A stretch of 64,000 bases of DNA from an uncultured Methanosarcinaceae archaeon (GCA_963833425.1 CAWHXP010000008.1:404578-468577); one strand, 5' to 3'; counted from the first letter of the stretch, positions 1 to 64,000 are shown. Translations and numbers: made by a program. The notes: generated by a model from the letters alone, not told the origin.

Positions 1-647
1 TTGCAAGGGCAGAAGACAATATTTTAAAAATATCTATGCTTCTTGAAATTGGCAAAAAAGAGCCTTCTCATGAGATCACAGAGGATAGTATATCTATCGC
101 TTCTCTTTTAGCCCTTGACTTTTTTCTGCCTTCATTTTCTCAAGTCATGGATAGAATACTCTCCGATATTAAAACTAACAAGATCGAGAAAGCAATCTCA
201 GTAATTCGTAAAATGGGAGAAACATGTAATAGAGGCACACTTATTAAAAACGGCCATTTTACAGCAAAAGAAGGCGATGAAATTATTGAAGCAATGGTTA
301 TAGGTTCAATTGTAGATGTAAAAAAAGTAAAAGAAACAAAATTAATTACATATATCTTAAAAAGTGATGCAAAAGTTGTCAATGTTCAATCCACAGAGCT
401 CACAGGTTTGTTTATCAATCTTCGCAATGTTCGCAATCTTCGCAATCTTCGCACATACACTGTAGGTACAACTACCCTTGCGAAGATTGCGAAGATAGAT
501 AATATACCTACATGTAGCGCGTTGCCGGAAGGATCTTCTAGTGTATGTGCGAACATTGCGAATATTGCGAACATCGAACAAAGCTTGTGTTCCAGTGTAG
601 TCTCTGTAGAAGAAGCCGCTAGAATTCTAGAAGAGGAAGGGTTTTGA
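1..647 (+). CDS. C-terminal part of a mobile-element replication protein (DUF3987/primase-helicase-associated type), probably truncated by the window edge
   Basis: A helical/winged-helix-like tail is followed by low-complexity LRN/IAN repeats encoded by DNA repeats. Its TGA abuts the ATG of the polymerase gene. The family assignment is inferred from context. Confidence 0.5.
   Translation, partial: ARAEDNILKISMLLEIGKKEPSHEITEDSISIASLLALDFFLPSFSQVMDRILSDIKTNKIEKAISVIRKMGETCNRGTLIKNGHFTAKEGDEIIEAMVIGSIVDVKKVKETKLITYILKSDAKVVNVQSTELTGLFINLRNVRNLRNLRTYTVGTTTLAKIAKIDNIPTCSALPEGSSSVCANIANIANIEQSLCSSVVSVEEAARILEEEGF
420..580. repeat. Iteron-like 9-bp repeats arranged as a long inverted repeat
   Basis: (C/G)TTCGCAAT x4 at 420-455. 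Reverse-oriented ATTGCGAA copies at 478-494 and 546-572. 429-461 matches the reverse complement of 540-572 at 31 of 33 positions. Confidence 0.9.
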
Positions 648-2325
648 ATGTCTCTTCTTTTCCTTGACATTGAAACCACAGGTTTAAATCCTCTCACTTC
701 AGAACTTGTGACTTTGCAGTTATCGACTCTTTCCGGTAAGTCGATGATAATTAAAGATCCTGTGACCTTAGAAGCTCTTAAACCTAAACTTGAGAAAAAT
801 TTAGTCGTAGGCCATAACATAAAATTCGACTCTAAATTCCTGAAATATCAGTATGGAATAACTCTGTACAATATTTACGATACCTTTATAGTAGAAATAG
901 CAATCTCGGGGGGAAACTTGCTCGACGAAAAGGAGCATCACTCAAAGATCTAGTTTTTAAGTACTGTAGTGTCACTCTCGATAAGTCTGAACAGTGCAGA
1001 TTCAAGAAAGGTGAACAACTAACTGCCGAGCAGGAAAAGTATGCCCTTAATGACTTGAAATATCTTCCTGAAATTATGAAACAACAGCAAGCAAAAATAA
1101 CCTTGCTCGGCTTAGAAAATATAATTGATATTGAGATGAAATGTCTTCCTGCAGTAGTATGGTTAGAGCTTTCCGGTTTCCATGTGGACTTTGAGAAATT
1201 AGAAGAAATAAAAGCTACAATTCAAAATAAGTACCAAGAGACTGGAGCCTTCCTCCAAAAAGAACTTATTACTTTTGATAAACAATGTCAGTTAGATGGC
1301 ACGTTTGTTTCTAATGAATTGAATTTAAGCAGTCCTGAACAGCTGAAACAGGCTCTAAGGAACAAAGGTTATGACATTAATGGAACAGACGTAAAAACAA
1401 GAGCAAAGTATGTTAATGATTCTATATTTCAGAATTTATCAGATTTTAAAGAAGCTGAGACACTTCTGAAAATGTTCATTAAACCTTTACCTTCTTACAT
1501 CAATTCTAAAACTCAGCGGATATATTCTGATTTTTGGCAATATGGTGCTACATCCGGGCGGTTCACTTGCGGAAAACCTAACTTACAACAGCAGCCAAGT
1601 AAATTTAAAGATTGGAGAAAGATTTTTACTCCTGAACGTGGAAACAAGCTAATAGTAGCTGATTATTCCCAAATCGAGCTCAGAATTATAGTTCAACTAG
1701 CTAAAGATAAAAAATATATTCGTGCTTATAATGAAGACCTTGGCCTGCACAAAAATACAGCTGCAGTCATGTTTAAAGTGCCTGTGGATCAGGTTACTAA
1801 ACAGCAAAGAGGGATAGCAAAATCAGTTAATTTTGGTTTGAATTATGGTTATGGGTAAAAGGTCTTTAAAAGAGAAACTGAAACTAGAAACGGGTATCGA
1901 TTATACGGAAGATGAGGTAGCAAAGCTTATCGAAAACTTCAAAAACTTATACCCTGATGTAACAAATTATCTTAAAACAATAAGTCAAAAAGGCTTCAAT
2001 CGACTCGAAGTTAGAAATAAAGCAGGAAGACTTTTCAAATTTGATTAAACCTTCGGCAGAAACAGAAGAGAAATACAATGTGCAGAAAGGTAACATTGAG
2101 CGTGAATGCAAGAATTTTCCGGTTCAAGGTCTTTGTGCTGATATGCTGAAAATAGCAATGGGTAACCTTTTCTTAATCCTTGAGCCTAGAGGGGTGAAAC
2201 TCGTTAATTGTGTCCATGATGAACTTGTTTTTGAGTGCAAGACAGAAGAAGCGGAAGAAGTAGCAACAATTGTAAAAACTGAAATGGAGAAAGCTGGAGC
2301 ACTATTTTTGAAAGACCTACCATGA
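648..2325 (+). pseudogene. polA: Family A DNA polymerase (3'-5' exonuclease plus polymerase domains) with three frameshifts and a truncated C-terminus
   Basis: ExoI LDIETTG, ExoII GHNIKFD, TSGRFTCGKPNLQQ, motif A ADYSQIELR, motif B RGIAKSVNFGLNYG, motif C VHDE. Frame changes occur near 910, 1850 and 2045. Confidence 0.92.
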
Positions 2326-2653
2326 AACAAGAAAGCGATCCAGAAATTAGTTGAGCCAAAAAGAGCACAAAAGCGAAAAATTAGATTTAATATAAGTTGA
2401 AGGAAAATAAAGATAGTTAGAACAATTAAATGCAAAATAATGAATAGAGGTATCCGACAGGTTGCGTCAACAACCTGCCGGTGCCCAAGTCACCAAAAAT
2501 TAAAAATGTTATTTGATGAAAACAGGCATTGTATTCAATATATTGATTACTGTTTTCATTGAAATAGATTCCCCTTCGGGGGCTATTTGAGTCTCCTGGG
2601 CTATTCTGACCGACTTAATTTATATTTTAAAAAAATAATTAAGAGGTAATTAG

Positions 2654-2971
2654 ATGATAATTCAAAAATATTTTAATGATATGGCAACGGAAGATCAAAA
2701 AGATTTAACTGTTCAATTCGAAGAAAAGTTAAAATCGCTGTCGGATGAGTATAACCTTACAATAATTAATATAAATCTCGAATACATAGTAAACTTGCTT
2801 GATTATTTACCAGAAATATTAGACAGTTTTAAGCCTGAAACGAATCCAAAACTTCAGTCTGCATTGATGAAAGTGAGCATGTTAAAGGAGTTAATTCCGA
2901 AAAGCGCAGAGGAATTTGAATCTTTGGATATTTTAAAAGTGTTGCTCGAATGTCACACAGATATATTCTAA
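2654..2971 (+). CDS. Hypothetical protein
   Basis: 105-aa ORF preceded by the RBS-like GAGGT. No motif recognised. Confidence 0.55.
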   Translation: MIIQKYFNDMATEDQKDLTVQFEEKLKSLSDEYNLTIININLEYIVNLLDYLPEILDSFKPETNPKLQSALMKVSMLKELIPKSAEEFESLDILKVLLECHTDIF

Positions 2972-3399
2972 GATGGGAAATCTGTGGAAATCGAGACGTT
3001 GGAAGATGGTACATTGAGAATCTCGGCAGCGGATAATTAAAAGAATTTAATAAAATACAACAAAAATTGAGATATATGATCCCAGGACAGCATGGTCCTT
3101 GTCCTAGGCGATTAGGGCCGTTATTTTGAATAATGATATCAGTATCAATAGCTATCTCCTTCAGAATATATTATTGATAATGATTCTAGTGTTTATGGGT
3201 TCTTTTTGTCTCTTATAATTCAAGAGAGGTCATTTATATGATATATTTTAAATACATTCAAAGTGGTATTAATAATTTCTCCCACGGTTTTGGCAGCACG
3301 AGGTCTCATATTGCCGACACTTCATTTGTCACATCTATAGATGGTTACAAAGACAATGGACCTTGTCAAATGAATATTTTTTAATATACGATAAATCTA

Positions 3400-4590
3400 T
3401 TGGGGGATTTCTTGTTGGATCTGATTATTGATGACGAATTTCAGGTATTGATTCCACCATTGTCTTCCAACGAATACCAAACTCTTAAAGAAAATATTCT
3501 AAAGGATGGTTGTAGGGATTCACTTGTATTATGGAATAAAATCCTGGTAGATGGGTATAACCGTTATAAAATATGCACAGAACATAATCTCAAATTTAAT
3601 GTTGTTGAAAAGCCTTTTGATTCACGGAATGATGTTTGTATCTGGATTATCCAAAATCAACTCGGGAAACGCAATTTACAGTATTTCGCTAGGGCAGAAT
3701 TAGGAGTAACATTAAAACATTTTTTCCAAGAAAAAGGTTTAGAAAACAAAAGAAATGCTGGGAAATTTTATGGTATAAGTGATCTGAACTCTGTAAAAAA
3801 GCTTTTGCCGAATTCAGCAAAACCTATTTTAGACAGTGGTACAAAAATAAATGCACGAGAAGAAGTAGCAAAGATTGCGGGTGTAGGTCATGATACCATT
3901 TCAAAAGTAGAAAAAATTTTAGAAATAGCATCACCCGAAGAAATCGAGAAAGCAAGATCTGGGGAAGTTAGTGTCAATCAAATGTATAGTACAATTAAAC
4001 GAAAAGAAAAAGAAGAGCAAAGGGATCAACATGTAAAAGAAAATATTGAAAAAGTTAAGAATGGAAAGCCCATGGGGGAAATCGATGGTCTATTTCAAAC
4101 TATTGTAATTGATCCACCTTGGGATTGGGGAGATGAGAACGACAATAATCAATTTGGAAGAGCAAAACCAGATTATGCAACCATGCCATTTGAAGAAATA
4201 CTAAAATTTCCTGTAATTAGATTGGCAGATGAAAATTGTCATTTGTATTTGTGGATTACAAATCGGAGTTTTCCGAAGGGATTTGAATTAATTGAAGCAT
4301 GGGGATTCAGATATATAACCTGCCTTACTTGGGTAAAACCGAGTATCGGGCTGGGAAACTATTTTAGGGGAAGTACTGAGCAAGTACTCTTTGCAATAAA
4401 AGTGCATATGCCATTAAAAAGGCATGATGTAGGTACTCATTTTGAAGCTCCAAGAGGAGAAAAACATAGCGATAAACCTAATAAAGTTTATGATCTGATT
4501 GAAAATTGTAGTTATGGGCCTTATTTAGAAATCTTCAGTCGGCATCAACGAGATGGTTGGATTATGTGGGGGGCTGATGCCCAATGTTAA
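3400..4590 (+). CDS. ParB/Spo0J-like N-terminal region fused to an MT-A70 family N6-adenine methyltransferase
   Basis: N-terminus has LIPPLSSNEYQTLKENI...LVDGYNRY...NQLGKRNL and an HTH (AREEVAKIAGVGHDTISK). C-terminus has IDPPW, LYLWITN, AWGFRY, GNYFRGSTE, HSDKP and LEIFSR. Confidence 0.9.
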   Translation: MGDFLLDLIIDDEFQVLIPPLSSNEYQTLKENILKDGCRDSLVLWNKILVDGYNRYKICTEHNLKFNVVEKPFDSRNDVCIWIIQNQLGKRNLQYFARAELGVTLKHFFQEKGLENKRNAGKFYGISDLNSVKKLLPNSAKPILDSGTKINAREEVAKIAGVGHDTISKVEKILEIASPEEIEKARSGEVSVNQMYSTIKRKEKEEQRDQHVKENIEKVKNGKPMGEIDGLFQTIVIDPPWDWGDENDNNQFGRAKPDYATMPFEEILKFPVIRLADENCHLYLWITNRSFPKGFELIEAWGFRYITCLTWVKPSIGLGNYFRGSTEQVLFAIKVHMPLKRHDVGTHFEAPRGEKHSDKPNKVYDLIENCSYGPYLEIFSRHQRDGWIMWGADAQC

Positions 4591-5191
4591 TGATTTCAAA
4601 ACTAAATAAGAATTCAGGCATGATCAATTGTCTAACAAAATCAGAGATGATCAAAGGCAAAAATGGTAAAACTATTTTTAACAACAAATGGCGAAAGTTC
4701 GATGAGCAAACGAATGCTGCTGGCGTGAAGTGTCTAGGTTTTGCAAAGTAAAGGGAAGAATACTAATTTCTTCTTTCTATTTTTTGGAAATTATTATTAT
4801 GGGCATCATAGTTCAGATATTCCAACATATGCGTGATCTACGCAGTGCGTACAATATTATAAAGAATAAGCTGCCAGGGTCTAGTGTTCTCTCTACTGGA
4901 ATCTCACTTATTTAAAGCATTATACAATCACGTTTGAACTTGAGATGCCCATATAACTTTTCATTAGAGTTATCCTGAAGCTGCCATTTTCCTGTGAGTT
5001 CAAATTCGTCTACTAAGCTGAACTCCCCGCTTATATCGATTGAAAAAGTCAATACTGTATAATTTCATTTGGATATGGAGAGTTGTATCAAATCTATTAT
5101 ATTTTATAGGATAACCTAAAGCTCATGAGTACTCCTAAGCATAGATATCTTAAAGCTTTTGTGTTATTGCCCTTTTTATTTTATCTTTTTA

Positions 5192-5899
5192 TCACACAAG
5201 CAGCACTGCTATAAGACCGCTCAAGAAGACGCCATCGAAGGTTCCAGCGCCGCCGATACTTACAATAGGTGCTCCAAGATCGCGAATCTTATTTAGGTTC
5301 ATTAGGTCGGAGTCTATCAATGTCCCAAGAGTTCCTCCTACATAGGCCAGGATGAAAAGGTACTGATTGGGCGCATTGAACATATCGGTCATGGTAAGAG
5401 CTGCCAAGGCTGCCGTAAGAGGTGGGAGCAAAGCTGGAGTTACTATTCCAAGGCCCTTGACTAACTTTGCAGTCCTATTCATCACTATAGCCACGAAAAT
5501 CACACATGCGATTACGTAAGGCAGCGCTGCCGAAAACTTGTAGAGAAGTGCAATTGATATCAGAGTAGGTATCACAGCCCCTCCCAAGTTGATTGCCAGG
5601 ACTGTATCTCTACTCATTTCTCCAACTACAGGTATCCTGTAGGTTACACCGAGGACATGGATATATTCCCCCTGAGCAATAGGCTCTCTAGATTTCAGGT
5701 TTGTGGCTGGCATGTTGATAGCACTACCAACGAGAGAGTCAAGCAGCACAATAAGAGCATGCTCCCAGGAGAAGCCAATTCTGGTAAAAGCAGTCCTTGC
5801 CAGGTCCAAGAACAGTAGGCTCACTTCGATAAATAGCAGAAATGCCATAAACAGCATGAATAACAGGCTTACTGGAATGTAGAACAACCGACGATCCAT
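5192..5899 (-). CDS. DUF1614 family membrane protein
   Basis: Hydrophobic ORF with AINLGGAVIP, GGTLGTLI and SIGGAGTFDGVFLSG. Confidence 0.85.
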   Translation of the reverse strand: MDRRLFYIPVSLLFMLFMAFLLFIEVSLLFLDLARTAFTRIGFSWEHALIVLLDSLVGSAINMPATNLKSREPIAQGEYIHVLGVTYRIPVVGEMSRDTVLAINLGGAVIPTLISIALLYKFSAALPYVIACVIFVAIVMNRTAKLVKGLGIVTPALLPPLTAALAALTMTDMFNAPNQYLFILAYVGGTLGTLIDSDLMNLNKIRDLGAPIVSIGGAGTFDGVFLSGLIAVLLV

Positions 5900-6074
5900 A
5901 AGGCATTTTCCGTTTTTATAGTATAAAATTATTGTAATGGAAAGACTAGAATTTATTGATAATGATTATTCGTTAGTACATTATTATATGATTGATGTTT
6001 TGAAACATTTAAATGTTAGAAAATTTCTTAGTGTCTATTTAGTCTACTAAACTTTCTTTTATCTGTTATTTTGT

Positions 6075-6400
6075 TTATAAAAACCCGGATCTTGGAAGGC
6101 TCTAGCGTATATTAATTACTCCCAGAAGGATTTCTTCATAGCTGCTATCTTTCAATGATCAGGACATGAGAGATGCCTATGACTCTGGTATCTTATCTTG
6201 CTTTTGCTAAACAGGCAGATGCAGTGTTACCGGAAGCTACTAAAACCAGTAATATAGAAATAAAGAATCTCTTCAAGACTTGTGTTTTTGGTGTTCAGCA
6301 TGGACTAGGGCGGAGTCTCTTGCGTTAAAAATTGATAAATCAACTCCATACGCAATCGAACTATTGAGCCATTATAAGCAGAATTATAAAAAATATAGAG
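6075..6400 (+). pseudogene. Remnant of a second, different family A DNA polymerase (motif A-B region)
   Basis: Manual translation across frameshifts: ALAYINYSQKDFFIAA / NDQDMRDAYDSG / YLAFAKQADAVLPEATKTSNIEIKNLFKTCVFGVQHGLG / AESLALKIDKSTPYAIELLSHYKQNYKKY. Confidence 0.7.
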
Positions 6401-6851
6401 CATGTTCTGAAGCGAAGTGGATATCTAACAGCTCGATCGAATATCTCATTTAAAATACAGGAAAATTTAGTAATCATAATTAAATTTAATGTATTATTAT
6501 GAATTATAACATCTGAAACCGTTTCATGCCAATAAATAAATTACCAAATTTATATTATTCTAATGTAATAAAAGTATATAAAAAATATCTCAGACTAACT
6601 TACCGTGTTGTGTAGGTCAAAACATGGAGGTTTAAAATAGGTCCAAAACTGAATGATCCTGGGCTACCAGGTAGACTTTTATAAAAAGTTTGATGAATAT
6701 ACCTTACTAAAAACAATAGCTCAAAGTGGCTGAATGGCTCTTATTTGATTCGACGCATATAAATCCACTTGCATGCCGAACAAAAATAACTTAATATTAA
6801 ATAAAAGCTTAGCTAATATTAAGTATAAAAAATAAAAAAACGGTGTTATCG

Positions 6852-7273
6852 ATGGCAAGACCTAGTAAATTAACTCCAAAAATACAAAAAAGAATCGGTG
6901 AAAATATTGCGCTCGGATTGACTTATAGCTTGCTGCTTCGGCAGCCGGCATAACATACAAGACATTTAATGAATGGATGAACAAGGGGAAGACAGAGAAA
7001 TCTGGTAAACATTATCAATTTTTTAACTATATCCAAAAATGCAATGCAGACGGAGCTAGGAAACTTCTTGAGCGGTTAAATGATGCAGCTGCAACTGGAA
7101 ATTGTCAAGTTTGTATGTGGGTGCTCGAACGGCGTTTCAGTGACGAATTTGGAAAGCGGGTCTATAGGAAAACAAATGTTATTTCAGAGAGTATAAGTGA
7201 AAATGTTGAACTAACAATCAAGGACGGAGATCAAATTAGAAAACAAATTTTAGCGAAGTTTGATGGGAGTTAG
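6852..7273 (+). pseudogene. HTH protein resembling a phage terminase small subunit, frameshifted near 6930
   Basis: MARPSKLTPKIQKRIGENIALGLTYS joins by a 1-nt shift to AASAAGITYKTFNEWMNKG...WVLERRFSDEFGKR. Confidence 0.6.
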
Positions 7274-7380
7274 GAAAGTTACGAGTTATCAGCTGATTAT
7301 GATTTTTATCTGAAACTGAGGTATTTTTAACAGAAAGTTCTTCACTACTAATTTGATCCTATGGTCAATTGTAGTCAGAG

Positions 7381-7670
7381 TTACCAATATCGCCACCAAA
7401 GCTTACTTTTTTCTGCATTCTCCTGAAGCAGTTTAATGTTTAGCATGCTATTTTTCTGGATTAAACTTTGAATATGCAAAGCCTATTTGTGCATATTTTC
7501 ATTTAACTTTTCTATCTTCTTATCCTTTGTATGTAGCTCTCGTCCTTAATGCTTATCGAACAAAAAAGTTATTGGATCCAAATTTTTAGCTTGCCTATTC
7601 TGGCCTGTTGCAGTTCATCATTATCTTTGACTTCATAACTTGAATTCTCACTATAATGCTACTCGGCATG
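7381..7670 (-). pseudogene. Remnant of a plasmid/MGE-type coiled-coil protein with a WW-type C-terminus
   Basis: Fragments KDKKIEKLNENMHK*ALHIQSLIQ and LLQENAEKSKLWWRYW*. Confidence 0.45.
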
Positions 7671-8174
7671 TAAGAGAAGAGTGATTCTTTCTGCTCCGAT
7701 CAAATTTTATGAGCAAAAAAAGCCTTTTTACTCTTCTTTACTAAAATTAATCCAAGTAATCTATTTTTGTGCCTAGATTTTATTATAATCTATTTATTTA
7801 GATCTGTAAATTAACAAAAATCATAACAGCTGTGGGAACACTAACTAAATGACGATTTTTTAATTTTCTTATTTAATTTCTATTTTTTGAAAGAGGGCAT
7901 ACCCTCTCCATTGCTATCGAATGAAAAAACCTGCCTTACGACTTTCCGTATCTTATAAATGATTTATATTCACGATTATACGATTAGATTTTGATCAGAA
8001 ATTAATCGATGTTAAAAAGCTAACAACTTTTGTGATTATAAATCTATAACTATAATAATTTATACAAAAAGTTTAAATCGTTACTACCCTCTAAAAATGT
8101 AGATAAACATTCCAGATCTTGGGAATAATGGTCAAATTTTACTGGCTAATAATATAGAAAAGGAATTGAAATAC

Positions 8175-8300
8175 ATGATCAATAAACATAAATTGTATTC
8201 GATAGCTTTAATTTCAGCAACTACGATTTTTATGCTTGTAAGTATAGCAACCTCAGCACCATTTGCATATATTACAAACTATGGCTACAATGTTGCTTGA
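8175..8300 (+). pseudogene. Signal peptide and start of a YVTN beta-propeller surface protein, truncated
   Basis: MINKHKLYSIALISATTIFMLVSIATSAPFAYITNYG then a stop codon. Confidence 0.6.
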
Positions 8301-8390
8301 TTTTAGACATCAACTGTGTAAATTTCAGAAGTGTTTTTGCGAAAAAATTCACATATGAAAGTCATTAGAAAAAAATCAAGAATTTTAGTG

Positions 8391-10088
8391 TTAGTTTTCA
8401 CTGTCAGCCAAACTCTTGTACGCAACTATAACATCTTGGACTGACTCGAAGATATAGTCTTTACCAATCATTTTTATGATGCCATCTTTATTCAGTTCAT
8501 TCATTACAGGCACAACTACATCACTTAGTACTAAAGTAATATCCCATTTTTTCAGTTGAGTATATACCTTTTTGAGTGCCTCTGCCGAGGTGAAATCCAC
8601 ATCGCCGATATTCGAGGCAGAAATACAAAACCATTTAAGTGCACGAGTATTTTCTGCAAGTGCAATTATTTCTTCTGTGAAGTTATTTTCGTTAGCAAAG
8701 TAGAGATTTGAGCCAAAACGATAGATAATCAAACCTTCAACAGCTTGCTGCTGTTCCGCGAGTGAAATTGTCCTCATACCACCTCCGGCATTTGGAACGA
8801 GCAGTAAGTTAAGCGGTCGGTAACTGTGGCGCAAGTGAGCGATGATCGAGAGCATAATAGCTATCTCAATGCCCTGTTCAACTCCAATAAATATAACCGT
8901 CATAGCTGTTATCAAGGCGACGACGAATTCGACAGGCCGTTGTCTGTGAAGAGCAGTCATACCTTTGATATCGACAAGGTGCAAACCAATGAGTAATACC
9001 ACTGATGAAAGTACACATGTGGGTAAATAGGCTAATGGCTGGGTAAGAAATACCAAAACTATCAAAACAGTGAAGACTGTTGTAAGCTGGGTAAGTTGAG
9101 TATACCCTCCGACACTTTTAACCATTTCTGTTTTAGTTGGACTCCCATTAACCACGAAAGTACCTGATATACCTGCTGCTACATTAGCAAAGCTCAATCC
9201 AATGAGATCTAAATTTTCATTATAAGTGTCTGAGAACTTCATAGCATAAGCCCGAGAAGTTGCAGCACTCTGGGCAAGGATGACAATAAAACAAGCCACT
9301 GATGTGTTAAGGATCTTCGGGATATCAGACAATGAAACTTGGGGAAAAGAAAGATGTGGCAAACCACCTGGTACTGTGCCAAGTATGGTGATACCATAAG
9401 AAGAAAGATCTAATGCCCAGTTTACAGCGATTGCACCAATCATTGCTAATAGTGCACCTGGTACTTTGCTGTGGATCTTTCCACTAAGAGTAATTATCCC
9501 AATCACAGATAAAGAGACCGAGAGTGTGGGAATATTTGTAAGATACAGATATTTGAACAAATATGTGATCTGCATAAGTGTTCCATATGAACCGTGAGGA
9601 ATCCCGAGTACTTCACTAAGCTCTGAGATTGAGATTTGAATGCCGATGCCTGTGAGAAGTCCTATTAGAACTGTGTGAGAAAGAAAATCAGCGAGAAAAC
9701 CGAATTGAAGTAGGCCTCCGAAGAGTAACAAGGCGGCTACAAGAAGGGCGATCATACCAGCATATGCAACATATTTTGTTGATTCGGGAGTAGCTATTGT
9801 CACCAATAAACTTGCCATAATAGCTGCCGTTGCGGAATCAGCTCCAACGGCGAGATGACGGGATGAACCAAAAATAGCAAAAGCTAACATCGGCAGCAGG
9901 ATTGTATATATTCCAGTAACTAAAGGCATGCCTGCAATCTTAGTGTACCCCATGACCTCTGGGATAGCAAGTGCTGCGAATGCGATCCCTGCAGTGATTT
10001 CCCAGGGTACTTGTGCAGGTTTAAGCGGCAAAACTCCCTGAAAAAGGGGGAATTTAAGGGATCTTTTAGGATTTTGTGTAGGTGACAT
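8391..10088 (-). CDS. SulP family anion transporter with STAS domain
   Basis: AIPEVMGY, FGSSRHLAVGADSA, GTFVVNGSPTKT, and STAS LYFAN...DFTS. Confidence 0.95.
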   Translation of the reverse strand: MSPTQNPKRSLKFPLFQGVLPLKPAQVPWEITAGIAFAALAIPEVMGYTKIAGMPLVTGIYTILLPMLAFAIFGSSRHLAVGADSATAAIMASLLVTIATPESTKYVAYAGMIALLVAALLLFGGLLQFGFLADFLSHTVLIGLLTGIGIQISISELSEVLGIPHGSYGTLMQITYLFKYLYLTNIPTLSVSLSVIGIITLSGKIHSKVPGALLAMIGAIAVNWALDLSSYGITILGTVPGGLPHLSFPQVSLSDIPKILNTSVACFIVILAQSAATSRAYAMKFSDTYNENLDLIGLSFANVAAGISGTFVVNGSPTKTEMVKSVGGYTQLTQLTTVFTVLIVLVFLTQPLAYLPTCVLSSVVLLIGLHLVDIKGMTALHRQRPVEFVVALITAMTVIFIGVEQGIEIAIMLSIIAHLRHSYRPLNLLLVPNAGGGMRTISLAEQQQAVEGLIIYRFGSNLYFANENNFTEEIIALAENTRALKWFCISASNIGDVDFTSAEALKKVYTQLKKWDITLVLSDVVVPVMNELNKDGIIKMIGKDYIFESVQDVIVAYKSLADSEN

Positions 10089-10329
10089 ATTCGATATAAT
10101 CTAGTCATATAGTGAATCAAGATTTCCAAGATAAGGATCAAAATTTAATTAATTTAAGTCGAATTTTATTGTTTTTTTAAATTTGAAAAGAAGCCGAAAA
10201 AATTAAAAGGACTTCGATTTTAGTTTTTTTCTCAAGTGTTTCTGTAATTGTTTTCAGGATTTTTATTCTGGAATAGTGCTTGTCATTTGATCCCACAACA
10301 GTCCATTGAGTATTGAATGGTGCTTGTTT

Positions 10330-10570
10330 TATGAAGCATCTCATCAATAGCAATATTATATTCTTCTCATTTGCTCCGATTTAGCCAGTCTTCATCCATT
10401 ATTTTCCAGCTTTTTTCAGGATCATTTTGCCCCCTTCTTTCATTCTTTCTGCGTTAAACGAAGCGAGGCCGCCGTCGATATCAAGAACTTTGCGTTATGG
10501 AGACAGACTTTCCAAAGCTCACATGACATATATTCAGCCTTATTCCATCCCATGAAAACACTTCTATTAT
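10330..10570 (-). pseudogene. SAM-dependent methyltransferase remnant
   Basis: Fragments VFMGWNKAEYMS and KVLDIDGGLASFNAE, separated by frameshifts and stops. Confidence 0.4.
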
Positions 10571-10571
10571 T

Positions 10572-11465
10572 TTAAATTTCTAGGCCGTTGTTCTTCCTAT
10601 CTGGTTTGAATCTGGAGTGCTGCAAGTCCAAAATTTCTCTCAAAACTGCAGGTATTCCCTCTACAATATCCTCGGCAATCAATCCGGGGCCGTTCAGTGT
10701 GGCAATCCGCCCGTGTATCCATGCGGAGGCAGCAGCAGCCTGAAAAATCGGCATTTTTTGCGCGACAAGGCCGAGAATCATCCCCGCCAGAACATCACCC
10801 GCGCCTGCCGTTGCAAGCCACGGCGGAGCGTTATGGTTAACTTGGGCGTCACCATTGGGAGAAGCGATAACTGTTTTGGCCCCCTTCAACAAAACAATGC
10901 ATCCGGCGCGTTGAGCGGCGGCAAAGGCCCGCGAAGGTTTATCTCCATCTATCTCGCCGAACAATCGCATAAACTCGCCCTCGTGCGGAGTCAGCACGCA
11001 ATCGGTGTGCAAGGCTTGAAATAATATTTCCGGCGTGTCCGCAAAATTGGTCAATCCGTCCGCATCCACCACCGTCGGACGCTTGGCTGCCAAAGCCATC
11101 ATAACTTCTGCTTTTTGCGCGGAACCAAGGCCCAGACCAGGGCCTATTAGAAGAGCGGGCTTACGCTCATTGTCGACCAATAACTGCCACTCTTGCGCCG
11201 TGTCGCAGAGACGAACGATTACACTTTCCAGCGCCTCGGTGTAGATCGACAAAGCGACTGCTGGAGAGGCTAGCGTCACGAGTCCAGCGCCAACGCGTTG
11301 CGCTTTGCGGGCTGCTAAACGCGCCGCTCCTGTCATAACCGCTCCCCCGCGGATTAATGCTGTGCCTCGGCTGTACTTATGGCTGTCGGCTTGAGGAAAA
11401 GGAAAAAGACTTTTCCAGACTTCTGGCGTGTTTTCATAGACCCTGCTCGGCGAACGGGCATTCAT
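10572..11465 (-). CDS. nnrD: ADP/ATP-dependent NAD(P)H-hydrate dehydratase (YjeF C-terminal domain only)
   Basis: HKYSRG, GAARLAA, IGPGLG, VVDADGL, LTPHEGEF and LATAGAGDVLAG. Confidence 0.93.
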   Translation of the reverse strand: MNARSPSRVYENTPEVWKSLFPFPQADSHKYSRGTALIRGGAVMTGAARLAARKAQRVGAGLVTLASPAVALSIYTEALESVIVRLCDTAQEWQLLVDNERKPALLIGPGLGLGSAQKAEVMMALAAKRPTVVDADGLTNFADTPEILFQALHTDCVLTPHEGEFMRLFGEIDGDKPSRAFAAAQRAGCIVLLKGAKTVIASPNGDAQVNHNAPPWLATAGAGDVLAGMILGLVAQKMPIFQAAAASAWIHGRIATLNGPGLIAEDIVEGIPAVLREILDLQHSRFKPDRKNNGLEI

Positions 11466-11864
11466 TTTTCTCGTCAGATTTTTCTTCAGCTTTTGGTCTG
11501 CCTCATAAAACTATTTTGTTTAAATAATGAACTTAAAAATGATACGGAAAAATTTTCAATCAATTGAGATATCAATTTCAGTAAGTTTGTCTCCAGCTTA
11601 CTAAAGAGATTTCATTCTTCTTTAAGAACAAAATCAGGAAGAGTTTTCATTAGTATAAATTATTTTTAAGATATTACAGCTTTCAAATACTTAAATACGT
11701 AGGAATTTATCGGAATTCTCTATAGTATGTAGATGCATCTCTTTAACTTTTTTATTTTCCCCATGTCTTCAGTTTCTTTTTGATTATCGTTGTCAAATTC
11801 GTTCATGCCTAAACTTAATCATTGTAATACTTTTAGATATGCACTTATTTATTATAGATAGTAG

Positions 11865-12066
11865 CCACAGATTTTCGCACAAAAACGGTGCATTTTTTCA
11901 GTTTTAGTCGAAATTATAAGACATTTTTGATTAAATTTGAGAAATTTATATTTAACTTTTGATAAAAAAATTAGTATTAGTTCCCGTCTTTTAAAATCAA
12001 TATCTTGAGGATTTATTAATATTTGCTTACGTTTTTCCTTCTAAAGTTTGCAATCCGAAACTGTGG
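11865..12066. mobile_element. Possible ~200-bp MITE or IS remnant
   Basis: Imperfect inverted ends CCACAGATTTTCGCA ... TGCAATCCGAAACTGTGG enclose an AT-rich noncoding interior. Confidence 0.35.
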
Positions 12067-12272
12067 ACTCCGCATGGAAAACGCTCAATATATAGGGATT
12101 ATTATTAGTTATTAAATTCTTGAAGTGAAGCTTTGAAAAAAACTAGGTATTATACGCGTTTTATTGTTGATTACATTTGTCTTCGTATCCATCTGCATAG
12201 CCAATAAAGAAAGCGCATCCACTAGTAAAAGTGAAGCTTGAAAATCATCTGTTGGATCAGTACATTTAGAGC

Positions 12273-14801
12273 TCAAAATTTTGTTCTTTTGTAAAAAAAT
12301 GTCTTTATTATTTCAGCTGCAAGAATGTATAGCCCTACTATAATCCCAATTATTAAGATAACTGAAATTGGAAGTGGTTTGAAGCCAAGCGGGGCTGCAA
12401 AAGAAGTAAATGGAATGCAAAGTGTCAAGACACATGTCAGGAGGGTGGCTACTAGTAGGTATTTCCCAGGTTTGCTTCTGAAGAAAGGTTTTCTGCTCCT
12501 AATTACCAGAACTATCATGGATGCTGAAATAACGGATTCAACAAACCAGCCAGTTCTGAATTGCTCTGTCATACCTGGTAGGAGGAAGAGTAGAACACCG
12601 AAAGTCAAATAGTCAAATACAGAACTTGTAATGCCAAATACCATCATAAACTTGCGGATGAAACCTATATCCCAGCGGTGTGGCTCTTCGATCAATTCCT
12701 TATCCACAGAATCCGTAGCTATAGTCATCTCCGGAAAATCAGTTAATAAATTGGTTAGTAGAATCTGCGTGGGCAACAGAGGTAGAAAAGGCAGGAAAAG
12801 TGATGCTCCTGCCATGCTGAACATGTTCCCAAAATTGGCACTGGTAGCCATGAAGACATACTTCAGGGTGTTGGCAAAGGTTTTTCGTCCGCCCTTTACC
12901 CCCGCAACAAGAGCATCCAGGCTTTTTTCTAGCAGCACAATATCTGCAGCTTCTTTTGCAACGTCTGCAGCACTATCAACAGAGATTCCTACATCTGCTG
13001 CATGAAGAGCAGATGCATCATTGATGCCGTCTCCTATAAATCCAACGACATTTCCGCTTTTCTTGAGAGCAAGAATAATATGCTCTTTCTGATTAGGCTC
13101 TACCTCAGCAAAGATATCAGTATCTTTTGTCTGCTTTATCAAGGCTTCACTGCTCATCTTATCAAGTTCGCTTCCGGTTATAACTCTGGAGTTCTTAAGC
13201 CCGATCTCCCTGCTGATACTGGCAGCTACATATTTATTGTCTCCGGTGATCACTTTCAGAGAAATTCCAAGTTTTTCCATGTTTTCTATCGTATTCATAA
13301 TCCCCTGCTTAGGGGGATCAGAAAAGAAAAGAAATCCCAGAAAAGTCATATCGATTTCATTCTCCTTTCCTATAACCTTCTGCTGTCCCATTTCCCTGTA
13401 CGAAATCCCAAGAGTACGAAGCCCTTTTTCACTGAACTCTTCAAATTGCTGCTCAATTGTTTTCTTCAAATCTGAAATTTCTACGATCTCTCCAGGTTCA
13501 ACCTCTGCTGAGGAGCAAATTTCAAGAATATTCTTGAGAGCGCCTTTAGTAATCATAAGATTCATATTGCTTTTCGAGACAAGGATGCTCAATCTTTTGC
13601 GCAAGAAATCATAAGGGATTTCATCCAGTTTCTCATACTGGGCCAGATCAAATTTATTCTGTTCGAGAATTGCCCTATCGATTGAGTTTTCAAAGCCTTT
13701 CTGGTAAGAGGCATTAAGGCTGGCATAAAGGAGGACTTTTTCATTCTGATTTCCTTTGAGATCCTGAGAAGAGTGAAGTTGCAGCTCTCCTTCGGTCAGA
13801 GTGCCGGTCTTGTCGGAGCAGAGCAAATTCATGCTTCCAAGGTTTTCAATGGAAGCTAGTCTCTTGACGATAACTTTCTTTTTCGCCATCTCTCTTGCTC
13901 CGTGGGAAAGATTAACGCTGATGATTGCAGGAAGGAGTTGAGGAGTCAGTCCAACTGCAAGAGCAAGCGAGAAGAGAAAAGATTCCAGAATCGGGCGCTT
14001 AAGATATACATTGATCACAAATACAGCTAATACCATCAGCATCGTAACGTCCATCAGGAAATGTCCAAAATTTGAAATTCCTTTTTCAAATTCTGTTTCC
14101 GGGGGTCTGAGTTTTAATCTCTCTGATATTTTTCCAAACTCAGTTTCCTTCCCTGTGGAAACTGCCAGCACTTTTCCGCTACCACTGACTACACTGGTCC
14201 CCATCCAGAGAGAATTTGTGCGCTTCGCGAGAGGGGTTTCTGCGTTCAGCACTCCGGCTACTTTTTCTACTGGATAGGTCTCTCCTGTGAGAGTCGCTTC
14301 ACTAACAAACAGATCTTTTGATTCTAGAATTAGACAATCTGCAGGTATAATATCTCCAGCGTTGAAGATTATTATATCTCCAGGAACAATCTCGTCCACA
14401 GAAATTTCTTTCTCTTCCCCATCTCTAAGCACAGCAGCCTTTATCTGCACCTGAGCCAGCAGTTTTTCAAAAGCGTCAGCAGCTCCTTTTTCCTGCCAGA
14501 AACTCAGCAGACCACTGATCAGGATAATAATTACAATAATTACAGTATCTGTGACATCTCCGAGAAAAAAAGAAAGTCCAGATGCAAAAATAAGGATAAG
14601 AGTAATTGGACTCTTAAATTGGGACAGCAGAAGTGTGAGGGTATCTGATCGTTTTTTTGGTTTAAGAATATTAGCTCCATACCTATTAAGACGTTCACGG
14701 ACTTCTGAACTTTTCAGACCATCAGTTGTTGTTTGGAGTTTTTTCAACATATCGGATGTAGAAATACTCCAGAATTCGAGCTTTTTCTCATCATTGACCA
14801 A
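12273..14801 (-). CDS. mgtA: Magnesium-translocating P-type ATPase
   Basis: LTGET, AVGLTPQLLP, CSDKTGTLT, TGDN, GDGINDA and SANFGNMFS. Confidence 0.93.
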   Translation of the reverse strand: MVNDEKKLEFWSISTSDMLKKLQTTTDGLKSSEVRERLNRYGANILKPKKRSDTLTLLLSQFKSPITLILIFASGLSFFLGDVTDTVIIVIIILISGLLSFWQEKGAADAFEKLLAQVQIKAAVLRDGEEKEISVDEIVPGDIIIFNAGDIIPADCLILESKDLFVSEATLTGETYPVEKVAGVLNAETPLAKRTNSLWMGTSVVSGSGKVLAVSTGKETEFGKISERLKLRPPETEFEKGISNFGHFLMDVTMLMVLAVFVINVYLKRPILESFLFSLALAVGLTPQLLPAIISVNLSHGAREMAKKKVIVKRLASIENLGSMNLLCSDKTGTLTEGELQLHSSQDLKGNQNEKVLLYASLNASYQKGFENSIDRAILEQNKFDLAQYEKLDEIPYDFLRKRLSILVSKSNMNLMITKGALKNILEICSSAEVEPGEIVEISDLKKTIEQQFEEFSEKGLRTLGISYREMGQQKVIGKENEIDMTFLGFLFFSDPPKQGIMNTIENMEKLGISLKVITGDNKYVAASISREIGLKNSRVITGSELDKMSSEALIKQTKDTDIFAEVEPNQKEHIILALKKSGNVVGFIGDGINDASALHAADVGISVDSAADVAKEAADIVLLEKSLDALVAGVKGGRKTFANTLKYVFMATSANFGNMFSMAGASLFLPFLPLLPTQILLTNLLTDFPEMTIATDSVDKELIEEPHRWDIGFIRKFMMVFGITSSVFDYLTFGVLLFLLPGMTEQFRTGWFVESVISASMIVLVIRSRKPFFRSKPGKYLLVATLLTCVLTLCIPFTSFAAPLGFKPLPISVILIIGIIVGLYILAAEIIKTFFYKRTKF

Positions 14802-15031
14802 TAAGCTGTCTCCTTATTTCTACTCGGTTACCGGTATATAGATAAGTTGCATTTTAGCATAGTGATCATTACTTTCACAAGCCTTTTGGATATTGACTGC
14901 ATTGAATTGAGGACTTTTTTACTTTTACAGAAAACTATGTGCATTGCCATTATTATCAATTTTAAAAAAAATAAAATATTTTACTAAAGAGTTTACTCCC
15001 TAGTAAAGCCTAATTTTGTTTTGGTCTAACT

Positions 15032-15520
15032 TCATTCTTCAGCAAAAGTTGCACGCAGCTTATCTTCTTCTTCCTTTGACAGGTTAGAGGCAATGAGTTC
15101 GAACTTTGTTTGTTTCATAGCTTCTACTACCTTATCTTCAACAGCGTCGCTAGTCATTAGAAACAAAGCTGAAGTGCCTTCAGTTACTTTGCTACGAATA
15201 GATTTTATGAAATCTTCATCAATTCCAATATGTTTCATTGAACCCACTACCGCACCTAACGCAGCCCCAGCGACCAAGCCTAATAAAGGAATGAAAAATA
15301 TCAAGCCAAATAACATACCCCAAAAAGCACCACTCAGTGCACCTATACCGGCTAAATCAGTCAAATGTTTTGTTTTTGGTTTCTTTTTTCCCACAGGCCA
15401 GGTGACTATAGCTGCATCTTGTAGTTCAATCAGTTGTTTCTTACTTAAATTTTCAATTATTTCAAGTTCATTTTCGGCACCTTTAGTGGTGTCAAACTTA
15501 AGAACTGTTAAAGTTGTCAT
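15032..15520 (-). CDS. DUF1269 family membrane protein
   Basis: LQDAAIVTWP, a glycine-zipper GALSGAFWGMLFG, and GIDEDFIK...GTSALF. Confidence 0.88.
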   Translation of the reverse strand: MTTLTVLKFDTTKGAENELEIIENLSKKQLIELQDAAIVTWPVGKKKPKTKHLTDLAGIGALSGAFWGMLFGLIFFIPLLGLVAGAALGAVVGSMKHIGIDEDFIKSIRSKVTEGTSALFLMTSDAVEDKVVEAMKQTKFELIASNLSKEEEDKLRATFAEE

Positions 15521-15721
15521 TACACAATCTCCTTTTCTGCTTCACATTTATTTCTAGGTTGGTTTACCGTACCATCCGTTGTATAGATTTTCTTACTAGA
15601 TATTATTTAAAAATAATTACTTGCCTAATTGTATATTGTGACTTTTACCGAATTAACTAAATAAAGTGAGCAATATTGGTTGGAGGACACATAAACAGAA
15701 AAATAAATGTGAACTCAGAAA

Positions 15722-16110
15722 AGGAGATTAAGAATTGCAATTTTAAGTTCTTAAATTTGACGCCACTTATGGTGCCGAAAATGAACTTGGATTAATTGAG
15801 GAGGATTTCGATAAACCTCTGATTTCAACAAATTGCTTATATACCTTTTATAAACTATTGCCAAAAAGTGGGGTTTATCTAAATAGTCTGAGAATTTAAG
15901 TAACAACAAATGATAAATGACCCATTTGGGTATTAATAAAGATTTCATAAAATGTATCCGCAGCAAGGTAACTGAAGGCACATAAGCTCTCTTTCTTATG
16001 ATAAGTGATGCCGTAGAGGATAGAGTAGTAGAAGCTGTGAAACAATCCAAGTTTGAACTCATCGCTTCTAATCTGTCAAAGGAAAAAGAAGAAAAGTTGC
16101 GTGTAACTTT
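15722..16110 (+). pseudogene. Degenerate divergent paralogue of the DUF1269 gene with a MITE insertion and an internal deletion
   Basis: VLKFDATYGAENEL... and IRSKVTEGT*ALFLMISDAVEDRVVEAVKQSKFELIASNLSKEKEEKLRVTFAE match the neighbouring gene. Confidence 0.85.
15801..15888. mobile_element. 88-bp MITE with IS5-type ends and a TGAG target duplication
   Basis: GAGGATTTCGATAAACC ... GGTTTATCTAAATAGTC, with TGAG on both sides. Confidence 0.8.
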
Positions 16111-16292
16111 TGCAGAATATAAAGTTCGCTAAATGAATAATGGTTATATCAGGGAATGAACTATTTGAAATCATTTTAGATTTTTTAGAATTGATGCTAA
16201 AGGTAATGCGCATATTTTTCTGTATTATCGCAATTTGAATCCCGAATGACGGGAACAACTCTTTTTTAAAAAATATCCGTAGCACGATCAAA

Positions 16293-17057
16293 TTGGAGAA
16301 AACAAAGATGTATGTACCACGGAAACCATGGCATGTTTCACTGGTAATATTTGCATTTTGGATGAGTTTCATAGTTGTAGGAGGACTTTTAGAGATTAAG
16401 GGGCATCACATTCAACTTGAAAAATTGGTTGAAAGACAAATCATGCTTGGGGAGCTAGTTGAAATTGTCTTTTTGACTGGATTTATTACTTATTTGAGAT
16501 GGTGGCCTAAAGTTGGGTGGAAAAGGCAAAATAATTTGCGAGATTTACGCTTGTTGTGGCCACCGACCCTATCGCTTCTATTCATGCTACTGATCGTATT
16601 ATATGCAAATCTACCCTCAACAAGGGTTCTTTTGATTGTAATCACCAATACATTGATGGTAGGAATCAGCGAGGAATTGATGTTTCGTGGCATCTTGTTC
16701 TATGGAGCTTCATCATCATTCGGGATCTGGCGTGCAGTATGGATCACAGCAATTATTTTTGGTTTAGTCCATATATTGAACAGCTTAATCACCGGAGATT
16801 TTGGAGCGAGCATACTACAGGCTTTTTTTGCAGGTACGTTTGGTATCTGGACTGCAGCTTTGCGAATCCGTCTAAACACAATTATTCCGGTAATCATAAT
16901 TCATTGGTAGTGGGATTGTCTGTCATTCCTGGCAAATTCCATCTGGGATCTAGCATTGCTTCCTCTCTCTCTGTTGCTTTTCATTTATGGTCTCTGGTTA
17001 TTACAAAATTATCAACGCGGAGAAATCGAATTTCTAAGCAATCAGGAAGCTAGTTAG
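16293..17057 (+). CDS. CPBP (CAAX/Abi) intramembrane metalloprotease interrupted by one in-frame TAG at 16908-16910
   Basis: SEELMFRG, FGLVH and H-W-*-W-D. The frame stays open with a hydrophobic segment to 17057. Confidence 0.8.
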
Positions 17058-17322
17058 TCATTATCTGAGTGCTCACCAACCCGGCCAGTAAATGTTGTTA
17101 TTGTTGGTCACGCCGTGCAACAGTTGATGCAAACGGCGTCACCAACTGGTATTCAACTATATCAGAAGACTTCACGCTAATCTATCACGTTACTCGACAT
17201 ATTGTACCGATTAAGGATGACAAGCTCTTATAAGCGCGGAAACAATTTTCCCCCTCTGTGACAAACGGAACATGAGAAATTCAACTGACTGAATAAGATA
17301 AACGATTGCATAAAGAGAAAAT

Positions 17323-18220
17323 CATGGACACCACAACGGAAATCCAGCCACCTATACCACGGGCTCGGCAAAATGCCTGGCTAAAAGTTTTAGCCATTGC
17401 GGTAGATTTCTATATTCTCTTGCTGGCAGCCTTGCTACTACCGGATAATTCAAATCTGTTCCCAAACTTGGTGATGGTCTGCGCTTTACGGTTCCCGTAG
17501 CCTACGTAGCGTTTTTTTACGAGCGCAGGTATTTAAGCCAACTGACATTGTTAACGGTCGCACAGGTTTTCATGCTTGGAGGACTGCTAGGGATCTTAGC
17601 CGATTCTCTTCTGGAACCATTTTTATCCGCCACTTGGATTCTATCTCTATTCTAAAAGTAGGGTCGATATAGGAATTTGCCAAATTCCTAGGAGTACTGC
17701 TGATTACACGCTACTTGAGGAGTGAGTCGGAAATGGACGGTTTGATCTTGGACGCAGCGGTTTGAATGGGATTTGCGGCCCTGGAAAGCAACGGTTATGC
17801 CTTTACAGCCTTCTTGATAAGCAATGGAAGTATTTCAACAACAGTGATAATGACCTTGATCCGCGGTCTGCTTTCCCCACTCTGGCAAGGAACCTGGACG
17901 GCGATTTTATTAAACGTGCTGTTCAGGGAAAGCAGGAATTGGCGATTCCGGATTAATCTACAAGTAATTGCCGCTTACATTTTCGTTTCAGTTCTGCATG
18001 CAATGTGGGATTGGCTGCCGCAGATAATTACTCCCATATTTGGTCATGGTTAGATGTGATCATTGCCGAGAGCGTAGTCGGTATTGTTGGATTAGTTGTT
18101 CTCTGGTTGCGCCGGAGAGAAGCGATCAGGTTGCAAATTTTTTTCCATCAGAAACAGAACACATTAGTACCTAAAAGAAAAAATATAGGAAGTTGGAACA
18201 TCAACACAAAATTGTTATAA
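17323..18220 (+). pseudogene. PrsW family intramembrane protease, fragmented
   Basis: Fragments MGFAALESNGY, RGLLSPLWQGTWT and LHAMWD lie in several frames. Confidence 0.8.
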
Positions 18221-19343
18221 ATATACATAAGGTTCAGGATATAAAGTCAAATATGACAAATCGCATTATTGTCGAGGGCAAGATTAGCAGAATGCTAATA
18301 CTTCTTTAACTTGGATAGACCTTGATGGATGCAGTCTAAACTGCGTGTTTCTACAGACTAAGACATTAAAAAATAATGATTTAAATGGGCAGAAGAACCG
18401 TCTAGTATTAAATCATAATTTTACAAATCAGATCTTAATTTTGGTAATCTTGTGATTCAATAAAGATTGCCTTTGGAATTATAGTAATGCTTAGTCTATT
18501 AATTTTTACACAAACTATATCTAATTAGGCTTGCCTTTCCAAAAAAGCATATCCATTTAGCAGCCAGTAATTTAGAGCCTCCGAAAAGTCACTAATGTTG
18601 TATATCTAAATTATGGTAGACTCATGATATTGAGTAGCTGCACTGATTGTGCAAATTGTCGTTTGTGAAAGCTACAGTAAGTCACAACACTTGCTGATAA
18701 TATTTTAACAGGAATTGAATATGTTTTCGAAGTCTGATCCCAAATGAAAAAAGAGCAGGGCAAATTACTCATTTTAGGATGCTAATATGCAATTACCATC
18801 ATTTCCGTATCTTTAATAAGTAAATATTTTATTGAATCGTTTGCTAAAGGAACAAAGATAAAATAATGAGCTACTGTACCAAGGTATAATCAAGTGGTAA
18901 AAATGCAAGACCCGACTACCAACAATGGAGATTACACCTACAAATATTATATCCATTATTATGGTCATTAAAAGTATTCTGCTCAGTAAAGTTCAAAAAA
19001 AAATGACCTTTTTCTCTCACCATGAACGTAGCAAGAACTCCAGAGAAAATAGCGTCTCAAAAACAAAATTATTAAATTATGGTATTGTATTGGAATCCAA
19101 AATAAGGTAAGTAGAGATATTTTCGACAATTAAAGTTTTTTAAAATATAACAGGCTCTTTGTCTTTTCCTTTCATTGCAAAAAAACAGATAACGAACCTA
19201 TAGTCATGCTAACAAAGAAACTTATCAAAATTAAATGTAAAATTTGAAAAATAGAAATATTTTATGACAAATGTTGTTATCTCAGTAAAGGATGGTATTT
19301 ATTGATATTCTTGTGATGTTTTTAGAAATAATTATAAATTATA

Positions 19344-20472
19344 GAGGATTTCGATAAACTTCGGATTTTATTTCTTAGCAGGAATTTCTCAGATTTTCCC
19401 TCAATTTCTCTATTTAATTCCTCTTTTTGGCTTTACTTATTCTCAATTCTTTGATTTTAAAGATAGCTTCCGCTATTTTCAACATACTTTTTTTATTTTC
19501 AATTTCCTCAATTGATGGAGATTATAACAAAAAGCCGTACACAACATTTTTAGATTTACTCTTTTAACAGTAGTAACAAAAACTCTTCCTGCTTTGAAAA
19601 TTTCTTTCGTTACTGAATTGATTCTTTCCCGTTGAACTCTTTTTGAGCTAATTCTCTTATTTTTTAATATATCCTTTATTCCCAGCGAATGTCCTTTGAC
19701 TGCTCTTTTCATTGTTGCATTATACCTTTCGTTTTTGCTCCAAAGTATCCTCTGTCCCTATAAACCACTTCATTTTCCTCTGTCACATCTACATACGAAT
19801 CATGTACTGACGCAGTTGTTGTTTTGAATCTTCTGATTAGCTCATAATCTCTGTCTATTATATTATGAAGCTTATATCCAAAATGAGACTTACCTCCCTT
19901 TTTTGTCCATGTTCCGTCTCTGCTTCTTCTTGTTTTTGCCTCATCTCTCTGCTTTCGCATGTCCTGGATCTGAATGGATAAAAGTAGCATCCTGAATCAT
20001 TCCCTGCTTTATCTGTAAACCCAGAGTATCAAGTTGGCCTTGCAACTTTCCCCATATTTTCTTTGAAATTTTCGATAATTCTCTCCCTAAATAGCTATAC
20101 AGTAGTACTGTCAGGTATGTATTCAGGAAATCCAAGGAATTTCCTAAAAAAATTCGATCTATACACACTTTCTCAAGTTCAAAATCAGAGAGCCCATGCC
20201 ATTGTTGTAAAACAAGCATTTTGAACATCACAATGACATCAGTTTCAGGGCCCCCTCCTGAAACTGTTTTGTTAATATACATAGACTCAAGAATAACACG
20301 AAACGTTTTCCATCAATTAAGGAATCAATTTCAGCAAGCTTATCTCCAATAGATTCAAGACGTTTATACTCTTCTTTAATAGCAAAATCAGTAAGAGTTT
20401 TCATGAATATACATAAATATTGACAAATTTAAAGTCAACCATGCTCAAGAGCATGAGTTTATCGAAATTCTC
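19344..20472 (-). mobile_element. IS5-family element, copy 1, transposase disrupted
   Basis: TIRs GAGGATTTCGATAAA / TTTATCGAAATTCTC flanked by TATA. Fragments QDATFI, GYKLH and YRDRGY. Confidence 0.93.
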
Positions 20473-20559
20473 TATAGCTTAAAATTAAGTACTTTCATCA
20501 TGGAATATTTAATATTATTTAAAGAAGTGGATACTTTTGGGCGAGGAGTTATATAAATA

Positions 20560-20800
20560 AGAATCATAGCAAATTTTTGTTAATGTATCACATCATCTTT
20601 GCGTGTAAGTATCGGAAATAGATACTGGAACCAAGTGATTAAGAACTCAACCAGATAATTTATGACATCGAAATGGATGAGATTTTGAAATACTAGAAGT
20701 GGGAACGAACAAAGAACGCATCCATCTACTCGTTAAGAGCAGGCTAAAAGTCAGCAATCTTGCGATCATTCAAAAACAGAAACAAGGGACTACAATTTGT
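20560..20800 (+). pseudogene. tnpA: IS200 TnpA (Y1 HUH transposase) remnant
   Basis: FLLMYHIIFACKYRK* and FEILEVGTNKERIHLLVKSRLKVS. Confidence 0.7.
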
Positions 20801-21116
20801 CTATGAAATATTTTAAAAAAATTTAAAAAATCCTAATGAATAAGACATATACCATGGAGCGATGTATATTTCGCATGTTAGATCGGCAATGTAAGCAAAG
20901 AGGTAGCAGAAAATTACATACTGAACCGGAATTAGAGTCTACTCTTTTCTTTATATCTATAGATCTGAAGATTTAGCATTTTTACGTATTGTCTTCTAAG
21001 CGTAGGTAACCATGAAAACCGGAAGAACTTTTAGGTAGAAAGTGGTGTTTTTTGGTAATGCATCGCAAAGCCTCATAATTCAGACTGAAGTATTTATTGA
21101 ACAGTAGGTATAGACA

Positions 21117-21320
21117 ATGACCACTAATAAGACGGATGAAAAAACACAGTTCATAGTAATGGGCTATGTTTTGCAAGCTGTAATGAATGATCTCAAGGAT
21201 GCAGGTATTCATTTTGACCTTGGAGATAAATCAGATGGAATAAATGACTTTTTGCAGATTGTAATTATAGCGAAAAAAGATATGATTAGGACCGATGAGC
21301 TTCTGGCAAAGTACCAGTAA
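21117..21320 (+). CDS. Small hypothetical protein
   Basis: 67-aa ORF with AGGT upstream and plausible composition. Confidence 0.4.
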   Translation: MTTNKTDEKTQFIVMGYVLQAVMNDLKDAGIHFDLGDKSDGINDFLQIVIIAKKDMIRTDELLAKYQ

Positions 21321-21642
21321 GCTACCAATCCCTGCCACCAATGAGTCGAGCAATAACTTACGCAGAGGGCATATGCCAGTTGATTAGAAACACAGCTATT
21401 TTTAATCATGATCAAGCATTTTTGTTAAGATTATAAATAAATATTGACAGGTATACACAACGATTATCTGAGAGAAAACTTTTCCTGCTATTACTTGAAC
21501 TATTTTTATCTCGATCAATAACATTTCCATAGTCGCACTTATAGTTCTTTCAAAGAGAGGTATTTAGTTCTAGTTCAACAAATAAAACACTATTCGAAAT
21601 TATAACTTTCATTGATATAAAATTTTTACATATGGGTTTCAA

Positions 21643-22275
21643 TCATGAGCTAACAATTCGAAAAATGGGAAAGATCACTTTGATACTGAGTTGATGTGTT
21701 TCTGAGAACGCTTTCTCTTCCCTTTTTGTTGCATAGATTAAGCCCTTTTTGACTTTCAAATCCCCTATAATCAGAGTATTGGCTTTGGTATTAACAACAA
21801 TAATTCTGGAGAGTTTATGTTGTAAATCCTTTAACTGATAGTATTTTATTTTTCGTCTTTCTATAAGTCTCATGAAATGTAAGTTGCCTTATACTTTTTA
21901 ATAATCTTTTTTTATCCTTTACAATATCCCTTTGAAGCTTTATAGAACCTAATTTTGGTCGTCAATAATGATCTTATAAAAGTTTTTATTTCAAAGAATT
22001 TACCGTCGATATTTACAGCAGTTACTTCTTCGTAATGCCCAAATAGCTTAATAAATCATATTTATGTATTGAACAAAATGTTAGTTAATACGCACATTAA
22101 TTGCTCTGTTGATCTAGATTAGATTTCATATTTATGATATTAAATTTAGAACTATAATTATTTATATATATCCTACCTTATAAAAAAAATGGAAAATTGA
22201 CGATTCTCGTCTCTCGCTTACTACGTTGATTCGTATCGAGGAAATGGACTCTACGCCTCAGAGTTAAAGTCGGAA
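21643..22275 (-). mobile_element. tnpB: IS200/IS605 TnpB remnant and probable element end
   Basis: QLKDLQHKLSRIIVVNTKANTLIIGDLKVK and a TAVNIDGKF fragment. A GC-richer end-like sequence lies at 22200-22275. Confidence 0.65.
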
Positions 22276-23586
22276 TCATTTGTTGACAATTCGACCGAGA
22301 AAATAACCAGGCTTTGACGCAACGATCTCCACATCGGCACATTGACCGGGGCTCAGCTCCGAACTGCTTATTATAACCGGACGGTATGAGTCTGTGCGTG
22401 TAAGAATATCTCCCATTTCAGTATACTTCGAGGCAAAAGCTTTGCCTCTCCAGCCAATTATTCCCTGTTTAGACTCGAGCTTAATCTGTTCACAGACTTT
22501 GTGCAAGTAGTGAGAACGCTGAACCGAAATCCGTGAGTCTAGGTTCCTGAAGGAAAAAGCTTTTGTGTGCTTTCGAGGAGAGTAACGTGAGATGTTTACT
22601 TTTTCCGGGCGGTATTTTTTTACCCATTCGACTGTTTCTATGAAGTCTTCATCAGTTTCACTGCAAAAACCTACGATTACGTCAGTGAAAAGGGATAGAT
22701 CTCTGAAGCGGGAACGAAATTTTGCAATGATCATTTCCACAGTATCCATTTTATGCATACGATTCATCGTTTTAAGCACAGAGTGGGAGGCTGACTGAAT
22801 CGGGAGATGGAGAAATTTAAAGATTTTTTCGGAATCAAAGGCATCTACTATGTCATCAAGGATTGATTGAACAGAAAGAGGATTCATCATCCCGACTCTT
22901 ATTCTAAAGTCGCCAGGAATTTTAGAGATCATGCGCAAGAGTTCGGGTAGTTTGAAGCCGGTATCCATTCCGTACTGACTGTCATCCTGGGAAGTGAGCC
23001 AAATTTCCTTGCAGCCATCCGCAACTGCAGCTCGGATATCCGCAATAATTTCATTCGGTGGAAATGAGTTAAGTTTGCCTCTCGCATACTTTACAACGCA
23101 ATAGGAACAAGCGAAGTTACATCCCTGGGAAATCTGGCAAATATGAATATTGGAATTTGAGCGCTCACGCGGAACATTAAGAAAGCCCAATGGTTCAAGG
23201 GTGTGGATTTCAAGGTGATTTTTTCGATAAATGCCCTGCTTTTGTCTTTGTTCGATTGAGAAAAGAAGATCTCCAAGACTTGAAATAGCATTTACACCCA
23301 GAATATGAGCTTCGGGATTTGCATGGAGGACATCTTCAAGCTGAACTTCGGGCAGGCAGCCTGAGACAATCACCTCTACATTTTTCTCACCCAAGCTACG
23401 GATTTTGTGGAGAATCTTTTGTTCTGTAGTATATTTTACAGTACAAGAGTTGCAGATATAGACCTCTGCCTGATCAGCGGTATCGAGACCCAGTAGTTCG
23501 TGCCCAAGCTTCTTTACAAGTGCTTTCATGATCTCGGCTGATGCCTGGTTTGCAGAACAGCCAAAACTTTCAAGATAGATCCTCAT
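22276..23586 (-). CDS. Archaeal tRNA t6A37 methylthiotransferase (MiaB-like radical SAM with TRAM domain)
   Basis: ESFGCSANQ, NSCTVK, SGCLP, CNFACSYC and HLPIQS. Confidence 0.93.
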   Translation of the reverse strand: MRIYLESFGCSANQASAEIMKALVKKLGHELLGLDTADQAEVYICNSCTVKYTTEQKILHKIRSLGEKNVEVIVSGCLPEVQLEDVLHANPEAHILGVNAISSLGDLLFSIEQRQKQGIYRKNHLEIHTLEPLGFLNVPRERSNSNIHICQISQGCNFACSYCVVKYARGKLNSFPPNEIIADIRAAVADGCKEIWLTSQDDSQYGMDTGFKLPELLRMISKIPGDFRIRVGMMNPLSVQSILDDIVDAFDSEKIFKFLHLPIQSASHSVLKTMNRMHKMDTVEMIIAKFRSRFRDLSLFTDVIVGFCSETDEDFIETVEWVKKYRPEKVNISRYSPRKHTKAFSFRNLDSRISVQRSHYLHKVCEQIKLESKQGIIGWRGKAFASKYTEMGDILTRTDSYRPVIISSSELSPGQCADVEIVASKPGYFLGRIVNK

Positions 23587-23748
23587 ATTTTAACTCTTAA
23601 CTCTGCATTTTACCCTTTAATTTTTAATTACTTTTATTCAGTTTGTCGTTTAGGACTTAAGTCTCAATTTAATAATCTGCAATTAAATTGATCATTACTT
23701 AGTTAGTTTTTCAAAAAAATTAAAATAAAAGGATGAAGCAAAAATGGT

Positions 23749-24837
23749 TTACAGGTACAGAGGAGTTTCTTGCTTATCCTTTATGTAAATGCTATCCGTG
23801 AACCTGACAATTCCTGAAGCGCCCATCGAGATCGTGTGTACCCTAGCATCCCCGCTACCAAATAGGTTTACTTCGCGAAGGAAGTGGCCAGGAGTAACAG
23901 CTGTTGCCGAGAAAATCACGTCATTGCCCGGCACAAGTTTGTCTGTATCAAGAACATCTTTAAGGTTCTCCAAGGTAATCCCCATCTTCTCAAGCCTCGG
24001 CATCTTTTCCTCAATTTCTTCATCGATTTTGTTCCTTGTGTGCCCATTTGCAACCGTAGGCAGAACGAGCCTTGCAAGGATCTCCCCCCCCAGGATTTTG
24101 ATTGCAGCAGCTGTCAAGACAGCTTCGCCTGAGCCCCCTGCACCAACAACCATGTGAATGCCAGACCCGCGGATTGCGGTTGCGATACCCGGCATGAGGT
24201 CTCCGTCAGCAACTAGCCTTATACGGGCTCCAGCTTCCCGAATCTCGATTATTTTCTGCTCATGCCTGGGCCTATCTAGAATTACGACCACAAGCTCCCC
24301 AATTTTCCTCCCAAGAGCTTTTGCAACTATTGCAAGATTGTGCTCGGCAGAAGCATCTAAATCGATCTTTTCATCTGGATGCTCCCTTTCGTAACGTACC
24401 ACATCTGGCCCTACAACGATCTTATCCATATAGATATCAGGGCCATGGAAAATTCCGCCCCTTTCAGCCATGGCCATAACCGCAACTGAACCTGGACCAC
24501 CGTTTGCCGTAAGGTTTGTTCCTTCTAGAGGGTCAACTGCTATATCAACTTCAAGATGGCTCTTCCATGTTCCTACTTTTTCTCCTATGTATAGCATAGG
24601 GGCTTTATCCCTTTCCCCTTCTCCGATCTTGATTAGGCCTTTCATATCAAGCTTATTCAGCATCCTCCGCATGGAGGCAACAGCTACCTGGTCAGCAAAA
24701 ATCTTATTACCACGCCCCATTTGATAAGCTGCGGCAATGGCGGCAGTCTCAGTCACCTGAATAAGCTTGGGTAGTAGGTCACACTCTATAGGCCCAGCAC
24801 ACTCAATCATTTCTTCCACTGTCTTCGGATGAGGTAT
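23749..24837 (-). CDS. glpX: Class II fructose-1,6-bisphosphatase
   Basis: IGEGERDKAPML, DIAVDPLEGT, YMDK and LDRPRH. The start is either GTG at 24819 or ATA at 24837. Confidence 0.95.
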   Translation of the reverse strand: MPHPKTVEEMIECAGPIECDLLPKLIQVTETAAIAAAYQMGRGNKIFADQVAVASMRRMLNKLDMKGLIKIGEGERDKAPMLYIGEKVGTWKSHLEVDIAVDPLEGTNLTANGGPGSVAVMAMAERGGIFHGPDIYMDKIVVGPDVVRYEREHPDEKIDLDASAEHNLAIVAKALGRKIGELVVVILDRPRHEQKIIEIREAGARIRLVADGDLMPGIATAIRGSGIHMVVGAGGSGEAVLTAAAIKILGGEILARLVLPTVANGHTRNKIDEEIEEKMPRLEKMGITLENLKDVLDTDKLVPGNDVIFSATAVTPGHFLREVNLFGSGDARVHTISMGASGIVRFTDSIYIKDKQETPLYL

Positions 24838-25444
24838 AGAATCAACTCCAAATTACTGCTTTCTGATGATTAAACTTTTTTATGGTTTATTTTTTTAATT
24901 GCTCATGTGAACTTTTAACACAATGGTACATTAATTAAACCTAATGGATTTAGTGGTTCAAATATGCTGTACCACCGAATGAACGTTCTCATTATTTTAC
25001 AATTTTTCTACAATGATTTATACGAAAAATTTTATCCATTCATCTTAATTTTATTTTTCGTGATCGGCTCAAAAAATTCAATCTCGTAGCCTCTTAAGTA
25101 GAAATTATGCCTAATCTCCACCAAAATTTTTCTAATTTAGAAGTATATTTTTCGATTTATGCATGCAGGCTACTCGAGCATTAATGCAAGATTTATTTCT
25201 CTATCAAATTTCATTAATTGCTTCAAGAGTAATTTAACTAAAATATTGACTTAATGCTTCAATGCTGTTTATTACTAGCTCAATAATGTTCGAACTGATT
25301 ACTGAATATCCTAAAGCCAGATCTTGATAATTAGAGAGAATTTCGAAGCCATATTCTCTAAAGCATGCCATCTCTCTACCTTTTATGCCCCCTTCTTTAG
25401 ATCAATCCACAAAAAATTCTGTAAACTAAAGTGACTGGTAATTG

Positions 25445-26443
25445 GGCTCTGTAGAAATTCTTAATTTGACGCAAATTATTTCTATAATTTTTTTGTTTAT
25501 GTTGTATACTATAATTTAATTTTAATCTCTTTTACTTGACAACGAAATTCCCTTGCCCTAATTGTTTCTCCTAATTTACTTTAACTACAGAAAACATTGT
25601 CTACACAATATTTCTTTGATTATATCTAATTTTGTCAAAGACCAGGTTCAATTGTTTTCTATATTTCCCCCTTATTTTCTTCCTTTTTCTCTCTCTTACA
25701 GGTACAATTGAATCTGCTTTGATTTATTTTCTAATTATAGAATGTATTTTATTCTGAATCTTATCCTTTATCCATTTCATAACAATTAGACTTTCTCATC
25801 TTGTTTAATCGCCTTATCAGAGCATTTGAATGTTTGATTTCGTGGTCTGTTTTTTGACTAATTTTCTATCCCAATATTACCTCTTTAATTATGTCTATTG
25901 ATATTGAAGTTCTCAGAAAGCTTAGAAGAAGTTTCCCTGTTCTTCTGGAATAATAATAGATTGCATATGAACTCGTAAATCCTGTTCATCAATCGCTGCA
26001 ACATAGACATTTTCTCCATATGACTATAACAGCTTTAGAATCCTTGACAGAAGAAGGCTAAACAGAGAAGATGGAATCCTGGTTACAAACTTTTGAAGGG
26101 TAGTAAAATGTGGAATCTTATCAAGAGCAAGTTTTTCTTTTATATCGCTCATAAGGTCAATAAGTTCTACAAAATCTCGATAGGCTGTACTAATATACTT
26201 TTTCAATAAAACCAGTACAAGAAGCGGATGCTGAATATAAATGTGTTTTGAATACTTGCAGGAATAAAGCTTCAGTCTGAAGATTGAACAATTTCAAGGC
26301 TGGTATCAACAAATTTAATGTACGTACTAAATTTCAATATCGAATGTTCCTTCGTTTTTAGCGAAAAAATAAGAAAAATATTAGAACGGAATAGTTATAA
26401 TACTATAGTGTAAAAGTTCAATTTAGAGCATTTCTACAGAGCC
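25445..26443 (-). mobile_element. Degenerate IS (IS5 family, ISH1-like type) with a disrupted transposase
   Basis: TIRs GGCTCTGTAGAAAT / ATTTCTACAGAGCC. Fragment YRDFVELIDLM...IPHFTTLQKF. Confidence 0.8.
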
Positions 26444-27304
26444 GATAATTGATCTTAATTTAAGGTCATGTCTTGTATATTGAAATGATTTGGCACATTT
26501 AAATTTGGGAAATTTTAGTACTTGAATACAATAGCATTTAGCGCAAAAGATCAAATTATCGATAAAAATACATTGGCTATATCGAGAAAGATAGTTACGT
26601 AAAAATTATCTTCAAATGGACAATAGTTTCGACCAAAAACTAGTATATAGATTACTACCATAAATACCCATATTATTTACAATTATCACTTGCAATTATT
26701 TGGAAATAATCAATATTTATCTCTTAAAATAATGAATAGGTAATCCTTTCTGTGACTCTGCAAGGTGCCACAGGAATTTTATGAAAGAGCTGTAATTTTC
26801 CGGATCAGATATACAAATATTGAGTTTTTTGGTTCTTTGTAGTTTCCGATTGATATTATATTTTGTTTTTGAAGGATGAGAAATCCAAGTCTCTTGGGCA
26901 AGTTCAGGTTCAATTTAGCGACAATTTTTTATCGACCAACCATATACAATTGCTATCTGAAAATCCAAATTTTTGTTCAAAGCACCTTTCATTTTCAATA
27001 CCTTAGATTTTCCTAATATAAGCCGTGATCGATTAAAGTTTCAATATTCCAATTTAAAAAAGACATCAACTCGCTTAGTATCTAGGCCTTTCCATCCAAC
27101 TTGTGGCCACAATTTTAATAGGTGATGGCTACTAAAATAATCAAAGGATAGGTCACTTTTTGACATAACAGTAATCTGACTTAAAATGAACTGGACTTTA
27201 GATAAATAGTCAAATATCTAGATAATTCAGATTGGATGCAAATATATCAGAGGAACAAATTAGTTAGCTCCAAAATTTCTACACTATCAAACCCAACCAT
27301 AATT

Positions 27305-27445
27305 TTATGCTCGTTAACTGTAAAAGCCGTCCAATAGTAGGGATTATGGAAAGGCTTCTAGTTTTGTGATTCTTCGGCTATTTTGAATTAGTAATCCATG
27401 TATTTTTCTATAAATTCTTCGCTTTTACTTTCCAATTTGCCCGAA
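27305..27445 (-). pseudogene. C-terminal remnant of a CHAT (caspase-like) domain protein
   Basis: KPFHNPYYWTAFTVN matches the CHAT terminal motif (PFxHPYYWAAF). It is preceded by in-frame stops. Confidence 0.6.
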
Positions 27446-27849
27446 AGGTAGCATTTTGATATCATAATTCTTACCTCTTGGTGCTATTCACTCGGGGATG
27501 AGAATGATTAACTTTCCTAATTGTAAAAGTTTACACTGATTTTGCAACAAAGCCAGATTTTTTGCACCGCAACCAGTTTAAGGAACGAATTTCCAAAGTA
27601 CTTAGAAAAACATAATCTTGGATAGCGATATCATAAAATTATTTGGGCTTCAATTAATCTACAACTGGATAAACACAGAGAAAAAAAATACTTTTTTATT
27701 CACCCTAATAAATGGGTTGTGGTGAAAAAATCTCTTTATAAATCTCCAAAACACAGGTGATATGCTCGTCTTTTAATATTTGATCAATGACTCACAGACA
27801 CGATCATTTTATGGTAAATTTGAAATGTTTTTTGATAAGGTTAATCACC

Positions 27850-28795
27850 CATATCTTTTTCCATTCTTCTGGTGTGAGGCCTCGTCGTAAAAGATAGAAA
27901 GTTCCAATTCTACATTGCCATAGGTTTTCAGGTACTGAGACGTGATTTGCTTTTCATCTGATGGTAACTTCCATTAGAGATTCTGGCATACTACCTGAAG
28001 TTGCACAGCCTCTATGAATTCTCCTGTTAACTCAGTAGTCTCGCCTGGTATTGTCTCAACTTGAATCGTCAGCAAATCATCGACAAGTTTTTCTGCCACG
28101 CCTTCTGCAAAAGAGCGACCAGCTTTTTTCACCGGCTCTCTGATTGCCAGCAGTTCAGCCTCACGGCACAGGCGCTCCATGTGAAAATGTATCCACATTC
28201 TTTCTGGCAGAGGATCTTCATAAGGGTCTAGCTGAGCTATGAATTTCTCCCGTATGACAAAAATCACCCTTAAAAGGGGGTCTGCTTCCAGAGCAATGTT
28301 TACTTGCTCAAAGAATCCCTCTCTATCTTTCCAGCGGTCTTGATACGAAGTGAATATTTCCTCAAACTGATCGAAGATGATGACACGGAGTAATGCCATA
28401 CCATTGTCATCATGCATATGCTTCTGTTCTTTCATAAACTCAACAAGTTTAATTTTAGCAAGGCGCTCAACATCATACCCTCCTTCAGCCCAGCTTGTGA
28501 GAGCATTAAAGACATATATGTTCGATATCTTTTCAGTTTTAATCTTTTTCAAATTTGTGCCTTTAACTCGTGCCACCGGGAAAATTTCAAACTGTTTTCT
28601 CTTCAGGAGAGGAATAATTCTGGCATTGATAAGTGAACTCTTACCTGCACCCGACTGGGCATAGACGAGAACCAAACGATGCGCAATGACTGTGGACATG
28701 AGACCTCGAACTTCATGGTCTCTTCCGAAAAAAATGGCTTCATCATTCTCTTCAAAAGGTTGAGGGCCCACATAAGCCTGGAGTTCACGTACCAC
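27850..28795 (-). pseudogene. STAND-class NTPase (nSTAND1-like), truncated
   Basis: YVGPQPF..FFGRDHE, Walker A AQSGAGKSS, Walker B IIFDQFEEIF and QLQVVCQNL. A stop at 27974 is followed by a short in-frame continuation. Confidence 0.85.
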
Positions 28796-29600
28796 GATTG
28801 AAAGCCTCCCATCGTGTTCTCAATTCTGCGGCAAATTCGCGGCAATCGTTCAATTGTACCTGGATATGAAGCTCCTCAAAATAGCTATCCAGATATTCCT
28901 GAGCTTTTTCTTTTTAGGCCTCAGGAACATTCCCTGGCACGAGTTTCACGGAATAGTGCACTCTGTTACTTATTTCTTAGTATTCAGCAAGAATCCGGAA
29001 AAGAACATGGGAACCCAAATCAGCTATCCTGTAGCCTAGAAAAAGAAGAGATGGATCTGTAAATGCCTCCTGAATACTGGGCGGGAGAAGGTTTTGTTTC
29101 CTTGATGTGGCAGTCCTTGATATGGCAGCAAGAAAGTCCAGATAGTCAAATTCTGTTAGAACCAGCGACCCTGGTACTTCATATTTGTCATGGAGATGAA
29201 ATACCAAAGGTTTTTCTGGAGTAGGAACATAGTCTGATGACGTTCGTTTGGATTGTATGATGCATTTATTCCATCGACAATATTCCAGGATTGATGTTTT
29301 GCCACGGCTTTTAAGAGCTTGCACCATAAGGTCATAGTAATTTGTGGTAATATAAACTGGCAATGGAAGATCGGCTAGCATTCAGTGAGGTTCATCAGGA
29401 ATTTCAAAGTATTTTTGGGAGACTTCTTTTAACATTTCTTTGATTTTGTTACACATTTCTTCTTTTGGAGTCATATGGTCTTGGGTCACACCCACATACT
29501 GCGCCACCCGTTTCAAGTCATCAGAGTCTTCCATTGGGTATTTGTATTTTTTTGCCCATTCATTTGCAATCTGAGAACTAAACAGGAATCTTTCCAGCAC
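28790..29600 (-). pseudogene. SIR2-like (SIR2_2) domain protein, fragmented
   Basis: LPLPVYITTNY, PLVFHLH, SLVLTEFDYLDFL and SLLFLGY. It carries stops and frameshifts and lacks its N-terminus. Confidence 0.85.
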
Positions 29601-29659
29601 TACCAGTGTATTATCTGGATCATTAAGAAGAGCCATTTAACCAGCTCCCCTTTTACGAC

Positions 29660-30099
29660 TGAAAAGATCACAAGTGCGATTGCTCGTTCAATCGGTGGGC
29701 TTGCAATTGTAGTTTTTGGTATTCTTACGGTTAAAGAAGCCAGAACGGTTGCTTTTTCCCCAAGGATCTCTCAGGATTCTTCAAGCTTTAAATTTAAATC
29801 TGGCCCTGCTTTAAAGGGCTTTGTCACCACCATTTCAAATCCTTACTTATATATGGTGGTTGACTGCCGGTGGTGCCCTATTACTCAGGGAATACGAACT
29901 TGGAATTATTATTGCAGTGGCTTTCATTATTGGACATTGGATATCGGATCTTATTTGGTTCACCGTCGTATCGTGGTCATGCAGCCGTGGAAAATTCCTG
30001 CTTTCTCAGAGAGTGCACAAGCATATTCTTTATGCTTGCGGAGCATTTTTGGTAGTTTTCGGTTTTACTTTCATGCTTAATTTAACAATGTCACGGTAG
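29660..30099 (+). pseudogene. LysE family translocator, C-terminal fragment
   Basis: GFVTTISNPY / WWLTAG and GHWISDLIWF. Frameshift near 29850 and no N-terminus. Confidence 0.75.
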
Positions 30100-31083
30100 A
30101 GTCAAAATAACTCAATCCCTTCCCAAACATTTCAGGACTTTCGAATGGAAGAAATTGAAGATAAAAGAATTTTTTAAAAGCATTCAAAATGCTAAATCCG
30201 TCTTTCAATAATATTTGATGGAATTTAAATATAAGATAAGCTTCTATTAATTTTTGTGAGTCACTCGTAAATATCCAAACAGTAATTAAAGAATTAAGAA
30301 GTGAAATAATCCTAAAAGCTCATCGTAAAATTATGCTTGATCGTACGTCTGAGCGAAAAGTTTCAAATTATCGAAAGGCGAGAGTAGGGATAAAAGAAAC
30401 GACCTGTCAGTGAAGCACAACTTTATCTCAAGGCCCTCCTACAGGATAGCGCTATAGATACCTTTTCTCCGCAATAATCTACAACTGCCTTATAATTGGT
30501 ACCTGCATCGATTTTCATCGTCTATAAACAATTATAGAGCCTAAAATATAATACATTCTCATAAGTAGAACCAAAAGGTAAATGGTTTTCTGCACAAGTG
30601 GCATCTAAAAAGATTAAATGCTTAGTAGGAAATGTATCTAGTAGATTAAGATTTCATTACCTATTCTCAAATACTTTCCAAATATAGTCTTTCTCGTCTG
30701 TTCTACTGCTTAAATTCGTACTTGTACAGAGCACCACCACCGATTACTCGAACCTCTAATCAATAATCCAGTATAATAATGATGTAACTCTCAGCTGTAA
30801 AAAGTTTTTTTCACTTTTCATTATTATGACAAAAAAAAGAGGTTAAGGACCTTTAAGAGTTGAAATAAATCTGTCTATAATTACTAACAATATCTTCACC
30901 CTTACATACGAGCTCAAGATCAGGGCCCCATTATTTACCAGCTCTGTGTGTTTTCGTTCATATTAATTGTAAATAATGCTTTTGGCAAGTTGTCGAGTGC
31001 TTTTATCCTATATTCCTAAAATTTAAACCCTGTGGATTTGCTTGATTGTAGGATACAGGATTCCAAAAACAAGGCTGTTAAGA

Positions 31084-32343
31084 TTAAGTTCTATTGAAAT
31101 GACGCGCTAAAAGCGGGAGATAGTCAAAGTCACTTCCATTAACTCTGTAAGGCTGATCCCTAATTCCGTTTGAATTCGAATCGTCAACAATTTGAGAAAA
31201 TCCTGTACCATTCGGATTTGCCCATAAGTTTCCACCTAGATATGGGCCCTTTATAATATTCGTTCTTTTCGTTTTTGTAGTGTTCCAAAAATTACCTGCA
31301 CTATTTTCTACTCTCACATTTAAAGTGTTATTAAAATAATTATTGTAGATGTGATTATCAGTTATTTCATCCCGCAAATCGATACCCGATTCTTTACTGT
31401 AGATGACCATATTGTTTGATAGCTCATTTTCATGGCAGTTATCCCTCAAAAAGATGCCTATGCTACTGTTGGAAATAGTATTGTTGTAGACTCTGGATTT
31501 AAAGACGAAGGTAAGATCGATGCCGTAATTACAGTCTATTATTTTGTTATCACAAAGCACATTTTTCGCTTGAACATCATAAATTTCTATCCCAGTGCTG
31601 CAATTTAGGATATTATTTGTTGAAACAATATTATTTCCACCACAACAGCCAATGATTATTCCTCCACCATTTGAGACTCGATTCCGGAATACTGTATTAT
31701 TCCAGCACTGTGCACCCAGAGTAAGATCTCCTTTCACAATTGTATTACCTAGTAACTTGTTCTGGCTGCATCCTTCATCAAGCCATATGCTGTTATTGGA
31801 AAATTTATTATGTAAGAGTGTATTATTTATTGATTCCTGAAGGTAAACCCCATATCGATTTTCATAAAGGCTATTCCCCTCAATTATGCAGTTGTTAGCG
31901 TGTTCGAGGAAAATCCTTGCTGGAGGACCATAAACTCCATTCCATATCCCAAGTGTATTGGCAGTTTCCCCTGATCCAGTTATATTTAAACTCTTAATTG
32001 TCACATTATCCGCTTTAATCTGAAATACACTGGAATTTTCATTCAGGCACCTTACAATCGCACCCCCATAGCTATCTGTGTCTGAAGTGATCGTTATCCC
32101 AGATACGTTGACTATCACATTTTCCCTATAGTCCCCAGTTTTCAATAAAACAAAATCTCCTGGCGTTGAATTATTCACAGCAGCCTGAATCGAATTTCCA
32201 GGTTTCACATAAATGATTTTTCCACTTCCAACGCCTACAAAAAGTAAAAATAAAATGACAACCAGTAAGGTACTTGTTAGCTTGATAAAATATTTATCTA
32301 TAAGTGTAATTTTCAAAAATAAATCCCTCTCGATATTTCGCAT
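31084..32343 (-). CDS. Secreted NosD-like right-handed beta-helix surface protein
   Basis: Signal peptide, SIQAAVNN, Asn-rich beta-helix repeats, IYNNYFNN, GPYLGGN.W and DYLPL. Confidence 0.9.
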   Translation of the reverse strand: MRNIERDLFLKITLIDKYFIKLTSTLLVVILFLLFVGVGSGKIIYVKPGNSIQAAVNNSTPGDFVLLKTGDYRENVIVNVSGITITSDTDSYGGAIVRCLNENSSVFQIKADNVTIKSLNITGSGETANTLGIWNGVYGPPARIFLEHANNCIIEGNSLYENRYGVYLQESINNTLLHNKFSNNSIWLDEGCSQNKLLGNTIVKGDLTLGAQCWNNTVFRNRVSNGGGIIIGCCGGNNIVSTNNILNCSTGIEIYDVQAKNVLCDNKIIDCNYGIDLTFVFKSRVYNNTISNSSIGIFLRDNCHENELSNNMVIYSKESGIDLRDEITDNHIYNNYFNNTLNVRVENSAGNFWNTTKTKRTNIIKGPYLGGNLWANPNGTGFSQIVDDSNSNGIRDQPYRVNGSDFDYLPLLARHFNRT

Positions 32344-33485
32344 AGCCTTTCAAGCATAGGATATAATAAATTTTGAACCGACAGCATCGTGAGAAGCAAC
32401 CATAATTTAGTAAATGGCGAGTACTTATTATTATATATATTTGCTATTATATATATCATCTATGTCTTTGTTTCCATAATTTAAATATCTGCAAATTGTG
32501 AAACTTTCTGGAAAAGAAAAATACTAGCATTTACAGGACTCAAAAAGATCTAGTAAAGAAACAATTATTTACAAGTTCAGATACCTTTTGGCTTCCCAAA
32601 AGAGAAAAGGTATCATTCCATTGAGTTATAATGTAATTGATGTATGAAGTATCCTATCATGTTTTGGCTTTGGCCTTGAGTTATTGATCAAATCCAGTAC
32701 CTCATCAGCTCCAAATAGACTATTTTAAAACTGACTATACTCCTTTTAGCCTCATTAAACTATTGATGCACTAGTTAGCTGTAGCTTTATTCAAGCCATA
32801 GGAAGAATAAAATATGATTTTAACCAAACAATTCGCCTCAAAATATATGCTTAAAATTAAGCACATGTCTCAGAATATTAGTATTTACATTTTAAATGGA
32901 ATGAGATATATAATTATTCAAAAAATATATATATATAATAACGTCTTTTAATATATATTTTATTCCAGTCGAATGACTCCCAGCTTGCTTTGGTACGAAA
33001 ACTTCCCAGATAACTGTTAATGACTAACAAATTCATTTTCTAAGCTACTTATAGAAGATTAAATATAACTAGTCATTAAAAACCACAACACTTGTTATTC
33101 TCACCTATTAGTCCGTACCCCATAGATATAAACAATGTAAAATTTATTCGCCTATTTACCGTTATAATCCATTAACAGTCATATTTACTTTTAAGACACT
33201 TGCGTATCTATAAAATGTGTAACATTTTTGTGGCCTTCTGCGAAAAGTTCGATATAACTAGATTTTAACCTTAATACGATTTACATACTTAATTTACAAA
33301 ATCCACTCTTTAGAGATCAATCAAATTCACTTTTAGGCAACTAACTGTTTAATGTACTGATTTCTCAACTCGGTAGCATCATGAAACTAAAATACTTAAA
33401 ACCGCTTTTGTCATCATATCTACATACTAACGTAAATAGTTCATTGTTGGAGCATCGCCCAATATGTTAGGAATTATAAATTATA

Positions 33486-34616
33486 GAGGATTTCGATAAA
33501 CTTCGGATTTTATTTCTTAGCAGGAATTTCCCATATCTTCCCCTCAATTTCTCTATTTAATTCCTCTTTTTGGCTTTACTTATCCTCAATTCTTTGATTT
33601 TAAAGATAGCTTCCGCTATTTTAAATATACTTTTTTTATTTTCAGTGTCCTCAATTGATGGAAATTATAACAAAAAGCCGTACACAACATTTTTAGATTT
33701 ACTCTTTTAACAGTAGTAACAAAAACTCTTCCTGCTTTGAAAATTTCTTTCGTTACTGAATAAACTCCTTCTACTGGGACTCTTTTTGAGCTAATTTTCT
33801 TATTTCTGAATATATCCTTTATTCCCAGCGTATGTCCTTTGACTGCTCTTTTCATTGTTGCATTATACCCTTTCGTTTTTGCTCAAAGTATCCTCTGTCC
33901 CTATAAACCACTTCATTTTCCTCTGTCACATCTACATACGAATCATGTACTGACGCAGTTGTTGTTTTGAATCTTCTGATTAGCTCATAATCTCTGTCTA
34001 TTATATTATGAAGCTTATATCCAAAATGAGACTTACCTCCCTTTTTTGTCCATGTTCCGTCTCTGCTTCTTCTTGTTTTTGCCTCATCTCTCTGCTTTCG
34101 CATGTCCTGGATCTGAATGGATAAAAGTAGCATCCTGAATCATTCCCTCTTTATCTGTAAACCCAGAGTATCAAGTTGGCTTTGCAACTTTCCCCATATT
34201 TTCTTTGAAATTTTCGATAATTCTCTCCCTAAATAGCTATACAGTAGTACTGTCAGGTATGTATTCCAGAAATCCAAGGAATTTCCTAAAAAAATTCGAT
34301 CTATACAATGTTTCTCAAGTTCAAAATCAGAGAGCCTGTGCCATTGTTGTAAAACAAGCATTTTGAACATCACAATGACATCAGTTCCAGGTCTCCCTCC
34401 TGAAACGGTTTTGTTAATATACATAGACTAAAGAATAATACGAAAAGTTTTCCAATCAATTAAGGAATCAATTTCAGCCAGCTTATCTCCAACAGATTCA
34501 AGACGTTTATACTCTTCTTTAAGAGCAAAATCAATAAGAGTTTTCATGAATATACATAAATATTTACAAATTTAAAGTCAACCATGCTCAAGAGCATGGA
34601 GATTATCGAAATTCTC
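33486..34616 (-). mobile_element. IS5-family element, copy 2, transposase disrupted
   Basis: Same TIRs as copy 1 and a closely similar interior. Confidence 0.93.
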
Positions 34617-34933
34617 TATAATTAATATTAATCGAGTTAATTTTTAAAATGTTTCATGAAGAAATAATCTTTATATAGACACTATCATAAAACATGATTA
34701 ATATTAAATTGTTGTTCAATGTCACAATTTCTTATGGGGAAATAAATTTTATTCTGAAACTATTTTTTTTATAATTAATTTAAAATAACTAACAAATTCA
34801 GTAAATATCATAGTGCTTCAAAATTTATTGGTGTGATAAATAAATATTAACCAAATAATTTTTGTAGTGTGAATAGTTACAAAAAATAAACTACCTTATA
34901 ATTATCAATTTTAACCACAAAGGAGTAAAATAA

Positions 34934-35299
34934 ATGTTGAAACAACCAGCTAGTAGAATGAAAAAGGAATTGGCGATTTTCATGGCAGTTCTTTTTGTAG
35001 TGTCTTTGACAGCAGTAACATCGAATGCAAAAAGCAATGGTAGCGATAATATTGTAGATGTTTCCATCCAAAAATTTGCTTTTAGCCCGACATCAGTCGA
35101 AATATCAGCAGGCGATACTGTAAGATGGACGAACATGGATCCAGTTGATCACACGGTAGCTGGGACTATTTTCATATCAGGCACAATATCCAAAGGACAA
35201 AGTTATGAATTTCTGTTTACCAAACCTGGAGTTTATAATTATGAATGTTCGATTCATCCTTCTATGAAAGGAACTATAACAGTTATAGCAAAGAAGTAA
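34934..35299 (+). CDS. Secreted plastocyanin/amicyanin-like blue copper protein
   Basis: Signal peptide, FSP..GDTVRWTN, H in DHTV, and CSIHPSM copper ligands. Confidence 0.9.
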   Translation: MLKQPASRMKKELAIFMAVLFVVSLTAVTSNAKSNGSDNIVDVSIQKFAFSPTSVEISAGDTVRWTNMDPVDHTVAGTIFISGTISKGQSYEFLFTKPGVYNYECSIHPSMKGTITVIAKK

Positions 35300-35547
35300 A
35301 AATTTAACAAAGGCGCATAGATAACTGAGATTCATATTGCAATTACTTTTGAGAACATTATGTTAAATTTTTTAAAAATTGCTATTTGCATCAATGTGCT
35401 GATTTTCGGTTTTATCTTGTCAGCTGATTGATATTTACATCATAGAATACTTATCATTTAACTGTGCTCGCTTTCGAAGCTCACCAAATAAAGAAAATCG
35501 AAAATTGCATCGAACAAAAAAAATACAATCGAAAAAACAAAAAGGAG

Positions 35548-36150
35548 ATGGTCATTGTGCGTAAGTTTTTCCTGATCATATGTTTGACTTTTTTAATTAT
35601 TAATGTAGCTTTAGTTTCAATTGATGCAGCACAAAAAAATTCATCAACACCTGTCGAGACACAAGAGCAAGCTTTTAGCATTGGACCAACAGTTACTTTT
35701 CAATCTTTTAATTCCGAAATTAATACAACTCAAAATGGAACTGTTGAACTCTTCCTAAAAAATCCAAGTCTCAATAATGTTACATTGGAAGTTGATATGA
35801 ATATCAGTGTTCCGTCTGACGTCCACATCTATTCAGAAGATGGTAGTATATCAGGTGGATTCGGTACTGTGAACGGACATTTTTCAGTGCTACCTGGATC
35901 AACAAAAACAGTCATTTTGCATATTATAGGAGAAAGAACTGGCACATTCTCTTTGCATTCCAACATAAATTATTGGCCAGATAAAAATAAAAATTACTTA
36001 AGCACAATAAGTCAGGATAGCTCATTTGAAGTTACCCAATTCTCAAATAGCACACAATCAATGCCGAGATCCAGTCATGATATACCTGGACTCGGAGTGG
36101 CAAGCTCGATACTTATATTAATAATGCTATGCATCTTGAGAAGAAAGTAA
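35548..36150 (+). CDS. Secreted surface protein with a PGF-CTERM-like sorting tail
   Basis: N-terminal signal and an Ig-like body with many NxS/T sites. It ends IPGLG plus a TM helix plus RRK. Confidence 0.75.
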   Translation: MVIVRKFFLIICLTFLIINVALVSIDAAQKNSSTPVETQEQAFSIGPTVTFQSFNSEINTTQNGTVELFLKNPSLNNVTLEVDMNISVPSDVHIYSEDGSISGGFGTVNGHFSVLPGSTKTVILHIIGERTGTFSLHSNINYWPDKNKNYLSTISQDSSFEVTQFSNSTQSMPRSSHDIPGLGVASSILILIMLCILRRK

Positions 36151-37100
36151 TATAGTGCCCATGAATTATAAGATTTTTAATCTCGTCTTGGATCTGGATC
36201 ACCTAAATTCAACACTACCACTCCTCATCAAAGGTACGTAATTGGGAAAATCATCATAAAGTTTGGATTTGCTTCCATAACCACATTTTTATTCTCATTT
36301 TGTCGATAATCCTACGGATACTCGTTTGTTGAAAGTGGATAGAAATGATATTCTACACTTAAAAAACTAATTATAGTCTGACTATTAGCATTGCTCTTTT
36401 CATTGACAGTGACTTCGAGAATATTTTTGCCTAAAAACTGAAAAAAATGCAGAATAGGCCGACCATGGAGATGGCAACTCTCAGAACGGTAGATCCAATG
36501 GCAGAATGATAACGAGAGCGTCTATAAAAATGACAGTACATCAGTGACAATGTTTCACAACTGTCCCCCGACAGACTGGCGGCTGCAACACTGAACACCA
36601 TGATAGGATACGCGGGGCAGTAACAATTGGAATGACTGTGGCTACGATGGTTGTTGGTGGCTATTCCATTCTTCCACTAATCATGGTTATGGAGTTGTCA
36701 ATAGATACAGTATTTCTTAATTAAACTGTGAAACAAGTTGCATGAAAACTATTTTAAATAAATAATTTGCCAGACCATCTCACATTTTATTTTTTGCTTC
36801 CTAGTTCCTCGTATGAAATTCACAAAATAGTTAGATCAAGTGATGATCCACCTAGCTCATGGTTGATTCAACAAGATTGGACTCTATATCCAACCGTTGT
36901 TTTGTCCGACTATAAAGCGCCTAGTATTTGTTACAGATCATCATGTACCGCTGTAGACCTATAAATCTGCCATAAAAAATAAACGTAATTGTTATTATAA
37001 AGTACAATGTTTAATATTTTGAATACTGTTTTAGGTGTAAAGTAAAGTACAATCACCATAGCAGTAAACTATATTATGGATTTGGGGAAACAATTCTATA

Positions 37101-37577
37101 ATGAATGAAAGAAGAGTAGAAAAAGGGCCTATACAACTAGATATAGGAATAGTTCTATCAAGCTTTGGAGGAAACTCCAGCCATGATAGGAATCAATTCC
37201 ATGGTCTTGTTTCCCTGTTTGGCATCGATTTTGGACTCTATGTTGGACCATCGTATAATCTTTTTGAGACTATAGGGCCCAGTGTTGGTATTGGTTTGCT
37301 CATAGGGGACAATGGTTTCCTGGCTGCAAAATTAGGCATCCATTTAAGAAGAACATTTGGTTTAGCTGTGCTGATTCCTATAGTTCCGATTTATGATGCT
37401 ACTGGAGCGAGCTTTTTAGCTGCATTGCCTGTTTCAGAAAGAACAAAAGTTGCGACAGCTATTCCATTTATATTAGTACCTGCAGCCCTTGCATACCAAG
37501 AAGAGATTAAAGGATTACGTAGACATGGAAGAGAAACTTTCGTTAAATTGAAGTCGTATATATCAGGGAAACTATGA
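37101..37577 (+). CDS. Hypothetical hydrophobic protein, possibly partial
   Basis: 158-aa ORF with no recognised family. Confidence 0.4.
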   Translation: MNERRVEKGPIQLDIGIVLSSFGGNSSHDRNQFHGLVSLFGIDFGLYVGPSYNLFETIGPSVGIGLLIGDNGFLAAKLGIHLRRTFGLAVLIPIVPIYDATGASFLAALPVSERTKVATAIPFILVPAALAYQEEIKGLRRHGRETFVKLKSYISGKL

Positions 37578-38559
37578 TCACCACAAATATAATGCAACAT
37601 TATTATTTATGATATGCATATATTATTTTGATTCTTAGATTGAATATGCTCACTATTAATGATATTGTTGATGCAATTTTGGTTTTAACGACAAAAAAGA
37701 GTCGACTAGACTTCGAATTCTATTATTCATTAGAAATGTTTTGGAAATCTTTTATTATTAAATGATCTTTATATTCGATTTTTTTTTATTTTTACTCTAA
37801 ATCATGCAAAGCAATGAAAATTTAATTTCATCGGAATTAATTCCATTCATCGTTGGTTAAGCTGCAATCATAAGAAACATTTCACTTCTACAGTTTTTTT
37901 TCTGAAAATCTATAAATGCAAATCAAGAAAAATAGATATCGCAGTAGTCATTTTAACGGTTAATAGATTCCTTAACCAAATATGGATGATTGTGATATGA
38001 AGATGACAGAGAAAAAAGATCGCTGTAAAAGAGAAGAGGAGATAAAAGACTCGCTGGAATCACAGCTTGAAGAAAAGTCTAGAAATCAAGTTCGTTCGGA
38101 TTATCGACGCAGCCTGGGTAATGAATATCGTAGAAGATATATGGAGTGATGCTATATGCTTGTTTTATATTTTTAGTTCTCTTTTATTTTCAGCTAACTT
38201 TATCTACAATTTTTGTAATTATTCATTTTGCGGAAAACAACATTACTAGCTATCTAATCTAAAATTTGATTGGGAAGTTTTTGAACTCATTTTTTTCTAA
38301 TTGTGGTTATTAATTTTATTTTCGTTTCAAATTGGTCACTAATTACACATTTTTGACAACTCAAAAAAAGTAAAAAAGTAATAAACATATGTAGCCCAAA
38401 AGAAACATGTTATGAAATGGAAGCAAAGAAAAATTAATGTCTACCAAATTATGTATCTATTTTGAAATCGAAGCACTAGCAGGATTAAACTCCAAAATTT
38501 CTAAACTAAAACATTTATAACTTACTCGTATATGCTTTATTTTGTCCCTCAAGTGCATA

Positions 38560-38690
38560 AGTCCTGAATGAATCAGCTTTAATCCACTCTTCTTCAGTGA
38601 GCTGGGAAAGTACGTTTTAGGTTCACTATGTCAACAATTTTCCCATCGCGCATAAGTGCGACGCGATCACATATCTCGTTTACAATTTTC
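38560..38690 (-). pseudogene. Isolated C-terminal fragment of an ABC ATPase resembling MCR component A2 (AtwA)
   Basis: VNEICDRVALMRDGKIVDI / SQLTEEEWIK. Confidence 0.55.
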
Positions 38691-39414
38691 GATGGATAAG
38701 TTGACAGTTTCAAGATCACAGAACGAAACTTCCCTGGATTCATAATAGGTGGCTTTTGGGAAGCAGGATACTCTGCGCTTAACTCGATTGACTATATATT
38801 ATACATAAGGGATTTATTATAAATATTTTGCTAATTGGTTATAGAATATTTCAATACTTTAACCTTAACAATGTCATTAATAATTAAAGTAAATACAAAA
38901 TACCATATATCACCAGCAGTACAATATTGTCGTCTATAGGTATCAGACCTGGTATTCCAAAGGTTGAGATGGCAAAAGTTACTACCATATCGACGCATAT
39001 AGCTGTCATGAAGTTTTGCTGGGAATAGACTCCCAAAAATAACCTTTCTCTCTCACCACAAATATCGTGAACTTACATCCGAAGATCTGTATGTTAAAGA
39101 CAAATGTTTGCAAGCCTGTGTTGCTAGTGAGTCAAAGGTGGTTCATCCCGATCTATAGCAGCTCTAAAGATTCTGCTACCATTAACATACCCAGCAGTAT
39201 GCAACCCTTGTCAACTACAATCTAAGAACTTGAAAAAATGGATTTATCAACAAGTAAATGCATCTTTTCGCTAATCATAAATGCAAATTTGAATGAAGGA
39301 CAGATGGAAAACACAGATATATGTGGAATACACCCCAGATACTTTCTTTCTTCTAAGTATTCGGTGGTTACACAACTCAAGTCGGCTTAATTAAATGTGA
39401 ATACTTATATTCAC

Positions 39415-39501
39415 GATAATTTCGATAAATTTCTGATTTTTACGAGTCATTTACTTACCACTTAGAAACATATAACAAAATTTGAGGATATCAAAATTAT
39501 C
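39415..39501. mobile_element. Degenerate ~90-bp MITE
   Basis: GATAATTTCGATAAATTTCTGATTTT..., alignable by eye to the 15801 and 41955 copies. Confidence 0.6.
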
Positions 39502-39515
39502 TACGTTTACTTTAA

Positions 39516-39968
39516 TCAATCTTGTGGTTCATATTTTTTCCTAACAACCATGACAGAAACCTTTGAGTGTCTGACCAGATTTTCTGCAACGCTGCCCAGT
39601 AGTATCCTGTATAGTCCTGTCTTTCCAAGAGTGCCCATTATTACAATATCCATTTCTTCCTCATCTGCATACTGGATCAACTCGTCTGAAGGATCTCCTT
39701 CAAGCAGGACAGATTCTACATTGATTCCTTTTACCTTTCCTAAGCCTTTTATATAACCTATAGCCTGTTCCCCTTGTTTTTTCAATGCTTCACGTATCAA
39801 TTCCCAACCTGCACCCCTAGAAGATAAGTAGGCTGTAGATATCACATAGACTGCATAAATAGTTCCTCCACTCAATCGCGCAAGCTCTAATACTTTGTCA
39901 ATAGCCAAGCTGGAGCAATCCGAGCCATCGGTTGCGATCATTATTTTCTTATAACCAATCTTTCTCAT
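39516..39968 (-). CDS. Universal stress protein
   Basis: IMIATDGS and GTLGKTG...LGSVAENLVRHS. Confidence 0.93.
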   Translation of the reverse strand: MRKIGYKKIMIATDGSDCSSLAIDKVLELARLSGGTIYAVYVISTAYLSSRGAGWELIREALKKQGEQAIGYIKGLGKVKGINVESVLLEGDPSDELIQYADEEEMDIVIMGTLGKTGLYRILLGSVAENLVRHSKVSVMVVRKKYEPQD

Positions 39969-40560
39969 GTAAAATCCTCAATTACATATTTTCTTGGAAG
40001 AAATATAATAACATTGGAATTTATAAAGTAAAAAATCAAGGAACTTTTTGATCTTCCCATATGGAGAAAGTAAGATCAGTTATTAAAAAAAGTTGCGATT
40101 AACTTAAAAATGACTCAACTTTCTATAGGTACACACAAAAATGTCATCAACTTTCTGCATTAGTTTTTGTGAACTGGATCATTACTTCGTTTATTGGAGT
40201 ATACAAGTTTTCAAAGATTTATGTCCCCCAGTAAATCAAAAAAGTATTAAAAAGACAAGGAAAGAAAATTGCAAAATGGGGAAGTAATAGTTGTCAGAGC
40301 TCACAAGGGATCAAAAAGAAATTATGGAGAAAATTGAATTTATGAGCTCAAAAAGGCGAAAGCTAAGAATTACTCAATCACAAGAATATTTTGAACAAAA
40401 ATTTTTCAAATATTAATTCAGAAGAGTATCAAAATTATTATCATTTGCAAAAAATGAATGGAAGTTTTCAAGTCGGTGATAAAAGTTTGATTCATTGAGT
40501 TAAAGACTAATTCGTGTAGTTAATGGCTATAATTAAACATTCAAAAATAATTTCTGTTTA

Positions 40561-41928
40561 TTATACTACATCGTATCCAGCGTTCTTCCATGCGGTCATG
40601 CCTCCAAGGACATTGCATACTTCACCATAGCCATTCTTTTTCAAAATTGAAGCTGCCAAACTAGCACTCCGAGCAGTGCCACAATAAACAATTACAGGCC
40701 AATCTTTTGGAACTTCATCCAGTTCCTCCTCCAAATGACCAACGTAGATTTGTTTAGCTTCATTGATATGTCCCTTATCCCATTTTCTCTTATCCCTCAC
40801 ATCGAGAATTACCATTTTCTCCCCTTTCTCCAACTTGTTTTTCAAATCACTAACGGATATGAGATTAAAATGATCTAGCGGTAGAGCTTTACTGTACCAG
40901 GCTGCAATTCCACCATTCAGTACACCAGCTATATTGTCATAACCCAATCTAATTAAATATTTAGCAGCAATCTCCAGCTGATCTTTGTCTTCCAGGACTA
41001 GAAGTATGGGTCTATTATAAGGAAGTGCCCAGCTGACAAAGGAGGGTATACCTCCTAACCAGACACTGTAAGTATCTTTTATATATGCTCCTCCAAAAGA
41101 ATATGGCATGCGTGTATCTATAACTACAGCTCCTTTTTCCATCTCTGCTTTGAATTTTTCTGGCGAAAGAAGCTCGGGAACTGGCAAGCTCTGCAATAGT
41201 GGAGGACCTTGCAGGTTATACTGCTCCATTTTTTTGAAGTAAGGCGGAAATTCAAGTTGCTCTTCAACCTTATATTTTACAAACTCCTCTTTCTCAGTTT
41301 TTTGAAGAATAGGATTCTGGACGCGTTCCAGTCCAAGGGTACTAAGCTCCCGTTTAGCGATAGTACCTCCACAAACTGAACCTTCACCATGTGCAGGACA
41401 GAGTATGACCTCATCTCCAAGAGGTAGTATTTTATTAAAAATACTGTCATACAAGTTTGATGCTAGTCTTGAAGCTTCCCCTGGACCATAGAGATCGGTC
41501 CTTCCTACGTCACCTATAAACAGAGCGTCTCCAGTGAAAACCATAATGGGATCTTGACCTGTATCAAGATCTACTAAAGTATAGGATGTACTTTCGTCTG
41601 TATGGCCCGGAGTAGGTAAAGCAGTTAGTTTCATTGAGCCAAAACGGAACTCTTGACCGTCACCGAGGTAATTTCCATATTCAAAATTCACACCATGCCC
41701 ATGATAAATTTCTGCATCTGTAAGAATTTTCAGTTCCAGGGAACCTATTACATAGTCCTCGTTCCTGTGAGTTTCAAAGATGTATTTTATCTTCATCTCT
41801 TCTCTTCGAGCAAGGTCAAAATAAACTTGACAATCCCTTCGAGGATCAATAACTAAGGCTTCATCCCCAGACCCAATGAAATAAGAAAGGTGAGCTAAAC
41901 CTTCAGATTTGATGCATTCGAATATCAT
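40561..41928 (-). CDS. MBL-fold hydrolase with two rhodanese domains
   Basis: ETHRNEDY, TPGHT, FTGDALF, PAHG, and rhodanese VYCGTARS and GGMTAW. Confidence 0.92.
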   Translation of the reverse strand: MIFECIKSEGLAHLSYFIGSGDEALVIDPRRDCQVYFDLARREEMKIKYIFETHRNEDYVIGSLELKILTDAEIYHGHGVNFEYGNYLGDGQEFRFGSMKLTALPTPGHTDESTSYTLVDLDTGQDPIMVFTGDALFIGDVGRTDLYGPGEASRLASNLYDSIFNKILPLGDEVILCPAHGEGSVCGGTIAKRELSTLGLERVQNPILQKTEKEEFVKYKVEEQLEFPPYFKKMEQYNLQGPPLLQSLPVPELLSPEKFKAEMEKGAVVIDTRMPYSFGGAYIKDTYSVWLGGIPSFVSWALPYNRPILLVLEDKDQLEIAAKYLIRLGYDNIAGVLNGGIAAWYSKALPLDHFNLISVSDLKNKLEKGEKMVILDVRDKRKWDKGHINEAKQIYVGHLEEELDEVPKDWPVIVYCGTARSASLAASILKKNGYGEVCNVLGGMTAWKNAGYDVV

Positions 41929-41954
41929 AGAAATTTCCTCTACAATCTCCTAAA

Positions 41955-42044
41955 GAGGATTTTCATAAACCCCCCCGATTTTGTCATGTGCGCATAAATG
42001 GTACGTAAATAACTTGTGAAAATCGGAGATTTATCGAAATCCTC
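41955..42044. mobile_element. 90-bp MITE with IS5-type ends
   Basis: GAGGATTTTCATAAAC ... ATTTATCGAAATCCTC. Confidence 0.85.
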
Positions 42045-42106
42045 TTAAAATGTTCAATGTGTAGGTGAACGAGCTGATATAAATATGTTTTAATAATATA
42101 TTTTAA

Positions 42107-42718
42107 TTATTTTTTAAAATTCTTAAAATGCTCATCGATTTTCTCCCAGTCGACTATATTCCAGAATGCATCTATGAATTTGCCCCTTTCATTCTTGTAG
42201 TCAATGTAGTAGGCGTGCTCCCATACGTCCAGAGCCATTAGAATCGGGAAACTTGGAATAATATTTACATTGTGCTTTTCTATCTGCATGATTCCGAGTC
42301 TTTTAGTACCCTTGCAGAAGGTTAATACTGCCCAACCGGAACCTTCAACACTTGATGCGACTTGGGTAAACTCCTTTTTAAACCTTTCAAAATTTCCAAA
42401 GTCTTCTTTGATCACTTCAGACAATTCGCCTATTGGCTCTTTGTTTGAATTTTTTGTAGGAGTCATCCCCCACCAAAAATAATTGTGAAGGGCATGTCCT
42501 CCCAAATTAAAAGCCAAAGCTTTCGTATTTGACTTGTAATCAAAATCAGTTCCTTCTGCCCTTGCTTTGTCCATCATTTGCAAAATCGAATTCGTATTGG
42601 TTACATACGCCTGATGATGTTTATCATGGTGTATTCGTAATTGTTCTTCGGAAATGAAAGGTTCCAAGTCTGCATATCCATATTTCAAATCTGGTAATTT
42701 GTATAACTCTTTAGCCAT
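42107..42718 (-). CDS. sod: Fe/Mn superoxide dismutase
   Basis: HHDKHHQAY, GGHALH and DVWEHAYY. The likely start is MAKELY after GAGG. Confidence 0.96.
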   Translation of the reverse strand: MAKELYKLPDLKYGYADLEPFISEEQLRIHHDKHHQAYVTNTNSILQMMDKARAEGTDFDYKSNTKALAFNLGGHALHNYFWWGMTPTKNSNKEPIGELSEVIKEDFGNFERFKKEFTQVASSVEGSGWAVLTFCKGTKRLGIMQIEKHNVNIIPSFPILMALDVWEHAYYIDYKNERGKFIDAFWNIVDWEKIDEHFKNFKK

Positions 42719-42866
42719 ATTATCTTCCTCTGTTAGAGAATAAAATTTCATAGAATTAGTCCAGAAATCTGGATCATAATGTTTCAATTTTAGAAGATTC
42801 TATTCACAAATCTTGCTACCAACTATCTTCAAGAGCTGAAGTTTCTATAGAAACTTCTATAGAAAC

Positions 42867-43871
42867 TTACATTCCAATAGCTTTATTCATTTTCTCAATT
42901 GATTTTGCGCCATCGCTTTCGAGTTCCATCATGGCCCTGATCGCATCCACGTTTTCTGGAACTACGATGGATTCCTGATGGATTGCTTGGAATAAGTTGA
43001 TCTTCTTCTCAATTACTGTTATGGATTCAGGCCAGATACAGTTCTCCCACATGTCATTTCTGGGGCGCTTTCCCTAACAATTTCAATTATTTCAACTGTT
43101 GAAGTAATCCCCTGTCCTACGAAATGTATCCTAGATTGGGAACCAAAAATTTTCTTGATATCTTCTGCAGTGCAGTCAGTATTAATTTCCATATTTACAG
43201 TATGCAGGTGCATGAGAGTTGTCGGAACAACCAGTGCTGCAGATGTAATATTGATTTGTGGGAGCACAGTCTTTACATCAGGTCCATGGTGGGACGGAAG
43301 TTTCACTGGGTGAAGCACAATTGCATTTACAGGTCACATTTTAATATCATTGGGGTCGATAGCCCTTCTTGCAATAGTTACCTTTACCTTATTTATTCCG
43401 AGTTCCTGGTTTATCGCTGAGATGACCCTGCAAAGCCCTTAAGTGTTACAGGAGACAACTCTTACCACATCTCGGCACAGCTCTCCATCGTAATTACTAA
43501 CTGCATTAAAGGAGAAACCTGCAATCTGATGACTATCACCTCCCTGCCAGATCGCCTTTATCCCGATTTGTTCATAGAGGGGCTTTTATTTGATTCCCCA
43601 ATTTTCCCTGGAGTGCGGTCCACAACCAGGTCAGATTTCTCTAGCATTTCTTCAATAGTCCCAGCTGCTGGCATCCCTGCCTTCTCGAAAGCTTCAATAT
43701 TCTCAACAGGCGCATATAATATCGTACCCTAGTTTATGGCTACTGCCGTCTCATAGTTAGGCTTTGTCTTGGAGATTCCAATAACTTCCATTCATCCTGA
43801 GCCCTAACAGCATCTGCAACTCTTTTTCCAATTGTTCCATAGCCATTTACTGCAATCCTTGCTTTAATCAT
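42867..43871 (-). pseudogene. gap: Archaeal type II glyceraldehyde-3-phosphate dehydrogenase with multiple frameshifts
   Basis: AVNGYGTIGKRVADAV, RVVSCNT, LPSHHGPDV and QAIHQESIVVPENVDAIRAM lie in different frames. Confidence 0.92.
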
Positions 43872-44350
43872 CTGCTACCCAGCCTGTCTAATTTTTGTAT
43901 CGTAGACTTATCCATTTGATGTCCGAATCAAGTACAATATATGTATAGGACAATATATGTATAGGGTCAAATTAGCTCATTAGACAATTAAAATTATTTA
44001 AAAAACATATAAAATCAATTGAACCGACATTCTGCAGATGTATATAGATTTAGAATTTATTTGCCTATTTGGCACTAATGTTCATTGAAAGTTATATCGA
44101 TTCTTGTGCCATTACCCTATTGAGAAAATAGATGGCATTTTGTGTACATCTATGGAAAGGGGAATAAAATTTAGCAAATTATTAAGACCATTCCAATTCG
44201 CGAGTCATTTATATATCATTTATAAGCATATGCCTAAATTTAGGAATTTCTCGAAATCCTCTTAATTATATTGATCTTCAGAGATTTAGTGCTATAAGCT
44301 TCAATTTTCTGCACTTTCTTTGTAAAGAAGCTTTTTCTTCAATCGCCATG

Positions 44351-44653
44351 TTACTCGATTTTTACATTTACTAATTTTTCTAAAGGCTTTTGGTAAGGTA
44401 CTGTAACTTTAAGTACACCGTTTGAGTATTTAGCAACTGCTTTTTCCGGGTTTACCGGGCAGCAGATCGAATAACTGTCCAGATACTGAACTCCCTCTTT
44501 ACTAGCAGCTACATAAAAACTATCTTCAGTAATCTTAAAAGAGATATTTTTCTTTTCGACTCCTGGAAGTTCTACTTCGATCAGGAAGTTTTCGTAATTG
44601 TCGTCAGGATACGCACAGATAATTGGTGATAATCTCAAAGTGTCTGCCATCAT
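44351..44653 (-). CDS. Hsp20/alpha-crystallin family protein
   Basis: ELPGVEKKNI and AKYSNGVLKVTVP. Confidence 0.9.
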   Translation of the reverse strand: MMADTLRLSPIICAYPDDNYENFLIEVELPGVEKKNISFKITEDSFYVAASKEGVQYLDSYSICCPVNPEKAVAKYSNGVLKVTVPYQKPLEKLVNVKIE

Positions 44654-44883
44654 ATTACCCCTAAAGATTCATATTTGATCAAGGAAGCCATTAACATTAA
44701 ATTGACTACTTCAGTCTATCTCTGCTTGCACTTACTCCGCAGTATATGCGAAAAGTGAATGTAGCAAAGTCACGATAGAACAAATAACCCTAACAATTTT
44801 AAATATCAAAATTTGAAATATCAAGGTGATAAACCTGGACACATACAAATTTCAATATTATTATCTTGTTAAACTTGTTTGCC

Positions 44884-45108
44884 TTATTTCATCATTTCCT
44901 TGACTTTTTGGATATCAGCCATAGCTTCTTTTTTTATCTCGATCATCTTTTCCATACCAGATATTTTCATTTCTAAAACTTTTATTATTTTATCCATCCT
45001 CATTACTGCAACTTTTTTCTTCTGTTCTACAGTCAGAAGTTCCCACATCTCCGCCATGACTGTCGCCATTATTGGACCTTTTCCTGCTAAGGAATGTTCT
45101 TCGCACAT
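44884..45108 (-). CDS. Small Met-rich coiled-coil protein
   Basis: 74-aa ORF with RBS AAGGAG and amphipathic composition. Confidence 0.7.
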   Translation of the reverse strand: MCEEHSLAGKGPIMATVMAEMWELLTVEQKKKVAVMRMDKIIKVLEMKISGMEKMIEIKKEAMADIQKVKEMMK

Positions 45109-46509
45109 GTTTAAAAATCTCCTTCATCGATAATATTCTCTAAATTTACACCTAAAGAACTAATTAAATATTTTGAGATCTTTTGATCTCCAGCTTCAAT
45201 AAATTGTTTATAAATATTGCATAAGCAATTTATTGCCACCAGATAATTACTACTTCTAGTTTTTATTTTAAATTAATGATACAAAATTTAGTTTCAGAAT
45301 AAAATTTACTTTCCAACAACATATTTTAAAACCAAACAACAATATTATATTAATGATATTTTTATTACATTCCAAAGACTTCGTAAATAATAAAAAAATA
45401 TTATTAATATTAATTGTTTTTTGATTGTGAAAAATCTTATACGGGATTATTTTTCGTTTAGAAACTATTTTTCGTACAATTAATTTAAAATAATTGCAAG
45501 CATAATTGTTTATTGTAGAGTAGACTGAATATATCAACAAAAGCGAGAAATAACTGGTAGATTACTGGTAGATTAAAACTGAATAGATTAGAGAGAAATA
45601 ACTAGTAGAGTAGAATTGCTTGGGAGTGCCAATTTCGAATTAAATATGCTGCTGGAGGTATCATATTCGAAATGACTATATCAGCGTAATATAGGAGGCA
45701 CAACTCTTCCAAGCTTTCCTCCATTCTATTTTAATGCATTTGATGTGGCAGCATGCATAATTTTACGCAAAATTGGTTCTCCAGCACTAATATCAGTTTT
45801 TGGTTAATGTTTTATTACCATTAAATACTTGTTTTCTGTTATCCAGTCTTTATTTATAACAGAAATTTCTTGGTTACCACAATTTTTTTCCCTGTGGGTA
45901 TCACGTCCAAATATTTCCAGTTAATTGCATCATATGTACATAAATGACATATAGTAACTAATGAAAATCTGAGTTTATCTAAGTCTTCTAGGCCTTTCTT
46001 GTTTGGAGTGTAGGAAATATTCTCTGTTTATGTTTGCATTCATTTGACCAAATAACACACAAATCAAAGCACTTATTTTTATTGAAAAGGCAAAGTTAAA
46101 CTCTAAAGTGAAAAATTCGGCAGCGCATTAAATTACATGGCCAATTAAAATAAAAAGAGGATGCCCCATATTGCACAAATGTAGAGATATTTTATGGTCA
46201 TGATTTTTCAATATTTCATGGCACAACCATAAATTTAATTTAAAGACAATAAATAGTTTCAAAGAATTCAACAATTGAAGATAGAATAACTAACCAAAAA
46301 TGAAATCTAAAAGAATTTTTAACTTTCATAGTTCCTTTTCAACAACTTTGTACACTACCAAAAAAATGTTATCTGAAATACTTAATTGTATACAGTTAAA
46401 TTGTCAGTATGGAACCTGACTCAAAGAGCAGACAATTAACGATTAAACAGATATTTAAATTGTGAGCAGAAACCAAATCAATTTGATTTAAGTTCCGTGT
46501 TATCTGATT

Positions 46510-47919
46510 TCACTTCCCTTTAAAATATTCACCAATCGCCCTTGCAGCTTTTTTACCTGCACCCATTGCACTGATCACGGTTGCTGTACCTGTGACCACA
46601 TCTCCCCCTGCAAAGACTCCACATTTAGATGTTGCTCCTGTTTCCTCATCTGCAACTACAGTACCCTTTTGATTTCGCTCCAGAATTTCTGAGCCTTTAA
46701 AGACAATGGGGTTTGGAGATGTGCCTATGGCAATGACTACAACATCGACAGGGATAGTGAATTCGGAGCCTTCCACTGGTACAGCAATTCTTCTACCTGA
46801 CTTATCAGGTTCGCAGAGTTCCATTTTGATACATTCGACTGCATTGACATTGAATTTTTCATCGCCAAATATGCGAACAGGGCTTTTAAGAAGCCTGAAT
46901 ATAATACCTTCTTCTTTAGCGTGCGTGATTTCTTCCCTGCGCGCAGGCATCTCGTCTTCTCCACGGCGATAGACTATGTTTACTTCGTCGGCACCCAGTC
47001 GAAGAGCAGAGCGAGCAGCATCCATTGCTACATTTCCACCTCCAACGACTACTACCCTTTTTCCGCACCTGACTCTGGTGTCATATGCAGGATCATAAGC
47101 TTTCATGAGGTTTACGCGGGTCAGAAATTCATTTGCTGAGTATATCCCACTAAAGTTTTCGCCCGGAATCCCCAGAAAGTTAGGAAGGCCTGCGCCAGTG
47201 CCTATGAAAACTGCATCGAATTCGTCGCAGAGTTCATCTAAGGTTTTTATTCGGCCTATTATATAGTTTGGCTTGAATTCAACTCCGAGCTGTTTAATAT
47301 ACTCAATTTCTTGCTGCACGATTTTTTTTGGCAGCCTGAACTCCGGTATGCCATAACTCAGGACTCCCCCGGTTTTATGAAGGGACTCAAAAATTGTAAC
47401 CCTGTGTCCCATTTTTGCAAGATCTGCTGCGGTAGTAAGGCCTGCTGGACCTGAGCCGACAACAGCTACTTTTTTTCCGGTGGATTTCATGATTTCAGGA
47501 ATTTTTCTGCGTGTCTTGTTTTCAGAATCAGCGCAGAAGCGTTCGAGCCTACCGATTGCTACAGGTTGTCCTTTCTTTCCAAGCACGCAGAATGCTTCGC
47601 ACTGAGTTTCTTGTGGGCAAACGCGACCGCAGATTGCAGGAAGTGCATTAGTGTCCTTAATTTTATCAATTGCTCCTTCAAAATCTTCCTTGCAGATCAA
47701 ATCGATAAATCCCGGGATATCGACATTTACAGGGCAGCCTTCGACACACTTAGGCTCTTTGCAGGCGAGGCATCTGGAAGCTTCGGCAAGAGCTTCTTCT
47801 TTTTTGTATCCGAGAGTCACTTCGTTGAAGTTTTTTCTGCGCTCTTCGGCAGGCTGTTCGGGCATAGGAGTCCTGTCTTTTTTTGCATTTCCTGTTTTTT
47901 CTTCACTTATTTCTCGCAT
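46510..47919 (-). CDS. sudA: GltD-like NADPH oxidoreductase (SudA/NfnB-type)
   Basis: RCLACKEPKCVEGCP, CGRVCPQETQC, GSGPAG, GGGNVAMD and FAGGD. Confidence 0.93.
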   Translation of the reverse strand: MREISEEKTGNAKKDRTPMPEQPAEERRKNFNEVTLGYKKEEALAEASRCLACKEPKCVEGCPVNVDIPGFIDLICKEDFEGAIDKIKDTNALPAICGRVCPQETQCEAFCVLGKKGQPVAIGRLERFCADSENKTRRKIPEIMKSTGKKVAVVGSGPAGLTTAADLAKMGHRVTIFESLHKTGGVLSYGIPEFRLPKKIVQQEIEYIKQLGVEFKPNYIIGRIKTLDELCDEFDAVFIGTGAGLPNFLGIPGENFSGIYSANEFLTRVNLMKAYDPAYDTRVRCGKRVVVVGGGNVAMDAARSALRLGADEVNIVYRRGEDEMPARREEITHAKEEGIIFRLLKSPVRIFGDEKFNVNAVECIKMELCEPDKSGRRIAVPVEGSEFTIPVDVVVIAIGTSPNPIVFKGSEILERNQKGTVVADEETGATSKCGVFAGGDVVTGTATVISAMGAGKKAARAIGEYFKGK

Positions 47920-48779
47920 TTTTTATCTCCTTCTTTTAGTGCAACACACCTGCATTCCTCTTCATACTTTTCTGCAGCTTTTGTCTCTTCACCGCGGTAC
48001 ATAGCAAGCCTATTCATGAGCTCTACAAAATCAACTTTTCGGGCGTTGAATTCAGGTCCGTCAACGCATGTAAATTTCGTTTTTCCGTCAATAGTAACCC
48101 TGCAGCCCCCGCACATTCCTGTTCCGTCCACCATAATTGAGTTAAGGCTGACCAAAATTTCAACATCGTAGGATGAAGCTATGCCAGTTCCTACCTTCAT
48201 CATAATTGGCGGTCCAATAATCACAATTCTTGCAATCTTTTCGCCACTCTCAAGGATATTTTTCATAATCTCGGTTACAAATCCGTGATGCCCTCGTGAT
48301 CCATCATCAGTTGCAATACACAGTTTGGAGCTTACCTTCCTCATTAAATCTTCATGGATGAGAAGATCCTTGTTCCGAGCTCCTATAATTGAAATTACTC
48401 GGTTGCCCGCCTTCGTATAGGCTTTTGCCAAGGGGTAAAGAGGTGCAACTCCTACTCCTCCTCCTACAAGAATAACATTACCGAGATTCCTTATATCAGC
48501 AGGAGTACCTAAAGGTCCAACAAAATCCGCCAGCGAATCGCCTGCTGAAAACTTTGCAAGCTGCTTTGTTGTCTTGCCCATCTCCTGAAAAATTACGGAT
48601 ACAGTTCCTTTTTCTTTCTCAAAATCGAAAATAGTGAGGGGAATCCTTTCCCCAAATTCGTTAAGTCTGAGAATTATAAATTGTCCGGCTTTTGCAGCCT
48701 TTGCCACGTCAGGTGCATCAATAACCATTCTGTGTATCGACGGGGCTATTTCGTCCTTTTTTAGTATTTTATAAACCAT
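47907..48779 (-). CDS. sudB: PyrK-like flavoprotein with a [2Fe-2S] cluster (SudB/NfnA-type)
   Basis: GERIPLTI, GGGVG and MVDGTGMCGGCR...CVDGPEF. It overlaps sudA. Confidence 0.93.
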   Translation of the reverse strand: MVYKILKKDEIAPSIHRMVIDAPDVAKAAKAGQFIILRLNEFGERIPLTIFDFEKEKGTVSVIFQEMGKTTKQLAKFSAGDSLADFVGPLGTPADIRNLGNVILVGGGVGVAPLYPLAKAYTKAGNRVISIIGARNKDLLIHEDLMRKVSSKLCIATDDGSRGHHGFVTEIMKNILESGEKIARIVIIGPPIMMKVGTGIASSYDVEILVSLNSIMVDGTGMCGGCRVTIDGKTKFTCVDGPEFNARKVDFVELMNRLAMYRGEETKAAEKYEEECRCVALKEGDKKCEK

Positions 48780-49536
48780 GATATCACATTTTCCTGACTA
48801 GATATATATTTTTGAATGAATTACTAGCTAAACGTAATTGTGGTGTCCCCTCTATAGAGCTAAATCCTTTCCACACTTTCTTCCTGGAAGTGCTTCTTAT
48901 ATTGGTTATTGGATATATATTCTTCCAAATAATTTTAATTATTTAGTCTGTTTTATACTGTCAAACGAAGGTTACTGTTGCCAAACGAGGACCTAAGGAC
49001 TTAGATAAAAAAAATACTGTTTGATATCTAGGTACTCTTCATTGAGGAATTCTGTAGACGAAAGTTTTGGGTTATTGGAATAAAGGAGTTTCTGAGGTAA
49101 TAGCAGAGAAGAGATTGCAGAGAACTATTGAAGTTGTTAAAATTATAGCCGAAAAAAATTCGGAGGATATACTTATGTACGCGCTTTGTGAAGTAACCTT
49201 TTTGCAATGATCTTCTACAAGATCACACTAATAAAAGCTATTTTAATATTTAGCATATACAGATAGGGCGAATCAATGGAAATTTGATAGTCCTGCTGGG
49301 AATATCATAATTTCTGCTTAGGAATATACAGGATTAAATTTCTAGAGTCGATTACAAAAAAAATAAAATTATGAAATATGTATGAAGTTCTTTGTCGTAA
49401 ATTATTGGTGGAAAAATTGTAAATTAATGAGGATAGTCATTTGTATACAGAAAAATATAAATTACCTAATTATTACAAAAACTGAACATGTTAACTAACA
49501 AATTTAAATATTATCAAGTAGGATATAAAATACCTA

Positions 49537-49899
49537 GTGGTGAAATCAATGAAATATGTAATTGCAATGATAAGACCGGAAAAGCTTGATGCTGTTAAAA
49601 ATGAACTTCAGAAAGTAGAAGTAAATGGATTGACAGTGTCATCTGTTTCTGGGTATGGTGCCCAAAGGGGGCATCTTGAAATTGAGAGGTCTAAAGCTAG
49701 AAAATGTGAGGCGAATCTACTTGAGAAAGTTAGAATTGAAATCGCAGTGAAAGATGATTTTCTGCAAGCTACAGTTGCAGCAATAAAAAGTGGATCAAAA
49801 GATAAAGACGGTTATGTTGGAAGTGGAAAGATATTTGTGCTACCACTAGAGAATGTTATAAGAATTCGGACGAACGAAACTGGAAATGGTGCTCTTTAA
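49537..49899 (+). CDS. glnK: P-II nitrogen regulatory protein
   Basis: AMIRPEKLDAVK, GYGAQRG and GKIFVLPLENVIRIRT. Confidence 0.92.
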   Translation: MVKSMKYVIAMIRPEKLDAVKNELQKVEVNGLTVSSVSGYGAQRGHLEIERSKARKCEANLLEKVRIEIAVKDDFLQATVAAIKSGSKDKDGYVGSGKIFVLPLENVIRIRTNETGNGAL

Positions 49900-49904
49900 A
49901 GACA

Positions 49905-50420
49905 TATATAACTATTGGTAACAGCAGATTTTGCGTGGGTAGTAATCCCATCCGCACTTATTATCCATGCTATTAGGCTTGTGTTATTTTATTGTTTATT
50001 TATCCAGCGTAAAAATATATTTAGTACATGATGCATTCATTGTTGCATTGGTGTCATAGCTTAGAACTTGGGTAATAGTAATGTATTCACTTGATCTTGA
50101 ATCTAAGAAATGGTTTGTAGGCTGCTTCGATAAATTATTCTTGCAAAGTATTGCTCATTACTCGATAATAGATACCATTCCAACGAGACATCGTTGCATT
50201 ACAAGTGATTTTTGTAAAAATTACTCATGTTTTCAGATCTGGTGCAATGGTGAGTCTTTTTCATAAGGTTTTAAAAATAGTGAACTTAAGACTCTCTTTA
50301 AGTTTTTCACAAAGCTTGGAGAATAATCTGTTTTCAAATTTGATCAATGACCCTAAGACACGACTTATTGCGAAACGTATTAAATTCAAATCTTACATGC
50401 ATTTGGCTATGTTGTGATGG
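49905..50420 (+). pseudogene. amtB: Highly degraded ammonium transporter
   Basis: Directly follows glnK. Fragments FAWVVIPSAL and GLVLFYCLFIQRKNIFST match the AmtB N-terminus. Confidence 0.6.
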
Positions 50421-50714
50421 ATTTCTTACAGGAAAACTTATCGGACTTTGAGAGCTGAATCGTTGGCTCCTTTTATAGTCAACCATTTCCTCTCCTACAA
50501 TTTTAGTCTTAAAAAAGGAGGAGTATGGAACCAATACTGTTACTTACTTTGATATTAATTAGAGACTTTATATGTCTTCTGTTATTTACAAAATTTACCA
50601 TTAATGACAATGGAAATTGACTGCGATCAATTAAAATTCAGATAATAAAAAAGATATTTATCATAATTATCTTCTTCGTTTATTACTTATGAGTTCTTAA
50701 AATTATGAACATCA

Positions 50715-50764
50715 GGCTCTATAGAAATCCTCATTTGATGCAAATTAAGAATTTCTACAGAGCC
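50715..50764. mobile_element. 50-bp mini-element made of the ends of the IS at 25445-26443
   Basis: GGCTCTATAGAAAT ... AAATTAAGAATTTCTACAGAGCC. Confidence 0.75.
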
Positions 50765-51557
50765 TGTTTATCTAAGTTTTTTAAAATCCCTTCCTTATTT
50801 TCGGATCTTCCATAAATCAGTAATAAAAAATATTATACTTCATACCAATTTTGTTAATCAAAGTTATTGTGATCACACAACTACAAGCAATTTGGCATAT
50901 TTGCTTTAACTGGCTGGCGAGAAAATAATTAATCAGAATAAAATTTTTTTAGTTGTTTATACAATTTATTCACTTTCTGATTTTCAGCAAAGTTCTTAAT
51001 TTCACCTGGATTTGTACCATCACCCATAGGTAAATATAGGCTCCACAATTACCAATTACTCCAGACTAAAAAACAATGTTTTTTTACCTACTACAAAGCA
51101 TATATATTTTAAATAGTTGAGGATGTAATTTCTTGAAGAAATTCCGATTATATAAAAGAGCATTTATAGCTTGTTTTAGAGACACAATGGTCCATATTAA
51201 GCAACCACTTTTATGGTGCAAAATAGCTTAAAATATTAAATCTGTTAGTCAATAACAGTTAACAAGGAAGTTTTCATCCACACGGCAAGCTGATGAGTAT
51301 TCAATTGGAATAACTAGTATAATTAATCATTAATGGACTTTTAGATTCCAAATAAATTATGTAAAGTAAAAGATGCGTAATCTTCTCTGCCAGAAAAACA
51401 GATGTATACTTATTTTTATTCAAAGTTATAATCTTTTTTATTTGCAATTTTCAATAAAAGAGTCTATCATTGGAATAGGAAGAATTAAGTCTATCTCCTC
51501 AGCATCGAATAAATTCAGAAAATTGAAATTAACATCAAAGTCAGACGCATTAATAAA

Positions 51558-51647
51558 AAAATTGCGATGAACCCCCGAAATGTTGTCACATACTTATTAA
51601 CTGTATGCAAAATGACTCGGAAAAATCAGAAGTTTATAGAAATCCTC
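51558..51647. mobile_element. Degenerate ~90-bp MITE
   Basis: Interior aligns with the 41955 copy and it ends TTTATAGAAATCCTC. Confidence 0.65.
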
Positions 51648-51797
51648 ATAAATTAATATGCTCTTCATGATAAAAGATTAACATAGTACTAAGATTCATA
51701 ATTCACATGATAATTAGTGCATAAGCTGAGCAAAAAATATTTACCATGTACATATTAAATCTAAAATAGCCCCAATTTTGTAAAAGGAGTAATTTCA

Positions 51798-52790
51798 GTG
51801 CAAAAAGTAAATAATTTCCTTAAAAGAAGAGAAAAACTGAAATCTCTGATCACTTCAGTTCCGATTCGGGGTTTATTAGCAATTCCTCTTATAGATTAAC
51901 CCATTAGCAACATGGAGTGCTCCTTTATTCCAGATATTGGGGATGCTTCAGACCAATTATCTGTTGAAACCCTGGGGAAAACAGATAAGGAAAAATCAAA
52001 AGCTAAAAAACTGAGGATCTTTACTGCAATTCCAGTACTGTTCACAGCCATTGTGAATTTCTGATCTTTTTTGGCAGAATGGGAACAGCTATCTGGATAC
52101 ATATTGGGATCCTAATTTCGCTTACCCTTTCTAATGTATTTATAAAAGACTCTGAGATCCATAAAATACATCAGTCATTGATACTTATTCCGGTTTTGAG
52201 AATAATAAACCTCTCAATGCCAGGTTATTATGAGAGAACGCTTTATCCCTTTATTCTCATGTACGGTATCCTGGCAATTCCTGTAAGTATTGCAGTAACC
52301 AATCAGAAACTGACTCGCACGCAGCTCGGAATGACCTTCAAGAAAATATGGCTCTATTTTCCACTTTCAATATTATTAGGTCTACTTCTTGGAGGAGGGG
52401 AATATCGGATAATCAGGACAACCTCTTTAATTTCAGACCTCTCAATCTTTAACCTCCTGATGCTCAGTATAGTTATGATCTTTTTCGTAGGCCTTGTGGA
52501 AGAGGTAATTTTCAGATCAATCCTTCAGAATCGGCTGCAGATAGCACTTGGTAATGAGTCAGGACTGATAATTACTAGTATTTTATTTGGACTTATGCAT
52601 ACAGGATATGGGAGTATGGGTGAAGTTCTGTACGCATCCTTTGAGGCATATTTGTAGGTTACCTGTTTTACAAAACACACAGCCTTCCTCTGGTTGTGAT
52701 GATTCATGGCTTCATAAATGTCTTTGTTTTTGGAATAATTCCCCTCCTACTTTACAAATACCCGTACTTGTAAGTAAAAACACATAGATG
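51798..52790 (+). pseudogene. CPBP family intramembrane protease, disrupted
   Basis: VEEVIFRS and FGLMH. The last motif IHGFIN lies in another frame, and the 5' part is also broken. Confidence 0.82.
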
Positions 52791-55285
52791 CAACTAAATA
52801 ACAACCCCCTGGTTTTTAGACTGTGAAATGCCAGGAAAAATTTACATATGTATCTATAAATTAAGCACTTAACTCCCACATTCCGAAATTAAAACTTGAA
52901 TGCCATATATTTTCTCAATCATTACAGTAGCTTAAAAATTAATCTAATTTTCAATAAATTATAAAAGGCAAATAAGTAAACAAATTCTACATTTGTATAC
53001 ATCTGTGTAATGGAGGTTCGCTAAAATATATCACCATTTTTATTCCATCAATTTACCCCATACACCCCACTATTCCTAATCTTGACTTCCATCTCAACAA
53101 TTACTCAACTAAAATAGCTAATCTTTATCTATAAATAATACTGACCGCTATTTGATCATTTAACTCAAAGACCATAAAAAGATTCGCAAATCTCCTTTTA
53201 CCTTTTTTCCTTTTATTATTATTAACATAGATAACAATATTCAAAAAAAATTTGAGGATCCAATTTATCTATTCTCATTTTCTTCACGAAAAACCTGAGT
53301 AACTGGAGAAGAATGGGAAACTGATTTGTCAAAAAAAATTTGATGAAAGGAAAATTAAAGCTATAAAAGTGAACAAAAGCTACTCACATAAAAGCAACAG
53401 TATGATATTTTATTCGAGAATTCAAATCATATTTGTTTTTTGTTCAGATTTAGTGCTTTACCAATTGCAGTACTTCACTAGCTTGTAATCGATGATTTCT
53501 AAACACATCTATTTCTTTTACTCCACAAAAAGAAGAGGGACAAATGAATGATTCTTTTCACAATAATAATATTTACATATTTATAGACAAATACATCCTT
53601 ATTTACATCTAAAATTAACCACAATTCGTAAAATCTTGGTGTATGCATAGTGAGTCGAGTTAAATATATAAAAATTCTATAATAACAGCTATTACCAAAA
53701 AGATAAATTTCGATTAGGTCAAAGATAAATCCTGAGCTTTTTTAAAGGTTTAGGAATCACTAAATATCCAAAGATTTATTTATATGCTTAATTTAAAGCG
53801 TTTTTTCAAAAATACCATTCGGAAGCACGTCAAGCTATCATCTAAAAAAAGCTAGTTAAGCTATTAAATAGATAGCCTCCCTTATTTTCGCTGAAGAAAT
53901 TAAGCCCTTAATCAAACTCAGCAAAAAATATAATATACTCATCGATTTCACATATTACCAACATTATGGTGCTACGAATAAAAGTTATTCCATAGCTGGT
54001 AAATTCGTGAAAGATTCGAAAGATCAAAAAAAACAAAAGGGGTCAAAATTCACGCTTTATTAGTTGATGACTTTAATTTCGAACCTAAATTTGGTAGTTG
54101 CTTGAAAATAAGTTACGTTATTTGCATCATCCTGTCAAATGAACACAAAAACATAGAGCATTTCCTAAAAAAACATATTTTTTCTATGGGATCGATTATA
54201 GCTTTCAATTTTTTCATGAAAAACTCAACTTTTATGAAATATTTAGTAAATACAATAAAGTGTTTGGATCTCAATAACTTTTTAATAGGCTTAGTGAGCT
54301 ATAAACTCAACGATTATTTAGCACAAATCTGGCAAATTGTGAAATTAGACGAAATTATTGACATATTAAACATGAAGATTCGTTAAAGAGACCGTTACAT
54401 AATTCTTGGAATACTGGGGTAACAAAGAGAAAACACTATTTGATATCCTAACAGTCTATTTATTGTTGGTTATTTGAATAAAAGAATAAAAAATTAAATT
54501 GGACAAATATAGCTATCCTAACACTTGAATCTAGAATTGGTAAGTGGAAATGATAGAAAGAATTTTGAGAAATTTCAGAATTCAATAGATCGCTAATACA
54601 TATGATATATAACTAACAAATATTGGGATTTATCGAAATACTCCAAGTTCCAGTGAAGCAAAAGATTGCTCCTAATTCATCGAAAAATCTTGCCCCTGCC
54701 GCACTCAAACAAGGACCAAAAAAGGGTGAGAAAAATGAAATTAAAAGTATCCTGGGAATAACATCAATCAAATAATTAAAACTGTATTAAATAGGAACTA
54801 TATATCAAAAAAATAATCTTAATTGAAGGAAACCTTGTTTGCTGTGTTTTTGAATTTTGATCGGTGATTATAAATCCAAGAGAATTCCTAGAAAATATTA
54901 CATCATTGAAGAAAAAGTTCATAAATTTTTGATAGCTATAGTTTACTTCATCAGGCAAAGTTATTATATCAATGATATGACATATTCAGCAGATAAGGAT
55001 AGCAAACTGGCTGTGCCTTTCCTATAAGTGGAGCCATTTATCTTTTCATAATCAACTACTTAATTCTCTCTAATAATTTCTTTAATATTTTTCTAATTGT
55101 AGAAATGGTTGAGGAACTAATGAAATTGGGAAATATCGGTAAAATAAATGTATAGACTAAAAAATTTGGATCAGCAAAAAACTTGCTTATAAATATCTAA
55201 TAAAATTCCGGTAACTAGTATCTGGCAGAAAGGGATCATTTCATTCCTGAGATGAAAGATTAAAATAGCGGAAACAGGTGAAGCA

Positions 55286-56479
55286 ATGAAGTATGCCATA
55301 CTTATAGGAGACGGAATGGCTGATTGCCCTATAAAGGAATTGGATGACAAGACCATTCTTCAGGCAGCTCGAATCCCTGCAATGGATTATATTGCAGCAC
55401 ACGGGAAAACCGGGTTTGCCAAAACTATACCTGATGGTTTTTCTCCAGGCAGTGATGTCGCAAATATGTCTATTCTCGGATACGACCCAGCAATCTATTA
55501 CTCAGGGAGGGGGCCTTTGGAAGCTGCCAGTATGGGTGTGCCACTTGCAGCAGAAGACGTGGCTTTTAGATGCAATCTCATAACCGTTGAATCTGGGAGA
55601 ATAAAGGACTTTAGTGCAGGGCATATAAATAGCGATGAAGCAAAAATCCTCATTAAGACACTTGATACAGAACTCAGCACCGAAGAACTGCACTTTTATC
55701 CAGGAATCAGCTATAGACACCTCGTGGTTGCAAGAAATAATCTGGGAGCCGAAACAAAATGCATTCCACCTCATGATATTATAGGCAAAAAAATTCAAAA
55801 GTATCTGCCTAGTGGAATAGATGGTGAGTTTTTTTCCAGATTAATTGAAGCATCTATGATCGTTCTGGAAATGCATCCATCTAACCTTAAGAGGATTGCG
55901 GAAGGAAAAAACCCCGCGAATTCAATCTGGGTATGGGGTCAGGGCCCTGCCCCTAAGTTTACGCCATTTCAAAAGCTTTACGGGAAAACCGGAGCAATTG
56001 TCTCGGCAGTCGATCTTCTTAAAGGCATTGGAATTTGCGCAGGCATGGAAGTAATTGAAGTCCCGGGAGCAACTGGCTACCTGGATACGAATTATGAAGG
56101 AAAGGCCAGTGCTGCCCTTGAAACTCTAAGAACTAAAGATCTTGTTTTCGTTCACGTCGAAGCTCCGGACGAAGCTGGGCACGAAGGAAGCATTGAAAAA
56201 AAGTTAAAGGCTGTTGAAGATTTCGATCGGCGAATAGTAGCTCCCATCCTTAAACAAGCCATGGCTTCAAGGGAACCCTTCCTAATTCTCGTAATGCCCG
56301 ACCATCCGACCCCAATTTCCCTAAAAACCCATACTACAGATCCGATTCCATTTGCGATCTATAGGACCGATGAAAATGATGCTGATAAAACAGAAACTTT
56401 TGATGAGAAGTCAGCTAAAAAGGGTTCTTTGGGCCTGGTAAAGGCTTCTGATCTTATAGGAATGATTCTGAAGACTTAA
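55286..56479 (+). CDS. apgM: Cofactor-independent phosphoglycerate mutase
   Basis: GDGMAD, PGSDVAN, GRGPLEA, HVEAPDEAGH and PDHPTP. Confidence 0.95.
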   Translation: MKYAILIGDGMADCPIKELDDKTILQAARIPAMDYIAAHGKTGFAKTIPDGFSPGSDVANMSILGYDPAIYYSGRGPLEAASMGVPLAAEDVAFRCNLITVESGRIKDFSAGHINSDEAKILIKTLDTELSTEELHFYPGISYRHLVVARNNLGAETKCIPPHDIIGKKIQKYLPSGIDGEFFSRLIEASMIVLEMHPSNLKRIAEGKNPANSIWVWGQGPAPKFTPFQKLYGKTGAIVSAVDLLKGIGICAGMEVIEVPGATGYLDTNYEGKASAALETLRTKDLVFVHVEAPDEAGHEGSIEKKLKAVEDFDRRIVAPILKQAMASREPFLILVMPDHPTPISLKTHTTDPIPFAIYRTDENDADKTETFDEKSAKKGSLGLVKASDLIGMILKT

Positions 56480-56789
56480 TAAAATAATTTATTTAGCTGG
56501 TTATTTGTCCCTTCCATCCCCAGTCTTATTTTTATTATTTAAAAACTTATCTCCTAAAGTTTTTGGGGATTCTTTATTGCTCATACTCTTTTTGATGCTA
56601 CATTTAGTGAAATTGTTCCGCGGGTCTGGTGCCTGCAATTTGATTTAAAATAATAAAAACCTTAAAATAAATATTAATGAGATTATAACGTTTATTAAGG
56701 TTTTTGTACTTGGATTTATACTAACGACTGACCAAACTCAAATTCTGGCTGATCTCGTGCATCTCCATTTACATCTCGTTGACTCTTGA

Positions 56790-56975
56790 GGATTATGATT
56801 CTTCATTTGAGTATTCAGTATAATGAGTTTTTACGCGACAATGAATATGAAGTTCGTAAACAGGTAAAATGTGCTAGCTATAAAATAGATCTCGCACTTC
56901 CTGATCCTGGCCATTGAGGAAGATACATGCTTGTAATTGAATGCGATAGTGCACAGTACATTTGTTTCATGTAGC
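56790..56975 (+). pseudogene. Remnant of a Vsr/DUF559-like restriction-fold nuclease domain, as found at the end of large SF1 helicases
   Basis: YDSSFEYSV*...YEVRKQVKCASYKIDLALPDP...YMLVIECDSAQY. Confidence 0.6.
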
Positions 56976-57175
56976 CAGCGACCCGCTAGATTTCATTAGT
57001 TGGATAAAGTATCTTTTAAGAAAACACTTCTTGATGTTTTGATAATGACAGCATCTGTAGAAAGTTATACATTAACAGAATTATGCTCATTTGTTCACGA
57101 ACTTATAAATTTATCGGAAAACTAACACAAGAATAAAGCTTATTAATTTTTCTTAGATACTTTCTGATATCTATA

Positions 57176-58308
57176 GAGAATTTCGATAACCTCCATGCTC
57201 TTGAGCATAGTTGGCTTTAAATTTGTCAATATTTATGTATATTCATGAAAGCTCTTATTGATTTTGCTCTTAAAGAAGAGTATAAACTTCTTGAATCTGT
57301 TGGGGATAAGCTTGCTGAAATTGCTTCCTTAATTGATTGGAAAAAGTTTCTTATTATTCTTGAATCTATGTATATTAACAAAACCATTTCAGGAGGGATA
57401 CCTGAAACTGATGTCATTGTGATGTTCAAAATGCTTGTTTTGCAACAATGGCATAGGCTCTCTGATTTTGAACTTGAGAACAGTGTATAAATCGAATTTC
57501 TTTTAGGAAATTCCTTGGATTTCCGGAATACATACCTTACAGTACTACTGTATGGCTATTTAGGGAGAGAATTATCGAGAATTTCAAAGAAAATATGGGG
57601 GAAGTTGCAAAGCCAACTTGATACTCTGGGTTTACAGATAAAGCAGGGAATGATTCGGGATGCTACTTTTATCCATTCAGATCCAGGACACGCAAAAGCA
57701 GAGAGATGAGGCAAAAACAAGAAGAAGTAGAGACGGAACATGGACAAAGAAGGGAGGTAAGTCTCATTTTGGATATAAGCTTCATAATATAATAGACATA
57801 GATTATGAGCTGATCAGAAGATTCAAAACAACAACTGCGTCCGTACATGGTTCGTATGTAGATTTGACAGAGGAAAATGGAGTGGTTTATAGGGACAGAG
57901 GATACTTTGGAGCAAAAACTAAAGGGTATAATGTAACAATGAAGAGAGCGGTCAAAGGACATACGCTAGGAATAAAGGATTTATTAAGAAATAAGAGAAT
58001 TGGCTCAAAAAGAGTCCCAGGAGAAAGAGTTTATTCAGTAACGAATGAAATTTTCAAAGCAGGAAGAGTTTTTGTTACTACTGTTAAAAGAGTAAATCTA
58101 AAAATGTTGTTTACGGCTTTTTGTTATAATCTCCATCAATTGAGGAAATTGAAAATAAAAAAAGTATATTGAAGATAGCGGAAGCTATCTTTAAAATCAA
58201 AGAATTGAGAATAAGTAAAGCCAAAAAGAGGAATTAAAGAGAGAAATTGAGGGGAAGATATGAGAAATCACTGCTAAGAAATAAAATCCGAAGTTTATCG
58301 AAATCCTC
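57176..58308 (+). mobile_element. IS5-family element, copy 3, transposase disrupted
   Basis: TIRs GAGAATTTCGATAA / TTTATCGAAATCCTC and the same transposase fragments as copies 1 and 2. Confidence 0.93.
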
Positions 58309-60833
58309 TTAAATTTTTGGTTTGTGAAAGAGAATTTTTCGACAGGTATTTTATCGCGATGATTTAAAAAAGCGATCTGAAGGGAGTAAATAAAAGTGTT
58401 GAGTAAACAGCTCATCGCCGCTTTGCATAGAGTGGTAATATTTTTCAGCTGAAAAGTTACGACACACTTTCTGCAAATATGGCCAAGAGCATCACATATT
58501 TTCTCAATATGACAGTAGCTTAAAAATTAATCTAACTTTAATAAAAATTATAGGCAAGTAGGAAACAGATTTTGGAATTGTATACATATGCTGAATGCTA
58601 AAACTATCTTTAAATAAAATAACCAGGTTCCAGAAATAAAAAAAGTAAATGAACAAAATAGATGAAAGGATTTTGATAGGATTCCGTGAGAAAAAATTCA
58701 AGGCTAATTGGAATCCTTAAAGTTTTTTTGTAGATTAAAATTGTAAGCAGGATAATTAATCACATATAATACTTTATAATTAGGATAAAAATTAACGAAA
58801 CTACAAGTAAAAAATATTAATTTAAACCATAGCTAATTATATATATTTTATTTTTAAATAATCAATTACTTGCAAGTACGCAAGATAAAGTATAATAATA
58901 TATAATATCAATAATAATCACAAAATAGACCTATGTGTTTTGTGGCATCTATGAATCCACTAGGCTACACTATATCGGCATAAATTAAATATATAATTAT
59001 AGTTTTATACTACGTTGGGAAAATACGATTATAAAGAATTAATATACACCCCCTGTAAGCTTCATAACTATAGAATTCGTGCATTTTAGATACGGAATCA
59101 AACTCAGTAGACTTACTAGTTCAAACATACATTTTAAACAGTAAAGTTTTAATGCGACTGATTTTTCAGCTTAATTTCATAAGCACGAAAAGATATTTTT
59201 TTAACAATTATTAAATATTATATACAATTAATAATCAGAAATTCTAAATTTATTATTTTAAATATCCATTCAAATATATTTAGTTTAATAGATTTTATTA
59301 ATAACATATATTTTAGTATATACATTAATTTATAGTTTCAATAATCTCTATGTTACTTGCGTAATAACAATTAATTCAATCAACAGATATAATATATAAT
59401 AGAATATAATATTCAAAAATACATTTTCTAAGATGTAATGGTAAATTTTGTATAAATTGGACAAATTAAAAAAAAGTTATAGAATATATAATCATTAATT
59501 ATACAATAATTTACAGGTGATCTTATAAACAATATATATTTAAAAAATACTATTTAAATATTAATTTATAAGAGTAGATTAATAAAATAATATTTGACTG
59601 ACTGATGATAGACTATTATTACTTATTTAGATTATATAAATATAGTTACATAATATCTTGAAATGACCTCGGCGTAGTTACCCATAAGAAACTAAATAAG
59701 AGACAAAAAAATACATGATTCACAGCTCTACTCACAAAAAATATTTCTGAGATTTAAATCCATTTTGAGGATTTTGTTAATTCTATCTCTTGCTTATAAG
59801 TCGTAAATCGGGTAACAAGCTTTTAAGTTTTTGAAAATGAAAGATATCATTTGTTGTTCTGTTAATTTTAAATTTTTGTATTATAAATTTTGCTTTTTGA
59901 ATTAATTTTAGCGCTATATCGATGTTCAGGAAAATAATTCAATAGACTATAGGAATCAATATTGCAGTTTACATAATTTTACATTTAACCCCCGATTTTG
60001 TGAAGTCAACCATCCCAAAGACTATGTGAATATGTATATTTTGGCCGACAAACCCCCCATTAAATGAAAAAAAACATCTAGAAAAACATATTAATTAATT
60101 GGAGCTAATTATACATAGAGACTATATGTATTACTGAACATATTATCTGTGGCCGGGAAAACAAAAATACATCCAAAGATCTAATTTCAAAAAATAGTTA
60201 AATTACCTTGGCCTTGTTGTTAACTATTCTTCCCTTTTGGACTATACGTTTTTATAATAACTTAAATCAAAGCGTCTATACTCCGTCAGTGAAATTAAGG
60301 TAGAAAAATGCAGTATTAAATGAGAACTGGAATTTAAAAAAAGACCTGTTTTTTAAATAATATTCAAACTATGTACATCTCTAAGATATATAATCGAGTT
60401 CTGGTTAGGCAGTATACTATTTTTATACAATAATAACTTTTAAAACCCTTGGAAAAAAATTGGGCATAAAGAACTAAATTACAAGCATCAAGTGTAAATT
60501 TGAGTTAAAATTTAACCCAAATTTGCGATATTTCCAGATTAATCGATCTAACGACAAATTTGTCTCAAAAAAGTAGCTTAAAAATCTAAGATTTATGATA
60601 CATATTAGTAAATATTTTTAATAAATTTTTTTGTACTCTATTATAAAAGATATATTTTCTAGTCTCGGTATTTTGGATCTTTAAGCAGGATCAAATAAAT
60701 GCATTTCCATTAAAATAAAATTTTAAAATGTAATTCTAATTAGATACACGTACTAATACTTAATTTCAATATTTTTATACAGAATAAAGTTAGTGAATTG
60801 AAATAGATAAAGTCACTAAATTAAGTGACTTGA

Positions 60834-61298
60834 CTATACTTCTAATCGTATCTCAAATATTTCTTCAAATAATTTGTATTTTTTCCGTGCTTTATATAAA
60901 TACTGACGAATTGGAGTTTCATTTCTTGTCTTGGCAAAAAGAGCTTCAATTTCTCCTCTGGAAAAAACAGCTTGAAGCTTTTTAATGGATATTTTCTCGA
61001 GCTCGTTGCTGTCTTTAATTACCAGATTGTTGATTGTAATTGGGACTGGGAGCAAAGATAATGGAGCTTCATCAATCCAGCTCCATTCCAAGTTGTAGAT
61101 GTTTGCGTAAAAAGTTCCACAGGAAACACATTTTGTTACAACCACATTTGTCTGACTTACAGAGTGGTAACTAAGGCTAACAAGCATTGCAGAACAGCTA
61201 CTACAGCTTCCTATCTCATTTTCTCCCAGGTCGTACGCAGGAATTCGGTTTTCTCCAATGCAGAGATTATTGTTCACAAGATCGTACTTATATCCCAT
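60834..61298 (-). CDS. Hypothetical protein with two CxxC pairs (putative Zn ribbon)
   Basis: CSSC and CVSC, with a helical C-terminus. The likely start is MGYKY. Confidence 0.75.
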   Translation of the reverse strand: MGYKYDLVNNNLCIGENRIPAYDLGENEIGSCSSCSAMLVSLSYHSVSQTNVVVTKCVSCGTFYANIYNLEWSWIDEAPLSLLPVPITINNLVIKDSNELEKISIKKLQAVFSRGEIEALFAKTRNETPIRQYLYKARKKYKLFEEIFEIRLEV

Positions 61299-62186
61299 TT
61301 GATCAACTCTTGGAGGAGGGCGGAGATTCGTAATCAAAATTATTAGCCATCGTGCTTTTTTGATTTTTATTTACTTCTTTGGTCTAAGGTTATTAACTTA
61401 TTAATATTAAACCCTATGAACAGATGAATTCGTCTTCAGCGTTTTCAGCCATTCTACAAATTTTCACTTTCTTTCTTCAAAGTGTCGAGATATGCGGGAA
61501 TGAACTGCAAAATTCTTTTAGAGTGAACTTTGGAAAAGTAGATTTACTAACGCCAGTTTTATTGCTATTCTTTATAAAAAAGTAGCAATTTCAAGCTTTG
61601 AGAAATAACCATATTATGAGCTGATATTCCTTTTAAGTTTATATAATTTGAGATCCTACAGCTATTTTGAACAAAAATTTTGTTAAAATATTTTTCGAAG
61701 ACTGATATGCATTGGTCATTAAGCACAAATTTAGAAACTTTTGATCCTGCACTGAGTTTTTGAATTGTTGCTGTAAATTCCAAGTGAACTGATAGTAGAA
61801 TATGGTGAACCAGAAATATTGAAAATTTTTATACAAATGAGTTTTCACCGCATCATGTAATTGCTCAAATCAAATTTTTCTAAGCTTATACAAGACCTCT
61901 TTTACTAGTTTTTCTGGATTTTATGCTAGGAGGTTTATATCCGAAGTGTGACTACCCGTTTTTCCGGATTCTGTCTATGCCTACTTGTTTTTGCTTTATT
62001 TTCTGGAGGTCCATTCTCTTTTACATTTCATGAATCTAAATATTTAAAAGTAGCTTTACGAATCAACTCATTTATTATTTTCAAACCAAGTAATCAAGTT
62101 GGCTTCCTTCAGGGAGAATAAATTTACAAATCTATATATAGAACTACAACTGACATAGTTTACTAAAGCAGTAAAGGTGGTAATTA

Positions 62187-62504
62187 ATGGTATCCATCCG
62201 AGCTAAAATTAATTCCAGATTAGAGAAATTTCTAGAAGTAGATTACAGTGGATATCGAAGAGCTATATTATGCTTTTTCATCCAAGTAAAAAAAACAACT
62301 ATCGATGAACTGCATGAAATGCTATGTGGTAAGTATAGTGTTTCAAGAAACACAGTTGCATCTATGGTAGGATACATTCATTCGAAACTCGGAATTTTGA
62401 GAGCACACAAAGAATCATATAAAACCCCAATGGTTTACTTCCTGAGAGAAGAATATATGGATCTACTTATGAAGATCGTAACCCCATCTAAAAATTCTAC
62501 TTGA
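62187..62504 (+). CDS. DUF2551 family protein (winged-helix-like)
   Basis: RLEKFL..D.SG.RR and VASMVGYIHSKLGIL. Confidence 0.8.
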   Translation: MVSIRAKINSRLEKFLEVDYSGYRRAILCFFIQVKKTTIDELHEMLCGKYSVSRNTVASMVGYIHSKLGILRAHKESYKTPMVYFLREEYMDLLMKIVTPSKNST

Positions 62505-62552
62505 TCAATTTTCTAAGAAATTCAAGTTTTCATTTATAATTGCCTGATTAAA

Positions 62553-62957
62553 ATGTCAATTGTGAAAAACGCACCCAGAACAGCAACCACTATCGTAGTA
62601 AGATCAGATGCCAATGCACGCATAAGTCATTCAAGAGACCCATATTACAGCCTTATGCGACGTGTTTTTCAGGACGAAACTACTGCTGCTAGGGGTCAAA
62701 AGTTTTTGATAATAATTGAAGAGCGGCAAGCTGCAGGAGAAGCAATTCGGACTGAAGAATGGAAGACCCTTCTGGAAGAACTGCAGATAAGTCGCGCCTC
62801 ATTTTACGCAATGCGCAACAAGTTACTCGGAGCTGGGCTAATCTCAATAAAAAATAAAGAATACAGGCTTTCAGGTCAGTTCTCAAGGGATCTTATGGAT
62901 ATGGCTCGATGGTGGTGGACAGTAGTTCTTAATCAGCCAGGAGAAATTCTATACTAA
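62553..62957 (+). CDS. Conserved hypothetical winged-helix-like protein
   Basis: LQISRASFYAMRNKLLGAGLI..YRLS has an HTH-like pattern. Confidence 0.7.
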   Translation: MSIVKNAPRTATTIVVRSDANARISHSRDPYYSLMRRVFQDETTAARGQKFLIIIEERQAAGEAIRTEEWKTLLEELQISRASFYAMRNKLLGAGLISIKNKEYRLSGQFSRDLMDMARWWWTVVLNQPGEILY

Positions 62958-63010
62958 AGAGTAAGATCTTTTCTTTGAGATTTAATTTCGATATACAGAA
63001 ACTTCAACAG

Positions 63011-63030
63011 AAAACTATATATATATAATT
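63011..63030 (+). promoter_or_regulatory. Candidate BRE/TATA region for the tRNA gene
   Basis: AAAACTATATATATATAATT lies ~60-80 nt upstream of the tRNA. Confidence 0.35.
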
Positions 63031-63090
63031 ATCCCTTAGAAGAAGTACTCCAGAGAGAATAAAATTCACTACATAGCGAAAAATCATTGA

Positions 63091-63163
63091 AGCCCGGTAG
63101 TGTAGTGGTCAATCATGCGGGACTCTGGATCCTGCAACCTCGGTTCGAATCCGTGCCGGGCTA
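63091..63163 (+). tRNA. tRNA-Gln (CTG)
   Basis: Acceptor stem AGCCCGG/CCGGGCT, anticodon loop CTCTGGA, T-loop GGTTCGAATCC. No intron. Confidence 0.95.
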
Positions 63164-63457
63164 CCTATTTTGTAAGCAACCTTGCTTTTTTTACTCACGG
63201 TAACCGTTTTGTGGGAAACTTTTTAATTTTGCATAATCACAATATTCAAGGAAATATTTTGATCGTGTTTTGTATTTTGTTATGAGTACTACCGATAGGA
63301 TGAAAATAAGACTTTTATAATTTTCTTGATTTTTTATCGAGTGCAGTCGATTGTCGATTAATTAATGGTAATTTTGGCGGTCGAATAGCTATCGAAAGTA
63401 TCATGAAAAATATGCAAGGTTTCTATATGACCAAAAAATTTTCTGGTGCTTGCTATG

Positions 63458-64000
63458 GAGAATTTCTATAAATTCCTATGCATCGATCATTGGTTAGTTC
63501 AAATTTTCCAATATTATTTTACTCATGGAAAATTTTATTGATTTTGCCTTAAAGAAGAATGCAAAAGCCTTCTGTCGGTTGGAAACAAAATGGCTGAAAT
63601 TTATTACGCATTTGATTTGAAATCTTTCATATCATTTTTGAGTCTATGTATTTTAACAAAACAATGTTAAACAGGCCTAAAACAGATGTAATCGTTATGT
63701 CTAAAATGTTTGTTTCACGTAATGCACGGTCTTTCAGGCTTTGAACTTGAGAAACAATGAATTAACTGACGTTCTTTTAGGAAATTTCTTGGTTTTCCTT
63801 AGTGTATACCAGATAGTAACACAATTTTATCATTAAGAAAAGAATTGTCAATAACTGCAAAGAGGAAATATGTTAATAAGTGCGAATCCAATTCAATTTC
63901 CTTTGTTTGGAAATAATAAATCAATTGATTCAGAAGCTACTTTTATTCATTTCCTAGACGTACAAAAGAAAATAAACAGCAGGAAAATGAGCAAAAAAAG
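63458..64000 (+). mobile_element. Old, heavily mutated IS5-family copy running off the window
   Basis: End GAGAATTTCTATAAA. Fragments MENFIDFALKEECKSLLSVGNKMAEI and EATFIH. Confidence 0.8.

Follow-up and report, generated by a model that had tools for sequence, protein, structure and literature searches.

Phage-inducible chromosomal islands (PICIs; SaPIs and others) are virus satellites that rely on the polymerase of their host. P4 is not known to have a DNA polymerase or terS and remodels the capsid of its helper by way of Sid and Psu, and casposons, which are integrated archaeal elements encoding their own DNA polymerase, use Cas1, a protein-primed PolB and terminal inverted repeats. According to the available part of a preprint (bioRxiv 10.1101/2025.02.15.638363), no archaeal satellites other than pSSVi and pSSVx had been known previously, and no satellite of tailed archaeal viruses is described there. 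As for family A DNA polymerases (PolA), the accessible text of Czernecki et al. 2023 (PMC10201439) already lists 'Methanomicrobia' members of two subfamilies and AEP-primase fusions in cluster 8, and terms the archaeal PolA context 'not indicative of a prophage'.

Here we analyse a 64-kb stretch of DNA (the window) from an uncultured Methanosarcinaceae archaeon. There is good support for regarding its positions 1-7273 as the right-hand two thirds of an integrated element of at least 12.5 kb in a Methanosarcina chromosome, which takes in a further 5.2 kb upstream of the window. Literature searches found no description of this element family, which is apparently undescribed. It shares with PICIs a size class and a gene order of integrase, putative divergent regulator, small DNA-binding protein, primase-helicase with an adjoining candidate iteron origin, small genes, a terS homologue and cargo near the end, with neither a capsid nor a large terminase (TerL) gene in the element; the closest solved relative of its primase domain, too, is SaPI5 PriRep5. 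It differs from PICIs in its archaeal host, its own proofreading PolA, its integration into IS200-type tnpA genes and the abundance of its small terminase (TerS) homologues, with 13-55 matches per genome in six related genomes.

An integrase and a bifunctional primase-helicase that would act on iterons are held in common with P4 and P4-like elements, as is the need of a helper for particles, but only if the satellite reading developed below holds; no homologues of Sid and Psu were seen in the element. Like casposons it is an integrated archaeal element encoding its own polymerase, but with a tyrosine integrase, PolA plus primase and att-type ends, and we rejected a casposon because no scanned ORF had a Cas1 or PolB family match (Pfam, PHROG). 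Casposons also occur in Methanosarcina. pSSVx/pSSVi and haloarchaeal SRCE resemble the element in joining a plasmid-type replication module to a borrowed virus morphogenesis or packaging gene, but unlike it they exploit spindle-shaped viruses and possess a gene for an ATPase or a capsid.

The PolA is assigned, by its motifs and its match to 5dku rather than by the published clustering method, to the 'Hot Spring 1'/apicoplast-like subfamily (cluster 8). Among solved structures it comes closest to the apicoplast PREX polymerase (5dku, E 1.9e-59; Klenow 1.9e-48), with which it shares an exonuclease-proficient Klenow-like core with no 5' nuclease. As in PREX, PolA is coupled to an N-terminal primase-helicase, and the two are apparently fused in three relatives (G067:C36, G052:C76, G255:C9); the element has a PrimPol-DUF3987 primase (other copies have one of DnaG type), whereas PREX is a TOPRIM-helicase polyprotein. 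PolA of this subfamily has been known in methanogens since 2023, and its element context is what was missing from that publication: in contrast to the phrase quoted above from the accessible text of PMC10201439, PolA here sits in an integrase/TerS element.

Gene order, boundaries and attachment sites

The element runs from a tyrosine integrase with one frameshift through a divergent 397-aa ORF without assigned function, an AbrB-like gene, an intact 802-aa PrimPol-DUF3987 primase-helicase and a frameshifted PolA to ParB-MT-A70 and a frameshifted TerS homologue (Table 1). The sequence-only reading of an integrative element that brings its own replication module and has decayed is upheld by intact homologues with conserved synteny: four genomes of the same genus keep the order integrase, primase(-helicase), PolA, and metagenome contigs hold the full order of integrase, unknown, AbrB, primase-helicase, PolA, DIP-like and TerS. 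One intact contig (L157) carries integrase, a 400-aa protein, AbrB, primase-helicase, PolA, DIP-like, a 210-aa protein and TerS, flanked by genes for a HAD-type hydrolase and a P-type ATPase, and a relative in G067:C36 is 82-88% identical to the window element from the integrase through the PolA end.

Table 1. Features of the element and adjoining sequence in window coordinates
Feature	Position	Strand	Remarks
Primase-helicase 3' end, last 214 codons	1..647	+	ORF open at window start (3-647); full gene L003:10239-12647
Iteron cluster, candidate replication origin	416..575		9-bp units inside primase-helicase CDS
Family A DNA polymerase pseudogene (PolA)	648..2325	+	PF01612 and PF00476; three 1-nt indels
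105-aa ORF	2654..2971	+	Homologues in four other integrase-TerS elements of the same genome
Intact ParB-like / MT-A70 N6-adenine DNA methyltransferase, 396 aa	3400..4590	+	PF05063, phrog_359, phrog_12047; DPPW motif
DUF1614 membrane protein gene	5192..5899	-	PF07758, E 1.6e-52; in variable segment 2325-6782
Possible second-PolA relic, weak	6233..6472	+	Motif B region, internal stops
TerS homologue, pseudogene with one frameshift	6852..7273	+	phrog_4102; conserved block from 6547
AT-rich non-coding stretch after TerS	7274..8390		No family match in ORFs

In a sister subfamily (copies C18 and C21), the same integrase-TerS frame encloses a 197-aa unknown and then a PolA-like protein of 587 aa, which is divergent (PF00476, E 8e-28) and has no exonuclease match in Pfam. 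This pair recalls the MP-CCPol pairs of staphylococcal elements (SCCmec CCPol-MP and CHEAP, cluster 15), but the likeness concerns the sister copies and not the window PolA, and the 587-aa protein matches chains labelled DNA polymerase I in the PDB only weakly. It is the integrase and the TerS homologue that define the element family, PolA being one of several interchangeable replication modules.

The earlier reading saw neither integrase nor capsid in the window and placed the left end outside it. The capsid is indeed absent and the left end does lie outside, but an integrase exists, split into ORFs of 150 and 189 aa at window -5165..-4027, about 4 kb upstream of the window; the suggested inspection of upstream DNA thus recovered primase, integrase and att site alike. 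This site-specific tyrosine integrase at one end (PF00589, with a C-terminal zinc ribbon), itself a PICI feature, has an att core about 45 bp upstream, which falls within a decayed transposase gene (tnpA, IS200-type) at the codons that immediately follow the HUH motif; the repeat around the core matches Y1_Tnp (PF01797, E 7e-13). The left tnpA half stops at the same point before the integrase in L003, L026, L051, L052 and L157. The copy in G064:C1 (L026) has an exact 13-bp repeat with inverted arms at 4248-4260 and 18553-18565, bracketing an element of 14.3 kb; the two halves of tnpA lie beyond it. In C18 (784/17842) and C21 (26662/13357) the paired ends can be recognised by arm motifs, and paired att ends enclose 13-17 kb. 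Copies of the repeat in the genome (G000) span the core in 43 cases, end at it in 5 and start at it in 4. The left core of the window copy (-5222..-5210) is decayed, with 4 mismatches to the 13-mer; a right core is absent from 2300-12000 (at up to 3 mismatches), bar one chance match in the methylase gene, and unlike in the relatives no flanking direct repeat was found. The window copy is truncated or rearranged, the att repeat pair being kept in relatives. Homology to G064:C5 continues through 6783-8987, past TerS; in 7274-8390, where an MGE coiled-coil remnant had been noted, no ORF has a Pfam or PHROG family match. Separately, some of the dozens of related copies in this archaeon are inserted into old transposase genes.

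Replication module and decay of the window copy

The earlier claim of a replication-type ORF abutting PolA holds to the nucleotide, the TGA of the primase-helicase occupying 645-647 and the ATG of PolA starting at 648. The primase-helicase ORF begins 1761 bp upstream of the window, its N-terminus is a PrimPol (phrog_1829, E 1e-60; also phrog_3022, E 2.7e-59), and it carries an NrS-1-type HBD (PF22763, E 1.9e-13) and a DUF3987 helicase (PF13148, E 3.4e-16). Residues 11-289 find their best solved relative in chain 7ola_A (E 4.9e-26), 7OLA being SaPI5 PriRep5 (PMC9371898), and the available text of another study shows a DUF3987 protein as a 5'-3' helicase (PMC11724360). Inside the gene, four direct 9-bp units (CAATCTTCG type) at 416-452 are joined, in inverted orientation, by two units at 478-496 and three at 547-575; six of the seven exact TTCGCAAT sites in the 64 kb fall in 416-575, the site count in the window being the only null. 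Unit number differs by multiples of 9 bp in the relatives G067 and G019 and likewise in contigs of metagenome runs X1, X2 and X3. On this sequence pattern we infer that the cluster is a candidate replication origin, so that another PICI feature, an own primase-helicase with a candidate origin, appears to be present. The primase-helicase would bind the iterons, melt the DNA and prime, and PolA would elongate, a two-protein replisome like T7 gp4/gp5.

That PolA has proofreading and polymerase domains but no 5'-3' exonuclease had been read correctly (PF01612, E 4e-10 and 3e-7; PF00476, E 1.6e-42 and 7e-18); because the exonuclease domain begins at residue 6, there is no space for a 5'-3' nuclease. 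Intact relatives measure 549-580 aa. The window gene has three 1-nt indels, near 908, 1849 and 2045, that leave it in four frames, and it stops at residue 558 of a 571-aa relative, with all catalytic motifs still readable despite the frameshifts. Compared with it, related contigs from four public runs are a base shorter at both 1849 and 2045 in every run, and those of X1, X2 and X3 are a base longer at 907. A second PolA remnant had been proposed at 6233-6472: the stretch does resemble PolA motif B (residues about 388-457 of several 571-aa PolAs, E 0.01-0.08), but a match at E about 0.01 is not significant alone, and the claim is weakly supported. That archaea lack PolA of their own should be put less strongly, PF00476 matching 37 of 401 sampled genomes of the phylum.

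Because the integrase, PolA and TerS are frameshifted and the right att site is lost, the window copy is probably immobile. Decay of the element exceeds the assembly background: 16 of 20 conserved host genes are intact single matches, with 3 frame changes in 34 kb of such genes (0.09/kb) against 3 in 1.7 kb of PolA (about 1.8/kb). Where a repeat has many copies, assembly errors could account for part of the frameshifts, and the genome is 80% complete, with ORFs of at least 150 aa covering 45.6% of it versus 70.9% in a 200-kb sample of a complete congener; of the three PolA indels, two each consist of one additional T and one falls within a run of G. We nevertheless consider it unlikely that the frameshifts are assembly errors altogether and the copy functional, given the readable motifs on one side and, on the other, the contrast in rates, the equally broken integrase and TerS of the same copy, the missing right att site and the intactness of the adjoining 2.4-kb primase-helicase gene. 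The source run was not among the public read runs indexed (best share of words 0.18).

The TerS homologue and a possible satellite lifestyle

An HTH, terminase-small-like gene had been noted near the right end, and 6929-7273 indeed matches the small terminase phrog_4102 (E 6e-16). The gene is frameshifted near 6929-6953, its first 33 codons lying in another frame from about 6852, which gives two HSPs in two frames; intact sister copies match the same family at E 9e-22 to 5e-25 over nearly their full length. TerS also gives weak MerR-like HTH matches (phrog_2474), and its predicted structure is poor (pLDDT 50.7). It is the most widely kept family gene across three different replication modules, and its reading frame is open in at least 6 of 28 loci of G000. 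IMG/VR contains 177 TerS relatives; the next ORF after TerS is TerL in all seven viral contigs scanned (of 22 with ORFs listed), the closest viral contigs have ParB_N-methylase genes one or two ORFs upstream of TerS, and a Methanosarcina genome encodes a TerL with 72% identity to that of the best-matching contig.

Taken together, these observations lead us to read the window locus as a defunct copy of a modular Methanosarcina integrative element working like a phage-inducible chromosomal island, to which we give a probability of roughly 0.5; the element itself is well supported, and it is the satellite step that we infer. A switch would be formed by the divergent 397-aa protein and the AbrB-like protein, the TerS homologue would divert the terminase of a helper tailed virus onto element DNA, and the methylase would shield that DNA. 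Several observations count against this reading: the genome has no helper virus, its only TerL trace being a relic (C2:103835-104456); of 23 whole metagenome contigs tested for circularity, none is circular; a PolA query of IMG/VR did not recover the elements themselves; TerS, present downstream of PolA in 6 of 11 close relatives with at least 2.2 kb of downstream sequence, is missing in the other 5; the window copy has no flanking direct repeat; and TerS homologues, as HTH proteins, could act as regulators or excision factors. More tentatively still, these may be the first PICI-like satellites of head-tailed archaeal viruses, with their own primase-helicase/PolA replisome, a TerS derived from Methanosarcina viruses and the HUH region of dead IS200-type tnpA genes as multi-copy landing pads. 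If true, this would account for the high number of TerS homologues per genome in one Methanosarcina clade.

The same replication and integration would also fit an integrative plasmid or genomic island unconnected with viruses, its TerS recruited as a DNA-binding regulator or recombination directionality factor and its spread vertical or otherwise. We regard this as possible, if short of even odds: the genome is without TerL, portal or capsid (no match in G000 to PF03354, PF03237 or PF05065, three Pfam models), the cargo after TerS is typical of genomic islands, and the MerR-like matches and the five relatives without TerS point the same way. However, the homologue matches TerS families nearly full length, beyond the HTH, its relatives occupy the canonical TerS position in every viral contig scanned downstream, and its wide retention across replication modules and open frames in G000 also argue against mere recruitment. 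The provirus that the earlier reading offered as an option is not borne out. A full tailed provirus stripped of its structural genes by deletion might explain the phage-typical TerS and ParB-methylase and the several broken genes of the window copy, but it is very improbable: the same compact layout is seen repeatedly, its core ORFs all open and structural genes lacking, Pfam scans of relatives (L017-L020, L024, L026, L028, L050, L051, L054, L055, L157) finding no capsid, portal or TerL, and paired att ends enclose only cellular cargo past TerS, where the genes that follow are of cellular type (in G067:C36, hisI within about 600 bp; in L157, a P-type ATPase after about 840 bp). We thus rejected a tailed provirus (Caudoviricetes), with no TerL, portal or HK97-type capsid in the element, its intact relatives or, by three Pfam models, the genome.

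Other cargo after TerS in relatives comprises a CDF transporter, an ACR3/SBF-type transporter, an LMW phosphatase, a pyridine-nucleotide oxidoreductase, MCRA, SPFH/NfeD and Usp. The DUF1614 gene probably represents cargo or else a host gene that has been displaced. Of 58 other genomes of the genus, 52 have it as a single copy, at most 55% (mostly about 50%) identical to the one in the window; among the five closest relatives, G064, G067, G019 and G055 gave no match and G065 a weak partial one only. The ParB-MT-A70 gene had been recognised as such and is intact (PF05063, E 1.2e-21; phrog_359, E 2.4e-50), its ParB-like part having PHROG support only (phrog_12047, E 4.2e-7), and decayed copies are present elsewhere in the genome. 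The 105-aa ORF has no significant Pfam or PHROG family match; its homologues in the C5, C9, C10 and C20 copies of the same genome are 41-49% identical to it.

Gene content and state of the window copy

The window lies at C8:404578-468577 of G000, a genome of 4.07 Mb in 21 contigs with 36% G+C that the names of PolA homologues assign to Methanosarcina. Because the finding continues past the left window edge, 25 kb upstream was read as well; upstream positions are negative, and a position in the extracted locus, L003, is the window position plus 12000. The sequence-only reading had described a decayed integrated element with its own family A DNA polymerase (PolA), and its gene list was largely right except that it overlooked the integrase, which was just out of view. 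Inspection of the upstream DNA, as it had proposed, located the integrase, part of the primase and the att site, all left of the window. Host homology with four relatives ends at -5207 and element homology with contig C36 of the related genome G067 begins at -5214, so the left end lies outside the window, as had been stated.

Features of the element copy and its flanks, in window coordinates
Feature	Position	Strand	Remarks
Host RFC large-subunit gene	-7435..-5639	minus	
Tyrosine integrase	-5165..-4027		split: 150-aa SAM-like part and 189-aa catalytic part with zinc ribbon
397-aa protein without assigned family	between integrase and AbrB-like ORF	opposite	
80-aa AbrB/MazE-like ORF	upstream of window		23.6 bits, just below Pfam cut-off
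Primase-helicase	-1761..647		intact 802-aa ORF; PrimPol N-terminus, NrS-1-type helix-bundle domain, DUF3987
PolA	648-2325		
105-aa ORF	between PolA and methylase		
ParB-like/MT-A70 methylase	3400-4590		intact
DUF1614 gene	5192-5899	minus	
Small terminase (TerS) homologue	~6852-7273		
Non-coding DNA, 1.1 kb	after TerS homologue		
SulP transporter gene	beyond the 1.1-kb non-coding DNA	minus	

The window copy is a dead mobile element, and in that sense an ordinary one. Compared with an intact 571-aa relative (88% identical), its PolA gene has 1-nt indels at three places (near 908, 1849 and 2045) and ends at residue 558. The exonuclease and polymerase motifs can still be read in it; the integrase gene and the TerS gene have one frame change each. 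There is a small probability that the PolA indels are assembly errors. Contigs of relatives have one base more at 907 (in three peat/wetland metagenomes, not in the metatranscriptome) and one base less at both 1849 and 2045 (in the same three metagenomes and in one metatranscriptome), so the indels are peculiar to the window copy. As a host-gene control, 16 of 20 conserved genes of at least 350 aa gave a single intact match when compared with a complete congener, with 3 frame changes in 34 kb (0.09 per kb) versus three in 1.7 kb of PolA. Among public sequencing runs the best contains 0.18 of the sampled words, and the runs compared show only relatives of the locus. Contigs from RNA runs cover parts of the relatives' primase-helicase and PolA, which is no proof of transcription.

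The DUF1614 gene, the sole one in G000, lies in the variable part of the element and shares at most 55% identity (mostly ~50%) with the counterparts that 52 other congeners carry as single copies. Of the five closest relatives, four (G064, G067, G019 and G055) yielded no copy, and the fifth, G065, gave a weak partial match. G000 also holds three more PolA relics (C7:286300-287037, C13:128869-129275 and C8:160784-160936) with 37-47% identity to element PolAs, those on C7 and C13 with stops.

Relatives and interchangeable replication modules

The advised search for intact homologues yielded PolAs of 549-615 aa in four related genomes (G017, G018, G019 and G001), and in the neighbourhood comparison a primase or primase-helicase gene always precedes PolA, with an integrase further upstream wherever the contig extends there. 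Relatives are encoded at 66 metagenome loci. All ORFs are open in contig L157, which reads integrase, 400-aa protein (opposite strand), AbrB, primase-helicase, PolA, DIP2311-like protein, 210-aa protein and TerS, flanked by a HAD-type hydrolase gene upstream and by a P-type ATPase gene, then hydrogenase genes, downstream. Eleven close relatives extend at least 2.2 kb beyond PolA, and in 6 of them TerS lies in that downstream DNA. A 340-aa PolA fragment matches 4/24 sampled congeners and, outside the family but within the order, 0/16 genomes; given its presence in few congeners, the constant neighbouring primase gene and the upstream integrase, the reading of PolA as a host repair enzyme is rejected.

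G067:C36 is 82-88% identical in DNA to the window copy from the integrase through the last base of PolA (-5214..2324), followed by a variable 1.4 kb and then by 71% identity over 6547-7260. In the related genome G064, contig C5 continues from the end of PolA with 1.55 kb holding two small genes, then with 92% identity to 6783-8987, indicating that window 2325-6782, which contains the 105-aa ORF, the methylase, DUF1614 and a weak PolA-like relic, replaces the usual small-gene module.

Among the copies compared, four types of replication module swap inside one integrase-TerS frame: PrimPol-DUF3987 with PolA; a DnaG-type primase, a Toprim-domain putative helicase and PolA (G065:C4 and G064:C1); a 197-aa protein without assigned family with a divergent PolA-like protein (G000 C18 and C21); and PrimPol with a wHTH protein and no PolA (G000 C5, C9, C10 and C20). 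In the C18/C21 sister subfamily (G000:C18:3939-6280 and C21; L051:3939-4529 and 4520-6280) the 197-aa ORF is followed by a 587-aa PolA-like protein that matches PF00476 (E 8e-28) and gives no Pfam exonuclease match. This pair, as distinct from the window PolA, is reminiscent of the CHEAP/CCPol group, which passages of PMC10201439 report also in Methanomicrobia. The same passages describe two subfamilies of family A polymerases in methanogens and call their context 'not indicative of a prophage'; this published puzzle gains a genomic context here, the PolAs being cargo of one modular integrase-TerS element family.

The N-terminus of the primase-helicase has as its closest solved structure 7ola, the SaPI5 PriRep5 (E 4.9e-26), and also matches chains named 'Primase'; the NrS-1-type HBD domain was found independently by Pfam. 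The relevant part of PMC11724360 describes a PriCT-DUF3987 protein as a 5'-3' helicase aiding a PrimPol, and in that of PMC5862659 DUF3987 and DUF927 are predicted to be helicases and occur fused to primases. Within window 416-575 lie four direct and five inverted 9-bp iteron units, with 6 of the 7 exact TTCGCAAT sites in the 64 kb, and the iteron number varies among relatives by 9-bp steps with the reading frame open throughout. We read the cluster as a candidate replication origin.

Among solved structures, the apicoplast PREX polymerase comes closest to PolA (E 1.9e-59, versus 1.9e-48 for Klenow); it is assigned to cluster 8, 'Hot Spring 1', in the pertinent passage of Czernecki et al. 2023 (PMC10201439). 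Because the G000 stop codon is a sense codon, CAA, in G067:C36, primase-helicase and PolA are fused there into a 1248-aa frame of PrimPol-DUF3987 helicase and PolA (L024:11330-15073, minus strand). This predicted single-polypeptide primase-helicase-polymerase is like apicoplast PREX, although the primase differs. Long PolA-containing open frames also occur at G052:C76:15413-16510 (1589 aa) and G255:C9:9449-10513 (1538 aa). The putative two-protein replisome, apparently one polypeptide in some copies, together with an integrase that has a short defined site, would offer compact parts for Methanosarcina genetics.

With PolA as query, a phage collection returned 4609 records, all below 60% identity (~31% for the best of those listed), and IMG/VR scanned with a single PolA gave 12 pattern matches, 0 of them confirmed. 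The 397-aa protein retrieved nothing usable from the ESM Atlas (best score 0.84). In a sample of the phylum, PF00476 matches 19 of 24 genomes of family f11 (e.g. G079, G100 and G139) and 15 of 18 in its genus g27, as open frames of ~590-690 aa, with patchy matches elsewhere; f11 may be a lineage in which a family A polymerase is fixed.

The terminase homologue and a satellite-like reading

Intact TerS copies, of 140-158 aa, align with nearly all of the phrog_4102 profile, 'terminase small subunit' (E 9e-22 to 5e-25). An IMG/VR search with an 8-row TerS alignment found 177 relatives, the best 46% identical. In most of the 22 viral contigs for which ORFs were listed, a 395-505-aa ORF directly follows TerS; it is the large terminase (TerL) in 7/7 viral contigs scanned, with portal and Mu-F genes next in one of them, L095. 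Since the TerL of the top match, L069, shares 72% identity with an intact gene of the Methanosarcina genome G016, the TerS-bearing viruses are Methanosarcina-type tailed viruses. Searching the PDB with a profile from the TerS alignment gave no meaningful match, the structure predicted from the 8-row alignment has a mean pLDDT of 50.7, and a predicted complex of viral TerL with element TerS, run without controls, scored 0.00.

The element follows the plan of phage-inducible chromosomal islands (PICIs) in having an integrase, a divergent regulator, a small DNA-binding protein, a primase-helicase with adjacent iterons, small genes, terS and accessory cargo, and in lacking particle genes; unlike that plan, it adds a polymerase. 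The cargo that lies from TerS to the right att site differs among copies. In G000:C21 (13357-19620) it comprises transporters of the CDF and SBF/ACR3 types, a pyridine-nucleotide disulphide oxidoreductase and a low-molecular-weight phosphatase, a combination resembling a metal or arsenic set; in G000:C18 (7600-17842) a split MCRA-family gene; and in G064:C1 NfeD, SPFH, Usp and cupredoxin. No ORF scanned in any element copy matched a capsid, portal or TerL family, which agrees with the earlier statement that no capsid gene is visible.

On this architecture, which is the PICI plan plus a polymerase, we read the element as satellite-like, packaged by a helper tailed virus through its own TerS, at about even odds. 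Its main rival is that the same element is a virus-independent island whose TerS homologue serves as a DNA-binding factor. Several observations count against the satellite-like reading: a helper virus is absent from G000; no copy turned up in circular or particle-borne form, either as terminal overlaps in 23 whole metagenome contigs (0/23) or in IMG/VR with the PolA query; and 5 of the 11 close relatives have no TerS downstream of PolA. The G000 genome has no PF03354, PF03237 or PF05065 match, and the sole trace of a tailed virus found in it is a TerL relic with a stop (C2:103835-104456), 34-39% identical to the TerL of L069. A simple script for CRISPR arrays found five tandem-repeat loci in G000, none array-like.

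If the satellite-like reading is true, PICI-type virus satellites would extend to tailed archaeal viruses; pSSVi and pSSVx were the sole archaeal satellites known before bioRxiv 10.1101/2025.02.15.638363, according to its Discussion. The literature searched, outside subscription journals, contains no description of the element family or of archaeal integration into IS200-type genes, and the Methanosarcina passages of PMC4158269 contain no such element. The family is apparently undescribed, with several unusual traits.

Integration into an IS200-type transposase gene

A generic search for repeats around the window copy and around four relatives produced no convincing att repeats; the att site was recognised through the repeat upstream of the integrase. 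Left of the junction lies a dispersed repeat of ~550 bp with 58 BLAST matches in G000, of which 43 span the junction point, 5 end there and 4 start there, and in five loci from four sources its left half stops at the identical base before the integrase. In G064:C1 the left and right repeat halves are 14.3 kb apart, both with the exact 13-mer GTTGGAGCTGAAC, and the core has imperfect inverted arms on the element side. Arm motifs pair the ends of two further copies in G000 (C18 784/17842 and C21 26662/13357). The window copy retains a decayed left core (-5222..-5210) and the arm; no right core was found within 2300-12000.

The att-bearing repeat is an IS200-type transposase gene in decay (PF01797, E 7e-13 in one copy), and the core coincides with codons F-V-G-A-E-P, just after the HUH motif; an Rfam scan of the repeat gave a single chance match (E 0.31). 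Of 24 loci with PF01797-type Y1 transposase matches in G000 (e.g. C11:140574-140939 and C3:515465-515801), 23 have internal stops and the remaining one is a short fragment, and no intact tnpA gene accounting for the 58 repeat copies was found there. Att sites of archaeal tyrosine recombinases lie mostly in tRNA genes according to passages of a 2021 review (PMC8371274), and for site-specific integration it is unusual to target the transposase gene of an insertion sequence present in many copies.

That choice would help account for the very high copy number of the elements and the rearranged, gene-poor genomes of the clade. The TerS profile matches 20/59 genomes of the genus, with 13-55 matches each in G000 (37), G019, G064, G065, G067 and G055 and 0-3 weaker ones in each of the other 53; by tblastn, G000 has 28 TerS loci, of which six are full-length and free of stops. 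ORFs of 150 aa or more make up 45.6% of G000, 49.9% of a G064 sample and 70.9% of a complete-congener sample, with completeness scores of 73-92% for G000 and its relatives. These six genomes have the look of a lineage overrun with mobile elements and pseudogenes.

The RFC gene adjoins a radical-SAM/ribosomal S3Ae block in G064 and G067. In G000 the same block lies ~160 kb off (C8:233640-241764, versus window -8686..-5207) and adjoins an inverted, 90%-identical integrase copy, which suggests an inversion between element copies; the right end of the window copy was probably lost through recombination between such copies. At window 26659-26678 (minus strand) there is an orphan right-end arm motif with 2 mismatches, after which comes 'gtagt'. 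From the motif to the right window end neither an integrase nor a TerS homologue was detected, and the motif is probably the scar of another element.
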